64,000 nucleotides of DNA from Trichosphaerium sp. ATCC 40318. Taxonomy: Eukaryota > Protista > Tubulinea. A program made the position numbers and the translations under genes. Within the stretch, counting starts at the first letter, position 1. Every line of letters begins with the position of its first letter. The stretch is taken from contig JALMLS010000062.1 of the NCBI GenBank assembly GCA_038496445.1, positions 248,001 to 312,000 on the forward strand, in the 5' to 3' direction. The notes under the pieces are model-generated. The model had not been told where the DNA came from. It was given only the letters and a program-made list of their open reading frames with translations, and did no database searches. Of this stretch, positions 1-64,000 are shown piece after piece.

Positions 1-1047
1 AAGCAAATGCCGAATCTGCAGCCGCTGACGCAGCAGTAGCAAAAGCCGCTGCCGATGAATTGAGGTACCACGCCTTTTGTTTTACTCTTTTCGTAACTAT
101 TAAACCAGAGCTGCTCTTGCTGATCTCAAGGCACAAGAAGATGCATACAATAACAAGACCGAAGATTTGAAGAAAAAGGTACCTTCGAGCGTGAACTGCA
201 AGTTTTATTTTTTTCCTCACGTGATTTTTAAAGAGTGAAACTGGAGGTGTTGTATCAAGAAACAGAGCAAAGAACGAACTTGCTCAAGTGCGGTTAATTT
301 TTTTGAACGTCCTTCTCGTTTAATTCATACCCTTTTTAGCATCTAGAAGAAGATCCTCTTCCACTCCGTACAGCTAAACTCACAACTGAAGCTGCCACTC
401 GTAAAGCAGAAAAGGTACCAAAAAAAGCAACAAGGTTTTTGTTTGACAATGTCACTAGACACAAGCTGCTGCTGATGCTTCACACGCTGAAGCTGCCCGT
501 ACTCAAAAGGAAGCTGATGAATCTCATGCAGCTGCAGTACAATCTCGAAAAGAAGCTGATGAAGCCGCAGCTCAAGCTTCTGCTGCTGCAGATGCTGGTA
601 AGTAAAGTTGATCCGTGTAGTCTGAAAGTAATTGTGCAATAGCAACCCAAGCCAGAGAAGCCGCCGAAGCTGCCGCTGACGCTGCAAAAGCAGCCAGAGC
701 TGAAGCTGACGCTGCAGTGGATGCTTGCTTAGCTAAATTTGCTGAAGCTGAGGTATGTTTTGTAAAGTTTGTTAGTTTTAGTGACTCTTTTTTTAAGGCC
801 GCCCTTGAAGAAGTGAAGAAGAACGCTGTTCAAAAAGGTCACGTTTGGTGGTATGTATCCTAATATCTTTCTATTATTATTTTAGTGAGTACGCATTGAT
901 TAAAATTCCTACTAGGGTTGAGAGAGAACTCCACGAAGCCAAAAAGTAAGTTATCATACTTTTTGATTTTTTGCTACTCGAGAAATTTCGCATAACTTTT
1001 TCTACAGGTACATGCCAATGAAAAAGGGAGGTATTGCTAAGAAATAG
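1..1047 (+). CDS. Ala-rich coiled-coil protein with F-actin-bundling C-terminal domain (ABP34/'TolA-like' amoebozoan family); 5' part lies outside the window
   Basis: Eight GT-AG introns splice to ...AALADLKAQEDAYNNKTEDLKKKSETGGVVSRNRAKNELAQHLEEDPLPLRTAKLTTEAA...KGHVWWVERELHEAKKYMPMKKGGIAKK*. The GxxWWxxRxLxExKK end resembles Dictyostelium ABP34. Confidence 0.8.
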
Positions 1048-1352
1048 AGAAATTGGTAGATATGATACCAAGACATGGATAGAAAGCGTACTAAATACCA
1101 AAATAATAAACAACCGAAAGTAGCAGTAGCTCTTTACAACCAACACTTATCTTTAAAATATGTTGAGCCAAACTTGCACTTATGATCGCGCCTACCCATG
1201 GCCAACGCGTGACTTGACAAGGTTCCTTTGGCATACAAGTTCAGAGAATGCAATGTATATATCACGTGCTTAGTACCAAGCTCTTTTGGTGAGCTACGGC
1301 TTGCTTGTGTAGTGTATGATTTGCATACTTTCACATCTAAATAAAAATGGAA

Positions 1353-1427
1353 CGCTTCTGGTAGGGATCGAACCTACGACCTCACGATTAACAGTCGTGC
1401 GCTCTAAACCAACTGAGCTACAGAAGC
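1353..1427 (-). tRNA. tRNA-Asn(GTT)
   Basis: Reverse complement GCTTCTGTAGCTCAGTTGGTTTAGAGCGCACGACTGTTAATCGTGAGGTCGTAGGTTCGATCCCTACCAGAAGCG forms a full cloverleaf with A/B boxes and anticodon GTT. Confidence 0.97.
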
Positions 1428-2918
1428 TTGAATATGATATAAACGGCGTAGCGTGCAGCCACCGAAAACGCGTTGCTTTGTGTAACTTTTTTTGCAATGT
1501 CAAGATTGTTCACAACATGAGAATTTTGAATGACTTTTTTTGTTTTTACATTGGTCACGTGTTTGTTCATTCGAGGTTATCGAATAAAGGAGTTCCAAGC
1601 TTTCTCAATCTCCATCTTTCATATAAAGTATGCTTTGCGCTTTCTCTTGAGCATACCATTTTGTGATAGGTGTTCAAGTATGGATACTTTTCAATGGTAA
1701 ATCCATGGGAAACTAAAAAGCATAAAAGAGGGTGGAATGCGCAACACTGCACTTGTTCATGTATTCATTTACACGAAAAGCTCAGTGAAAACAAGTATTA
1801 TATAATAGCCTGAAAACTCATGTCTTTGAAGAGGCGTCATCCGTTGCAGTAGTAGAAATCTTGTTGATTGTGTAGTATAATTTGGGTGTTTACTAGCAAC
1901 GGACATCTGTTTGATAAATGCAAAATGACTTGATGTTGTACCTAGTATTCAAGTTTACTAATATTTTCTAGAAAGTGAGTTTCTAGCACTGTTAGCAGAT
2001 CTAGCAAGAATTGACACTTCTGTCAAATGGTGTAGATCTATCACTATGTGAACTATTGGCTTGCCAGTAATACAAATGCTGTCTATCATAGTACGACTTA
2101 CGTCCCTTACATGATAACACATTGTTAATGTCAGTTTCAAGATGATCGCAGTATTTTACGTAGACACTGCACACAAAACCACATCGTCCTCATTGAGCTA
2201 ATAGCGAATTTCAAGGTTATATGGTCTACAAAGCTTGAGCATTCCGCCTAACACAGACGAATGCCTCAAACACTGTTTGCCAATTGTTTTGCTTCAAAAA
2301 TCAACGCACGTGTATATAACTTACAACCGCTACGCTAGCGCCTACTCCACGTAACCAAAAGCTCTCTCGCAGCATTCAAACAACAAAGCAGGTATATTGA
2401 CAAAACAACCTCTCACAACGCTACCAACGTTGCTGTGGGCTTTGTAAACGCTGCCAGGGTCAAATAAGTTAATAAAAATTTTTTGGGTTTGGAAAATCAC
2501 GTGAGTTTAACAGGTTGGATTCGCAAAAAATTTTCCGCTTGACTATGTGAGGGCACACATTTTAAAAAAATGAGATTTGCAAGTTCTGTCAAAAGTCAAA
2601 TCCGATCTGACTGATCAGGCACAAACTGGATTTTTTTTGAAAGTCAGTCGTCTCAAAACTTGAATGAAACAGATAATACCTCAGAATAATGTAAGATAAT
2701 GACATAACAAACACGGCTCACATTTAAAGATGTGAGCTTTACAATCCTGCTAGAAGTATCAAACGTCAGGTAGTCGTGGAATGTTTTTGCTAACAGTTTG
2801 TCCGGCGAAAATTTGAACAACAATCAACTACAAAACTCCGTTACGGATTCACAAGCATCCTCCCGAGATTTTTATAATTCAAAAGCGAAAGATAACGCAC
2901 AATACAACAGCTGAAGCA

Positions 2919-4504
2919 ATGATAAGGGCAACAAACGTGATCTGTATTCTGTGGATTACAATCTGTATCTACCAACTATTTTTAAAACCAACTAACCCAA
3001 TATTAGTTCTAAGCATGTACCACGCTCAACCACCTTTGCCGGAAGCGTCTGTATGCGATTGCGAATGTAATACATGTAATGCTTGCGATTTTGAAAACAG
3101 TTGTATGGTTGTAACCGCAACTGGTGGCGATGGTGAGTTACACTGTAATTTTGTAGCGTTAGGAATGTTACGAGCAGTTTTCTTTTAAATCTGCAGTAGC
3201 ATTTACAAATAATCCACTAGCACCAAAAACCAATTGCGTGGGGTCTTTTCTTGGTGGTCTTCAGTATATCACCCCAATTTGCTAGGCATTAATTTTTCGC
3301 TTTTGAGCCACGTGTTTTTTGTCGAAAGTGTATAAAAATAGAATTTAACGCAACTAGCTCCAATTTACCCTCATTCGTACACTTACTAACCAACACACGT
3401 TTCTAGTGATAATGGGCGACCTTGGTGTTAGTTGCGTGATTGTAGAATCAGATGTATCTAATGAGATTCTTGGAACGGGCAACGCTGATTGCATCCTTGT
3501 TAGAGGATCATCTGCAACTGTAGGTTCAATCTCAACTGGAAACGGAGATGATTGTATTCTCGTACAGGACGGGGCAGTTTCCGGAGGTATATTCGCAGGT
3601 AACAACAGCTTCAGAATTAGACAAAAGCTATTAATTGAGACTTCTTTTTTAGGAAATGATAATGATTGTGTAAGAGTGACTCAAGCGACTGCTGGAGGCA
3701 TTTTAGTAGTAGGAGGTGACGATGATATTATAATAGAGGGAAGCACTCTGGAAGAAACTGCATCGGAAACAAAGCGAGGCATGCCGATGACGACACCGTA
3801 CAGATGATACATTTTAATGCACAAGTCTGTTGTTAAATTATATGATAGGTCGGGTATCTTTGGCTCGGGTGGCAACGATTGTATTAAAGTTTATCCTTAC
3901 GGTGGTAATCCATCATTTATGGGAACTATTAATGCTGGAAATGAAGATGATTGTATTGATGTTCAAACCAGTTCTGTACTCACTATTTCAGGTATCATTA
4001 TTACTTTACCTTCTAAAGGCTTTCCTCAAACTTGTCTTAGGCAGTGGTGGTAATGATATTATATATACTAGGTGTTCTTTGATGAATAACATAGTTGGGG
4101 GTAATGGTGATGATGTAATGATTGTAGAAGAAGTGACAATACGTGCGAAATACCTTAACTTTGTTTTCGAGATTTATTAATAACGTAACTTTAGAACCAT
4201 CCTCAGGATTTCGGAATGCTTTAAATGGTGGTAATGGAGATGATAGAATTCTAGTCGAAAGCCTCACTCAAAACATGGGTATAACTAATGGACGAATAAC
4301 TGGTGCCGGAGATACTGACAGGTCAATAGACAATTATAGCTTCAACATTTTTTCTGATTTTTTTCTTGTAGTTGCTGTTCTCGTGCAGACCCTAGTGTTT
4401 TTGAAGTAGTTTGTGAAGATGAAACATGTCCACCTGTTATAACAACAACATGCCCTCGCCGTTTAAATGATTGTATACCATTCGAGGTACTGGTCGCACC
4501 TTGA
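2919..4504 (+). CDS. Secreted Cys-rich protein with RTX-like (GxGxD) Ca-binding beta-roll repeats
   Basis: Signal peptide MIRATNVICILWITI..., then about 10 repeats (GTGNADCILV, TGNGDDCILV, AGNDNDCVRV, GSGGNDCIKV, GGNGDDVMIV, GGNGDDRILV). Can be spliced into one frame with GT-AG introns; TGA at 4502-4504. Confidence 0.7.
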
Positions 4505-4545
4505 GACAACAACTTAAAATAACTACCAATAAAAAATTGCAATTT

Positions 4546-4609
4546 CAAGTGCTAACTCCAGCTGTACTGATTCTGTAATAATATGTATGGTATTGAGATC
4601 ACTTTTTTT
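4546..4609 (+). repeat. Degenerate copy of 8626-8692 (3' end of a GPI-anchored protein gene)
   Basis: caagtgctaactccagctgtactgattctgtaataatatgtatggtattga versus caagtgctagctccagctatactgattatgtaacaatactatgtatggtattga. Confidence 0.75.
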
Positions 4610-5566
4610 CCATGTCGCGTACTAACCACTTCGCTACACAATACGTAGTTAGAGTTAAAATACTGGGTGCAAAGTAACCTGAAACTTGGTGCATTAATGC
4701 AAAATTACTTCATGTCATACTTACATCAGAATAATGCAATCACGTGATGTAAGATATTCACGTAACAAACATACACAATGAAACACTATCTCAACACAAC
4801 ACCAACATCGCGTGTCAGGTTGCTCAGCTACTAAGTGATCATCAACAAGAAGCAATAAGCACATCGGAAGAATTATTGCCGATCCTCCAGATTTATAGTG
4901 GTCCACAATCCGTATAAACGCGTTAACAGTATGACAACCGCAACATATGTTGTTTTATTAACTGGCACGAATATCATCAATTACTATCAAAAAACTTGAA
5001 TGAAGCAGACAATATCCAGTAATACTTGTAAGCGACAACAATAAAAGAATAATAAAACAATCGCTAGTATGTTTGTCATGTTTCGTGTGTATTAGAACGA
5101 ATTTTTATTTCTTTGATATTCCCGTGTTTGTACAAACGAGAAGCTGTCAAATTTGTCAAATCAAGCTGTGCCAATGGATCCATACGATTGTCTCCGCAAA
5201 CTTACTTGCGCTGGATAATAGTTCGTATTTTTCCGCATTCTACTGTCAAATCACGTGGAAAGTACTTTTATTTAACTGAATCCGCGTATGTTAACATCAC
5301 GCGTCCTCTTGTATTCTTTAAAGTGTATGCCTTTCAGTTATCCTTGATATCCTAGAAGCTAGCAGTGGTACTTGCTTCTCGATAAAACCAACAGCTCACG
5401 TGATCAGCTCAAATCTTTGCAACAGGATAAGGCTCTAAGTGTTTAAAATAAAAGAAGGCAGGTATTGGCAAATTGAGTACTTTCAGTAAAGACAACATAA
5501 GGTTCTATATAGTTAACGAATACAAGCTAGTCAAGGCTATTTTAACTAAAAAGGCGAATTTATTTC

Positions 5567-6691
5567 TTATTCGTTAACACTTGCCCATGCCTGACTACTG
5601 CCAATGCAAATTAATCTGCTGCGCCCGTATCCAACCGCTTCGATTTGCGTATAGTGGTCATCTGAACCAATATGCCAACTACCAATCAACCCATCGCCAG
5701 CATTACCAGTTACATAAGTCCACTGATTGTTCACAAGCTTCATCATTTGCGAATAACCATTATGATTAATGGCCACAACGGCATCAGTGTTAGAAAATGA
5801 AGACACGTCAAAGTCTCCACCTAGAAAAGTATCACTATCATGAATGACCCACACACCAATAAGACCTCCATCTCCTCCTTCCGTATAAACAAACTGTTTT
5901 GTAGTTCCATCAAATTTCATTGTATGATGCCATCCGTTCGAGTTTATAGCTAAGAGATCCTCTGTAGGAGCATCATAGAAGCTTCCTACAACATAATGGT
6001 CATTTGGATTGATCACCCACCAGTATATTCGTCCTGACGTTGTACTTGATAGAATATCCCAGCTGTTTGTATTTCTGTTGTAGTTCATCACTTTATACCC
6101 AGTGGATTTGATATGAACGACATATGTTTGAGGACCAGGGTTGATTACTTCGAAAAAACCCGAAATAATCTGATCTGAAGAAGAAATGTCTCCGTTTGTT
6201 GCGTATTGGATTTGTGTCCACGTGAAGCCATCAAAACCGAATTAAGCGAAATATTCAATACTGAGAGTTGCGTATCTACCGTCTGGGTTGACTACGAACA
6301 AAGATTTTCGTACTGAGTTGTCGAAGTATCCAGAGACATACTTGTCGTTCCACTTTGTTGGCCAAGACCCGATTCTAGCTCTCCCGCTTTCCGCGACACG
6401 CCACTCCTTTGTAGTATCATCTATGTACGCTAACATCCACATTTTACCCGGCTTTATAAACAAAGTAAAAGCACCGTGGGTGGTAGTGAACAAGTACTCC
6501 AGCGGAATGAATTTATCTCCATCTGCAACATTCCATGTTATAGTTGTATAAGGTCCACTTGCGACAAAATACCTATTTTGGTATCTCTTTGCCACGATCT
6601 GGTTTCCAGAGGCATGTGTTTGCCAGTAAGCGTAGATACTTGAAGTGGCACACAACAGAAGTAGAAGCAGTATACAGACGTGTTGTTTCAT
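5567..6691 (-). CDS. Secreted FG-GAP/VCBS-like beta-propeller repeat protein, interrupted by one in-frame TAA
   Basis: Signal peptide MKQHVCILLLLLLCATSSIYA; repeats IGxWxIxxxDxY/FxxGxF(D). ORFs 6242-6736 and 5567-6091 are in the same frame, separated only by TAA at 6244-6242. Confidence 0.65.
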
Positions 6692-7792
6692 TGTCTTGAG
6701 GTTTTTTGGTTTGCGTTTTGCTGTTTTTGAAAACATGTGATTTTTGGTTTCATTTTTTTAGGTCACAAACACACATTACGTCTCGGGAGAAATTTCTTTG
6801 AAAAATAACCGTCAATTACCTTTAGGAACCTTGCAGGAGTTTAGCCTCAAGAACTTGTATCTGTCAAGGTAACTGGGGAAGTGGGAAATATTTTACAAGC
6901 TTGTATTTTTGCGAAAGGGGTTTGGTTTGCGTTCCACATTGAGTTGGGTACTGGGTCTTTGGATCCGAAAAGGAACTCGGTTTTGATAAGATACTTGTTT
7001 GTGGTTGTATTTTTAAGGACATTCCATGTTGTGGTAGAAAGTTTAGCTAAAAAATTAGTTAACAGATTCAAAGAAAACAGAACGAAGTGTAAAGTTAGGA
7101 TTGATAAATCCCGCAACTTTTGTGAATTGTACCCGGTAAAATAAACACCCTTTTGTTTCGTGGCAATCCATATTCCGTCAAAGTGATGAGTGGATCTGTA
7201 ATCAATATTTGATTTGAATTCAGAAGATGTTTTTTAACAGTCAACTTTGATGTTTTCACCTAGTGACTCACTTGTAACATGTTTTGTAATCTGTCGATTG
7301 GTCCTCTTGTACTCCTACAGTTCTGTTTGTTCAGTACCTACTTTTTCCCCTTCACCATCGTATATAGCCCTGAACAGTTGTGTCGCTGTATAAAACAGGA
7401 TTTTCATGTATGACAACAAAGTTGAACAATAGAATTTAGACTCCTTTGTTACTGGAAGAACAAGCACTGGTGGAAAGCATGCGATAAGAAAAAAGTCTTT
7501 TGTAAGGGTCTACATCACTCTGACAACGAATGTGTTTTGACATGGGTTAAAGACACGACAAACAGGCACAAAAAACCTTGAACTGCAAGTAGTTAATGGC
7601 TAGTGAGGTTGCTATTTGGATATCTATCTTGTTTAGAGCTATAGCACCATCAATTTTGATTTGAATTGTAGTCATATTGTTACTTTTGCCACAAGTAAGT
7701 AAAATAACCAACCCTCTAAGCAGTGTATTGCCGTTACAAAGTCTCTTTATCATCGTCTTTACGTTACAAAAAAAGTACCAGCAATAACTGCT

Positions 7793-8714
7793 ATGTCGCT
7801 TCATCGTAGTACCTTGCGTTTTGATTGCATTAGCCACAGCCTATGCTTGGAAAATCAAGTGTTGTTATTCTTTTACTAGTGCCTGGAATGCGGAGGTTAA
7901 TTAATAAGTTAATGTTGGAAAGACGTTTATTCCAAGACGGTGAATGGGCCCTGAAAGACATGAAAGTGAGGAACTGTAGGATCTAAGCCCAACTAAGACA
8001 AACGTGAGATAACTTATATTACAACCTACAAACAACGGCCAAGCTGGTATAGGTATTGTACGTTTATTTTGAGACTTTTTACAATACAATTCTGTTTTTG
8101 TAGAAGATTATTCTTGCAAGCACGACAGAAACTCGTGATGTGTGGTGCTTTGGAGCCTTGGCTTCTTGAAATAAGTTTTCAGTACTCATTGTAACGCTTC
8201 TAATGTGTATAGATTCTACTGTAGAGCCTATTGTGGCTCACTTATACTCAAACTTATTCTTTTTTTATGCGTCTGTCGATTACTAAACGGGAGATATCAC
8301 ACAGGAGGCAATCCAACGCTCCTTAGCTACAATAATAGTATATCTTTGACAGCTACTGGAACTGAGATGAATTTATGGCTACACTTCATATTGGACCTAT
8401 TTATGACGGAAAAAGTTTTAGATTCTCACTGAAATCTGATACCCTATCACCTATTGAACATCTTACCAATACTCCTGTTATCACACTACTTCTCAAAGTA
8501 TGCGGACTTTATTTGCTGTTTCTAAACAGTATTGCTACAACTTCTGGACCAGTTGATCCATCAGTCCCCACTAGCAGTCCTGTTGTGTTCTGTACCTGCT
8601 TCACCAATGCAGCCTGTTCGGGAACCAAGTGCTAGCTCCAGCTATACTGATTATGTAACAATACTATGTATGGTATTGACAGTATCATTTTTGTTACACA
8701 TAACGTACTTGTAA
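7793..8714 (+). pseudogene. Decayed secreted/GPI-anchored surface protein gene
   Basis: A signal-peptide-like FIVVPCVLIALATAYA lies one base out of frame with ATG 7793. Further frame breaks near 8363 and 8585; P/S/T stalk and hydrophobic C-terminal tail TILCMVLTVSFLLHITYL*. Confidence 0.5.
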
Positions 8715-9073
8715 AGATCTTGTTTTCCAACCAAGCTAAAGATAACGGACATCAATAAATTCTACTAAATCTCTTCATCCTAAACAATTCTGGTTTCATA
8801 TGCATCTACTTACTCGCAAGACCAACGTTTGGTATGATAACAAGAACTGTAGATTAAATTACTTGTTAAGAACGGTATTTATTTGTTTTTACAGTTATGC
8901 TACAATAGTTTTTAGGTTTTGGTGTATTGTACAATTGGTTTTTTTTTTGTTTTAGAATTTGGCTGCTCTCTACAATCCCACGTGATAATGCATTATTAAG
9001 GGGGTTAAAAAAAAAGGGTGTGTTAATTATCATCACGTGACTAACAGCTTCAACTTGATAGAAGACTTTAACT

Positions 9074-12000
9074 TCAAGATTTTGCAATATCTCTCAATGA
9101 ATCCTCAGATGAAGACCTAAATAAAGAAGATAAGAAAAACAAATCAACCGATTTACAGATCTCAAAAAACAGGCACTTTGAGTCCTTCTCTCCATGCCCA
9201 ACTAACATAATTTACACTAATACCACTATTCTATAGTATGTAGAGTGTGGAGATGAGTTTACTTTGGTTAAGCTGAGCATGAACAAAGTGTTTTTGTGGA
9301 AGAAAAAAAAAGCTCTTGATGTTGTTTCGAACCTTGTGTGAACATCAATAAGACGTAGCTTCCTCTTCCGCACTTTGGGTGTGGGTGTCTTGAGCTCACG
9401 CTCACTAAGACTTTTTAAAGCGCCAAGATTGAAGTAGTTAAAGTCTGGGAATGACGAAGCGCGAGGTCTAGGTTTAGGTGTCTTCGGGCTGTTTTCAACA
9501 GAAGAGCTTTCATTTGATAGCTTTACAAAGTCCGGAGAGTTTCCAGAGAAAGAAGATGTCATAGAACCATATAATGACTTACGATCTATATCACAAATTA
9601 ACCAAATAAAAAAATACGTGACAACAGTAGAAAGCGTAAAAATACAAAAAGTAAAAATAGGTCAGAAAGCATACCCCAAAAGTAAGACGTGTCTTGTTTG
9701 CCTTCTGGTCTAGGTACAAAAATGGTATCCATAGGCATAGTATACAGTTTGGTCCAGTCAATATTCTTGAACCAAGGGTGACTCTTGATATCCTCCATAC
9801 CTTTCAAGGAGTTAACAAAAATTGTTTTGAAAAAAGCATAACAAAAAAATATTTGTTGCGTACCATTAGATCCTAGTCTCTTGGCTGGATCGATAGTTAA
9901 AAGTTTCTCAACAAAGTCCTTCGCTTCTTCTGAGATATCGTCTCTTGACTCATCTTCTGGCCATTCAACATCTATTTAAAGTATTAAAGAAAAGTTAAAC
10001 CGAAAGGAGGAGCAAAAGATGTACCTCTTCCCAATATCCGTTTAAAGATATTTTTTGGAGAATCTGCGTTGAATGGAGGATAACCAACCAAGAACTCATA
10101 TGTGATAACTCCCAATGCCCATAAATCAACACTAGGACCATGGGGCATACCCATAATGATTTCTGGACTCAGATAATCAGGTGTACCCACAACTCTGTAA
10201 AAGACTAGTAAGCAAACAAGTCTACAAATAGTGTGCCAGTTTTACAAAGAGTTCGCTTCGCTTACCTGCTACCAACAAAACTAGATGATCTAGTTGTATC
10301 TGAGAATTGTGAATTGCTACCATGAAGTAACTAACCACTAAGTAAGCAAGAAAAGATTGATACGAACAAAAAATACAAAGTGATTTTTTACAGTGCATAA
10401 AACGTACCTTCTGACTTCCCCTTTGGGTAGACAAGTCCTTTAAAGGTTCTTCTAATGATGGCATAGATCCTACATTAACATAGACATAAGTTTTTCTTCA
10501 TTATCCATAACACTAATGCAGGAAATCCCAAAAATAGTACCTGTATTATCATTTGCAAAAGCGACTTTAGACAAACCGAAATCAGTTAATTTCAAATGAC
10601 CTTCGTCGCTGATTAAGATATTATCAGGCTTCTAAAAAAAGCAGGTTAGATATTAGTTTGTAGGTATAGAGATATAGAAAGAACATACCAAGTCACGATG
10701 AGTAATACCGGTCTTATGAAGGTAATCTAACGCCAAAATAATCTCAGCAGCATAAACACGTGCATGATCTTCATCAAAGTAATGTAATTCACGTAATAAA
10801 GCAGCACAATCACCACCTTTAAAAGCACATATTAGATAAACGCTACTGTGAAAATCGGTGACATTTCTAAGAAAACTTTTGTAGAAAGTTTGCTTTTTTG
10901 TTGAAAACACTTTCTGTCACAATTGCTTACACAGAAAGTGCATGAACGTCACAGCTTAGATGTTGTAAATTTTCATCACGTGCCTATTAGGTATTCCATA
11001 ACCAAATATAGGTTTTCTTCTGATTGGAATGCATAGACCAGTCGTACAATGAAAGGATGTTCTGCTTTAGCCATAGCATTTCTTTCAGCCAAAACATAAT
11101 TCTGCATGTTCTTTCTTTGTATGTCAGCCTTACGTAGAACTTTTATGGCGAATAAATCACCAGTTTTCTTTTTTAAAGCAAGGTATACGCAACTAAATAA
11201 GAAACAAGAAATTAGCGATCATATTGATTAAAAAAAACTTCCAGACTTTTAAGATCAAAAAAAAAGACAAAAAAACCCATCCATACCCAAATGCTCCTCT
11301 AGAAATCGGCTTTAGGATCTCAAAATCTTGTATCGTTATTGGTTTGGCCCTTGGACTTGGTATTTGATCATGCTTTAGTAACCATGTTAGAGCAAAGAAG
11401 AATGAAAAGTCGATTGTTGGACTTACCTTTTCAGCTTTCCCAAACAATGATAAGAACGAATTAAGAATAGAAGTAGGCTTCTTTGCTATGGTACAATATT
11501 AATTAAAAGCGTATATTATTAGTACTAACTTTTTGAACGATTAGCTTCTATATCAGTCGAGCGCATAAGACTAGCAAATTCCCTCAAGGAAGCCAACTTG
11601 TCTTCAATCTACAACAAGCAAAAAAAGTCAGATACAGAGTTTTGACAAAACCTACAAAGTCTGACTTACAGCTTTGTAGATGCGATGAGCATATGTTATA
11701 CAAACAACATCAAATGTCTTTGTTTTGAGCATGTATCCAAGTAGTTTATCCATCAACTACAAGAGTAAGAAACCAACCAAGTTTCGAAAAACAATCTTTT
11801 TAAAAAAAACGAACCTCAGCGCAGCTTTCCATCGATGATTGAGAGCCATCGAAACTAAGAGATGCAGCACTAATACCAAAATTAGTTAAACAGTACCAAG
11901 CGAAAAGGAAAAAACAATTACCGTGCTGCAAACCGCTCAAGCTTCTCGAAAGTAGCTACTCTGCTCTTGTACTGTGTGGGTGAAATTTCTTTCCTCATTT

Positions 12001-15000
12001 TTTGGATTTGTTCAACGTAATAACTTAGCCTGTTATCACAAGATATATTCTCATGTTCAAGATGACTCAACTCAGCACAAAGACTACAAGCAAGCATTAA
12101 AAACAATATCGAAAAAAAGGCAAAAAAAAACCAGAAAAACGCAGAAAGAGAATCCGATAGATAACGTACTCAACATGCTGTTGGAATTCTGTTTGAGAAA
12201 AGGTTTCCTCACAAATACGACAAACCATTTGCTCATCCTATTTTAAAAAAGGTTGGTTATCGGACACAAAAAATTGAAAATAACAATAAGAAATAAACAT
12301 ACTGTGTCTTCAAGGCAATCACTAGAGTCTGTGGATAAATATATCTTATCTAGGCTTCCTTGTCTCTGTGTAAACATAGTTAGCATAACTGTGAACCCAT
12401 TAAACAACATACGCTAAGAGATTGACCACTACTCTCAATAATCTTGGGTACATCTGTGGACTGGCGTATTGCGCTGATAAAATCCATTGAACCAGACTTA
12501 TGCATTTCAACGGCATCCTCATGAGGAATAGGAGGAGTAGAGTAAGAACGCTCTTTAACAGTTGATGGGAAAGCGCTCCAGCTCAAACTTAAACAACAAA
12601 CCGTGAGTTCAAAGCAAAAAGCGAGAGGTAGGTGTCTTCCTTAGTTATTCCCAAAAATTATTTCACCGAACCAAAAACCTTTCTGAACATACCTCTTCTC
12701 TTCTGGATTGGTGAAAATCAACTCCTTCGTACTCGTCCTTCGTAATTTACCCTTAGGATTCTAGTGACATTAAGTAAGTTCAACAAATTGTACAAACCAT
12801 AAACACCATCTCCCGCCAGTGTATGAGCACGTGGAACGATTATTGGAGTTTTCATGGTTCAAGAAAAAAAAATCCAAAAAATGAATTCGTCTTTTATAAA
12901 TGACGTACCCCACCGCTACCAGTTTCCGTGTAATTAGTTAATCGTGCCAATTTACCGAAAATAAACAAAACGCGAATTGCTTTATCTCTTGTGACTTCAT
13001 CACAGAATTTTAACAAATCGAGAATTGCTTTGACAGTTTCATCGCAGAATTTTGAGTTGACAGCCTTAGTTATTCTTATAGACTGTATAATAGCCTCCAA
13101 GTTCTCTGCCATTTCAATATACTCACTCTTTTGCTACGATAAAATTTAAGGATAATTAAGTTGGGAGAGTGAAGTACCTTTGGATTTGGTGATATTGAGG
13201 TTGGCGAACTATTGCAAAGGTTATTTTCGCGTCACAGCCTGTAGATACGTACGTTGAGTTATGAAGCATTTTTGGTTCATAATCATTCGCAAGGTTCTGT
13301 AATTCCATATCCACCTCAACCTTAGCAAGTGCAAGCCTATTGTTTAAAGTAAACTTCTTTTCTTTTCCAAAATAATAAACTCACAATTTCTTCTTCTGTA
13401 TTGTGTCCAGCTCACCAAACTCTGAACCAAGTTTTGTGTCAATAGATCGCGTACGCATACGTTTTCTACGAGCAACTGGAGATACAGGTTCAAGAGTACT
13501 ACGGAACGGTCTCTTGGGATGTGAAGGCGGAGCGCCTATTGAAAAAGAAAGGCGTTTATTGCCTCCTTTATTCTTCTTCTTTTTTCTTGGAGGCATTCTC
13601 TTAGGCCTATTATTAAATAATTTAGTAAGTACCTCCAAGCGACGATCTAGTAAAGTAAAAGCAAAATGACATTTAAAATGTCATTTCTTCACTGAAAGCA
13701 GAAAGTGACATGTTCAACGTACTCTGAAGCTTTTGGTGGACGTTTAAGTCTTTTTGCGTGCATGTAAAGTACTTTAAGCCATCGTACAAAATTTTCTTCA
13801 TCCTCAGCGCATATAAAAAATGGAGGGAGTCTTTGATTAAAGAGTAAGCCAAAACAAACGAATAATTTTTCAGAAAAAAATACCCTGGTTCATAAGATCG
13901 TATAGTAAAACAGTATGCTCTATCCTTCTCTGGTGCAGAACGTACTGATGTATTTTTTAATGATATAATACCTTTTGGCCTCGATGTAAGCTACAAAATG
14001 TCAAACGTCATTTGACATTTCATGTAAAATTATCAAATCCTGAAAAAACAAGGAAAAATGTAAAAAAAATCCACTGCCGCGTACATCTCCGTTAGAAAAG
14101 TAAAAAAGAGAGTCTCCAACGAGCATAAACCAACGCCGCTTCCAATTCTTTATTATATGACCTACCAAGTAAGTTAATACCGGAGTGAAAATTCCAAAAA
14201 GGAAGAACCAAAAAAGATTTATCATCATTTTCTTTTTCTCCTCACCTTCTTTCACCAACCATCCTTCTTTTATGGGATTCGATAAACTCTGGTATTTAGG
14301 CTATTACAATTAATAAATACAAGCTTATACGGCCAAAAACAAGAAAGCAATAAAATATCCATCAAAAAAGATCTCCCTCGAGCGGAACGCACGTTGTTTT
14401 TACTATGTAACCAAGCTAATACAAGCTCAAAGTCTCCTTTACATATTTGAACCAAAACACTGTTCAAATACTTTTGTAATAACGCCTTGAATAAAATGTT
14501 AAAAAAATATCCGTAAACAACATATAAAGACGACAGTGAGCGTACTAAGAACGAAAAGAAATTTGATAGTAAAGTTACTGGGTTCAAAATAAAAAAACTG
14601 TACAACTGACATAAGAAATTTACAAGACGTGTAAATACTACTACCGTGATATATCGAACGTTAAAAGGACAAAAGCGAAACAATAAAAAAAATTAGCGAA
14701 TTCGATAAAACCAAAACAGAGTGTTTGGGCGTATGTAAATTCTGGGTTTGACAGTGTGTTGGGTGGTGTTGGTGTAAGAAAAACGTACTTTTCGTTCAGC
14801 AAGGAGAGCTGGGTCAGTGCCAGATTTCCACCAGCGTTTAATAAGGTACGGCGTTCCTCTATACGTCGTGCCTTTTGCCCGAAGCTTTTAATCCAATTTA
14901 GCTTGTGGAAATACATTTTGGGGTTGAGCGCTTCGATAAACAAACGAAGCATTTTAACGAACTTGAGTCACGTACTTTAGCGTCCAGCCCAATGAATTGG

Positions 15001-15214
15001 TTGAATCGTCTATGAATGGTTCTATGAGTTCCACCATGGCTTACACGTATCGTATATGTCTATAATAACGATCAATACTCAGAAAGCGTCTATTAGCGTG
15101 TAGTTTTACCGCAAAAGGCTCGTAATTGCTTCCCAGCCTAATATCAGTGCCTACAACCTTCAACTGCGTTACTCTATGTTTGCTTGAACGGCGTTCAGTT
15201 CTAGGTTTCTCCAT
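9074..15214 (-). CDS. PX + PH domain AGC kinase of the Greatwall/MAST/IRE/Rim15 family
   Basis: Multi-exon. PX: TIHRRFNQF...KRWW...[18 protein letters not shown]: [19 protein letters not shown]. Zn-knuckle VCRICEE...H. Kinase: [54 protein letters not shown]. The 3' end is approximate. Confidence 0.88.
10817..10983 (-). other. GC-AG intron in the kinase gene
   Basis: The conserved MEYLIG|GDC is restored only with donor G|GCACGT at 10983 and acceptor AAAG at 10817. Confidence 0.85.
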
Positions 15215-16387
15215 TGTTACTACCACAATAACGCCATCCAATATGTGGTGTGTACGCGTGTTATTAACGTTAAAGAGAGCACTTTGACTTTTTTTGCTAT
15301 TTCGCCAAAACCACAATTGATTGCGATCGCAATAATTGTCCTATTTGTAAAAACAAGGCCTACTTACTGTTACTAATTAAACTGTATGCCCAAAGAACAA
15401 CGCAAAAGCCTTGTTTACGATTTTGGCAAGCCACAAAAGTTTTTGAGAAAAGAGTAATATGAGTTAATTAATATGATAAGTCGCCGTTACGACAGTTTGG
15501 CGGTAAGAAAAACTTATTAGTTTTTGATAGCAATTAAACTGCCAAAACTTTCGGCAAACGCGTTTTTCTTGTCTATTGAGCAGCCATACGTTGCTAAAAA
15601 CGTCCGAACGAATTAGGCATGCTCGTATGTTTTATAACCCTACCACATAGCTGCTACTCAGCATAACCACGCCGTTTTAGTACTAACAGACGCCAAAGCG
15701 CTTTGTTAACTGTAACCAACAAAACAATGACGAGCCAGAGTTACTAGACGCTTTATTGTATCAAAATAGCCTCTACTACCGCGAGTACAATTTTTTCTCA
15801 ATTTGTACGTGTATTGCCTATTTTTACAAAAAGAGCGTAAAACAGCAACACAATATCACCAGTCTATGAGAAAGAGTGTAGTGATACGTAGTGGCCCTCT
15901 TAAACGCAAAGTTAGGCTAACAATCTGTTTTAATTGCTAGTACTGTTTCAAAAGCTGTGTACACGCGTGTATGGTATACATTGACAACGACAAACAGACA
16001 GATGCCACCCTCTGCCCTCAGTGATGATAAAAGTTTAAGAGCTTGTAAATGCCGTAAATTGTACTTCACCACACTATTGTTTTGTACTTTAGCCCTTGCG
16101 TGTTTTGGGCATTTTAAACTTATCATCACGTGTTTTTAATGTTGACTTATTTGCCGGAAAAATATTTTGGTTGTCGACGCTTCTTTTCTATGAGTTAGTG
16201 TCCACCGAGTCGAAGTTCCTGATTATTTATTCGGAAGTTCTAGTTGAGTTTGAGCAAATGGATCAGTAGTTACACAGCAGCGCTGAGGACTGTTAAAGCA
16301 GAGCTCTTGGGCTCTGACAAATTGTTTAAATAAAATAACCCAAAAAAAGTCAATGCAGGCGTGTTCGCGTTCAAACAGTTTCCCCGC

Positions 16388-18383
16388 ATGTACACCCATT
16401 ATACAGTAGCTTGCGCATTATTGCTTTTTAGTCTAATATCAATATCAACATGCGAAATTGTGTTTCAAAGTTACAACAGAAGCATATCTGCACCTTCTCT
16501 TGAGTTTCAAGGTATTATTAGCTCACGTGACAAATATCAAGCCTTTTGAATTTTGACACGCTGCCAAACGTATGTCGTTCGTATAAACTTGGTTAGGTAA
16601 TACATATAAATTCATGGCGCTGTCGGGCAAGTTAGCTAGCAGGGGCGAAATGGTTGCAGGTTGCTGTTCTTTAATTTCGAAAAAAATCTAACCTTAGTAA
16701 GGTGATATTGTTTTCATTGAAGGCGCTGATCTAGGCCCTGTGAACGAAGTAGAAGAACGTATCATATCCGTTATTGAGGATGGAGCTAAAGGCATTATTG
16801 TAGTGCTATATGGTGATGGTTGCTTTATGTATTGGCTATCTCATAGTAAGTCAATAAGGTTGTTAGAGAAACTTACTACTTTGCAGCAAATACAGAAAAG
16901 TTTACGGTTCCTATAGTTGAAGTAGACAGCGATGTGATATCCTTAGAAAATCTACAGAGTATGGCTCAGTCGAACGTTACGCTGGAATTTGGTATAAATG
17001 CTTAACAATTGTTGTAATTCTAACGGTTCTTTTTTTTCAGAGAGAAACCAATGCAAAGAGTTTTTTGAATCTGTGGGGTATACAGTATCTCAAGCAATTC
17101 TTCTTACACTTGTTGTTATGGCAAGTATATTTTGCACATACAAGTAAGATATCACGAGATGTTTGATGGCTATTTTTTCGCTACCAGAACACGTGTTTGC
17201 ATTGACATATTTTTTCTTTTAGACTATGCAGGTTGGTTTGTGGGAAGTTTAAAACAAGAGCGATAACAGTACCTCGTTTATGTACATTTATCGAAATTAT
17301 TGCAAACGTAAGTACGTAGTTTGAAACACTACTTCCTCTATATACTTAACCATTGATTTTGTTAGCTCACATTGTCTTTGTAATCGATTTAAACTGTGGT
17401 AGAAATCTTATGCCGCATCATCTAGTGTATTGCTTCTATATTGGTACAAAGAAGGGATGGCTTTATTTTATGCTTATATTTGATAGTACCTATTCCATTA
17501 CATACTATAACTAACATGCTCATTGTGTTATATTGGCATGAAACTCTTCATAACAAAAAGATAAAGGTTACTTATTTTCTTGATACAATGAGGGTACGTT
17601 TCTTCAAATGGTTCATAAATAATTCTTATCATTCATAGATCCCATGTTATATTTTTTCTGGCATTGTGTTTTGTATAGCTGTCTTTACAGCGGTAGCATT
17701 TCTTACAAATCTGCCATCACGTGAGTACAAACTATTCTGATTATATTCACTTATAACATTGAAATAATTCGTAGTTATTATCGGTCTCCTCGCTTGGGCT
17801 GCTGTGATTGTAATTGACATTGTCATTCTCATTATGCAATCCATCGTTCTTTGTAAGGTACAACAGTTGCTTGAAAGGCTGTTGACAGAACGCCTTTTTG
17901 GCAAGCTGAAGCTAGACCTCCTCATTGGCGTTCTTTGCTAACGATGATGTTGGATAGATATACAAGAAGGTTAAACAATTCAAATCCTCAGATGCGAAGT
18001 ACTGGAAGGCTAGGGTACCAAATCAATCAAAGATAGAAAGTTGGTTAAATGCTTTTTTCATAGATACGAATACGGATTTTGATTAATACCTCATTGTTAT
18101 TTCTTGTTACTGTGTTTTCAATTTTACAAATCCCTGTGCAAATATGGAGTGGTGTTGCTATTCAAAACTGGACAATATACATAATGCTTGCATTGCACGT
18201 TGTCTTATCATGTGTCCAGGTATTTTTTGTTAACTTTGTCTTTTTTTGTCATGTTTGGATATTGTACTAACGTACGGTCTGTTAGGTTTATTTCTTCCAA
18301 CCCATTGTAAAAAAGAACAAAAATACGACATCCACAGGAGTAGCAGGACAAAATAACATTGGCATTAGAACACTAGTAGAATG
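16388..18383 (+). CDS. Signal peptide + PA-like ectodomain + about 7 TM segments (GPCR-like membrane protein)
   Basis: Spliced product has GDIVFIEG...VIEDGAKGIIVV...FTVPIVEV (protease-associated domain pattern), then seven hydrophobic helices including ...NMLIVLYWHE; TGA at 18381-18383. Confidence 0.65.
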
Positions 18384-18696
18384 AAACAAGTTTACTTTGA
18401 CAACCAGAGAATTTTTTTCTTGTATACAACAGTAAGTTTGATTGACTTAGTTTATAGTTCACTAGAATCTGAAGGCTCGGTTGTTAGTCGTTTCACCGGA
18501 TCAGGTGTCTGTGGATTTTTGTCTTCATCATATTCGTGTGTTATTTCAACCGCCTTATTTATATCATATAAATCTATCCATGCTCTTCTTCGTAAAAATG
18601 TTTTTTTTCAGATGCGGAAATTTCGCATTTTTGGATTGTTTTTGTTTTAAAATAGGCAAGCGCTCCCAATACGTCACTTCGTCATCCATTTTTGCT

Positions 18697-21281
18697 ATGA
18701 CGGCCATTTATACAGCCATTACAGCAGCTGTGGTACTTTGCAATGTAATTTGTACGGCTAGCGCTTGTTTTTTTTTAATTCGTTGTACTAACGCGTCAGT
18801 CTCTATGGCAATGTTTGCAAACCCGCAATTCAATACGTTTCTAGATGTTAGCGAAATTAAACCAGAGTTTAGCGCTTTTCCTGATGCTGATGTAGCATTT
18901 GGCGTCTCAAGCGCTGGACCATCATATTTCTACGCTGCTCAAGGTAATTAACGCTTCATTTACTTGTTTGACTGTTCAAAAGGTGCAAACCAATTGTCAC
19001 TAGATGTGGCTACACCCACAAGTACGTAAAGGCATTCTAACAACAGCTAATGGTAAAATTTCTTGAGCTTTTTTTTGAACCCGTTTTGGAAAGTGGTAGA
19101 AAACGGAATTTCGTTCCTTCTTTGTTGGCAGAGAAAAACAATTTGTATTTTTAACTTACCGATGTTAATAGGCTTCTTTAATGGCGAGAACATCAGTACT
19201 GGAGTGAATTTTGATGATCATACTGGCCCTGTCATTGTGTACGGTGACCAGACAGCAGCATTCGTTTATGTAAATGCAGCTGGAATGCTGTCATACAGAA
19301 TCATAAGCTATTTGGTGCGGACCTCTTTTGCTTCCTCTCCTCGTACCCTTCCTTTGTTTTTTCTCATTTTTCTGATACTAGGGAGGTGTCTTGAACTCAG
19401 GAACAGAGACTGAGTTGATGGATAGTACTATTAATGCTGATTTAAGCTACTATGTTTCTTTTGATAAGTCAGTATTTGAAAGTGAGCGAGTGACTTAATT
19501 TTTTTTTGGTACTAAGTTTAAACAGCATCTGGTGATGAAAGGTTTCTTGTTTTTGGGGTATTCTCCAATTCAAGTGATCCATACTACTTTTTAATTTCTA
19601 ATGACAATCCACCTACTACCCATACATTTAATAGACGTACGTATGATTTATTTGTTGTTTACTAAGTTTTTGTGTTAACTTTTTTGTTTCGAAGTTCATA
19701 TTCCTTTATTTTATGAGCTAGATGTCATTCATATGAATGTTCCAGGCTGTTTTGTAAAGCCTATTATAGCTTACCAAGCAATCTATCATACGATAGTATA
19801 CCAGATAGTAGCAGCCACGCTTGGATCCATTTCAGTAAGAAATACGCTTTTTACTTGTTTTTATACAAAACAGTTCTAATTACAATACTTTAGGAGTTCC
19901 AAATGTTTTACAACGCACAAACAATAGATGGTTATGCACATGGTGGTAGCGTTTCTGTTGCATCAATTGATGATACTCTATTTGCTATTGAAGTCAATGG
20001 CACACAATTAAATATAATCACAACACTAGTAGACTGCTCTGACTTTTCTACTCCCTTTCAGTCATCCTCCTTAAACACAGTTGATATACCTACTATATTA
20101 CCCTACGTAGCTTCTATTCTAGTATTAGAAACGGCTATTAATGTAAATTTATTAATTGTGTACGTGGAGACAGGATCAAGAGTTACAATCCAAGCTTACA
20201 ATGTATGTCTGTATTTCCTAAGGTTGATTTCTTTATAACTTAACAATTATAGCATACCACAGAAGAGCTCCTTGCACCAAAATATACAAGTAATACATTA
20301 AGCACAACGAGAATAATTAAATTAAGCGCTACATTTGATACAGCAGAGTGTGTGGTGACAGTACGCATTCTTATTTTGTTCTAACTTTTTTTTTTCTCTA
20401 CTTTTCGTAACTAATATCAAAAGGTTCTCGCCTTTTTTAATGATGATACAACAAACATCATCTTTTATAATGAATCACTTGGTATCTTCTATTGTTCAAT
20501 TCCAGCAACTACAGAACCACCAACTGCAATTGAGCCTACAGCACCACCAGTAGCAACACCCACATCGCCACCTGTGGCATCACCTACAACGCCACCTGTG
20601 GCAACACCCACTTCGCCAGCTGTGACATCACCACCAGTAGCTATACCAATATCACCAACTTCCCTAGCTCCTATAGCAACACCAGTAGCTATGCCAACAT
20701 CACCTATAGTACAGCCAGTAACTACACCAACATTAGCGCCAACTACAGTGCCACCAGCGACATCACAAACACCAGGAACTCCATCAACAAGAGCAATTTT
20801 CACGATTATCATAGATCAAGGTATTCCATCAGAAATACCTTCCAATCAGACATTTGATGACTTAGAAGTCATATTTATAAATGACATAATACCTATCCCA
20901 ATCACAACTTGTCCAAACATATCTCAGATTAATGTGTCTATCAAAAACAAACAAGTTTTTGACGCTATCCTCGAACAAGGTAATTTCACATTGTTCAATC
21001 TTTCTGTACAATGTTTCATCTTTGATACTGTTCAAATAACAGTGACGACACCAGGTAATGAACAATGTACTACAGATACATTAAAACAACTTGATTCTAT
21101 TGTTGTATTAATATCTTCATGTGACGTAAATGATCAAAATGGAAAAAGTCAAATGACCTTAACTTACTCTGTAATTGCTGTATGTGTTGTTATAGTAGGG
21201 TCTATAATAATAGCAATATCAATTACTTTGTACCTTCGAGCAAAAAGATCTCGAGAAATAACTGCTAATGCTGTATTCTAA
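18697..21281 (+). CDS. Type I membrane glycoprotein with Pro/Thr-rich stalk
   Basis: N-terminal hydrophobic leader, multi-exon ectodomain, PPVATPTS repeats at 20510-20790, TM segment YSVIAVCVVIVGSIIIAISITLYL, basic stop-transfer RAKR. Confidence 0.7.
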
Positions 21282-22412
21282 GAGAGTTCCAAATAAAAAC
21301 AGAGTTTGTCAGGAGTAATAAAAAAGATGCTTTCAGAATTGTTTTTGAACCCACTCATGTTTAAACGCTTGTTCAAATAACAGACTTACTATGTGGCACC
21401 TGGAATTTTCTACATTACAAAATGATCAGCAGTCGGTAGAAACAAGGTGAATGGAATCAGCCTGACACAACGTGATTGGTTGAAACTAAACTGTATCATT
21501 TTTTAGGATTCCTTACTACTTTGCTCGGTCTGTAAACAACATATGGCGCTACATAAATGCTATAGGAATCGTTGCTCTACGAAAGCAATAGAATGCATAG
21601 TGTAGTTCACTGTTCAATGGATTAGAAATGGTAAAACATGTATGTAAGAGCGCACTAGCCTCGCTACAAGTGATCTAGTGCTTGGATAAATAAAGTGTGC
21701 GTCAAAGCTTTAAAACAAAAAGTGATTTGATGGCCGTTCGAAACACCGAAAACTAGCGGACGTATATCACGTGCGACAGTTTACCACCGAATTGTTTATA
21801 TACCCTTTTCCCAGTTAGTAAAATCTGTTTTTGGCTATCGTAGTCGTTTCAAGCACCCTTTAACACTGTTCGTGTAAGATTTCGTGGTTTTACGTTTCTG
21901 CCGATGCCAGAGAAACAAACGTTTCGCTTGAAGAGCCTATCACGTGGAAGTAACAGATAGGGTTCAATTATCTACACATCGTCTCATGAAGTTGCCAACG
22001 GCAGAGGCGCTGGTAGTTCGTTTATTCATGTTCCGTAAAGGAACAATGATTTCAATGGATTACAAAAACCATTTTATCTAGAAGTTCCTATCTTTTTCCG
22101 CGGTTTTGCAGTCCAGCTGTAAAGACCACGTTAATGTTATCATAACATGAAAGATTAAAGCGGGAACAGGCAATACGCGAACCGACGCAAAATCAGAGAT
22201 CTTTAAACAAACACAAAACAATCAGTGAATCAAAATTACAACGTTCTTCCCAACTCACTTTTTTGGAAAAGACTTTTACTCTGGCATCGCCAGCAAACAG
22301 AATCAGCTGTTGATATCTGATGACAGAACGCAATGAAGCTCCTGGGCGCAAAGATACCGCCAAAAAACCCTGGAAAAAAAGTCGGGGCACAAATTAACAA
22401 CATAATACAACA

Positions 22413-23319
22413 ATGTTTCCTGGACACACACCTCAAGCTTTTGGTAGTAACCCTGCTAGCGATATGTTCGGTTCACCTTTTGGAGGACAGCAATCAAACC
22501 AAAACCCAGGACAAGCACCTCAAGGAGGTAGTGATATGTTCGGTTCACCTTTTGGAGGACAGCAATCAAACCAGAACCCTGGGCAAGGCTTTGGCGGTGA
22601 TATGTTTGGTTCTTCACCTTTCGGCGGGCAGCAACCTAACCAGAACCCAGGGCAAACACCTCAAGGTTCAGGTAACCTTGCTGGCGGTAACAATCTTGGT
22701 TCTTTCTCGTTTGGAGCCCAACAACCAAACGCACAAGGAAAATCTGGATTCTCCTTCTCGTCAAACATTGCTGGGATGAATATCAAAATGACTGGCTCAG
22801 GTGAGCACAAACCGCGTCCACAAGACATGCGTACTTGTCCAAACTGCGATGGCAAAGATAGTGCCAATTGCCCAACATGCCAAGGCAAGGGTAAAACAGA
22901 CCTAACTAAAACCTGTCCACGTTGCTTCGGCAAAGGTATGTACTTTTATGTGACAGACAAACTGTGCAGTACTAAAATTTAAACTACAGGTGGTATCAGT
23001 AGTGACGGCCCAGTGTATCGCAGTGACCCTAAGTTCTTACGTAAAGTTGTTTGAAATCACGTGGTTTGCTTATTGTTTGCAGGTATTTGTGACCTTTGCC
23101 ATGGCAAGTGCTATATAAGTTGTCATTGGCGCCATATGACCTGCAGACGTTGTGGTGGAAGGGGAGGAATGGGCAAATACGGGCCATGTGATAATATGCC
23201 GCACGATCCCAAGTTTGAGAGATTCTGCAAGAAATGTGGTGGACTTGGTAAGTACATCAAGATTGTTTAAACGGTTGTGTTGCTAACAAATACTTGTAGG
23301 CTATCATATGGATTTCTAA
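22413..23319 (+). CDS. G/Q/N/F-rich repeat protein with DnaJ-type CxxCxGxG zinc-finger repeats and no J domain
   Basis: Three DMFGSPFGGQQxNQNPGQ repeats, then CPNCDGKD, CPTCQGKG, CPRCFGKG, CDLCHGKC, CRRCGGRG, CKKCGGLG; three introns. Confidence 0.8.
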
Positions 23320-23562
23320 CCTATAACAGTAGATTTTACTACCATCAATGAGAGTTAAAATAAATAGATTCGGTCTTAATAGTGCTTCTTCTTGTTGAAA
23401 AACTATCGCTACTTTGCCTGATAACAATTAGAGTGAATTTGACAAACGTTACATTAATCGTTATTTATTTACATTACATAGGTCTTTTAAAATACTGTGG
23501 TATGTACAAGGGTAGTATTATTGGGAAGTGGTGGTTTTTTTTTCAGTAGAGTTATTAATGTC

Positions 23563-26272
23563 TCATATCGCATTTGGATCCTCTTTAATCCATGCAGCAC
23601 TACGCCATTCTCCGTGTGTGATTTCATCAGAATCAAGGTGCTTGAGTCCACGAAGTCTACTTACGATGTATTTTCTATAACACAAAATGAGTAAAATGAG
23701 CAAGAACGTCGCAAAGAAGAAGAGAAAGAAAAAAAGTTGAAAACTATTTTTTCGTTGAGATTTTTTTGAGAAAACCCTCTTGACTTATACGTACCTATAA
23801 TTTGTGTAGTGATGCTTAAATTGGCTATATATAGGACAGCAATCATTACCAATAGTATTAAGGTATTGAAGGTTAGGACAGAATCGACAAATACCATCAA
23901 GAAACTGTTCTATATTTGTAATCCGATTTGATGTTATACTAAGTGTGTGAAGGCTGAATAACCGAGGTAGGTTTGTTTCATGGCTTATATCATTATTATC
24001 AAGAATGAGAGTTTGTAGTTGATAAAAACCATCAAGAAAATCGAGATTACTAAATACAACATAAGCAAAAAAACGTGACACTCTCCGAAGGGTTTTTTTT
24101 TTTGAACAAGAAAAAAAAAAGAAAAAAAAAGTTAAGTTTAACGGAGCATACCTCAAGTTATTATTACTAAGATCAAGTTCTTTAACATCATGTCGGAACT
24201 TCCGTGTTGATGCTGATATCTCTTGATCCGTCATATCCCGTAAAGCAAAAGAGATGTTCACTTTTCCTAAAAAGACCAAATTAATAAACTAAATCCACGA
24301 TTCTTTTTTTATCCTTGTTCATCCTCTACGACAGGATTTTTTGTGGGTTTTGTTTGTTTGTTAACTTACCTTGTTCATTGGCAGGTAAATAGTGAAATAA
24401 ACAAGGTTGACTGAAGTGTTTAGTGGTATCATTTCGGAGTTTGCAAGAAATTACAAAACTACACAATCCTGGTTCTCTAGGTGGCGCATAGCACTCCAAA
24501 ACGCCTTGACTGAGGTACTAAAGCAACCATTAACAATAATATACATAACATTTTATGTGCGAGGAAATGTTTACATACCTTGGCATGAACACCAGTAGTA
24601 TCAAAGTGACACTGGTAGTCATAGTTGATATCATCTGGAATATTTGCTTTGAAAAAGACTAACATTTTTGTAAAGTCACAAGCGCGTCCACAATCAGGAG
24701 CAAATGATTTTATATCAAGTGATGCGGTTTTAGTAACATCAGATGAGAACATATCATTATATTCCTTCGTATAACTAAACAGTAAACGATAAGTGGCGAA
24801 AATAGTAAAAAATTGAGAAAAAAAACTGCGCTTAGATCAGCACGTACGTGTCAGCAGCAAATGGTGGAGGACTTCCGTCAGGAGTGCTCAAATCTAGACA
24901 TAACTCCTCAGCAAGAGATTCCACGTTTATCAAATTCATCATGTGTCCTGATGTGCTAATAGATGTTGAATCTTCTTCGCTTTCTATCAAGAATAAGGTT
25001 AGCCAAAAGTTTTGAATCACTTACGCTTATCAGTATTGAACCGTACCTGACATATCGTCTGAAGAAAATATAGGGTCCAGTAGGAACGGCGATGATGTCA
25101 CAGGTGGTGAAGAAGCTGTCTCTAACTTAATTTGCAAAGGATGCTCAGCAGCACGTGCTGAATTTTTTGTTTGTCTTGGAGCTTGTTTTTTAACCTTTCG
25201 TCTTTTTGTAGCTGTTGATGATACTGATGGACGTCTTCTCTTACGTGTCCTTTAAAACCATACATTAGAAACATAGAACACTAAGAAAAATCAAACCGAT
25301 AAAAACAAGACGAGCAAGAGGGCCAAAAAAAGACTGAAAACTTCGTCCTACTTTTCAGACCAAAAAAAAAAGTATTCAGCAAAATCAGCCTTCCGATATT
25401 TTTGGGAACATTTCTTCGCCAACTCTCTCATCTGGCGTGATCTTTTTTTTGACATAAAATGAGATTGTAGAGGACGTACGAATTACGCATATAATGAAGG
25501 AGAACAGGAAAGTCATTGAGTCTACGCATCTCAGAAACGCTAAGGCTACCATCTGCCTCTGGTTTATAATAAACTTCATTTCTAAATAGTTTATACTCGT
25601 GACGACGCCATCCGCTCTCGGAACTCTTCCATGTTTGTCTACGCATAACAACAGACCCTACAGATAGGAGATTAAACACTTTATTTTATTTGAAAAGGAG
25701 GAGCGGAGAGGAGAAGAGTGGAGATCGAAGAACAAACGTACCAGTGTCAGTTTTAGAGTTTTTTAGCTTGAACTGCTTCCTGGCAGGGTCATGGAGTATG
25801 AGTTTGACGTGCATTCGTTTTTCGCTGTCCCATGTAATCCCTAGAATGTATTAATATTTTCTATGGCACCTCCACGCGTGTTTCTTACCATCATCAAGGT
25901 AGTTATTGACTTTACCGTCGTATAAAAAAAGAAAACCGTCACTGTCTGTCACTATTATTTATTAGTAATTTTCATGCGTATACAAGGTGTTTGCGGTGTA
26001 ATTGCGTACCTTGTAGTGGATTTGGTAATGTTTTAGAGCAAAAATCTTTTTTAGGCTCTCGTAGCAATAAATAAGGTATCTGGAATGTCTTGCTTCTAAA
26101 TTCGCGACCGCCACTCAATGTCTACCACTATTATTAATTTCTAACCGCTTTTACGCTTATAGCCGAAAGATACCTCAGTTATACCGCCAATACTACCGTT
26201 AGGTACTTCTTGACATTCCTCAAGGAATGCCGCGATTGTATCAGCAGATATTGGAGCGACAGCTTGTGCCAT
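23563..26272 (-). CDS. CAMTA-like transcription factor: CG-1-like DNA-binding domain + IPT/TIG + C-terminal LRR/LRRcap
   Basis: Spliced: GFLFLYDGKVNNYLDDGITW..HVKL..RRHEY..VLLHY (CG-1 pattern); NLS RKRRR; IKSFAPD..YQCHFD..GVLECYAPPREPG (CAMTA-type TIG); LDLSNNNL/LILDNNDI LRRs and YRKYIVSRLRGLKHLD. Confidence 0.75.
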
Positions 26273-26439
26273 GTGTTTGTGTATCAAAAGACCATTATTT
26301 TGTAGCAGTGCTTCTGTTTTACACAAGCAACGATTCACAGAAATCGAAAAAAATTGCAGGTGCAAAATTTTTTGTAACGTTTTCAAGAAACCGCTTGACC
26401 AAAGGTCATAGCGAAGGAACACCAGTTAACCGGCTCAGG

Positions 26440-27468
26440 ATGTTAAGGATTATCTCTCGCGTACACTTTTACACCCATTATACATAGTTGACACCTAAAT
26501 TTAAGACAAATCGCCAAATACGTTCAAAACATGCTTCAAAGCCTAGATACTACACGTTCTTATTACCAGAAAAGGACAGAGTCAAAGCAGTACTGATGGA
26601 CGCTAACGGAGTACGTAAAACTTCCAACAACAACAAAAATTACAAAAAATAAAAATAAAAAAATCCAAAGTTAAAACAACTTGTTGTAGGTATTGTATTA
26701 TCGACCTAAATCTAAAGTCGCAATTGTACAAGAGATGCTGGGCAAGAAACTACACTGGGTACTTATACAGACTTCTACACATTGCATCATCACCCAATTC
26801 AAAAAAGTAGTTATAACATTAGGGTACTGAGATTACCAAGACACGTAAGGAAGCGAATACAGGTGTAAAAACAAAGCAACAATATCTTGAACATCTTATT
26901 GATACAGTGGATAATACTGTTGATGATAAGAAAAGAAAGGCATGCCTTGAGGCAATGTTAAAAGCAGAAAGTCAAATAGTAATTCATAAAGATGTTGATG
27001 TAACTCTTAATGAATTAAAACGTTGTGGATATAAGATTGGCGTTATAACAGATACATTATCACACAAGGAAGAAAAGCTCAAATGGCTAAAAGATGCTGG
27101 ACTAAATGTATCTTTTGACTTATTCTTAACATCAACAGAAGCAGGTGTTAAGAAACCTGATGCCAGAATTTTTCAAAAAGCTTCATCATTACTTGATGTA
27201 AGCCCTGATGGTTGTCTTTTTATTAGCCATAAGGTATGTATCAAAGTATGTTCTTGTTGGTTAATGTATCGATAGCAATCAGAAATACATGGTGCAAAGA
27301 ATGCAGGATATTTGTATAGTATTGCTGTTAACAAGGTATGAAATTTTCTTTCTAAGTTGTTTATAATTATCTACATAGGATAGTGATACGTCACAGTATT
27401 GCCATGATCTTGGGGACAACATCAGCACACTACTATCAATACTTGGTATTCATTATCCTCAAAAATAA
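26440..27468 (+). CDS. HAD-superfamily hydrolase with probable mitochondrial presequence
   Basis: MLRIISR, a 27-nt intron at 26461-26487, then LTPKFKTNRQIR. Motif I VLMDANGVL, motif II IGVITD, motif III KKPDARIF. The 3' end is uncertain. Confidence 0.8.
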
Positions 27469-27828
27469 TATGTTGTCTCATTAGGTGTATTACATAAATG
27501 GTTTCACCTCAGCCTTATGATGAAAGTTAAGAAAGGTAGTCTTCAATGTTTTTACATTGAGTGCGGCAGGCAAAAACTTTATGAAAAGACGTTGTACTAT
27601 AGTGTCTTATTTGATAGAGACTTTTTTGTGATTATTATTTGACAAATAGACCAACTTTTTGATAGACCTGGTTCTCCTAGAAGACGGTGTCAAGTGCCTG
27701 GAGAACCCCCTTTTTTTTTAGGCGACACAGTGTATTATCTTGGGTTGTATTGAATTCATCTCTTGTTCTACAATCCAACTCAGTATCAAAACTTCTAAAT
27801 GTAAACAAAGTGACGGTGCCAAACTGCA

Positions 27829-28101
27829 AAGACCAACGACAATATACTTGCTTGCGGTTACAATGAAGGAAAAAGGCTAGGTTGTTACAGGTGGATGATG
27901 ACCCGTTACTATTGTATTGACAATAAGACTACAAACACGCTGAAAGGTTTGAGCCTTCTTACTAGCAACAGTCCAGGGACCAACCTGAAGGGTTGCTGTT
28001 AATCCTAGTGGAGATTATGGGGTGCGGGGTGGCGTTGTATCAGTAACACATAGCTATGCAAGCTTATTGCCATGCCATGTCAATCCGAAACCGGTCTTTT
28101 T
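27829..28101 (+). ncRNA. Candidate structured ncRNA A (about 270 nt), family unassigned
   Basis: Ends pair (AAGACC 27829-34 with GGTCTT 28093-98) and run into T5. Internal helices AAGGCT/AGCCTT, TATTGT/ACAATA, ACTAG/CTAGT, CAACC/GGTTG, GCTTGCG/TGCAAGC. GC-richer than the flanks, no ORF. Confidence 0.5.
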
Positions 28102-28209
28102 GAAAAATGTGGAGTTTTCGCCTTTTTCGAAAATAAGAACCAAAATTGTGTTTTAGTTACAGCAACAACCCTACAACCTGCTACGACATTGTAGACTCTT
28201 TTTCATCCT

Positions 28210-28250
28210 TCCCACAATATTTTTTAACATCAGTAATGACATGCATATAA
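28210..28250 (+). promoter_or_regulatory. Putative type-3 snRNA promoter: USE/DUSE-like TCCCACAA and TATAA
   Basis: TCCCACAA at 28210-17 (about -65) and TATAA at 28246-50 (about -29) relative to the paired 5' end at 28275. Matches the Dictyostelium DUSE consensus (WCCCAYAA) and its spacing. Confidence 0.6.
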
Positions 28251-28274
28251 GCACAATGTTTACCTTTTATAATC

Positions 28275-28637
28275 GAGGTGCATAGTTGTCGTGCTTCCCA
28301 ACTGCCTGACCGCCATTGATATACTTCGTTTTAATGTATGGGAGCTAGGGTGTTTTAATACTTCGTAAATCTACTTCGCAATCTAAAACCCTAGTTCCTT
28401 AAACCAATCTACAGTGGCTCATTGCTAAGGTGTGGCGCTGCGACTTGTCTCGTTTCCCGCAGAAAGCGGGAGAACGAGGCGGGTTGTGGCGACCGTGACT
28501 AAGGCGTGAAAGGTCGGTGGTTAATACTTCGACAAAACAACAGTTGTTCTCTTTGAAAAAAACTAGTGCTATAAGGTATCGACAGAAGAGTCGTATACCC
28601 TGCACATCCGAGGCACACTACGCGACCACCTCTTTTT
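28275..28637 (+). ncRNA. Candidate Pol III structured ncRNA B (about 360 nt), family unassigned
   Basis: GAGGTG 28275-80 pairs with CACCTC 28627-32, followed by T5. A 25-bp hairpin at 28436-28491 has six G-U pairs and no mismatch (one bulged G), fixing the + strand. Further hairpins at 28341-28398 and 28574-28599. Confidence 0.75.
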
Positions 28638-28831
28638 GTTTTTTTCCTTAGGTGCTTACTACCAGTTGTTTAATAACCTCTCGCTATAGCAGAAATACTC
28701 AAACCACACTACGTCAATTACGGAAAGGATAGTGAACGGAATAATTAATACAGAAATGACCAAACAAGTGCGGTTTATTAAAAAATCTATTGTTGAAAAC
28801 CTAGCTTAATCTCATCTCGTTAGGTCTTATT

Positions 28832-29969
28832 TTACGACAAGGCAGCGTATGTAACTTGTGCTGGACATGTTGTGCCTAGATAGCAATCGATAATCTAAAA
28901 AACAGTAATCAGCTAAACACTGTACAAATTGTTTATAATGCCATACCTCAAGCTGTTTGTTAACACAAACACTCATTTGGTATAACCCACTATCTTGACA
29001 CATGGCAAGCGGTTCACCTCCGAGAGCAGACTTTATAGCGCTTGATATAGCATCTACGCTGTATGTTTTGGAGTTTGAAGGTGTGATGCCTGCGGAAGAC
29101 AAAATACTCTAAAAAGTGGCTTAAAATAAAAACACCCTTTTTATCTAAGAATGGTACCAGTAAATCGATTTTTTCGCGAAGTTTTAGTGCTGCTGAGAAG
29201 AATTTGTATTCGCTACCAAGAGCTGGTGCTTGTGATGCGCAAGTGCCATGCTTCTCCCATTCGTGACTCCAAAAGGAAGTGGAGTCAGTAGAGTAATAGC
29301 TAGGCCTAAACAAAGACTGAGTCAAAAAAAAGCTGAAAGAAAAGAAAAACAAGTTTGTAACGGTAAATTGTGAGCGGTGTTCACCGTACCAATATTTATT
29401 CATCTGAGGAAGTAATGACGATACGTCAGAGACGTTGAACTTATCTTGTGTACAGTAAGAAGGCCTAAATAAAGAAATAAGATCGTAAAAAATAATAACG
29501 CTATAAACAACACGCAACGCTTCGTAAAACGTGCGTTGTGTCGATTTGCAGACAAGGAGACTATCGAAATTCATTCAAATATAGCACCGTACCAGTGTCC
29601 TGTACTCAAATCAGGCCATAGACCTTAAAACACGTGTTAGAATAAAGTTTGGTTCCGAATATTCCGGAAGTTTAGTATTCTTGGTTATTACCATGTATAG
29701 ACCAAAAAGATGGGTTCCTAGGCGCGTTTTAGAGCGTATAATAGACTTTAAGACTCGTACTGGTCGCAAGATCCCGCACTACTACATACTTGACCCGGCC
29801 ATTGTTGTACTAGCTCCAAGTAATCCCTAGTGGGTTGCTTAGCAAGAACAAACGACTTTTTTCAGTTTTTGTCACACCATTGGTCTGATGAAACTCGTTG
29901 AGGGTGTATAGACAAAGAAGTAGATACATAAATGCCAAGGAGAAAAATAGAAAGAAGCTTCATTGTCAT
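28832..29969 (-). CDS. Secreted ribonuclease T2
   Basis: Signal peptide; LVQQWPG; CAS-I WSIHGLWP; [17 protein letters not shown]. Confidence 0.93.
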
Positions 29970-30396
29970 CAATAGAAGTATGAACAATTTTGTGACTTTT
30001 TCGACTTTTAGATTTGCCTTATCACAAAGCACGTGAACTTAAAGTACAATATCAGGCAACGCGCAATAAATAGCCCTACCATGTAAATCAAGACTTTGTA
30101 AACAATTAAAAACGGAACGTGTCCACTTGTATCTCAAAATCTCTGAGCGAACTCTACAATACTCTAAAACGCAGTAAGAACCCAAAGCCAAGCCTAGAGG
30201 CTAAACTACCAGTGATTCACAAAGTGTACTGGCGAGATTTTCGTGGTTTACTTACCAGTAACGCGTCACCTTGAGTCGGAATATCCTAACAATAATGTTA
30301 AATCATCACAACGGCGCGCTTAACGGCGGAGTGAATACAAAATTTTTCAGAGGCGCGTCAAACGGGAATAAAAGTGGTAAAGACACTGCAAGCGTA

Positions 30397-33365
30397 ATGG
30401 AAAGACCATTGGACGTAATAATACTTGCTGCCGGCTATGGAACTAGGCTTCAACGTATGTAGTGGGTTGAAGATTTACGTGGCTGTATTTAACTGTTGTA
30501 GGTGGTTTAAACGCTAAAAAGGAGATTTTGGGGCACTTGATAGGTCCGTTGTTCAATACCCTTAGCTAGGCTTCCAACAGCCCATTTTCGTGCCAATGAT
30601 GGCAATCCTATCCTTTTTATTCGCGTTTATCTTTGACTATTTATGTAGGAGTACCAAAACCGCTATTACCGCTTGGAAATCAGCTACTACTCGATTACTG
30701 GCACGAAGCGTTGCGTGAGGATGCCAGAGTTAATAATATTTACATTGTTACCAACAAAGCAAAGTATGCGTACTTTGAGCGTTGGTGTAACCAACACGAG
30801 TGCGTGTAATTTAGATTTAACGCTTTTGTATTCCATTATTAACATGTCGTGTTAAAAAAAGCTTCCCTCAATCAAATCTCATTGACGATGGTTCTATGAG
30901 TAATGAAAGCCGTTTGGGCGCTATCGGCGATTTATCACTTGTAATTTCTCAAAAGTCTATCAAATCAGATTTACTTGTTATTGCAGGAGATACACTATTC
31001 TTTCCCGTACGTTGAATTACCTATTATACGCTTACACGCTTTTCGAATCGAAAAAAAAATAAAAAAGTGTATTGAAATCAAATTTGGCTTCCTCTAACCT
31101 AGAACGGCCTCTAGGATGATCCAGCAGCTCAACTTTCAACAATGATAGATGCATTCTATAAAAATAAAGCCAATACACTCGTTGCATACACTGTAAAAAC
31201 AGAAGAAGAAGTCAGCAAAGTACGAGACACCATCGATCTTTTTTTCTTTTTTTCTTTTTTTTTTTTACATGCAACACGTGTTTATATTAACATTACAAAT
31301 TCAGAGAGGAATTGTAGAGGTAGACGAGAAAAACCTTGTCACAAGCTTTTTAGAAAAGCCTTTAGCAACAGAGACATCTTCACGTCTTGCTGCACCAGCA
31401 GTGTATTTTTATAAGAAGGATTCATTGCATTTCGTTTCGAAGTTTTTGGAATGTAAGAAAGATAAACCTCTAAAGGAAAGAGACGCACCAGGTCGTCTAG
31501 TCATGTGGCTTGTCAATGAAAACAAAGGTAAGCAGAACAACAAAAATCACATGCTTCCAGAGCCTCAATTGTTGATTTTTGTTGAAATGGATTTTTTTTC
31601 TTGAATTTGGCAAACTAAACTGCAGTTATTGATATTTTTGATAAAACTCTGTATTAACTGATATTCATTCCAGCGCCTTTTTATGTCCATAAAATTAAAG
31701 GAAGATTTGATATTGGCGCATTAGAGCAATACCAAGAAGCTAATCTTTACATATCTTCTTTAAACACACCGTTCCTTCATATCGTCAACAATGGTCAGCT
31801 ATCAAGCTCAGCGCCAGATAAAGTCATCATAAGACGTTCATACGCACGGCTAGGCCTAGTAGGTAACCCCAGCGATGGATACTTCGGTAAGCGAACACTA
31901 ACATGCAATTCTTTCAAAAAGCTAACCGCAACAAAAGGAAAGACAATGTCGTGTACAATTAAAAATTTCTGGGCTGAAGTCAAGGTTTATGAGAGCAAGA
32001 TGCTGAGGTTTATACCAAACAAGAAGCATGATGGTTTCAAATACAAAAGTAACCGAAACACAATGACTTTTTGAACACTAATTTACTGACGTAGGTATTG
32101 CACATCTTAAGCAAAATATAAAGCTTCAGACGTACCATGGTGCAATTAGACTACTTAAAGCAACTTGCAAACAATTTTATGATTACTGCCTTGCACATAA
32201 ACTAGCTGATGCTGAGCAACTAAGTAAAAACTTTACAGTAAATTACAAAACTACAATACCAAGACAAGTGAGTAAAAGAAAACGAAAAACAAAAAGAAAG
32301 AAGAAGCTGTATATTAACGTTTGAATTTAGGTTGGATTGGCTGGTAGTAGTGCTATCATTACGGCTTTTATGCGTTGTCTTATTGATTTCTATAATATAG
32401 ATACAACACAAGTTTCCAAGCCATTGCTTGCTGGTAAGTGAGCAGAAAGGACAAAATCCTGTTTTTTTATTGTTACACATGTTCTTATACTTATATCTCA
32501 GAGACTATTCTATCAGTGGAAAGGGATGAACTTGGTATTGCGGCAGGGTTACAAGATCGAGTTTGCCAACTTTATGAGGGATTGATATACATGGACTTTG
32601 ATAAAGCGCTTGTAGACAAACAAGTACCTATCTTGTTTTTTTACTTCTTTTTTTTATAAACTTCATCAACTTAACATCTTTGTCAGGGGCATGGTGCTTA
32701 TACACGGCTGGACACAAGTATGCTTCCTCAATTTTATCTTGCATTTGCACAAATACCATCAGACTCTGGACGAGTTCACAATGATGTAAGAGAGAGGTGG
32801 AACAAGGGAGATGTCAAAGTACAAAGTTTAAACTTTTTATTTTTATCACATTCTTTTTACCAACTTTTGGGTCGCGTAGGTAATCGAAGCTATGAAAACC
32901 TTTGCTGATTACGCTGAGAATGCAAAACAAGCATTAGAATCAGGAAACCTTGATGAATTTAATGCGCTTGTGAACAAAAATTTCGCTCTCAGAAGGTACA
33001 ATACCTTGTCTATTAGAAAAAAAAAGGAACAATCTTCTTCGTATTATTCACCATTTTCTGATTTATTTTTTTTCAAAAGGAATCTATTCGGAGATGCTTG
33101 TATAGGTAAACAAAATATAAGAATGGTTGATATAGCAAACAAGTTTGGTACAACAAAACTACATGATAAAACTCAAAATCTTCTACTTCTTTTTTTTTTT
33201 TTTAACATTAAACTCATATTGTTTTTAGGCGCTTCTGCAAAGTTTCCTGGTAGCTCTGGAGCTATATATGGCGTTGCACCAAGTAACTTTTCGGATTTAC
33301 AATCTGTATTTGCTGAAGCTGGATTTAAATGTATACTTGTACAACCGTATACTCCTTCGCAGTAA
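30397..33365 (+). CDS. Bifunctional nucleotidyltransferase-glucuronokinase (GKUP-like fusion)
   Basis: N-terminal ILAAGYGTRL, VPKPLLP, LVIAGD, RFDIG in frame with GHMP kinase ARLGLVGNPSDGYFGK, IPRQVGLAGSSA, ELGIAAGLQDRV, AKFPGSSGAI. Confidence 0.9.
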
Positions 33366-33875
33366 CCATATAAAAAATACAATCAAACGCGCAAATAAGC
33401 ATCCTGCATCCTAGGTAGTTTACTTACGTTGTAAAGTGCTTCGCCGCTTCTGCAGTGAGTATAGCATGTACTTGGTGATACCCATCAGCGATAGCAAGCC
33501 GAGCATGGGAACTTGTTCTTATGGGTATGATTGGTACTTATATCGTTATAACGGTTGAGGTTAGAGCGTGTACATTTACTATTTGAGCATTTGGGCTACA
33601 CATGGGTTTTACACCATCAAGCGTTTGTGCGGCGATCCACGCTTGGTTTAAGAATGGCATTTTGGACACTGCTAGGCCATAAGAGCGTCAAACGAATTAA
33701 ACCGCCAATTTTTCCTTTCATAGCTGTAAAAGGTTCAACCTATTACAAGGACTTTAAAATCGCGTGTTTGGCTAGTTAGCTTCATAAGTGTTTGAATAAG
33801 GACACATCTGATTAATTTGCGTGTCAACTCTACAGAAACAGCGGTAAATTGCAACACTAGGTCAAGATAATAGAA

Positions 33876-36658
33876 ATGGCAACGAATAATTCAAAAAAAA
33901 TACCTAGTGTAAGTGTGAAAGCTGTATTTGTTGATTGACGCCCTACAAAGGTAGATACGGAAGCGCTGACGCTTCAGTCGCTACCAGCAGATGTAATAAA
34001 TCTAGTATTCGATATAATGGATGTAGCAGGCTTTGTACGCTGTCGTGAGCTATCTGTGGCATTTAGAACTGGTATTGACACTCACCCATTCGTTAACGTG
34101 CGTTTTTGATTCCCAGAAGACCATGTACACCACAAACAGTCTGAATATTGCTAAAGGAGTTTCTACCATTGTGGGATCTTATTTGGAAGTTCACAGATCC
34201 TGAGAAACCGATTGGAGACGCAGATACTGTAGGCGCCAAAGTTGTGCCTTATATCACTCGCAACATAAAGAACTCAAACCATCACTATGCAGAAGGTGCA
34301 GCATATTTATTCAACATTCTTATATTTGAGTCTTGCGAACAAGAGTTTGTTATGAAGCTCTATGATGTGGTAAGGAATCTCATTCTGTTTTCTTTCTTTT
34401 TTTTTCTTCGGTTTCTACGCTTACTTCTATTCAAAAACTAGGTCATGGAGGCAATCTTGGATGACTTGCTGTTAAGAGATCAACCAATGGTTAGAGAGTG
34501 TGCTTTGTGCGTTATTTTCAATACATTTGGATCTCGTACTCTAGATAAGGCAAGACAATACATTAAACGCTGTGTTGCACGTGTTGTAGCACTCCTACAT
34601 GATACGAACGATGCTGTAGCTATTCGCGCCTGGTACACAACGTATTAATTTAACACTCTTTCTAAACTACTGTAAGGGGTGCTTTGCAAGCATTAGCGCT
34701 TGCTATAGAAACTAGTACTGGGCCTGTACGCCATTTAAAACGTTTCGAGTATTTTTGATGTTGTTGTAGTTTAATAAGAGGCCTATGTACGCGTCTTTGC
34801 AAGAAATTATTGATGTGTTGACCAAGAATATAGTGGAGTGGAGATAGTACGTACTTGTTTTATTTTCATAACAGTGGAAGCATGTGACATTAGAAAAAAA
34901 ATGTGAAAAGTTACCAATAGGAAGAAAAAATACTTACATTTTTGGCTGGTTACTATTTCCTGTTTATTACTTACTTAATCCTAGTACCCTATTAGATACT
35001 GCTGGGAATTCAGTAGGAAGTCTATTGCATATCTTTCCTGTATCACATGGAGCTGTTACTTCTTTGCTGAATGCTGTTATTGATACAATAAAATCCAGGC
35101 TTGGGAAACCTTTTGTACGCGTTTTTGTCCTTATTCTGAACGGGAGCCAAAACACATTTATTTAATCTAGGCCCATAAATCAGAAAAAAATGGAATTATT
35201 GGTATGTTTGGTGTCCTTAACACATTAGTTAACGGAGGTTTTGGTACGAACACATTTTCTTTTTTTTTTTGATTGGAATTAAAAAGTTTGAAGTTCTTGA
35301 ACTTGTAGCTTTGTTTAACCTGTTTTATTATTAAGTGCATGATCCAAACAAAGTCATGGATGTTGTTGATCATGTAATAAAACAAGGATTCTTGGATGAT
35401 ACAATGTTAGAAGAGAGTCTAATGATTATAGGTGGATTAGCTACAGGTATTCTTATTTCTTTCTTAGTTTTGATACAAACAACCTTTCGCTGTCATTCTA
35501 ATCACATCATATTTTAGCTACAGGGGAAATGTTTTTACCTTTTAGAGATAGGTCTCATGTTTTCCTTCTACCACTTTTTGATAGCAAGATTCCATTGGTA
35601 CCTACAAAAAAAAACTCAAACAAAAATTATATTTTCCTATCTGTTCTGTTTTTCTGAGTTGTTTTTGTCCTCAGGTCCCTACTTTAGTAGCAGCTACATA
35701 TGGTGATATAGCTAGAGCTCTACGCGAAACCTTTGGTCCAATAGTACCGGACATAATAAAAGCAGCTTTACGTTGTTGTGAGGTAAAAAATCTACTAATA
35801 TTCTGTACTATAGGTAACAATGTTTTTTTGTAGACGTGCTCCGATAGCTCGCCATTTTTGGAGCTTATTGGTGACGTAATGATGGCTTCGAATGCGTTTA
35901 TGCCATTCACGGATCAAATCATTGATAGGATTGATGTTGCGTGGAAGGACGTTCAAACGCAGGACTTAAGCAAATTGGAGTATGATGACATGAAGCTACC
36001 TGTTGCCTTATGTTCACTATTAACGTCCACTTGTCATTCTACGGAAAGTACGGTCACCTCCTTCCATTTTATTTCTTTTATGAAAATACATACGAACCAA
36101 CCTCTGTGCTATCAGTGAGTTAAAGCAATCTATGATAAGTGTAGTCTTCAAAACATTTTTATTTTTTATTACTACTATTTTACACGTGAAAAATATGACA
36201 CAATGTGTTTATATCTTCAACCCTTGAATATTCCCTCGTGTTTGATTAACACTTTTACATTATAGTTGATGTGGTTAAAAAATTATCAGAGATGATTGTG
36301 AACTTTTGTTCAAAGATGATACCTGTTTTTGATAATGTAAATTCAGACGATATGGGTTCCTTTATTGGATTGCTGGGGTACCACTCTTTTGATTTTTTTG
36401 AATTGGTTCCGGTGTAGTGCATAGTGCATGTGCATGGGCTGTATCCACGAACTCATGGATTCACAAAATGCGGCTTGAGGTTTTTTTTTCAACTATATTT
36501 GAATTAACACAGTTAGGGATTTGGCCAGCCGTTGTAAACCGGGTCCTCCTCCAGTTGAACAAGAACTCATTACCCTAATAGAAAAGTATAACAATCATCC
36601 AAACCATGGTCGTACAGCCCTATGGGCTTTACAACAACTGTACGTATTCAAACGATAA
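33876..36658 (+). CDS. F-box-like N-terminus fused to importin-beta-like HEAT repeats
   Basis: LQSLPADVINLVFDIMD..FVRCRELSVAFR, then VVPYITRNIKNSNHHYAEGAA, DQPMVRECA, EESLMIIGGLA, VPTLVAATYGDIA, GLLGDLA...TALWALQQL. An extra last exon to about 36717 is possible. Confidence 0.7.
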
Positions 36659-37446
36659 CAAAGTACTTTTTTTTCTGATTTTTTTTTTCAAGTCGAGCAC
36701 GTTCAAGCAGGCAGTAAGTACAATAAAAGAAGTTTTATTATCTACGACTTTTCATAATTCCCTTTTTTTTCTGCTGAGTACTTTGTTAATTTGCTAACAA
36801 TTGGTTCTTCTTCTATTTTCGTGGTTTTTTCTTATTCATTCGATCAAAAAAAGCAGTTTGAAAAGACATGTTGTGGAGATACATATAAAGAGTTCAACAT
36901 GTGATAATTTCAAAAAAATTTACAAGTTTGCTGTTGCTAGCAAAAAGTATACCAACCAATACTTTTTGTATTGCTCTACAAGGAGCGTAGAGTCTGAAAA
37001 AGGGTTCAGAATTTGTGCAAAAATTTGAAATGTAAATGATCATCTGCAAAAGGATACCTATGTTCACAAACCATCTCGAAAAATCAGGCTTAGCGCTCTA
37101 ACACAAATGGCGCTATTTCAGGCCAAATCCCGGTTCGTTACGTAGTGTTTTTAACCCCAACCGTGTTCCTTTGTTGATTTCGTTTCATCAACACCAGTTG
37201 ACGACAAACAAGGCAACAATGTACTAATTTAGTTGCAAGTTTTCGAAAAGGAAAGAAGGGTACTGTATTTGTACCGCTGTAATTCTTTTAGTTATTCAAA
37301 AAACAGTGCTTCTGAGTAAAACTCACGAAGTTTGAAGTCAGTTACGGTCTCAAGGTCAGTCCGACGTCTAAGACAACTTTTAAGTATCTCCACGCACGAG
37401 GCATTAGCAAGTGATATCTAATAAACGTACTCGTTTACTCTAAATA

Positions 37447-39728
37447 ATGAGAGAACGAGTTATATCGTTTATTGCGCTTGTGACCTTATCGTTTGCGCTT
37501 GAATCGCTTGGTGGTATCGTATCCACCTGTGAATACAAAGGAATGCGTTATCAACTTCACAACAACGCAGAATCAACAACAGAATACCCAGGAGGGTGGG
37601 AAAATGGCTGCAGTGGCGGTACCTATGCCCAAAATCGATATAAAACGTTCTAATACAATTCAGAGTTCGAAATGCTTAAAATTACAGATCTAGACGAGTC
37701 TATAGCTATTACTAATTTCCCAGTGCGTTTACATAAACGGAAACTGCCAAAACAATTCACTTCCACCAAAATTACTTTCATTGGCTTCTAAACACATAAT
37801 ATCGCCTTTCAAACGTATTGAAAAGTCTTTTTAAAAAAGGGCGTCAAGTGACGTTATTTGGTTTACCAAATACGCCAAGGAGCTTACTCACTTTGATATA
37901 TTGCGAAAAAACACCCTTACAAGTATTTTCTTTTTTGAAGCATCAAATGTAACTTTTTATTTCAAGCCTATACGACTGCATTTGAACAGCCAAACAACGT
38001 GGTGGGACTCAACACCTATTATACAAGAGTTATACAAGAGCTGGGAATCTCCTTCGTTTCCTTGTGCTCATTACGAGAACGTACGTCCAAAACAAGACTA
38101 GAAGCCAAACCGTTGCTTTAAACTAATCAGTACTCCTCTCTAGAGCATCCTGAATGTCCCTTGTAATACACCATATTTTGTTTGCGAATCAAACGCACAA
38201 GGCCCTTCGGATGGTAGTTGTATAGAGCCTACAATGGAGTGCACAGAAGGTTCTTTAGACACTGCTAATTTTGATGGTAAGATCAAAGTTTCGCTTCCTT
38301 GATGACTGCCGCTCGTTAAATGTTACTTTTAGGTCATTGCTACGGACGTTATGATATAGCTAATTCTACTTGGCACCGCAACGAGCTTGAGTGTCGCCTT
38401 CGTGGAGGATACTTGGCTGTTATTACGTCAAGAGAAGAATATGATTTTATCAAATCAAACTTTAGTGATACAGCTATTGTAAGATGGAACTCCATTGGAC
38501 TTACTGCGTTTGGCAAAAATAATCGGTCTGACTTTACTTGGGTACACGTGCACATAGAACAACATCATTTGAAGAAAAAAACCAGCAACACTTTTTTTTT
38601 TCATTTCTTTTTGAAAAGACTCACACTACAATATTTAGCAATCTAGTCCAAGTGAGGACTTAGTATTTGGTGCTATCACACCACCTAACGTAAGTTCATT
38701 TCCTTGGGGTAACGCTGAACCACAATACGATGAGGGTTGCGTGTTAATGTACGCTTTTTGATTAAATTCGATCGAAAAAATTTTGTGTGGATTTTTTTTT
38801 ATTCAAATAGATCTATTGAAAATAACTGCCTTAATTGATACCATGCAGCTCTTTCACAGTTGATAACTTTATTGGGGACAATGTCAACTAACTTATTTGT
38901 CAGGTCAAGTATTGGTACATGGGGAGACTATCATTGCCCTCTCCAGGACTTAGATGGTTATCCTATAGTTCCACTATGCGAGTTTGATTTCTTACCACTG
39001 GTGTCCATATTTTGGCCTAATGTTACAAAGAATAATGGCGATATAGTTCTTGAAGGAACAAAAATAATAGAGGGTAAGAGTGTTGGGTCTAACGCTTTTT
39101 TTTTTCTTTCTTTTTTCTCAATAACTCTGGTTCCATGTGATGTCTTCTTATTTCTTTTCTAGGTGACTTTGACATACCTCCAAATACTACGTTTGTATTA
39201 GGTAGTGGTGATGTAGTTTTAAACGTTAAAGAATGTATAATAACAACGACAATTTTTGTAAAGCCAACAGAGGAGGTAAGTTCTCATTTTTTTCTTCTTG
39301 GGATTTTTTTTTCCCTACTATCCTAATAAATACTGTTCATTCATTTGGTAAAACAAGCTATATGTTTCGACTCTCGAAACAGAAGCTTATTGACAAAATC
39401 GTTTTTACTTGTTCAGATCAATGAGCAAATTTTTTTCGTAGAATTTTTTTTTGTTACTTTTTCCCACCCTTCCTTTCTGTTTTACTTATGAGTATCATTA
39501 TAGACAAAGAGTATTTCAGTAATATATAGCGATTCATGTATTGAAATCGTTACTCTTGAATCAGACATAAAAGCATGCAAGAGAGTAGTCAGAGATGAAA
39601 AATTATCAAAAATTACTCTTTTTTTAGACTTTAATTTAAAAAGTAATGATTGTAGCTCCACTCTTAGTGTAGTACACTCAAACTCTCTTTATATTCTAGT
39701 GTTACTAATAGTAACACTTTTACTATAA
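37447..39728 (+). CDS. GPI-anchored C-type lectin-like protein
   Basis: Signal peptide; GHCY..TW..ELECRLRGGYLAVITSREEYDFI, IGL..FTW, WGNAEP..GCV, GTWGDYHC..LCE; hydrophobic C-terminal tail. One early exon junction is unresolved. Confidence 0.75.
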
Positions 39729-39974
39729 CAATTGTAAACTCTTTTGATGGGGTGTACAAAGCTCCAACTAAGAGAAAAAAACCAATTAATTGTAATTTAA
39801 CTAAACTTATTTCAAGACCTTTGTTTTGAATTTCAAAAACATTCACAACTATGCCTATCTTTAGCAAAAACTATCCTGTTCACACTGTGATAAGTGGAAA
39901 TTTCGATGGTTTTTCAAAACTGTGCTTAACTAAATTTAGCCGCTTACCATTCTTGCACTCAGCACTGACGCAAT

Positions 39975-41318
39975 ATGGCTGATAGTAACGGCGACGCAGT
40001 AAAACTCGATTCTCTACCTACTGAAGTACTTGCAATGATTTGCGACTACTTTAAAGACAAAGAGCGAGTTATTTCCGCTCAGCTATGCTCTAGAACGGCT
40101 TCAGTTATACACGATATTGTAGGATACATCAATATAACCATTAAAACCATCGAAGACGCCAAAAGAGTTAGTAAATTCCCAGGCGTTCTAAATCGTACCA
40201 TTATACGTGGAAAATGCGGTATTGTCCACCTTAAAGGTGCTAAGCACATTGAGTGGTTACAGGTTATCGATGATGCTGGTTTTAAAGCTATCGCTGGCGT
40301 ACGTTCCTTAACCTTGTACTCTACACCGATAGCATCACATGAAGGCTACCGCGCTCTCTCTGGACTCCATACTTTAGAAGTTCACAATTATTTGCCAAAT
40401 GACGGAATTTTAAAGTATCTCGCAGGCGTTCACACGGTTTGCTTACCAAACGTCAAAGCTACCAGCGATGAAGGTTTATCAGCAATAGCAGGAGTACACA
40501 CGATTGACATACGGGGAGCTAATGGCATAACGGATAAGGGCATAGCTAAACTAGCAGGAGTTCATTCTATATGCATTAACAGTTGTACTGGCGTTACAGA
40601 CAAAGGGATAAAAGCCCTTGCAGGCGTTCATACGATATCTCTTAGAAGTTGCCGCCAGGTAACTGATAGAGGCATTGAATGCTTAAAAGGAGTACATACG
40701 ATTGATCTAGGCACGTCACCTAACATCTCAAGTGAAGGTATTAAGGCGTTGGCTGGTGTACACACGTTAATACTATCTGAATGTCCTGGCATTGATGAAG
40801 GTGTAAGAGCTTTAAAGGGTGTACATACACTTAACCTCAGTTGTTGTCGTATTACAGATTATGCTCTTGAAACACTTTCTGGAGTACATACTTTGAATCT
40901 AAGTGCATCTCTTGTTACTGATGTTGGTTTAAAGCATATTGCAGGTGTTCATTCATTAAATCTGGCCGAAGCACATCATATCTCAGATGAAGGTCTTAAA
41001 CACCTCTCTGGTATACATACTATTGATTTAAGCTGGTGTACTCAGATAACAGATGATGGTTTCTCTCATTTATCAGGTTCTCACAGTGTTACTCTTGTTG
41101 AGACGAATATTGGAGATAGAGGTCTTAAAGCACTTGCAGGTGTTAAGTTTATTGAGCTTATTGAGTGTGAGCATATTACTGATGAAGGAGTAAAGTGTTT
41201 AGTTGGTGTTGAGTATATTAATATTACTGATGCTGAGAATGTGTCATCTAATATAAGGGATGTACTTGTTGGTTCTAATGTTGTAACAAACTTTGGGTTT
41301 GCATTAAGTAGACACTGA
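39975..41318 (+). CDS. Intronless F-box + LRR protein (GVHTLxLSxCxxITD repeats)
   Basis: 447-aa single ORF; LDSLPTEVLAMICDYF followed by about 14 repeats of roughly 22 aa. Confidence 0.9.
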   Translation: MADSNGDAVKLDSLPTEVLAMICDYFKDKERVISAQLCSRTASVIHDIVGYINITIKTIEDAKRVSKFPGVLNRTIIRGKCGIVHLKGAKHIEWLQVIDDAGFKAIAGVRSLTLYSTPIASHEGYRALSGLHTLEVHNYLPNDGILKYLAGVHTVCLPNVKATSDEGLSAIAGVHTIDIRGANGITDKGIAKLAGVHSICINSCTGVTDKGIKALAGVHTISLRSCRQVTDRGIECLKGVHTIDLGTSPNISSEGIKALAGVHTLILSECPGIDEGVRALKGVHTLNLSCCRITDYALETLSGVHTLNLSASLVTDVGLKHIAGVHSLNLAEAHHISDEGLKHLSGIHTIDLSWCTQITDDGFSHLSGSHSVTLVETNIGDRGLKALAGVKFIELIECEHITDEGVKCLVGVEYINITDAENVSSNIRDVLVGSNVVTNFGFALSRH

Positions 41319-41568
41319 TAGCAGATTGTTTATGATGAGTGTGACATGTAATGTGTAACATTAATAGATTGCGAAAAAGCAGTTCACACCAGGTAAAGAC
41401 ATTATAGTCTAATTTAATCATCTACTCTCATTACTAGTCTAACAAAGCAGAATGTGTAACCTTGAATGGCGTATTATTCATTACCTAATAACTTGCTTTT
41501 TACCTATTGTTCGTTTGACCTGAGAAATTGCATGAAAAAAAAGAAGATAAAAAAGTGAATGGAGAACT

Positions 41569-42543
41569 TTATTCTTCACCTGAAACAATTACAACAACCT
41601 TCCCCTTTGCGTGACCGTCTCCTAAATAATTAAAAGCATCTGATACCTCATCGAATCCAAATGTTTTATCGACAATAGTACTGATACTTCCTGCTTCAAT
41701 AGCAGACAGAATCTCGTCCATTCCTTTGTTTTCTTCGGCGGCCAATACACCCATCTTTTGGTTAGACACTGCGGATGTCCATGAACCGTAACCCAAAGTC
41801 TTGAATATATTACTCACTTGGCCACCTACCATACAATAGCTCCCTTTGGGAGTCAAACATTTACGGTATCCAGTAAGGTCATGTGCTGCAACAAAGTCAA
41901 CGATCAAATCGTACTTTTTTCCGCTTTTCGTAAAATCTTCATTTTTATAATCAATCACGTGATCAGCACCAATACCTCTCATGAATTCAAATTTGCTTGA
42001 ACTATCAACACCAGTAATATTAGCACCAAAATACTTTGCAAACTGTATAGCAAAAGACCCTGAGCCTCCACCAGCTCCGTTTATAAGAATTCTTTGACCA
42101 GGTGTTATATCGCCATTATACTTCAATGCTTGAAGCGCAACACATGCTGCTTGTGGGATTGCTGCGGCTTCTACGAATGACATGCCTTTAGGTTTAAGTG
42201 TAAGGCACTTTTCTGGTATTGCAGCATACTCAGCAAGACCTCCATGAACAGCCATCGCATCGCCAAAAACTTCGTCGTTTTTTTTAAATTTCGTAACGTT
42301 TTTTCCTACTGCTTCAACTGTTCCGGCAATATCTGACCCCAGAATGGTTCTGCTTGGTTTTGTTAGTCCCCATATACGCACATAAACTGGGTGACCCCTC
42401 AGGAACTCAATATCGGATGAATTAAGCGATACAGCGTGTACTTTTACTAAAACTTCATCTTTCTTGGGTATTGGTTTAGGAACCTGTACGTGGTGTAATA
42501 CATCGTCTGGAGAACCGTAAGAAGTATATTTAACAGCTTTCAT
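41569..42543 (-). CDS. Intronless NAD(P)-dependent MDR-family oxidoreductase (quinone reductase/RTN4IP1-like)
   Basis: 324-aa ORF; VHAVSLN, ILGSDIAGTVEAVG, LINGAGGGSGSFAIQ, GADHVIDY, GHAKGKVV. Confidence 0.93.
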   Translation of the reverse strand: MKAVKYTSYGSPDDVLHHVQVPKPIPKKDEVLVKVHAVSLNSSDIEFLRGHPVYVRIWGLTKPSRTILGSDIAGTVEAVGKNVTKFKKNDEVFGDAMAVHGGLAEYAAIPEKCLTLKPKGMSFVEAAAIPQAACVALQALKYNGDITPGQRILINGAGGGSGSFAIQFAKYFGANITGVDSSSKFEFMRGIGADHVIDYKNEDFTKSGKKYDLIVDFVAAHDLTGYRKCLTPKGSYCMVGGQVSNIFKTLGYGSWTSAVSNQKMGVLAAEENKGMDEILSAIEAGSISTIVDKTFGFDEVSDAFNYLGDGHAKGKVVVIVSGEE

Positions 42544-43118
42544 CGTGAACCGTTAGGTGTTTTTAGTTTTATAATAAACCGACAATCTTGACTGTTCACG
42601 ACCGGACACAAAATTTAGACCGTTCTGAAAAATGTACTGGCCTCGCACATAAAATAAACCCGATGATCTATCAAGGTAGAATATCAATACGACAGAACGT
42701 TTTGTGCGCTGTAAAGCGTGTTTGACCTATTTTTTTTTGCTAAATGCAGATAACTCCACCAGAGTATGAAAGCTATCCTATTAACGCATCTCTATGGAGT
42801 ATTTTGTGCGATGGTAAAAAGTCACATGCTTGGTACTAATCGGGTAGTTGCCTTTTCGAAAAGTTGCCTAGATAAATTACATTATCTTACCTCAGCTGAC
42901 TCAACAAATAAAAAAAAAAGAGAAGCTCGTTACCATCTCAATAGATAGGTAATGTGATGTATGTATAATGAGAAAACGAATTTAGAAGGGAGGACACAAG
43001 GCTGACAAAGAGATGTTATGTTGATTTTAAAAGAAATAAAACGACAACTTAGAATATTTGGGCTGTTAAAACTGATTTATTATGTTACTGTGTCTCTATG
43101 TGAAAGTTGGTTGGAAGT

Positions 43119-46100
43119 CTATGACGATCCACGGTGAAGAGTGTGAATATTCCAGAGCTGTGGGTTGTTTGTCATTGCTCTTGGTCTGCATCCGTTACAG
43201 CAAGCTGTCTTTCTCATACAATAGCATCTGTAACCAAATCCACCGCTGTAAGACAACCAGCTGAGTTGTTGAGTGTAGATAATATCAGAACACTGTGAGT
43301 CTTTTGCAGCGGCAGCAGCACAATCGTTAGCGAAGTGACGGTTATGCCAAGGGTCAACACGCCCTCTGATGAATACTTCCTTCTTACAATCTCTCCATGT
43401 TTCTCCAGGACAATCGTGATGTCTTGGTTTATCTCTTCCAAGGTATTGGTAACCGAAGTGACCGTCACAGAACATGCCGGCTTCCTTCAAGATAAGTGCA
43501 GGTGGATCGAAGGCAGGTGTATCAGATTTTGGTTCCAAGTCGCAGTTTCTGCAGTCGTTCGTCATAGGCCATTTAGGTTGACGTGTAACGTTTTTGTTAA
43601 GGTTAACAGCGTCACAAGATATGCACTCGTCTCCGTGTCTCCATGGGATATCTTGATGTTGTGGAGGGATAACGAATCCAGGGAATAGACGTCCAGATCC
43701 CTTAAACCAACATGTCGAGTGGTAAGCAGGGTCTCCTGCGTGTGTTACTTCTTCTGGGCCGAATGTCTCTGTAGCTCTTCTTGCGCGGACAGTGAAGCAC
43801 ATGTCTACGTTTGCCCATGGTTCTCCAAGATTTATTACGTTGTCTTTGCATATTTGAGGGATAAGGTTGGCTTGGCCGTTGTATCTGTTTGCCTCAAGTA
43901 CTCTAGGTAGGACCATGTATCCTTGGCATGAACCTCTTCTCTCACAAGCTCTTTGACATACGTCAGCATCGTTGTAGATTCTATGACAGTCTAAAAAGAA
44001 CGATTAGAATAAGAACAACAACGTAAGATAAACAAAACACGGCAAAAAAACGAGACCAATAAAAAAAACTAAAAAGAAACACGTGTTTTTTGTTCAAACA
44101 GTTTTCTTGTGTAACCAAAAAACGAAACAGAAAAAAAATCAAAGTATCCACATACCAAATACATCTTGTGGGTCAGGGAAGAAGCAATGATCAATACGAC
44201 TAGATAATAAAGTCAGAACTCGAACGAAAACTGAAAAAAAAAAAAGAGAAAACAAAAAAAAAGCAAGAGAACTTACGTGAATCCACCAGCTGGGTTTGGA
44301 AGACCGTAGATATCTGCTACTTGTCTGTTGACGTAGTTAACATCAAGACAATCTCTGTAACCTCTCCATAGCCATTGAATAACGTAGTCACCAAATGCAG
44401 CACCATTTGGTATTGAAAGTCTTACCATATCAGCATCTTGTGGTCTGTGTGCGTGATGCTCGAACTTGAAGATACCAAGGACGAAGTCAAGCTTGTTGTT
44501 GGTGTATTCGCAGTAATTTCTGACTTCAAGATCGTTCTTGTATCCGAATAATGTAGCGTCATCTGCCCATAGACCGAAAGCTTCTGGTCGTGGAATAAAG
44601 TTTGGAGAAGTTTCAGCGATTGGACCGCTGTAGTATTGCAAGAAAGCATTAAAGCCGGCATCGCGAGCTCTGAATTGTCTGTGGTATACAGGTAGATTCT
44701 GGCAAGCGCTGTTTGGTGCTTCGCTCAAATATGTTTCCATAAGGTCGAAAGATACCTCTCTAAGTCTTGCTTCATCTTCAGCCTTGACAATGACGTAGTA
44801 TGATGGTTGGGTGTGACCAACAGACCATTCGATTTCAAATTGTTGATTTGGACCAACTTGAACGTGAGGAGAAGCTTGTCTTCTTGATGGACATGGAGTT
44901 TGGGTACTAGCAATATCTGCGCTTCTGCCAATTCCGAATTGCCAGTTATGGGCTTGAGTGGTTGGGAAGGAAACCAAAGCGATGAGGAAGAGAGCCAAGA
45001 CGACTGAAGTTGTCATCTTTCCAGAAGAACGCATCGTCAAACCGAGGACAGCGAGAGCCATGAACAAGAAAGATGTTGTCGATTTTGTGGCAGGTGAAGT
45101 TGCGCCTCTTGCAGCAATAACAGTTCTACCTGGGTTGGCAGGAGGAAGAGTATTTGCGAGACATTTGCACATACGAAGTCTGAAAAAAAAAAGTAAGTTC
45201 AAGAAACTTGAGTAAGAAAAAAAAAAACAAAAAGTAGTTTTGACTTTGAGTGTTGACATACCCGATTCTTGTGTCACCGCTTCTGGAGTCACAAGTAACA
45301 CGTCCAGTATTACGTCCTTGGTCGGCACATCTTGTGTCGTCATAGTAGCAAAGACCATCAGTACCCATTGTAGCTCCTTTGTTGCTACAACCACTGACGT
45401 AAGGAAGTTTGCAAGGGAAACTTTGTGGAATAATAAGCTGTTCAATTCTTGTTGGGCTGTTAACGCGCTCCATATGGACAACATCACATTGGAGATTCTC
45501 TTCGGCACATCTATCAGTACAAGATTGACCTCTCTAAGAAGAAACATTAGTTTCAGACCAAAAATAAAGACAAAAAAAGAAGGCTTACCTTGGATTGAAA
45601 CCATGTTTGACGTGGTTTACGTGAACTTGACTCTCCGAGTTTGAGTGGACCTGCGCCACCATTTGGCCAATAAAAGGCGCCAGTATTGGCGTCACCTTGC
45701 TTAATTAAGCAATGAAACGTTACTGGACCTGTTCCCTTTGGAGGAGCCTTCCATTTCCATGTTGACTTGAGAGGCTTGAGTTCAGCGCTCTGGTGTGTAA
45801 TACTCTGGCGACACTCGTGTGTATTAGGCCAAGGTAATTGAAAGAATGCTAAACAAAAAGAAGTCAACACGTGAACGAAAAGTACAAAAAAAAAAAAACA
45901 CAAAGTCTGAAAATAAAGTGTTACAATTAACAGAATTGAATCACATTCATCAACCGGAAAAACTAAAAGAAGCGAAAAAAAAACCCAAATAAATGATCTT
46001 TTTCAACGTACGGTTTGCTTCATCAGGTAGAAGCCATTCACCAACTCTGTTACCAGCCTCATCTTGAGCGTATATGAGAATACCGCGGTATTTGAAGGCA

Positions 46101-46423
46101 TAGTTGTTGACACGAATGCTAATATCCATAACTTTTTCTGGGATGTATTCGTCCTCTTTAGCATCTTCTGCACCAGCCCATGTGCTGTATGCACCGCTGC
46201 GAACGACCTTTGTAGCCCAAGACATACGAGGTTCTGGTCTTTTGTTACAGGTAAGTCTGTCGACTCTACCATTTCTGAATACTCTGTAATCAGCAGGAGG
46301 GCATCCCCAATCAGGAGAAGCAGCATCGCAGTTAGGTACAGAAGCTGTTGGTCTTGAAGCACCGTAAACGGTCGCAATAAGAGCGATCAAGTAAAGCGAG
46401 GCTAAGAAAAAAGCACCACGCAT
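43119..46423 (-). CDS. Secreted Reeler-domain protein fused via an internal signal peptide to a His-brace-like domain and Cys-rich tail
   Basis: Reeler motifs YRGILIYAQD..VGEW and SITH..WKWKAPPKGTGPVTF; Cys-rich segment; two hydrophobic stretches; TQA|HNW...WSVGH...YVIQWLWRGYRDCLDV. Five GT-AG introns. Confidence 0.8.
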
Positions 46424-47568
46424 TGCTACAAGAGATTAGAAAGGTGAAAAACGGTGGCGGTGTAATTAATCTTCCTTTCAACCCACGTGATATTTTCTGT
46501 GTAGATAAAAAAGAGAATACGATTTTGGGTTTCGACAGACGATAAGAAGTATAAAAAAGGATTGAGAAAAACTGCGTACTTGTGTTAGACTTGTTGCCAC
46601 TGGTGTATTTGGTTTAGGAAACTGATAAAATAGTGTAATTTCTAGCTAGCGAGGTGTGAATCAATATTGCGCAACCCAGAGAACTAGCGTTAATGGGTTT
46701 GTTAACTTTGCTAGGCTCATTATTAATGTTTTCTGTAATACTCAAACCATATACCATTTCGCTAGTGATAAAAGTGTACCCATAATTGCCGTAGCTAGCG
46801 ATAAGAAACCGTACGCAAGTTGTATACCACGGGCTACAGTTATGTTTTTCCCTGTGACACGAGTACAGAAAAATGCGGTGAAACAAAGTGGGTTGTGGTT
46901 TGGTCAATTTTTTGCGGTTTTGTCCCCTTTACAGAGCTGTCATGTCACTCCACTAGCGGAAACAGACAAACGCCAATGCTAGCAAGATCCGCTAGTATAA
47001 GCGCTTTCTTTGTGTACGTAGTGAAGGTCTCGCTATATTCAATCACTTGGCGCGGTTTTGGCAACTGCCGCTCAACCTAGTTCGAACACTATTAAACCTC
47101 GTGGTACACACTTTTATCACCAACCGAAAAAAAAACGTCGTAGCGTTCTACGCTCAATTTCTCGGGATGCTACTCCCGATGACATTTTTTGTACGAACCC
47201 CAAAACCTCCGGTAATGGTTGTAAAAGTTAACTGCCTTTTCAAGCCATACAAAACCCCTGCCATCGTTTTGTGGCCACCTTTCTTAGCGATTTATTCCAT
47301 CTTTCTTTCGAAACCTATGGTAACCTCAAAGGTACCTAAGCTTAACAGCTGAACGCAGTATTTACTTACACAAAGATAAAACAGACAAAGCCATGCACCA
47401 TTTCACAAAAAAAGTACAAATGGTCTGGTATCCACAAAAAATCCAGAAAATACGAAAAATAGTTTATTATCACGTGATATAACATACAAATAGTACTTAC
47501 TGCAAGTTCTCCACTTTTTAGTTTATTTTTTCCGTTACACCCTTTAAAGAAAAGTACGGAGGATGTTC

Positions 47569-50500
47569 TTACTCCTCGTTATCATCTTTGATGTTACCCC
47601 AATCTTCCTCCGATATATTTTCCTTAAAGTCGAATTTATATCCACCTTTACCGTCCATCGCGAGTACTTTCTCGTGGTACTTCCATAAAGTATCTCTGTG
47701 TGACACTGTGAATAGTGTAATACCCAGTTCACGACAGTGAGTATACAAGAATCCTTCTACATCAATAGAAACAGCACTGGTACACTCGTCAAGGATTGCT
47801 AAAAGCAACAAAGTTAAAAAAAAAAACTACAAAACTACGTTATAGTATACACCGCTGTGTCTTTTATAAATATTAATAACGCACCGAATTGAGGCTTGTG
47901 ATAGAACAGTCTAGCCATTGCAACACGCTGTTTTTCACCACCTAAAAAAAGCGGAGTGAGACAAAAAGAAAGTTCATAATACTTTTTTCTTTACTGCAGT
48001 AAATATTCACTCACCAGATAACAAGTCTTTCCAGTCATGTACAGAGTCCCATCCCTCGCGATCTATCAAATACTCCAAATGTACTTCTTTCATGAGATGG
48101 GCAAGATCCGCATCAGTACACGTCATATCAGCTACAGCAAATTTCAGCACAAACAAAAAAAAACACTGCAAAAACTACAAGAAAAGTACTAATAACTTTT
48201 CAAACGCACATTTAGAATGAGGGTAAATAATTTGATCGCGGAGAGTGCCAAGGGCCAAGTAAGGTCTCTGTGGAACATAGAAAAGCTTCGTCTTTGCAGG
48301 TTTTGTCATAGTACCTTAAGAAAAGTGATGTGAGTAACATTTCTGTACACTGTCTAAAAACGAAAAAACAAACAATCAAACTACTACATACCTCCCCACA
48401 AAGGCCATAATTCTCCGAGAGTTCTGAAAAGTGACGATTTACCACAACCATTAGGTCCACGGATGATAACATTATCACCAGATTGAACTTCCATGTCAAG
48501 AGATTCAATAAGAACCTCACCATTTGGTGTAACAATTGGTACTTTGTCAAACTTAATCAAATAATCTTTTTCTAGAATCTTTCCAGCACCAGGCTTACGG
48601 TTACATCCTTCAACCATTTGACGGACATATTGACCTTCGAGTTGAAAAAATGTAAGCAAAAAAATACCAAAGAACGAAGAAACTTTTTTTGGGTTCGTAC
48701 CTCCAGTTATGTCCTTCAAGACTTCCACGAGCTCTGTTACACGAGCAGTATAACCAGCGAGACGAGTAAGTTCGCGACCAGCTAAAACCAAACGACCAAC
48801 AGCCATAGCTGAAGCAAAGAGAGTCAATACAGTGAAACATGAGGTGTAAAGAAAATAAACAACATACCTAGATTCACCAACATTCTTCCTGACTTGTAAT
48901 ACTCTTCCATTAGCGCAGAGTACGATAGGTTCGCGAATTTAGGTGTGTTAGGGTCCAAGAAAGGTCTGCTAACGACAAAGTAACCTAAAAACAAATAGAT
49001 TAACTCCAAGTATCAACAGAGTTAAATTTTAAAGAAATAGCACAACAATAGGTTCAACAGCTATTAAAGGATAATCTTGTACGTACCAACAGAAGTAGCA
49101 AGGTACTTTGTGATGAAACTATCAAAAATACCAACAAAGAATCGGAATTGCATGGCTTTCCTCAAGTGATTGCTAACAAGAGTGTAAGACCAACATTAAT
49201 CAACAAAAAAAGTTGAACAAATATTTTCTTGAACTGGTTTCTGTTTTTTGCAAGAAGGACGTACAAGAGCTTCTGGTACGTGTGCTCGAATACGATATGC
49301 TCCCGTTTGTTACCTTAGGATTCGTTAATGACGGACTACTGTATTTTGAGCTCGGTCACGTGTACCTTGATAAAATGCTACTTCTTCACTATGAGTGATT
49401 AGACGCGAGTTTACAAATCTGAAATCTCCCTCTAGTTGCTGTTCTTGGACAGTCAAGCGTCCTGAGAGAATAGTTAATAATGAAATATCAATATCAATTA
49501 ACACGAACCCATAGGACGTCTCACACGGGTAAGAATGAGACCAGCAACCACTAGGTATCCAAGCATAGTTCCAGGACCTTGGAAACTAATTCTTTGATTA
49601 GCAAAAAGGAGAAAAACAAATCTAAATATAGTTTCCACAGTACCCAATCGTGTTTGTAAGTGTACGAGAGTAAATGAATATATCTAATATTGGCTTGCTA
49701 ATATTAGAGTATAAGTCTGCCAAACAATGACAGAACTTGTCAACATCAGTTGTCAATAGTTGATCAGGGTTGGCGATACGAGAATCGAGGTTAGAGAGCT
49801 TGTAGTACGTAAAGCCTAATTTATTTTTAACAACAAGTAACAAAAAAAATTGCAGAGGTTTTTTTGGATAAAAGCTAGGTGTAACGTACCTGCCAAGTAC
49901 TTTTTGTACAAGTGCTTGGTTAGACGCGCTCTGAATAAAAGAGCAAGCTCGTTTAATCCATATTTAAGCACGTTATTGACGACAGAAATAGGAATGATAG
50001 AAAACCAGAATAGAGTTATATTCTTAATAAACTCCTAAAAATGACACGTGTCAGCAGATGTAAAGCATCAAAAGGATAGTACTAACAAAAAAAAAAAGGG
50101 TGTGGTACACAAGTACGGGTTTGATGAAGAAATGTTCAAAAGAAGGCGTAAATACGTTTAAACGTAAAAGAGTAAAAAGAGTAAGAAAAATAAACAAGTT
50201 TCAGATTTCTTACCTTTGGATCTCGCGTGATGATGCTTCTTTCTATGGCTGTACCATTTTCAAGTACCCACAAATCGCACAGTGTACGGATAATGAGCGA
50301 TGCAGCGACTAGAAGAAAAATCGGAAAAGAAAGCTGGTAAGGCGTAGCGTACCAACGACCATATAGAAGGTCTCCATTGTAGCCACACCAGGGACCAAAA
50401 TTGGCAGTAGCGCACGCAAACGCTTATAAAAAGTGTAATCTACAGCAACTCTACGCTTGTCTTTGCGCCTTTGTTTAAAGAATTGCGTCTACAGAAAAAT

Positions 50501-50730
50501 TAGATGCCGTTCACCTTTAACTTGGCTCTTTCTACCTCTTGTTCGCGGGCTTGTATCTTTTTATTGTGTTTATCATACCAGCGAAGTCCGTAGCCCAGTA
50601 ATACCAAACTACCACAATTAACAACAAAGCCACATTAGCGAGCGTACACAGCAACTACACCGCCAATCTTCTTAGGATGGCGTACAGCCTCACCCCCAAT
50701 GTCTTTTAGCGTCGACGCTGCGGAACCCAT
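47569..50730 (-). CDS. Peroxisomal ABCD half-transporter (PMP70/ABCD3-like)
   Basis: [32 protein letters not shown], Walker [37 protein letters not shown]. Confidence 0.94.
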
Positions 50731-50900
50731 GTAGTTTCACGCTAAGCTAAACTGATATAAATCTAAAGCTTCTAAATTGACAGGCGCTAAACGACCACTT
50801 TTTGACTTTGTATTTTGAAGGGAGAAAAAACACAAGTAACCCCCGTTATACTTCATACGTGCGTACTACACTCAATTTTCATATTTAAACGGTTTTTAGC

Positions 50901-52850
50901 ATGTCAGACGATAAAGAATTAATATTCGACTCTAACGGCGATAACCAACGCCAAGAGGACCAATACTTCGGCAGCAAGGATTTAGAGGTAAAGCACTAAT
51001 GTGGTAGTTAGTATTCAATTTACCGTAAACAGGCAAACGAGGGTGGAGACAGTACAGATAATATCATAGAAATCGATAACATACACAAGACATACCTTTT
51101 GGGTGTAGAAGGCGTACCAGCGTTACGGTGCGTATAGCAACATTCTATACTACCCTTCTATCTCCTCGAGCGTTACCAAGCGTTTCTAACGCTAAAATTC
51201 GACTTGAAGACATGTCAAATGAGTCTTCGCAAATATAAGCTAACTCTATATCTGTAGAGGTGTTTCCATGAAGGTTAAACGTGGAGAATTTGTAGTGATA
51301 TTTGGCACTTCTGGAGGTGGTAAAACAACAATGCTGAACGTTATTGGTTCAATAGACAAGCCAACAAAGGGGAGGCTAAAGATATGTGATTGTGGTACCC
51401 ACTTATCGTTAGCTATTATATTTTAGCTCATATACAACTACAGAAATAACGTCTAGAACGCCAGACAAGGTTTTCTCATACATGCGATTGAAAAAGATGT
51501 AAGTGACGTGACATTTTGGTAAATTCTTCTTTCTTGACGTATATGTCTCTTCATGATCCTTATGCCTTTATTTTCTAGTGGGTTTGTATTCCAAACGTTC
51601 AATTTGCTATCATCACTCACAGCAATTGAAAACGTGGAGATGCCAATGATATTAGCTGGAGAATTAAGTGCTAAAGAGCGCCGTAAACGAGCAATGAGTA
51701 CCGGTTTTTTTTTTATTGCTATTAGTTTAAAACCGCTTGATTTCCTTCTGAACGCGGATAAACTACATCAACGTTTGCCCCTAAACTCATTTTAACGTTT
51801 TTGTAGGCTTGCTAGAAAAAGTTGGTGTTCATCATCGAGCACAACATCTCCCATCTATGTTATCAGGAGGAGAACAACAACGTGTACAGAAAATTAATGC
51901 TTTTGGTTTTATTCACCACAACTCTAACGTTTTTTATGTAGGTTACTATAGCTAGATCCGTTGCTAATTCGCCTGATCTACTACTGCTTGATGAACCAAC
52001 GTGCGGTTTTTTCCTAAATTCTTGTGATGTTTGTTCCTTACCTGGCACACGTGGCATAATCTGATAATTATTAGTGGTGATTTGGATAGTGTAAATACTT
52101 GTATAGCAATGAAACTAATCTCAGAGTTGAATAAAAACGAAGGTAAGCAGCAAGCAGTAAACGAAGATCCTTTCTCATATTTTTGTTTCGCAATAGGCAT
52201 AACGTGTATAATGGTAACACATGATGTTAATTTAAAGAACTTTGCGCATAGAGTAATATGGATGCGTGATGGCAAAATTTTTAGAATTGAGAAAGTATCA
52301 GATGAAAAGAGACAAAAGAGATATGCAGAGTTAGAAGAAGAACTTTCAGTGCGTTTTGGTTTTCTTCCTTCTTACTCCAAATATTGCCCTTTTTTTATTT
52401 GCCGTTTTCTCCATTTTGGACCACACGAAACTTCGAAAGTACTTTTTGGTGTACTAGCTTTTATTAGTTTTTTTTTTTTTTTGTCAAAGTATAACTACGC
52501 GTTGGAATTGACAAGTTGCTATTGATACGTGCGGTTTTCTGATGTGTTTTTTTTTTTTAAGGCGTCCGAAAATACAAAGAACACTCCAACACAGTGGCAA
52601 AATACTTACATAAGAAAACCTACAGATTATGAGACACATCAGAACTATAAAGAAGCTGGTACTGTTCTTCTTTTATTTTTTGATGTTTTTTGAGATTTAT
52701 TTTTTTCTTTTTGTAGATTCGTTAAAGTATAACTTCCGATCTACGTTTGACGTGGAGGATGAGTCTGAGATAACTCAAGAAGACTATGAAATACGTACAG
52801 GCCTAATTTCGGAAGAAAATTCTGAAGACGACAAACCCAATTCGGAGTAA
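50901..52850 (+). CDS. Stand-alone LolD/MacB-type ABC ATPase (Dictyostelium AbcH-like)
   Basis: GTSGGGKTT, GFVFQTFNL, LSGGEQQRV, LLLDEPTGDLD, MVTHD; no TM domain. Confidence 0.9.
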
Positions 52851-54117
52851 TGCCATAGATACAGCACGCCCATTGCATGTACAAGCATGTACGAAACGTT
52901 TTCTCGAACTTGGCGAGTTTTATTATTTTCCTTCTACTACTCAAAAACGCGCTGATGAAGCTAAAGTAATTGATCGTAGCAGTTGTACAGTATTTTTAAA
53001 AAAAAATAATAAAAATCTACGAGATTTACGTGTACACTTTAAGAAGTGTAGCTTCTGTTATTTGGCGCACAGTGCCGATAAGTACACTAAACGTTTCGTA
53101 TGTAATGAAAAAAGGTCAATATCTGAAACTGGTTTGGGTTCTCCCCATTGAATCTTTTGGTAATACTGTTGCGCGTATCTCTATGCTTTTTATATTGTTG
53201 TTCTTTTGATTGCGATCGCTAAACAAATCGGTTTCTTTTGCCATAAAACCTTGGTGTTCTCTGTTGTAGTATAAAGCCACAACGAAATGGGTAGTTCATA
53301 TGCACGTTCTATTTATTCTCTAAACTTCCAAACACAAATAAAGTACTGTACCGGCTGTTTATAGTACTCTTCACGCCTTTGTACAGGCCATTGGAATAAA
53401 CAGATAAAAAGGCAGTTTATCTATTTTCCTCAAGCAAACTATTGAAATGGCAATTCGCAATGAGTTCGCGATGACCGTCGTATACATAATGTAACGCCAC
53501 GTACCTTACGTAAGATAGCGTTCCACCAAAAAGGCACAACGCCATGTAAAAAAAAAGTAATAGCACGGTAGCGCTTTGTTCAATAGTGCTTGGGCGCGTG
53601 CAATAACGCTACGGCCATTTCTGAGCTAATTCACAAAACTCGCACGGAATATGCTTGCAAGTATGCAAAGACACAACAGGGAGCAATTTTAAACAAACAA
53701 TAACAAGTTAGGAGACAAAGCAAAAGGCTCCGTGAAATTTTTTGAGTTTCCCGAACCGATACGGTCCTGTTGCTTATGGTGCGTTAGTTCGTGTAACGCC
53801 ATTGGCGACTAGTATTGAAAATAGAAATTTGGTAGATTTACGAAAAATTTAGAACAACAAATCACTTTCAAACCGCAACACTTCCAGTACGTTAATACAT
53901 TAGCGTATATAACACGTAGCGAAAAGGTAAGCTTGTTTTGGGGAATAGTTTGTTTTTTTTGTTCCCTTTTGCTCTTATTGTCGGTGTGAATACTCCCGAT
54001 GGTATTTTCTTGTCGCTGTCAAAGTTTAAGTAAAGTTCCTTGAACAGCAAAAAACTTCTTGAATCTAAACGCGCGATGTGGCCCAACTAAATTGAGAACA
54101 AAGGAAAGCTGGCACAA

Positions 54118-56939
54118 ATGGCGCGAAGAACTCAACGAACCCGTGGGCTAAGACACGACAGCGACGAAGACTTCGCTTTTTCAGCCAGCAGACCTCCAGA
54201 AGAAATAGAGGAAAAAGGAGCACCCAAAATGGTATTACGGAGCTCACGAAAACGCGCAAGACGCGTTTGGACTGCAGACTCAGTAGCTGATGACGACGAC
54301 TTTAAGTATCCTGCTGAGTCTGAATCAGACGAAGAACTAATACCGCCAACAAAGAGATCGCGGGTACGTTTATTTTCTAGCAACGTTTTAGAGTTTTTTG
54401 TGGCATTTGTGCGCACATACTTTGATTATTTCTGCACGTGCAAAACCTTACCGCTTTTAGTCGGCCAGGAGACCCAACGTCAGTAGGCGCGTTCCAAAAG
54501 GAACTGGTAAGTAAAAGATCAGTTTTTGTACGCCAAAAAAGGGTATACAGTGCTATCGATAGCGTTGGTGACGTGTTTCGACTGCCCGGCGTTTCTTTTT
54601 TAACTTTTGCCGTTAAATTCACAATGGCTGTTTTTAATTGTGCTTTTCAACTTGCTTTATACTAAATAACGCCTACAGGGTACAATACACGACACAGAAG
54701 AAGAGTGACACAACAAGAGACCTCTACTACAAGTATTGACGTATGTACTTGTTTTAAATCTTTTTATAACCTCTTTTTTGACGATTATTATTTAATAATT
54801 GTTTTAATCAACGTTCAAACTCAATTTCAAAACCGAAAATGATTAATTCTTTAGGCTGATGACACTGAAGCGGCTGCCGCGTCATTACTCGAGTTGGCAG
54901 AAGCTATAGGGCCACATACTGCACAGAGAAAGACTACTATGAAGTCCAGGGGACCTACTCAACGTGGCGCCCGCGATCAAAGGACCGGACAACGTATGTC
55001 GTTTAAACCTTTACAGCTTGATAGGTGTTATTTGGCAGAGATTGATATTTTTTTTTTTATAGCGCAAGTTGCGGTTGGCGCCCCGACCCATCAACAAGGT
55101 ATGGCCATGAACAATCACGACCAGATGTACCACGTAGCGCAACACCAGCAACAACAGCAACAGGTACTTGTAAAAATATTCCTTAATCGCGCTGTTTATT
55201 CACTGTGGCTATAGAATCAATGGAAACGATGTGCTCTACATGTTCGTATTGCTTATTACATATTCTACGCTCAAAAGAGATCACAACTTCCGGTAAGAAA
55301 TCTCAGCAGTTTTCAAATTAAATTTGAGCGTCATTTCGCCAAATTGGGAAAGCTCAACTTTTTTTTTTCTTGAATTCATTCATTTTCGTTTAAACTCATC
55401 ATTTTGGTTTCTATTTAGAGTCCTCTAAACTTGTTTTCCCAACAGCAAGTAATGACTCCCCTATCACTCGATCCAACTTTAGAGGCTCGCTTACTAAAAG
55501 AAAGAAATGAACCTAATGCAACTGGGCAACAACATATCGCTGTACGTGCTACAGTTACTTTATTGAAACATCTCTAACTAAGGTTATAGAACGGTACAGC
55601 TGCTGCTGCTGCGTTTATGAGCAATAATATGAGACGACATCCACATGAAGCAGCACCCAAACCACCAGTCGTAAGGATTTAATTATTCCTTTTCTTTTGT
55701 TGTCTTGTCTGACATTCTGTAGCAAAATGCACATCAACATGGTGTTCCGCAATCACCTGCTGGACGTACACATCAAATGGCACAAATGCCAATGCATGGA
55801 CAAATGATGCGTACGTTTTAAAGCAAAAGTTTTTGATTTGTAATTTGGCCTAATATTAGTAGATCAACGTGGAGCCCAACCTAATTCTGTACCTGCTATG
55901 CCGCCAATGGGACAAAAATTCCCAAATATAGCTGCACCTGTCACTCACACAAATACCACCCAAGGTGCTCATCGTACGTTTTTTAAAATGTTGAGTAAGT
56001 TTTAATGTCTTTTTTTAAAGTGCCACCTATCAATACTGTCCACTCCAATTTTATGCCTGGTATGAACAATTATTCACACATGATGCATGGTCAACAAGGT
56101 CAACAACAAGCTCACAAGTAAGCACAGAAGGAACATTTTATTTCCGAAAATAAAAAAAAAGCGTGTAACTTTTTTTCTAACATTCTCGTAGTCGTGCTGG
56201 TATGCCGAATCGTGCGGGTCAACTTCCATCATTCAACTCTCCTGGACCAAAATTACAATTACCTCCACTCAGCACAACACCAAAGCAGACAAGTGCACCA
56301 GTACAGCTCCCACAAATCCATGGCAATCACAATATGCCAACCATGCCGGGACAACCTGCACTAAAGAAGGAAACACCTCATAACGCAGCTGCTACACCTG
56401 CTACTGAAGCTTATGCGTCAGGACGCGGATTACCTTCCCTAAAGAATCTGGACCGACTAAAACCTTTTGCTGAGATTAAAAAACCTCCAGCGGGTGCACC
56501 TAATATGTCTGTGCCTTCTTTTGATGCCATTAAAAACCCACAACCAGCTGAACTTCCTGGTGTAACACTGAAGAAGGAAACATCTGCCAATGTTCCTACG
56601 CTTAACCCTCCTAAACTTGAAGTGAAGCAAACAATGCCAGCCACAACGCCTACTCAAGCGCCAACTCAAGTTGTCAAACCTGAGGTACACACTCCATCTA
56701 CAACACCAGCTACAACAGAGAAGCCAAGTGACTCAGTAGTGCATAATTCTGCTACAACTCCAGCCGCTACCAATGGCTCTAACGAGTTGGTTAAAGAAGT
56801 CAAAGCGCCAGTTGAGCAAGCTAAAACTGATGCTACACCGCCTGCAACTGATAGCGTTAAACAAGTTGTGCCTGCAACTTCTGAAAAGAACGAAGCCGCT
56901 GCAGAGGCACCTAAAGCTGAGTCAGTAACAGCAGAGTAA
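54118..56939 (+). CDS. Low-complexity P/Q/H/M-rich nuclear protein with a KRCALHVRIAYYI motif
   Basis: Multi-exon; basic NLS-like segments near the N-terminus, one ordered motif in exon 55215-55292, long P/T/A-rich last exon. Confidence 0.7.
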
Positions 56940-57419
56940 GTAGATTACAGATTTTGACACGACATTTTTTTTTAAATTGTATTTTGTAGGAACGGTAATT
57001 AAACCCAAAAAATAACAAAGAGAGTCACAGTTGAGCTCTTCTTTTGGATTGAATAGGTGCTAAACTTAGTTATCTTGTGATTGCCGTGACAGTTTTCTTG
57101 TTTGTACATACAACCCTCGTTTTTAAACCTTGTATACTTTAGTAGAGGGCAAACATAATAAAATGTTGTACATAATATTGTATTAGTTGGACTGCTGGAC
57201 ATCTGTTAAATACTTCGAATTTCTGTAATTCTAATGTCATTTTTGCTACATTTTGTACTGAATAAAAACTTTCAGCGCGAATTTGCGTGACTTTTGCTGT
57301 CGCTATTTCAAAGCCATTAAATTGATTGTGGTTCCCTTCCGTGCCATCACAACACGTTATTTATTCCCTCTAAGGTATAATTAAGATTACCAGGAGAAAG
57401 GCGGGTCCTGAATTCCACA

Positions 57420-58422
57420 ATGATGGTATGTTGTTCTTTTTGCTCTGTTGTATTAAATATAGCGATAGGCGGATTTTTTAATAACGCAATCTGCAAATTT
57501 GACCTCAATGGCCGCAAAGTCTCTCGCACAAAAGATGGGTGGCACAGTAGGCACTTCAATGGGTAAGGAACTCGTTCAAAAGGTATTGCCGCACTTAGAC
57601 TCGATCACCTCTATTTTGAACACAATCCATACAGAACTATCCACAGTGCAATCCACGCTCAACCAAATGGGCTCAAAGATAGATTTTACAAATATGGCTG
57701 CTTTAGAGGCTGGTGTAGAACTAGCGGAAATGGCTGTCGCCAATAAAGGTTCTGCGCGTGTACAACTAGCATCGGAAGCATTAGGAAAGCTAAAACAGTC
57801 ACGCATTTATTATTACAATATGGCCAATCACAACATACTGTCCCTCTCTAAACCCTCCCAAAAACCAAACAAAACGAAGCTTACGGCTTCACTTGGCGTT
57901 GAGATATGCACGTACTTGATGCTTTATGATCGCGCTCTTGCTTCTGAGCAGCTATGTACAGCATTTTCGGGCATGGTACAGAGTAAAGCAGACTTTGTAG
58001 TACAAGAGGAGATCAAATTGAAGCGTCTTTGGTACGCTCTTAGGAATCATGTCTTGACCGATATTGACGGTACGCTTTCTATTGAGGATTCATGCGCAGA
58101 GTCTGTATTGTTCCTGTGTGCACATAAGGACCAAAAACTCGCTTCAGCAATAAAGAAAGCAGGCGGAGAAGACATTGAACTGATTTTAAAGTTGCAAGTA
58201 GCTGTTGATGAGAAAGTGCTTACAGGTCCGTCAAAAGCTAATTTCCCTGGTAATGAGGGGTTGTTCTGGGATTTTAAGAAGAAAAAGTACATTAAAGGCT
58301 TCTACGCACCAAAACCTTCAAAAGAATGGCAAATAGCTGTAACTGTTGCGACAGCTTTAAAGGTTTGGGATGGCGATGTTGGTCGTGAATCTATTCCTAT
58401 GCCTAGACTTGTTACTATTTAA
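57420..58422 (+). CDS. Hypothetical alpha-helical/coiled-coil protein
   Basis: ATGATG, one intron, then a long open exon (307-aa ORF) with heptad LDSITSILNTIHTELSTVQSTLNQM. Confidence 0.75.
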
Positions 58423-58680
58423 ATCACGTGAAACATTTTCTCTCTTTCTTCTGTTAAAATTTTGACGCCGCAGAACGCACGTGGGTAAAAAAAACTAAAG
58501 GAACTGAGGTTTCACATTGTACAGAAGTAATTACTTGATTTATGTATTTTATAATAAAGATAGCTTTATAGTAAAACAATAACGTTGTCTTGATTAGAAA
58601 TTGAGTTGAAAGGCTAATATTGTTACTTCGCAACAGTTTTTTTTCTATAAGTTGGTAACATTTATTTACTACATGTGTCC

Positions 58681-60119
58681 TTAGATTTCCTTTTCGCCGA
58701 CTTTAATGACTAGTTTTCCTTCCTTTTTGCCTTGAAATAATCTTGTGAATGCTTTTGGTGCATTTTCAATTCCGTCAATTACAGTTTCTTGATATTTCAA
58801 CTTCCCATCGACAACAAACTTTGTAACTTCCTAAAACAAGTATTAACGCTAGCGTCATACAGCAGGTATTTACCGTTAAAAATGTTTCAAAGTGTTTATC
58901 AAAGTAACTCCCAGCTAGGAATCCTTGGAACTTGAGTTCTTTAGTGACTATGTGCATCAAGTTCTTTGGAGAGTAAATCTCAGATTCGTCTTTGTTGTAT
59001 TGAGAAATCATCCCACAGCCTACAATCCTCCCGAAAGCGTTCATTTGGTCGAGCATGATCTCAAGAGTTTTCCCTTTTATCAACGTTAATAATAAGTAAT
59101 TAAATATCACGTGTCCATCACGTGATCATGCTTACCTCCAACATTGTCGAAATAAATATCGATTCCATTAGGACAGTGTTTCTTGACTTCTTCAGCAAGG
59201 TTCGTTGTCGTTTTATAGTTGATACCTAATAATGTCAAAGAGAGAAATATATTTACATGTCTAATACCTGCATCGAAGCCTGCTTCATTTACAATCCAGT
59301 CGACTTTTTGATCTGTTCCCGCAATACCAACCACATGGCACCCTAAACAACTGTAAACGTGTTGTTGACAAGCACTTTGTAAAGGAGGTATTACCGTTTA
59401 ACTTCCCGAGTTGGCCAGCAATACTTCCGACTGCGCCTGCGGCACCTGTGACCACTAGGGTATCACCTTTTTTTGGTTGCCCTATTAACATAGTACCAAT
59501 CCAAGCAGAAAAACCAGTCAATCCTAAGAGTAACAGTTATAGACTTGGCATAAGTGTTGACAAGGTATTACCTAGTGCGCCGAGAAAAAGAGATGCTGGG
59601 ACTTTGCTGTCGTCAATAGCGTACATTGGATAAAGTCCGCTTCCATCTGTTATTGCGTATGATTGCCACCTGGAAAATGTGTTATTTGGTAAACGTTTTT
59701 CTTTTCTCCGTACCCAAAAAAGCCTACTACGATTTGTCCTGGTTTCCATTTTGCGATTTTAGATTCAATTACTTGAGCTACTCCGCCGCCAGTCATTGGT
59801 GTATTGAGAGGGTGTGAACTAATCTATGTTAGCGTGAAAGCAACAACGAAAAGTTGTACAAAAAGTAGTCGTCTTTTTTATCTCCGAAGTCTATCATTTT
59901 TAGCCTCATGTAAGGGTCCAGAGATAAATACAAGACTTTCACGAGAACTCTATCTTCTGGTAAATTGGGAACAGCCTACAAAACCGAAGTAAGAACTCGT
60001 TCTGACTTGTTGTGCCTTGGTCTTACATTTTCGACGTATTTGAAGTTGTCTTCCTTTGGATCTTGTTTTGTGTACGATACTAAATGTATTTGTTTATTAA
60101 TTCGATCACGTGATGCCAT
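58681..60119 (-). CDS. NADP-dependent prostaglandin reductase/alkenal reductase (PTGR1/CurA-like)
   Basis: YLSLDPYMR, LGALGLTGFSAW, VTGAAGAVGSIAGQLGK, GIDIYFDNVGG, CGMISQYN, GKLVI. Confidence 0.93.
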
Positions 60120-60372
60120 GGTAATAATAATACAGTAATTTGATCAAAATGGAAACGAATTCAGCTACGATTTATCCTATCAAAATCGCCTTACCGAATT
60201 CGTCGATGTGTCTGACTTGGATACAAAAAGAAATGTATAGAATTGAAGTTAGATTAATTGACTACTATGGTTATTATATAAATACAGTTTTATGAGCTTT
60301 TTCGTTATGTACAAGCAAGCGTGAAAACTCAAAGAAAATTGGTTGGTTTTTCAGGAGGTAAAACGCTTTTTT

Positions 60373-61433
60373 TTATCCTTGGTCATGTGCAATCTTATCC
60401 ATAAAATCCTTGAATTCATTAGACCTAACATCGGCACAGATTTGCTCTTCTGACTCGTCACAATACCAAGATACGCTTGAGTGTAGTTTTAATACAGCAT
60501 TAATCTCAGCAAAGCCTTGATCCCAAAAATGTTGTTTGTTTGATTTTGATAAGAAGCTCCATCTTCTACCTTTTCTTCGTTTATCTTTTATTTGTGCCCA
60601 CCTTCAATAGTATGTTAATTTGTGCAAAAGGCGAACAAAACTATTTGATAAAAAGCGTGAACAACGTCTGAAAAAAGCTAACCTTTTTAGGGACTTGAAA
60701 GCACTATAACTATCTTTAGGTCTTTTTTGTTTGTATTGACTGAACACGCCAATGGCAGTCATGAAAAGGGCATCGTCTCTAAAACACATAATAAGCACAC
60801 TTGATTACCAGTAGTTATATTAATACGCTGTAGACGTACGATACATAAAATGAGCCGTTCTTAACTTCAACACCAAAATTCAATACTATAGCCATGCAAG
60901 CGGCATACAAATAAGGATTCTTACTTCTTCCCATAACACGCTGTAGTAAAGGATGTGTTCGAAGAGATAGTATTGTTCTTGCTGCAACGCTTCGTATACA
61001 CTCTTCCTATAAACGTGGATGAGTATACGGTTGGAAAGGGAGATTTTTTATCTACTTTTCGCAAGAAGGAAATAGATCTATTTCTTACCCTGTAAACTGC
61101 GTAATCGCTTTGTTCTTTAGGTCCTGCACCTAACGATTTTACTTTACTGTTTTGTGGTACAACTTGATTTTGCTCTTCTAAGCTTTCAACGGAGACTGGA
61201 TCGTGTTTTGATGTTTTTGTTTCTAACTTTTTAGCTTGAGTGTCACAAGAACGCTTGTAATTGTTTGGAGGTTCGCAAGATAGTAGATCAAATACACTTG
61301 TTCTATATACTTGCATAACGTGGCTCAACTGATAAGAGTCTGGTAACATATCGTCGTCATAAACCGGAAGAAGTTGGGAGATATCATGACAACTTATGTC
61401 TAATGCATTCTGCTGATTATACATTGTTTGCAT
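60373..61433 (-). CDS. Hypothetical protein with basic C-terminal half
   Basis: Long first exon (ORF 60921-61505) followed by spliceable exons ending ...DKIAHDQG*. No recognisable family. Confidence 0.5.
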
Positions 61434-63542
61434 TATGTTACTGTGTTGTAAGAAAATGAGTGTACTTTTAAGTTCTGTTTGTTTTTGACGAGAGATGATG
61501 TACACCGGATGAAAAAACTCGTAGAAATGACTGTGTGATTTACTACAAATAAGGGTTTTCTTAATGGTTATAATAAATAGGAAGGGGTTTGGTGTGTAGT
61601 GTGTTTAGCGTGGTTGATTGTTTTTTTTTTTTCGTTCTTTCGAAAAAACTAAAAAAAGTTTGGATTTTATTTGTAGTAAAATCACGTTTAGTTAATGTTA
61701 TCAAATCCATCGATCTTCAAAACAATGTGTAAGGATATTTAATCATAATTTCTCTTCGTCTCTTCGACACACGTGACATTTTTCTTCGCCTTTTTCAGTT
61801 TTAAGTTTTTTTTTTTTTGGGTTTATGTTCGCTTGAATCACGTGCCCCGGATGTAATTCTGTGTTGTCCGATTATTTTTGTCAATAAGAGGGTTACAATC
61901 GAAAGAGATGGCTTTTTTTAGCCTTCTTTTAGTCGTTTCTAATTTCACGTCACTTTTCTTCAATAGTAGGATAGATATCCATTTATCCGCATTATCAGAA
62001 AGAATATTATAATCTCACAGCGTCGTTTGTATTATTTAAAAACATTTTCTTTAAGTTTGATGAAGATTATGATACCTGAAGAGCAAAAACTGCAAACAAG
62101 TTAAGTAGTTTCCTTTTTTTGAAAGTTACGTTCTAGAGTCCTTCAAAAATGCTACCAAAAGATATTCACAATGGATTCACTGTTTATTTCGTCTCCTATA
62201 AATAATGTTCTACGATACTCATAGATCAAGTCTCGCCGGGTCCACCAAGAAAAAAGCCATTGAAGATTTTGACAGCAAAAATCCTTGCCCCAGAAATATC
62301 CAAAAACCCGAGCTCTTATATCCTCTACCCGACCTACAATAGCGCTAGCACATAGAGTAGACTAACAATATTAAAATCTTGATGTTTGGCCAAAAATGGG
62401 TTTATTGGTTTATTGAGAATTGTTCTTTGGAGGCACGCTAAAAATGCTCTGATAGACATATTTTTCTCAGACTTCAAAAATTGTACCTACTGCGTCTAGA
62501 AATGGTAATCTCGGACGTTGTCATTTTTATTTGTATATTCTGAAGTGTCCATCATTGAGTTTTGGCTACTCTGCTAGCACCAGACCGTATGCGCTGTTAC
62601 ATAGATTGTTTTACACTAAGCCGTATTGGCAGAGGATTCACATGCACTTGCTCTATCTTGAGGTATCACCCAATGACAGATGTACCCCTTTTTCCTCCCA
62701 AGAACTTCGCCGCTAGTTGTTGTGAATCCATTCTAGCTGTACAACAAGACTTGCGCGAAAGTGTTTTTTTAAAGATCACTTTGTAGTATTTTGGAAACTT
62801 TATCGCTGCTGCCTAGGATACGTCCTTTGATTCGTTAGAGTAATATAAGCTAAACTTGTAACGTTATGGTAACCAAGTTACTAATATTCTACTATTAAAC
62901 TGACCTGAAATCATTAAACCGTCACGTGATGGATAGGTCTCCTTTGTTGACAGGACTCTAGAACGTTCTTTGAGAAAACACTTTTTGTTCTGTTCAGACG
63001 AGCCAAAGACGCCAAACCTGTAGTGAACATATAAGCTTATAGCATTGTATAAACGTTCATGAGCTAATGATGCAATTTTGTCAAGTTATGGGTAGTCAAG
63101 ACTCATTTGCAAAGCGTCGACAAAGAACAACAAAATCCAGTTTATGCACCGTAGTCGTTTGAAGCATGAAAAAGGTTGTCGTACAGTGTGCGTCTCACTG
63201 TGCTTCTCAAAAGAATAATGTATTTGCATACCTCTGCAATTGCTCACCAAACTACTGTATACGTGAGATACCTATTTAAATAGACCTTAAATAACCTAAC
63301 TGCTAAAACTCCTAGGACGTAAGTTCCACTGTTAGTATCAGTAAAAGGGATTACGTCTATTGGAAACAAAAGCGACATGTGCTGAATGTTTCAAAAGTTG
63401 GACTTGTACTTGATATCGTTTGACATATTACAGCTGACATACTACTGACCCAGGGTACTGAGAGAAAGGGCCACGAAACAAAAAAAACCAAAGAACGCGA
63501 ATAAAAGTCAATAGTTTATTACCGGTTGTTACTTGTAATGTC

Positions 63543-64000
63543 TTATTCCTCAGCATCATCTTGAAATGCCTGATTGAAGCGCATATCAATAAATCTTGCC
63601 ATCGTAGCTGTTGGGCATTCATTCTTAACTTTTAAATCCGTATAAACCTCTACAGGATCCTTATTGCCAGCAACAAACTTGGCATGATAATTTAAAGTAC
63701 CATCAAAAGAATACACTTTTTTTATCCCGACAAGTTCACCCTCAACGTAATTGGACTCTTCATATAGCTGACCATTAACATGCCATTCGCGATGTCTTCC
63801 ATGTTCTATACCATGTTTCCAATTTGTTTCTTCTTCAGGGTTACCATTGACAAACCATCTTTGGTACAATCCATGTATTTTATCTTCAAAATAATTCGCT
63901 CGTACTTCGAATGAACCATTCTCAAGGTACTCAATATACTCACCATGTATCTTTCCGTTTTTGTATTCCAATTCTCCTCTGAGAATACCAAGATCCCAGT
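63543..64000 (-). CDS. MORN-variant (YwqK-like) repeat protein; 5' part lies outside the window
   Basis: YKNGKIHGEYIEYLENG, YFEDKIHGLYQRWFVNG, WKHGIEHGRHREWHVNG; frame is open to the window edge with no intron. Confidence 0.85.
   Translation of the reverse strand, partial: WDLGILRGELEYKNGKIHGEYIEYLENGSFEVRANYFEDKIHGLYQRWFVNGNPEEETNWKHGIEHGRHREWHVNGQLYEESNYVEGELVGIKKVYSFDGTLNYHAKFVAGNKDPVEVYTDLKVKNECPTATMARFIDMRFNQAFQDDAEE

Follow-up and report, generated by a model that had tools for sequence, protein, structure and literature searches.

The plus strand of the window (the whole stretch of Trichosphaerium sp. DNA that we analyzed, 64,000 nt in length) contains, at positions 28275 to 28636, what is almost certainly a real and expressed noncoding RNA gene. 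Its product is probably the representative of an orphan family and not a diverged form of one of the universal RNAs. A preliminary description of this DNA had proposed a discrete, expressed, noncoding and strongly structured plus-strand RNA here, and that central claim is borne out: transcript contigs are confined to 28281-28629, there is no plausible open reading frame, and the predicted fold is markedly more stable than that of shuffled sequences (z = -6.6). What emerges is a well supported orphan RNA of an amoebozoan lineage that has been little studied; it is structured and under constraint, it is expressed, and an snRNA-type promoter apparently drives it. The best explanation that we can offer, to which we give somewhat less than an even chance, is a Pol III-type orphan RNA that would serve as a scaffold and that carries a putative protein-binding site several times over.

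The surroundings of the gene are consistent with the stated source of the DNA. The window has a G+C content of about 37-38% and introns of 49-84 nt (one possibly of 128 nt) with GT..AG ends; it also carries an intronless dehydrogenase open reading frame that matches bacterial proteins only (59% identity) and a gene for an LRR protein whose best relatives are marine protist transcripts (40% identity). Base composition, intron size and the bacterial-like gene fit the Trichosphaerium draft genome, which is reported to have a G+C content of 37.69%, a mean intron length of 75 bp and a high level of lateral gene transfer (PMC10521059). The elements that delimit the orphan RNA gene are as follows.

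28210-28217, + strand: DUSE-like upstream promoter element TCCCACAA, at -65 to -58 from G28275, the presumed start
28245-28250, + strand: TATA-like box ATATAA, at about -30 (TATAA itself at 28246-28250, -29 to -25)
28275-28636, + strand: predicted transcript of about 355-362 nt, documented by contigs from 28281/28283 to 28623-28629
28633-28645, + strand: T5-G-T7, possible Pol III terminator that follows the terminal helix immediately; the contigs end a few nucleotides short of it

Direct reading of the sequence confirms the USE-like TCCCACAA at -65, the TATAA at -29 and the T5 terminator (28633-28637, followed by a G and T7), as they had been described. The octamer fits the DUSE consensus of the Dictyostelium literature, [A/T]CCCA[C/T]AA, and it stands about 60 nt before the presumed start near 28275 (contigs from 28281-28283), as a DUSE-type element should. 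Within the window the octamer is enriched (18 copies versus 7.9 expected), and the composite pattern of CCCAYAA, a spacer of 20-45 nt and TATAW is found four times versus 0.73 expected. In dictyostelids the DUSE lies about 60 nt upstream of noncoding RNA starts and is common to Pol II and Pol III genes, and the authors of that work expected no conservation outside this group (PMC7919456). The promoter of the orphan RNA gene looks like an amoebozoan snRNA-type element, its 'USE' being DUSE-like, which suggests, contrary to that expectation, that a DUSE-type element and its spacing are conserved beyond the Dictyostelia. Pol III is the likely polymerase because a TATA box stands at -29 and a T-run comes right after the terminal helix, although this assignment is limited by the fact that the DUSE serves Pol II genes too; two internal T4 runs in the RNA gene (28329-32 and 28353-56) are mildly awkward for Pol III.

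Evidence of expression comes from public sequencing data, in which 15 runs from five studies contain part of the stretch, 7 of them recorded as RNA. We compared the contigs of four runs (X6, X10, X4 and X9, from four studies) with positions 27400-29700. In these runs contig coverage is restricted to 28281-28629, and the flanks are empty apart from one spliced contig downstream, which represents a minus-strand RNase T2 mRNA and was found in X4 only. The contigs begin at 28283 (three contigs of X6) or at 28281-28283 (X4) and end at 28623-28629, positions that by themselves cannot establish the strand or the ends of the RNA. Illumina adapter sequence directly abuts the contig ends, with CTTCCGATCT before 28283 and AGATCGGAAGAGCGTCGTGTAGG after 28626, 28628 and 28629. 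In X4 the minus-strand RNase T2 mRNA contig has the read-1 adapter at its 28769 end, and the orphan RNA contig has the reverse-complement form of that adapter at its 28628 end; this orientation is consistent with a library in which first reads are antisense to the RNA, and we infer that the orphan RNA is on the plus strand. The contigs fall short of G28275 by 8 nt at the 5' side and of the T-run by 4-10 nt at the 3' side, and these gaps are what random-primed libraries lose at RNA ends. Word depth in X4 is about 2,500-10,600 for the orphan RNA contigs versus 37 for the spliced RNase T2 mRNA; because word depth is a poor measure of expression, we use it only to say that the orphan RNA is not rare. 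On the coding side, the plus strand of the locus has only frames started by GTG or TTG, of at most 44 amino acids, and a 72-amino-acid open frame on the minus strand, seen on transcript contigs and regarded as spurious, had no match either by word-index search or by exhaustive phmmer. A neighboring candidate ('candidate RNA A', 27829-28101) was discarded, as it is without contig coverage and without an upstream element, and its fold is ordinary (z = 0.10).

The folding energy of the plus strand is -135.2 kcal/mol (0 of 100 shuffles were as good), and that of the opposite strand is -107.4 kcal/mol (z = -2.8), an asymmetry that plus-strand G-U pairs would produce. The predicted fold is a closed, multi-domain one, in which terminal and core helices would hold a 5' three-way domain, a G-U-rich hairpin and a variable 3' domain. 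Its parts, and the copies of the repeated heptamer that they carry, are listed below.

28275-28297 (5' strand) and 28610-28632 (3' strand), + strand: closing terminal helix of the predicted fold
28300-28311 and 28512-28522, + strand: core helix AACUGCC-U-GACC / GGUC-GGUGGUU; variant B has the same 5' strand, which differs at 28310/28311 in variant C, and the same 3' strand, which is not seen in C
28312-28318 and 28412-28418, + strand: junction helix GCCAUUG / CAGUGGC, enclosing the 5' domain; in variants C28313-G28417 becomes U-A and U28316.G28414 becomes U-A
28322-28328, + strand: motif copy 1, (A)UACUUCG, inside a 24-nt block unchanged in variants B and C
28340-28399, + strand: hairpin with a 12-bp stem (28340-28351/28388-28399) that contains CUAAAACCCUAG, and an A/U-rich apical region (28352-28387)
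28359-28365 and 28372-28378, + strand: motif copies 2 and 3, in the 36-nt apical region of that hairpin
28433-28495, + strand: long G-U-rich hairpin of 3 + 18 + 7 bp, with the pentaloop AGAAA at 28461-28465
28506-28537, + strand: 32-nt block GUGAAAGGUCGGUGGUUAAUACUUCGACAAAA, identical in variant B
28525-28531, + strand: motif copy 4, within that block
28528-28605, + strand: 3' domain, the most variable part; two smaller hairpins are predicted here, and there is a run of A7

The paired termini were correctly described: GAGGTG (28275-28280) pairs with CACCTC (28627-28632), and GTCGTG (28288-28293) can pair with CGCGAC (28621-28626). For the hairpin that had been presented as a mismatch-free stem of 25 bp with six G-U pairs, a long G-U-rich hairpin is indeed predicted, but the strict 25-bp stem has to be amended. 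At 28436-28491 it consists of 18 bp with six G-U pairs and then 7 bp with one more G-U pair, around a single bulged nucleotide (A28473), and three further pairs extend the stem.

The locus is the only copy in the 64-kb window, in which neither blastn nor nhmmer searches with the RNA found a paralog, but it is also one of at least three expressed variants (counting the reference locus), since the same runs contain a near-identical contig plus two diverged forms. We rebuilt these two forms, variants B and C, from difference tables in which a few differences are not listed. Variant B (record 11 of X6; also in X10 and X4) has 22 listed substitutions and 7 inserted or deleted nucleotides over 28283-28537 (255 nt), and 58 nt of its 3' domain are replaced by 69 nt. 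Variant C (record 12 of X6) is alignable over 28283-28413 and 28604-28629, its center being replaced (190 nt by 210 nt). No relative was found elsewhere when metagenome contigs were scanned for three copies of the motif, spaced as they are here; the scan returned only four loci with tandem repeats and a single three-copy match that is probably due to chance.

Folded independently, the reference and variant B give the same architecture. One change between them is compensatory in the stem of the 5' hairpin (U28346-A28393 to A-U) and another in the junction helix (C28313-G28417 to U-A, which is seen in variant C as well), and six further changes preserve pairs by converting G-C to G-U or G-U to A-U. 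In the long hairpin of the variant, five changes of these same two kinds keep the pairing, and the loop becomes AGAGU. Three stretches show no change: 28283-28309 (the 27 nt at the start of the coverage), 28314-28337 and 28506-28537. Variant B cannot form several of the predicted pairs (28424-25/28504-05, 28430/28499 and 28340/28399), and the fold model around 28424-28430/28499-28505 is doubtful because of this. Judging by the covariation in these two variants, the locus belongs to a small gene family whose structure is constrained.

Several diverged, transcribed copies could be taken for a functionless expressed repeat, for example a mobile-element fragment or a SINE-like retroposon. Against this, the 64-kb window contains the locus once and nothing else that resembles it; the locus has an external snRNA-type promoter and not an internal A/B box, and it shows neither a poly(A) or simple-repeat tail nor target-site duplications. 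The variants, moreover, keep the fold by compensatory or pair-preserving changes and leave all motif copies untouched. We have therefore set this reading aside as very improbable.

The covarying stem of the 5' hairpin also bears on the idea that the gene encodes a telomerase RNA of the plant/ciliate type, transcribed by Pol III from a USE and a TATA box, with CUAAAACCCUAG (28383-28394) as the template. The likeness to such RNAs lies in the promoter layout, the paired termini, a size similar to that of plant telomerase RNAs, and a telomere-like heptamer, AACCCUA, which is a 7-nt permutation of the CCCUAA repeat; in 363 nt, about 0.1 such 7-nt matches would be expected by chance. Whereas a telomerase RNA should have an accessible and conserved template of more than one repeat, the candidate here is base-paired and varies: CUAAAACCCUAG is the 3' arm of the 12-bp helix 28340-28351/28388-28399, and in a variant with a comparable contig depth A28393 is replaced by U and its partner U28346 by A. 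The presence of at least three variants at very high contig depth is a further difference. Because CUAAAACCCUAG is a helix arm and varies between variants, we conclude that the RNA is not a telomerase RNA, a reading that we would credit with almost no probability.

Assignment to an orphan family is favored by comparison with Rfam. There was no family match at gathering thresholds over the whole window, and permissive E-value scans (28150-28700, 28310-28400 and 28490-28640) returned, at E of 10 or better for the locus and its sub-regions, only noise of 11.6-17.3 bits against miRNA and bacterial sRNA models. This agrees with the earlier remark that the hallmarks of U1-U6, U3, SRP helix 8 and the P4 of RNase P/MRP are absent. 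The size, expression and promoter type of the orphan RNA would also suit a member of a universal or widespread family so diverged that the Rfam models miss it, the candidates being RNase MRP or P, SRP, U3, a U6atac-like or U12-like snRNA and a 7SK-like RNA, but neither the whole locus nor its sub-regions rise above noise for any family, and we consider such an identity improbable. For SRP RNA, U3, 7SK and U6 there were only covariance-model hits in the same range of noise, and these candidates were dropped.

A number of short resemblances to such RNAs can be found, all at chance level, as shared 8-mers are expected by chance between RNAs of these lengths. Thus GUGAAAGGUCGG resembles CR-I of RNase P/MRP and also nucleotides 87-96 of human U12 (GUAAAGGUCG); ACAGAAGAG is comparable to the U6 ACAGAGA box; CAACUGCC...GCCAUUGAU and GCGUGAA resemble box C and box B of human U3; and AUAUAC is like the sequence that follows the U6 5' hairpin. 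RNase P and MRP were rejected: Rfam gave no match, the pairing partner of the CR-I-like GUGAAAGGUCGG is 28300-28311, a CR-V strand complementary to it is missing, and no P4-type pairing could be drawn between CR-I-like and CR-V-like elements. U12 and U6atac snRNAs were rejected on direct reading, in which we saw neither the branch-site-binding GUAAGGA with an Sm site nor AAGGAGAGA with an AGC triad and an internal stem-loop; U3 box A, SRP helix 8 and GAUC repeats were likewise not seen. A resemblance to the lower helix of U12 SLIII is again at chance level and is not backed by any model. UAAGG repeats and a look-alike of the branch site, UUCCUUAAAC, were discarded as they are not conserved in variant B.

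The most distinctive property of the orphan RNA is its repeated heptamer. TACTTCG is present on the plus strand at 28322, 28359, 28372 and 28525, exactly as the preliminary description had it. Both strands of the 64-kb window together hold 14 copies versus 6.7 expected; at the background rate, four copies within 363 nt of one strand have a Poisson probability of about 2.5e-8, and in only 0.08% of shuffles of the RNA did any 7-mer reach four copies. Three of the motifs had been placed in hairpin loops, which is right insofar as the motifs are mostly predicted to be unpaired, but they do not sit in neat, stable hairpin loops. Variant B has no change in the 28 motif positions (four copies), and the three motif copies visible in variant C are intact, while the spacers beside copies 2 and 3 have substitutions, a 3-nt insertion and deletions in the variants. 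The repeated motif is thus constrained, having stayed the same in expressed variants that have otherwise diverged. That it serves as a multivalent ligand site seems to us an evenly balanced proposition. A literature search for UACUUCG found only siRNA sequences.

Such a motif might act by base pairing and not by binding a protein: the complement CGAAGU(A/G) in some other RNA, be it a group of mRNAs, a second small RNA or part of an rRNA or pre-rRNA, could anneal to the four single-stranded UACUUCG sites, and for that partner the orphan RNA would be a chaperone, guide or sponge. This would suit motifs that are mostly predicted to be unpaired and are unchanged in the variants, a contig depth as high as that of many guide and chaperone RNAs, and sequence contexts that are not the tight hairpin loops preferred by RRMs of the U1A type. 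The specificity of seven nucleotides, however, is low; we see no signals of the box C/D, H/ACA or Sm kind, and since the window is without an rRNA or snRNA gene no target can be named. Four identical short sites also fit a repeated protein site better than a guide, and on balance we regard base pairing as unlikely.

For a protein ligand there is one specific lead. In human, the loop of U12 SLIII (CUACUUU; CUACUU) and the distal 3' stem-loop of U6atac (C96-CUACUUC-G104) bind the C-terminal RRM of U11/U12-65K, for which U, A and C are the critical bases (PMC4980772). RBM41, a paralog of 65K, binds the same U12 and U6atac loops, with single hairpins having affinities of 1-4 uM, and both proteins have been traced to LECA (PMC11039992). 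The motif, which the preliminary description had left anonymous, in fact equals this 65K/RBM41-binding loop of human U6atac (PMC4980772, PMC11039992): UACUUCG is identical to U98-G104 of that RNA, copy 3 (CUACUUCG) matches eight of its bases, and the motif is near-identical to the loop of human U12 stem-loop III. With respect to the loop sequence CUACUU(U/C), UACUUCG occurs four times and CUACUUCG once, and the critical U, A and C are found in all four copies. The structural setting is different. Whereas the U12 and U6atac loops are heptaloops on a stable short helix of 5 bp with a C-G closing pair, none of the four copies here has such a helix, and copies 1, 3 and 4 have at best weak mini-stems closed by U.G; there are also four copies on one 355-nt RNA versus one per snRNA.

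The heptamer match was found post hoc, after many known motifs had been considered, and shared 7-mers are expected by chance between RNAs of 363 nt and 125 nt, so that the match counts only in that a motif repeated here is a functional loop there. No other element of U12 or U6atac was found, either on direct reading or by Rfam at E of 10 or better over the locus and its sub-regions. Because the hairpins are not tight and C-G-closed, the match is post hoc and no other U12 or U6atac element accompanies it, the link to the minor spliceosome is only a lead, and a 65K/RBM41-type protein, although the best candidate for the ligand, is a minor possibility. Slightly less probable still is a regulatory RNP of the minor spliceosome, in which the RNA would be a 7SK-like reservoir or assembly platform, with up to four molecules of a 65K or RBM41 ortholog on loops that mimic those of U12 and U6atac, buffering or delivering the factor. 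If the motif is a true 65K/RBM41 site, the orphan RNA would be the first known example, apart from the snRNAs themselves, of an RNA that engages a protein specific to the minor spliceosome, and it would provide a way to study how cells set their minor-spliceosome capacity.

Returning to the scaffold RNA that we favor, its operation may be outlined as follows. An snRNA-type promoter, consisting of the DUSE-like TCCCACAA and the TATA box, would direct transcription of an RNA of about 355 nt that ends at the T-run. Terminal and core helices would form a frame in which the four copies of [A/C]UACUUCG are left largely unpaired, and the RNA would thus be an RNP scaffold for several copies of one sequence-specific protein, most likely an RRM protein of the U1A, U2B'', U11/U12-65K or RBM41 type. 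Four low-affinity sites on one RNA would confer avidity for such a protein; were the ligand of the 65K type, the RNA would store, titrate or assemble a minor-spliceosome protein.

Among known systems, the Class I RNAs of dictyostelids are 42-65 nt in length, with a short stem and an 11-nt motif; the RNA described here differs from them in its length of about 355 nt and its unrelated sequence, and Trichosphaerium is not a dictyostelid. With the DUSE-driven noncoding RNA genes of dictyostelids as a whole (snRNAs, SRP RNA and Class I RNAs) it shares the octamer about 60 nt upstream, a T-run after the gene, high expression and several gene copies (PMC7919456). It is also comparable to 7SK (roughly 330 nt) and other Pol III scaffold or decoy RNAs with repeated protein sites, in that it is abundant, comes from a gene of apparent Pol III type with an upstream promoter and has a closed multi-domain predicted fold, and its repeated short motifs could hold several copies of one protein. 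There is, however, no homology to 7SK in sequence or structure, and no Rfam 7SK hit, and to our knowledge 7SK is known from animals only. In the repetition of its putative protein sites the orphan RNA resembles the U1A autoregulatory element, in which the U1 loop heptamer occurs twice.

Within the near-identical form of the orphan RNA, the expressed, structured ncRNA of about 355 nt at 28275-28636 (+), the assembled RNA contigs differ consistently from the window at two positions: all of those from the runs X6 and X4 carry A where the window has T at 28544, and all have one additional A inserted behind 28596. At both of these positions a contig of low depth from a further run, X9 (possibly a DNA run by its label), matches the window, from which it differs by C>T at 28592. 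These differences probably reflect a strain, an allele or a near-identical paralogue; editing or a modification is a less likely source. The RNA also contains three copies of AAUCUA in 28368-28410 (starting at 28368, 28380 and 28405), two of which read AAUCUAC and one of which is fused to the third copy of the UACUUCG motif (28372-28378); AAUCUA may be a degenerate additional copy of that motif or the remnant of an internal duplication.

The preliminary description had proposed a second ncRNA immediately upstream (27829-28101, +), a proposal that we do not uphold: contig coverage of this interval is absent in all four sequencing runs, its fold is not better than those of shuffled sequences (z = 0.10), no CCCAYAA element was found upstream, and it has no similarity to the orphan RNA. 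The DUSE-like promoter octamer WCCCAYAA occurs 18 times in the whole window (7.9 expected), a count reached by no shuffle, and some copies may mark further small-RNA genes. Examples are as follows:

17238-17245, -, WCCCAYAA
34169-34176, -, WCCCAYAA
56308-56315, +, WCCCAYAA
63086-63093, -, WCCCAYAA, with TATAA 45 nt downstream and no obvious T-run

Other genes and ORFs in the window include the following:

1353-1427, -, tRNA-Asn (GTT) gene (Rfam/ARAGORN)
28769-29600, -, gene of the RNase T2 family (E = 1.3e-18 to Pfam PF00445)
39975-41318, +, long uninterrupted ORF, 447-aa LRR_6 protein
41569-42543, -, intronless 324-aa zinc-type alcohol dehydrogenase/quinone reductase ORF
44273-45604, -, long uninterrupted 443-aa ORF, without a Pfam match

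The tRNA is the sole Rfam or ARAGORN match in the window. A spliced RNase T2 transcript in X4 defines four short GT..AG introns (52, 49, 84 and about 128 nt) with GTAYGG or GTACCA donors. The best relatives of the LRR_6 protein are marine protist transcripts (40% identity). The dehydrogenase has only bacterial or metagenomic sequences among its best relatives (52-59% identity) and is a candidate for lateral transfer into the amoeba genome.

Follow-up and report, generated by a model that had tools for sequence, protein, structure and literature searches.

What defines histidine-brace proteins, LPMOs and related copper-binding proteins alike, is a His that stands free at the N-terminus, and in all families known to us the domain comes first in the protein. 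Can such a residue also be supplied by a domain that lies in the middle of a precursor? This question is raised by a gene on the minus strand of the window, which is the whole stretch of 64,000 nucleotides analyzed here (Trichosphaerium sp. ATCC 40318, contig JALMLS010000062.1, positions 248,001 to 312,000). In this gene an LPMO-like domain starting with His follows a Reeler-like half and a putative internal signal peptide in one and the same frame.

Using the joints found in RNA contigs, we were able to show that the gene is spliced from six coding exons in a single frame, which gives a model of 920 residues on the minus strand with the His in question at position 392. A search for a second copy of the gene (paralogue) within the window found none. 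The features are listed below in the direction of transcription.

46580 to 46611, minus strand: 5' untranslated exon (joint 46425->46580, CT..AC, in X1 and X3).
46012 to 46425, minus strand: exon 1, with the ATG at 46423, encoding the first signal peptide and the first half of the Reeler-like domain.
46423-46361, minus strand: first signal peptide MRGAFFLASLYLIALIATVYG, within exon 1.
45589 to 45848, minus strand: exon 2, second half of the Reeler-like domain, containing KAPPKGTGPVTFHCLIKQGDANTGAFYWPN (joints 45848->46012 and 45533->45589).
45262 to 45533, minus strand: exon 3, Cys-rich module GQSC..C..C...CKLP..C...CYY..C...C (RNA joints).
44277 to 45179, minus strand: exon 4, linker, hydrophobic segment H1, basic loop, putative internal signal peptide and LPMO-like domain in one open frame.
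45035 to 45070, minus strand: hydrophobic segment H1 FLFMALAVLGLT, residues 352-363, stop-transfer or GPI-signal-like.
45017 to 45034, minus strand: basic loop MRSSGK, residues 364-369, predicted to be cytosolic.
44951 to 45016, minus strand: putative internal signal peptide MTTSVVLALFLIALVSFPTTQA, residues 370-391, ending in TQA.
44948 to 44950, minus strand: His392, first residue (His1) of the LPMO-like domain and predicted N-terminus after cleavage; invariant in an alignment of 90 sequences.
44277 to 44950, minus strand: LPMO-like beta-sandwich domain of 225 residues (AF2 model, 406 relatives).
44156 to 44199, minus strand: exon 5, carrying the (T)RIDHCFFPDPQDVF motif, which is conserved behind the LPMO-like domain in most relatives.
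43119 to 43990, minus strand: exon 6, encoding a C-terminal region rich in Cys (about 290 residues); the stop codon lies at 43121-43119.

In X1 the adapter abuts 46611, and the 5' end of the untranslated exon is only approximate; the 3' end of the transcript lies near 43061. Exon 4 is delimited in the RNA contigs by an acceptor after 45180 and a donor at 44276 (joints 45179->45262 and 44199->44277), and both joints of exon 5 (44199->44277 and 43990->44156) have been seen in all four RNA runs. The exon 4 translation (minus strand, 45179-44277) is free of stops and runs ...ATKSTTSFLFMALAVLGLT-MRSSGK-MTTSVVLALFLIALVSFPTTQA|HNWQF..., as the sequence-only reading had described it, with the His codon at 44950-44948 and exon borders that the RNA contigs confirm. 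One point needs to be corrected: the frame does not end at the TAA after GGFT; the donor ac|gtaagt is used at this place and splices to exons 5 and 6, adding about 300 Cys-rich residues past the domain. The product of exon 6 ends with ...NIHTLHRGSS and has no hydrophobic tail.

The region in front of His392 meets the sequence criteria of a polyprotein junction, namely a stop-transfer segment, a short positive loop and, behind it, an internal signal sequence that conforms to the -3/-1 rule. Segment H1, twelve residues long, comes after small residues and a spacer of Ser and Thr, and the putative internal signal peptide has an h-region of 13 residues, with Pro at -5, Thr at -3 and Ala at -1. No experiment or proteomic datum showing a cut before His392 is available.

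An exhaustive search yielded 406 relatives, each of them the representative of a cluster of proteins that share 50% identity or more. A word-indexed protein search with a 247-residue piece came back blank, the relatives exceeding its length window and sharing few exact words, and the same type of search with residues 380-640 of P0001 gave four proteins only. The conservation of A|HNW in homologues had been named beforehand as a check of the proposed cleavage, and it has now been observed: HNW stands behind a hydrophobic segment and a -3/-1 site in 134 of the best 150 of the 406 relatives. Residue -1 is Ala in 108, Gly in 14 and Ser in 10 of these, i.e. small in 132 of 134, and residue -3 is Ala (58), Val (36), Thr (12), Ser (12), Cys (9) or Gly (7) in all 134. 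The motif is internal, at about residue 250-900, in 92 of the 134, where the signal-peptide-like segment with its predicted site before His is kept. The same AxA|HNW junction is found right behind an ordinary N-terminal signal peptide in 33 relatives, and in the one stand-alone form that was checked, P0014, which represents a cluster of 60, the ATG has an in-frame TAA upstream. The mature N-terminus is therefore His wherever it can be read. Two hydrophobic segments lie within the 80 residues before His in 75 of the 92 internal relatives; the loops of the relatives are 5 residues long in the median and carry a net charge of +1.24 on average, and the median uncharged run in their hydrophobic segment is 17 residues.

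The two hydrophobic segments with their short basic loop also resemble a helical hairpin, so that the product might be an uncleaved membrane protein with two ectodomains, in which H1 and H2 form a transmembrane hairpin, His392 never becomes N-terminal and the domain is a binding module that has no histidine brace. The absence of any demonstrated cleavage and the modest structural Z scores given below leave room for this explanation. It gives, however, no reason for the small residues at -1 and -3 or for the invariant His-Asn-Trp, and it has to accommodate a signal-peptidase motif that is kept across 134 relatives and is identical to the junction of the 33 forms with an N-terminal signal. We therefore regard an uncleaved hairpin as very unlikely.

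Alternatively, the second half could be expressed separately from the ATG at 45016, by an internal promoter, trans-splicing or internal initiation, the read-through frame being incidental. Met370, encoded by this ATG, indeed opens the internal signal peptide at the window locus, and the contig depth of the first half was 3-5 fold higher than that of the second in three of the four RNA runs (X1, X2 and X8). Moreover, on the tree the fused forms are intermingled with stand-alone ones (16 changes, strong branches forcing at least 6 of them), which indicates that the halves can work as separate genes. The conservation of the frame argues against separate expression, since no stop lies between the halves either at the window locus or in the 92 internal relatives, which are divergent (about 30% identity), from which we conclude that the continuous frame is under selection. 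A Met between H1 and position -10 is present in only 30 of the 92 internal relatives, as compared with 26% expected by chance; because the other 62 have none there, most internal forms cannot start the second half separately. As a general route to the second half the internal ATG, which had been offered as the alternative to cleavage when the junction was first described, is rejected by this count. At the locus itself, a contig of X2 (record 9) is spliced across exons 2, 3 and 4 and, after H1 and the loop, passes through the internal signal peptide as far as 44964. No single RNA contig carrying both halves was found. Among the transcript starts and loose ends listed none lies at 45017-45060, although five loose ends fell outside the listing and contigs cannot show starts. 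A separately translated second half at the window locus is not excluded, given the ATG that opens the internal signal peptide; as an explanation of the gene we consider separate expression highly improbable. An artefactual fusion of two transcripts was likewise rejected, as the fused frame lies inside one genomic exon and recurs in 92 divergent clusters.

The assignment of the upstream half to the Reeler domain, initially made by inspection, is now supported by way of the relatives. Pfam Reeler (PF02014) matches the upstream halves of 29 of the 92 internal relatives (best E 4e-11), and local jackhmmer showed that the Reeler regions of the relatives are homologous to exons 1-2 of the window. 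Pfam run on each window exon separately gave no match; the Reeler-like domain is split between exons 1 and 2 by an intron. Among 80 long fused relatives, jackhmmer searches matched exon 1 in 69, always upstream of the His, exon 2 in 75 and exon 3 in 74, and four Cys columns of the exon 3 module are at least 90% conserved. Downstream of the His, a homologue of exon 6 was found in 105 of 150 relatives (115 matched overall), and the R(I/V)DHC motif of exon 5 in 93 of 134.

Some further resemblances were noted in these accessory regions. In relatives, the region corresponding to exon 3 resembled the C-terminal end of Glyco_transf_18, with matches below threshold. A few relatives have DOMON-like or plastocyanin-type modules upstream, instead of or besides Reeler; the DOMON-like matches are below the Pfam cut-off and are placed with or after the Reeler domain, and the plastocyanin-type match comes from one truncated protein, in which no Reeler region was found. 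For the C-terminal region, a weak language-model lead (Atlas) pointed to PAN/apple modules (135-141 of 256 features) and was not relied on.

The domain that begins with His392 carries a second His, H46, in EIEWSVGH (44815-44813), and a Tyr, Y198 of WLWRGYRDCLDV (44359-44357), in the context W-x-G-Y-x-D-C. In the 90-sequence alignment H1, N2, W3, R9 and H46 are invariant, and G45, W195, Y198, D200 and D203 are at least 90% conserved. The AlphaFold (AF2) model of the domain has a pLDDT of 91.7 and a pTM of 0.89; prediction from the single sequence alone was unusable (pLDDT 36.6). In a search of 48,161 chains, about half of the rows among the best 50 were LPMO or LPMO-like chains (VIA-align: LaX325, Z 7.9; TdAA15A, Z 7.6; AA9/10/11/13/16, Z 5.2-6.6), and in each LPMO-type row residue 1 of the model was aligned to the first mature residue of the chain, its first His. 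Re-examination of the 1,000 best chains of Foldseek gave the same LPMO picture, and language-model as well as shape searches reached clusters with LPMO_10 or BIM1-like domains. The lists of structural matches also contain pilins, S-layer domains and chaperones. An identity with the N-domain of GH123, which Foldseek alone ranks first with a TM of only 0.2-0.3, was set aside, as the exhaustive aligner ranks LPMO-type chains first and the GH123 domain lacks the His1 register.

The likeness to LPMOs that had been read from the sequence is supported: the modelled fold is LPMO-like and aligned from His1, and H1, H46 and Y198 are conserved. As for AA10/AA15, Pfam gave no LPMO_10, BIM1-like or other family for 90 members, with E values up to 1 allowed; a phmmer search of the PDB sequences with the domain returned nothing, and the profile of the 90 members gave only a chance match there (E 3.2). 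On the basis of the model, the domain is thus LPMO-like, with AA10/AA15 as its nearest fold only and not as a sequence family to which it belongs.

It is also conceivable that the precursor is cleaved and that no copper histidine brace is formed, the domain being a generic Ig-like sandwich, such as an adhesin or a carbohydrate binder, with the N-terminal His in another role. The best Z of 7.9 falls within the range (Z < 8) that the aligner's own notes call common for beta-sandwiches, the unrelated folds in the match lists fit such a sandwich, a sequence link to any AA family is missing, and the geometry of the brace is only inferred. This explanation has to be set against two invariant His and a conserved Tyr at LPMO-like positions, against the share of LPMO chains among the top rows with His1 always in register, and against the arrival of the language-model and shape searches at LPMO_10/BIM1-like clusters. 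We judge a sandwich without a brace to be unlikely.

The interpretation first made from the sequence was borne out in every element that could be checked, and we consider it probable that the locus encodes a signal-peptidase-processed precursor that yields a new LPMO-like protein; the cleavage, the topology, the binding of copper, the oxidative activity and the substrate are inferred. In this precursor, the first signal peptide would carry the Reeler-like domain and the Cys-rich module into the ER lumen, H1 (352-363) would halt the transfer with the six-residue basic loop remaining cytosolic, and the second hydrophobic segment (370-391) would re-initiate translocation as an internal signal peptide, after which signal peptidase may cleave behind T-Q-A391. 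The Reeler half would be left tethered to the membrane by the H1/H2 hairpin, or by a GPI anchor if H1 is a GPI signal. The second half, predicted to consist of the LPMO-like domain and an anchor-less Cys-rich C-terminal region, would be released with His392 as its free N-terminus, so that His1, His46 and probably Tyr198 could make a copper histidine brace, the geometry of which is inferred from the model.

Since the domain sits first in the known families, genome mining looks for a signal peptide and a His at the start of a gene. If the proposed processing is true, a large protist family of 406 clusters has been missed by this rule as well as by Pfam, and a second route to the brace exists, in which a precursor is cut at an internal signal peptide. 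It would also be a rare cellular case of polyprotein processing by signal peptidase, and the Reeler half would be an obligate partner whose function could become testable. The family offers a variant of the LPMO-like fold for the study of substrate, copper site, and feeding or copper uptake in amoebae and marine protists. A search of the literature for LPMOs together with Reeler, internal signal peptides, haptophytes or Amoebozoa found nothing relevant, and no paper was found that links the histidine brace to polyprotein or internal-signal processing or that describes this gene design.

Among the known systems, the AA15 family is close in fold. To our knowledge, every described AA15 carries the domain at the N-terminus, whereas here it lies mid-protein behind an internal signal peptide, and there is no detectable sequence homology. 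Residues 1-209 of the model align with residues 1-195 of TdAA15A from Thermobia domestica (PDB 5msz) with an rmsd of 2.7 A over 118 residues at 19% identity. The 195-residue chain of TdAA15A has His1, His91 and Tyr184 (PMC5823890). What the two proteins have in common is a His1 that follows a signal peptide, a putative internal one in the present protein, together with another His further on and a Tyr situated about 11 residues ahead of the point where the aligned core ends; Y198 and Tyr184 have the same offset from the alignment end, as judged from the limits of the alignment and not residue by residue. The second His is at 46 here and at 91 there, and the HNW..R motif is specific to the present family.

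The best structural match is X325 (LaX325, PDB 6ibh; Bim1/Cbi1 type; rmsd 3.5 A over 127 residues), which is likewise eukaryotic, LPMO-like outside CAZy and associated with the cell surface, and the Atlas shape search finds a BIM1-like cluster. In X325 the copper domain itself bears a C-terminal GPI anchor, and the third copper ligand is Asp. The 920-residue protein, without a hydrophobic tail, does not show such an anchor; its anchor-like segment is found in the upstream Reeler half instead, whereas the His domain ends soluble and Cys-rich and has no BIM1-like Pfam match.

A Reeler domain is also part of FRRS1/SDR2 (ferric-chelate reductase 1), where it is combined with DOMON and cytochrome b561, and in the present protein a Reeler-like domain, assigned through the relatives, forms the upstream half, without any cytochrome b561 or haem motif having been found. 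Cellobiose dehydrogenase is an electron donor of LPMOs, and DOMON-like and plastocyanin-type modules are used for electron transfer elsewhere. The two halves might constitute a built-in redox pair, the tethered upstream module, a Reeler domain in most relatives, passing electrons to the released copper domain or positioning its substrate, which we regard as rather unlikely; a redox role of the Reeler half is a lead only. If true, a single precursor would guarantee equal amounts of both partners and their delivery to the same membrane patch or phagosome, and a histidine-brace oxidase would here be matured and paired with its partner in a new manner, one spread across Amoebozoa, Rhizaria and other protists.

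With regard to processing, host signal peptidase cleaves the structural regions of flaviviruses and hepaciviruses and the glycoprotein precursors of bunyaviruses at signal sequences that lie inside them. The logic proposed here is the same: transfer is stopped by a first segment, a short loop stays in the cytosol, an internal signal conforms to the -3/-1 rule, and cleavage on the luminal side parts two ectodomains. In contrast to the viral polyproteins, the present precursor belongs to a cellular gene family of free-living protists, and the cut would, in addition to separating two proteins, create a catalytic or metal-binding N-terminal residue.

Exon 4 (45179-44277, minus strand) was found by translation to keep a single frame throughout, and the hydrophobic tail, loop, signal-peptide-like segment and HNWQF that had been read there from the sequence alone proved correct in frame and coordinates. 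The first hydrophobic segment (residues 352-363) is short and, as in GPI signals, has small residues and a Ser/Thr spacer ahead of it.

Features of the gene in the window
46426-46579, minus: 5' UTR intron of 154 nt, ending two bases before the ATG
45849-46011, minus: intron, RNA joint
45534-45588, minus: intron, RNA joint
45180-45261, minus: intron, RNA joint
Start of exon 4, minus: end of the Cys-rich module (LRMCKC), then a Ser/Thr/Pro linker
45070-45035, minus: first hydrophobic segment, 12 residues, FLFMALAVLGLT
45034-45017, minus: loop MRSSGK
45016-44951, minus: signal-peptide-like segment MTTSVVLALFLIALVSFPTTQA
44950-44948, minus: His codon of HNWQF
44815-44813, minus: second His
44359-44357, minus: Tyr of WLWRGYRDCLDV
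44200-44276, minus: intron, RNA joint
43991-44155, minus: intron, RNA joint

The introns are defined by GT..AG joints on the minus strand in RNA contigs of four public runs, compared over 42900-46700. None of the six coding exons contains a stop when its phase is carried over from the exons before it, giving a gene model with the ATG at 46423, the stop at 43121-43119, 920 residues and the His as residue 392. The frame read from the sequence alone does not end at the TAA after GGFT; the donor ac/gtaagt is used there instead, and the domain is spliced on to (T)RIDHCFFPDPQDVF, followed by ~290 residues of a Cys-rich region. Database searches were made with the exons taken separately and not with the joined 920-residue protein, which was not folded either.

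No contig spanning both halves was present among the contigs of the four RNA runs. A spliced contig of 696 nt (record 9 of run X2) begins in exon 2 and takes in exon 3, the first hydrophobic segment, the loop and the internal signal peptide as far as 44964, ending 14 nt short of the His codon; because it carries 8 other letters in this stretch, it may derive from an allele or paralogue. Within 44297-45820, the stretch from exon 2 to early exon 4 had 3-5x the contig depth of the part encoding the His domain in three runs (X1, X2, X8), but a lower depth in X3. Contig depth cannot rank parts of one gene, and the difference could be due to cross-mapping of paralogues or to isoforms. A second variant of the gene, probably an allele or paralogue, was seen in the RNA over 45590-46019; besides many substitutions it shows insertions of 3 nt close to 45651 and 45661, and it has a joint 45848->46019, with seven letters differing. 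Non-canonical ends (GT..CA, AC..GT) mark the odd joints 44386->45481 and 45527->45821 of an X2 contig (depth 19.4), which is probably chimeric or paralogue-derived. Sequencing adapters adjoin the transcript at ~46611 and ~43061-43063, which are probably its ends. Sequence near-identical to 43100-46500 occurs in sequencing runs under seven organism labels from eight studies; the source organism may often accompany or contaminate samples taken from other organisms, or these labels may belong to close relatives. Directly downstream (41569-42543, minus) lies a 324-residue zinc-type alcohol dehydrogenase/quinone oxidoreductase-like ORF (ADH_N, ADH_zinc_N), whose lack of introns sets it apart from its intron-bearing neighbours and which may have come from bacteria, and a leucine-rich-repeat ORF of 447 residues (LRR_6) is found at 39975-41318 (plus).

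The LPMO-like domain gave no match to Pfam, to PDB sequences or in a word-indexed protein search. An exhaustive HMMER search of 1.84 billion cluster representatives yielded 406 proteins at E<=0.001 and 200 at E<=1e-10, the best with 39% identity. Most matches lie around residue 330-400 of proteins of 900-1500 residues, and in most the alignment starts already within the signal peptide of the query. Named sources are the amoebozoans Flabellula baltica and Rhizamoeba saxonica, which are closest to the window, an acantharian and an MMETSP culture labelled Euplotes; all others are metatranscriptomes and metagenomes. Among the best 150 of the 406 relatives, 134 have HNW behind a hydrophobic stretch, and the signal-peptidase rule at -3 has no exception in these (-1: Ala 108, Gly 14, Ser 10; -3: Ala 58, Val 36, Thr 12, Ser 12, Cys 9, Gly 7). 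More than 100 residues precede HNW in 92 of the 134 (internal forms), a Met start and a His no later than position 46 mark 33 as stand-alone forms, and 9 are ambiguous. In 75 of the 92 internal forms, the 80 residues preceding the His contain two hydrophobic segments; the loop between them has a median length of 5 residues, and its net charge averages +1.24.

Relatives with AKA/HNW right after an ordinary N-terminal signal peptide do exist. P0014, the representative of a 60-member cluster that includes the acantharian transcriptome, is located on transcript-sized contigs (~1.6 kb), and an in-frame TAA lies ahead of its ATG, in an AT-rich leader. By the usual rule, the His of such forms is predicted to be the mature N-terminus, and the internal forms have exactly the same junction. 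The possibility raised earlier, that the second half is translated from an internal ATG, finds little support: of the 92 internal forms, just 30 have any Met between the end of the first hydrophobic segment and position -10, with 26% expected from composition, so the Met at 45016 is not a conserved start. Judged by their sequences, synthesis within the long chain is for most relatives the sole route to the second half, and the frames of the internal forms are still open at ~30% identity. In a maximum-likelihood tree of the domain, fused and stand-alone forms are interspersed, with 16 state changes, of which well-supported branches force at least 6; this implies repeated fusion or fission, or that some 'stand-alone' entries are 5'-truncated.

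AlphaFold2 modelled the domain with pLDDT 91.7 and pTM 0.89 from a 90-sequence alignment, and with pLDDT 36.6 from the single sequence. In this alignment H1, N2, W3, R9, H46, Y74 and G197 (domain numbering) are invariant, and the columns conserved to at least 90% include W195, Y198, D200 and D203. Foldseek alone gave no helpful match for the model. In an exhaustive structural alignment against 48,161 chains the top match was LaX325 (Z 7.9; 127 residues at an rmsd of 3.5 A). TdAA15A came second (Z 7.6; 118 residues at 2.7 A, pairing model residues 1-209 with chain residues 1-195), ahead of AA9, AA10, AA11, AA13 and AA16 structures, and re-examination of Foldseek's 1,000 best chains gave the same picture. 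All LPMO and LPMO-like rows pair model residue 1 with the first mature residue of the chain (chain residue 1, or His28, His29 or His35 where the numbering includes the signal peptide). The Z values are all below 8, which may mean no more than a shared sandwich fold, and the lists also include pilins and S-layer domains. Tyr184 of TdAA15A stands at the same offset from the alignment end as the conserved Tyr of the domain (PMC5823890). The case for a putative histidine brace rests jointly on the modelled fold, the residue-1 register, the two invariant His and the Tyr offset; the His-His distance was not measured. The LPMO likeness first suggested by motifs is supported by a modelled fold aligned from residue 1 and two invariant His, and not by any Pfam or PDB sequence match. 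The ESM Atlas, searched independently by language model and by shape, pointed to eukaryotic clusters with LPMO_10 or BIM1-like domains. Since none of 90 family members matches any Pfam family and the family profile found no PDB sequence, the domain is, by sequence, an undescribed family.

Iterative local searches of the separate exons against the best 150 relatives indicate that the whole gene layout is conserved. Among the 80 relatives with at least 250 residues upstream of the His, exons 1, 2 and 3 match 69, 75 and 74, without exception upstream of it; exon 6 matches 115 relatives and lies downstream in 105/105 of those carrying HNW. The Reeler module proposed for the first half is supported through relatives, by Pfam Reeler calls in 29 of the 92 upstream halves (best E 4e-11), to which exons 1-2 are homologous. 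The window's own exons, searched apart, gave no Pfam Reeler match, because an intron splits the domain. The Cys-rich module (45262-45533, minus) has four Cys columns conserved to at least 90%; this module and the matching part of relatives repeatedly resemble, below threshold, the last ~85 positions of Pfam Glyco_transf_18 (GnT-V) (13-23 bits, cut-off 28). For the C-terminal Cys-rich region (43122-43988, minus), whose motif ...GYRCYCMRKTACCNGC is shared by P0002, P0010 and other relatives, the only lead is a weak one, from a language model, to PAN/apple modules (score 0.91, but 135-141/256 features shared). A few fused relatives carry further modules upstream of the internal signal peptide: a plastocyanin/azurin type-1 copper motif, FYCTPHPAM, in the truncated P0004 (13-39; 23.9 bits, cut-off 21.2), DOMON-like stretches below the Pfam cut-off in P0050 (339-436) and P0071 (512-558), and an additional thrombospondin repeat in P0038. 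Since plastocyanin-type and DOMON-like modules transfer electrons elsewhere, the first half might by analogy be a redox partner of the copper domain, which we consider unlikely.

We propose that the first signal peptide would send the chain to the ER, where the Reeler and Cys-rich modules would be translocated until the first hydrophobic segment stops transfer, leaving the short basic loop in the cytosol by the positive-inside rule. The internal signal peptide (residues 370-391) would then restart translocation, placing the C-terminus in the lumen, and signal peptidase would cut after Ala391. The Reeler protein would then stay tethered, by either a hairpin or a GPI anchor, while the LPMO-like protein with its Cys-rich tail would be soluble. 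The inferred function of the copper domain is either oxidative attack on polysaccharide, be it in prey walls or in the cysts or scales of the organism itself, or copper handling of the X325 kind.

In the literature we found no description of the family or of an internal signal peptide generating the N-terminal His of a brace. The family is new, and so, if our reading holds, with cleavage and copper binding inferred, is this use of an internal signal peptide. The kinds of components are already known, namely the LPMO-like fold, the Reeler domain and processing by signal peptidase, which occurs in viral polyproteins and is likewise proposed here.
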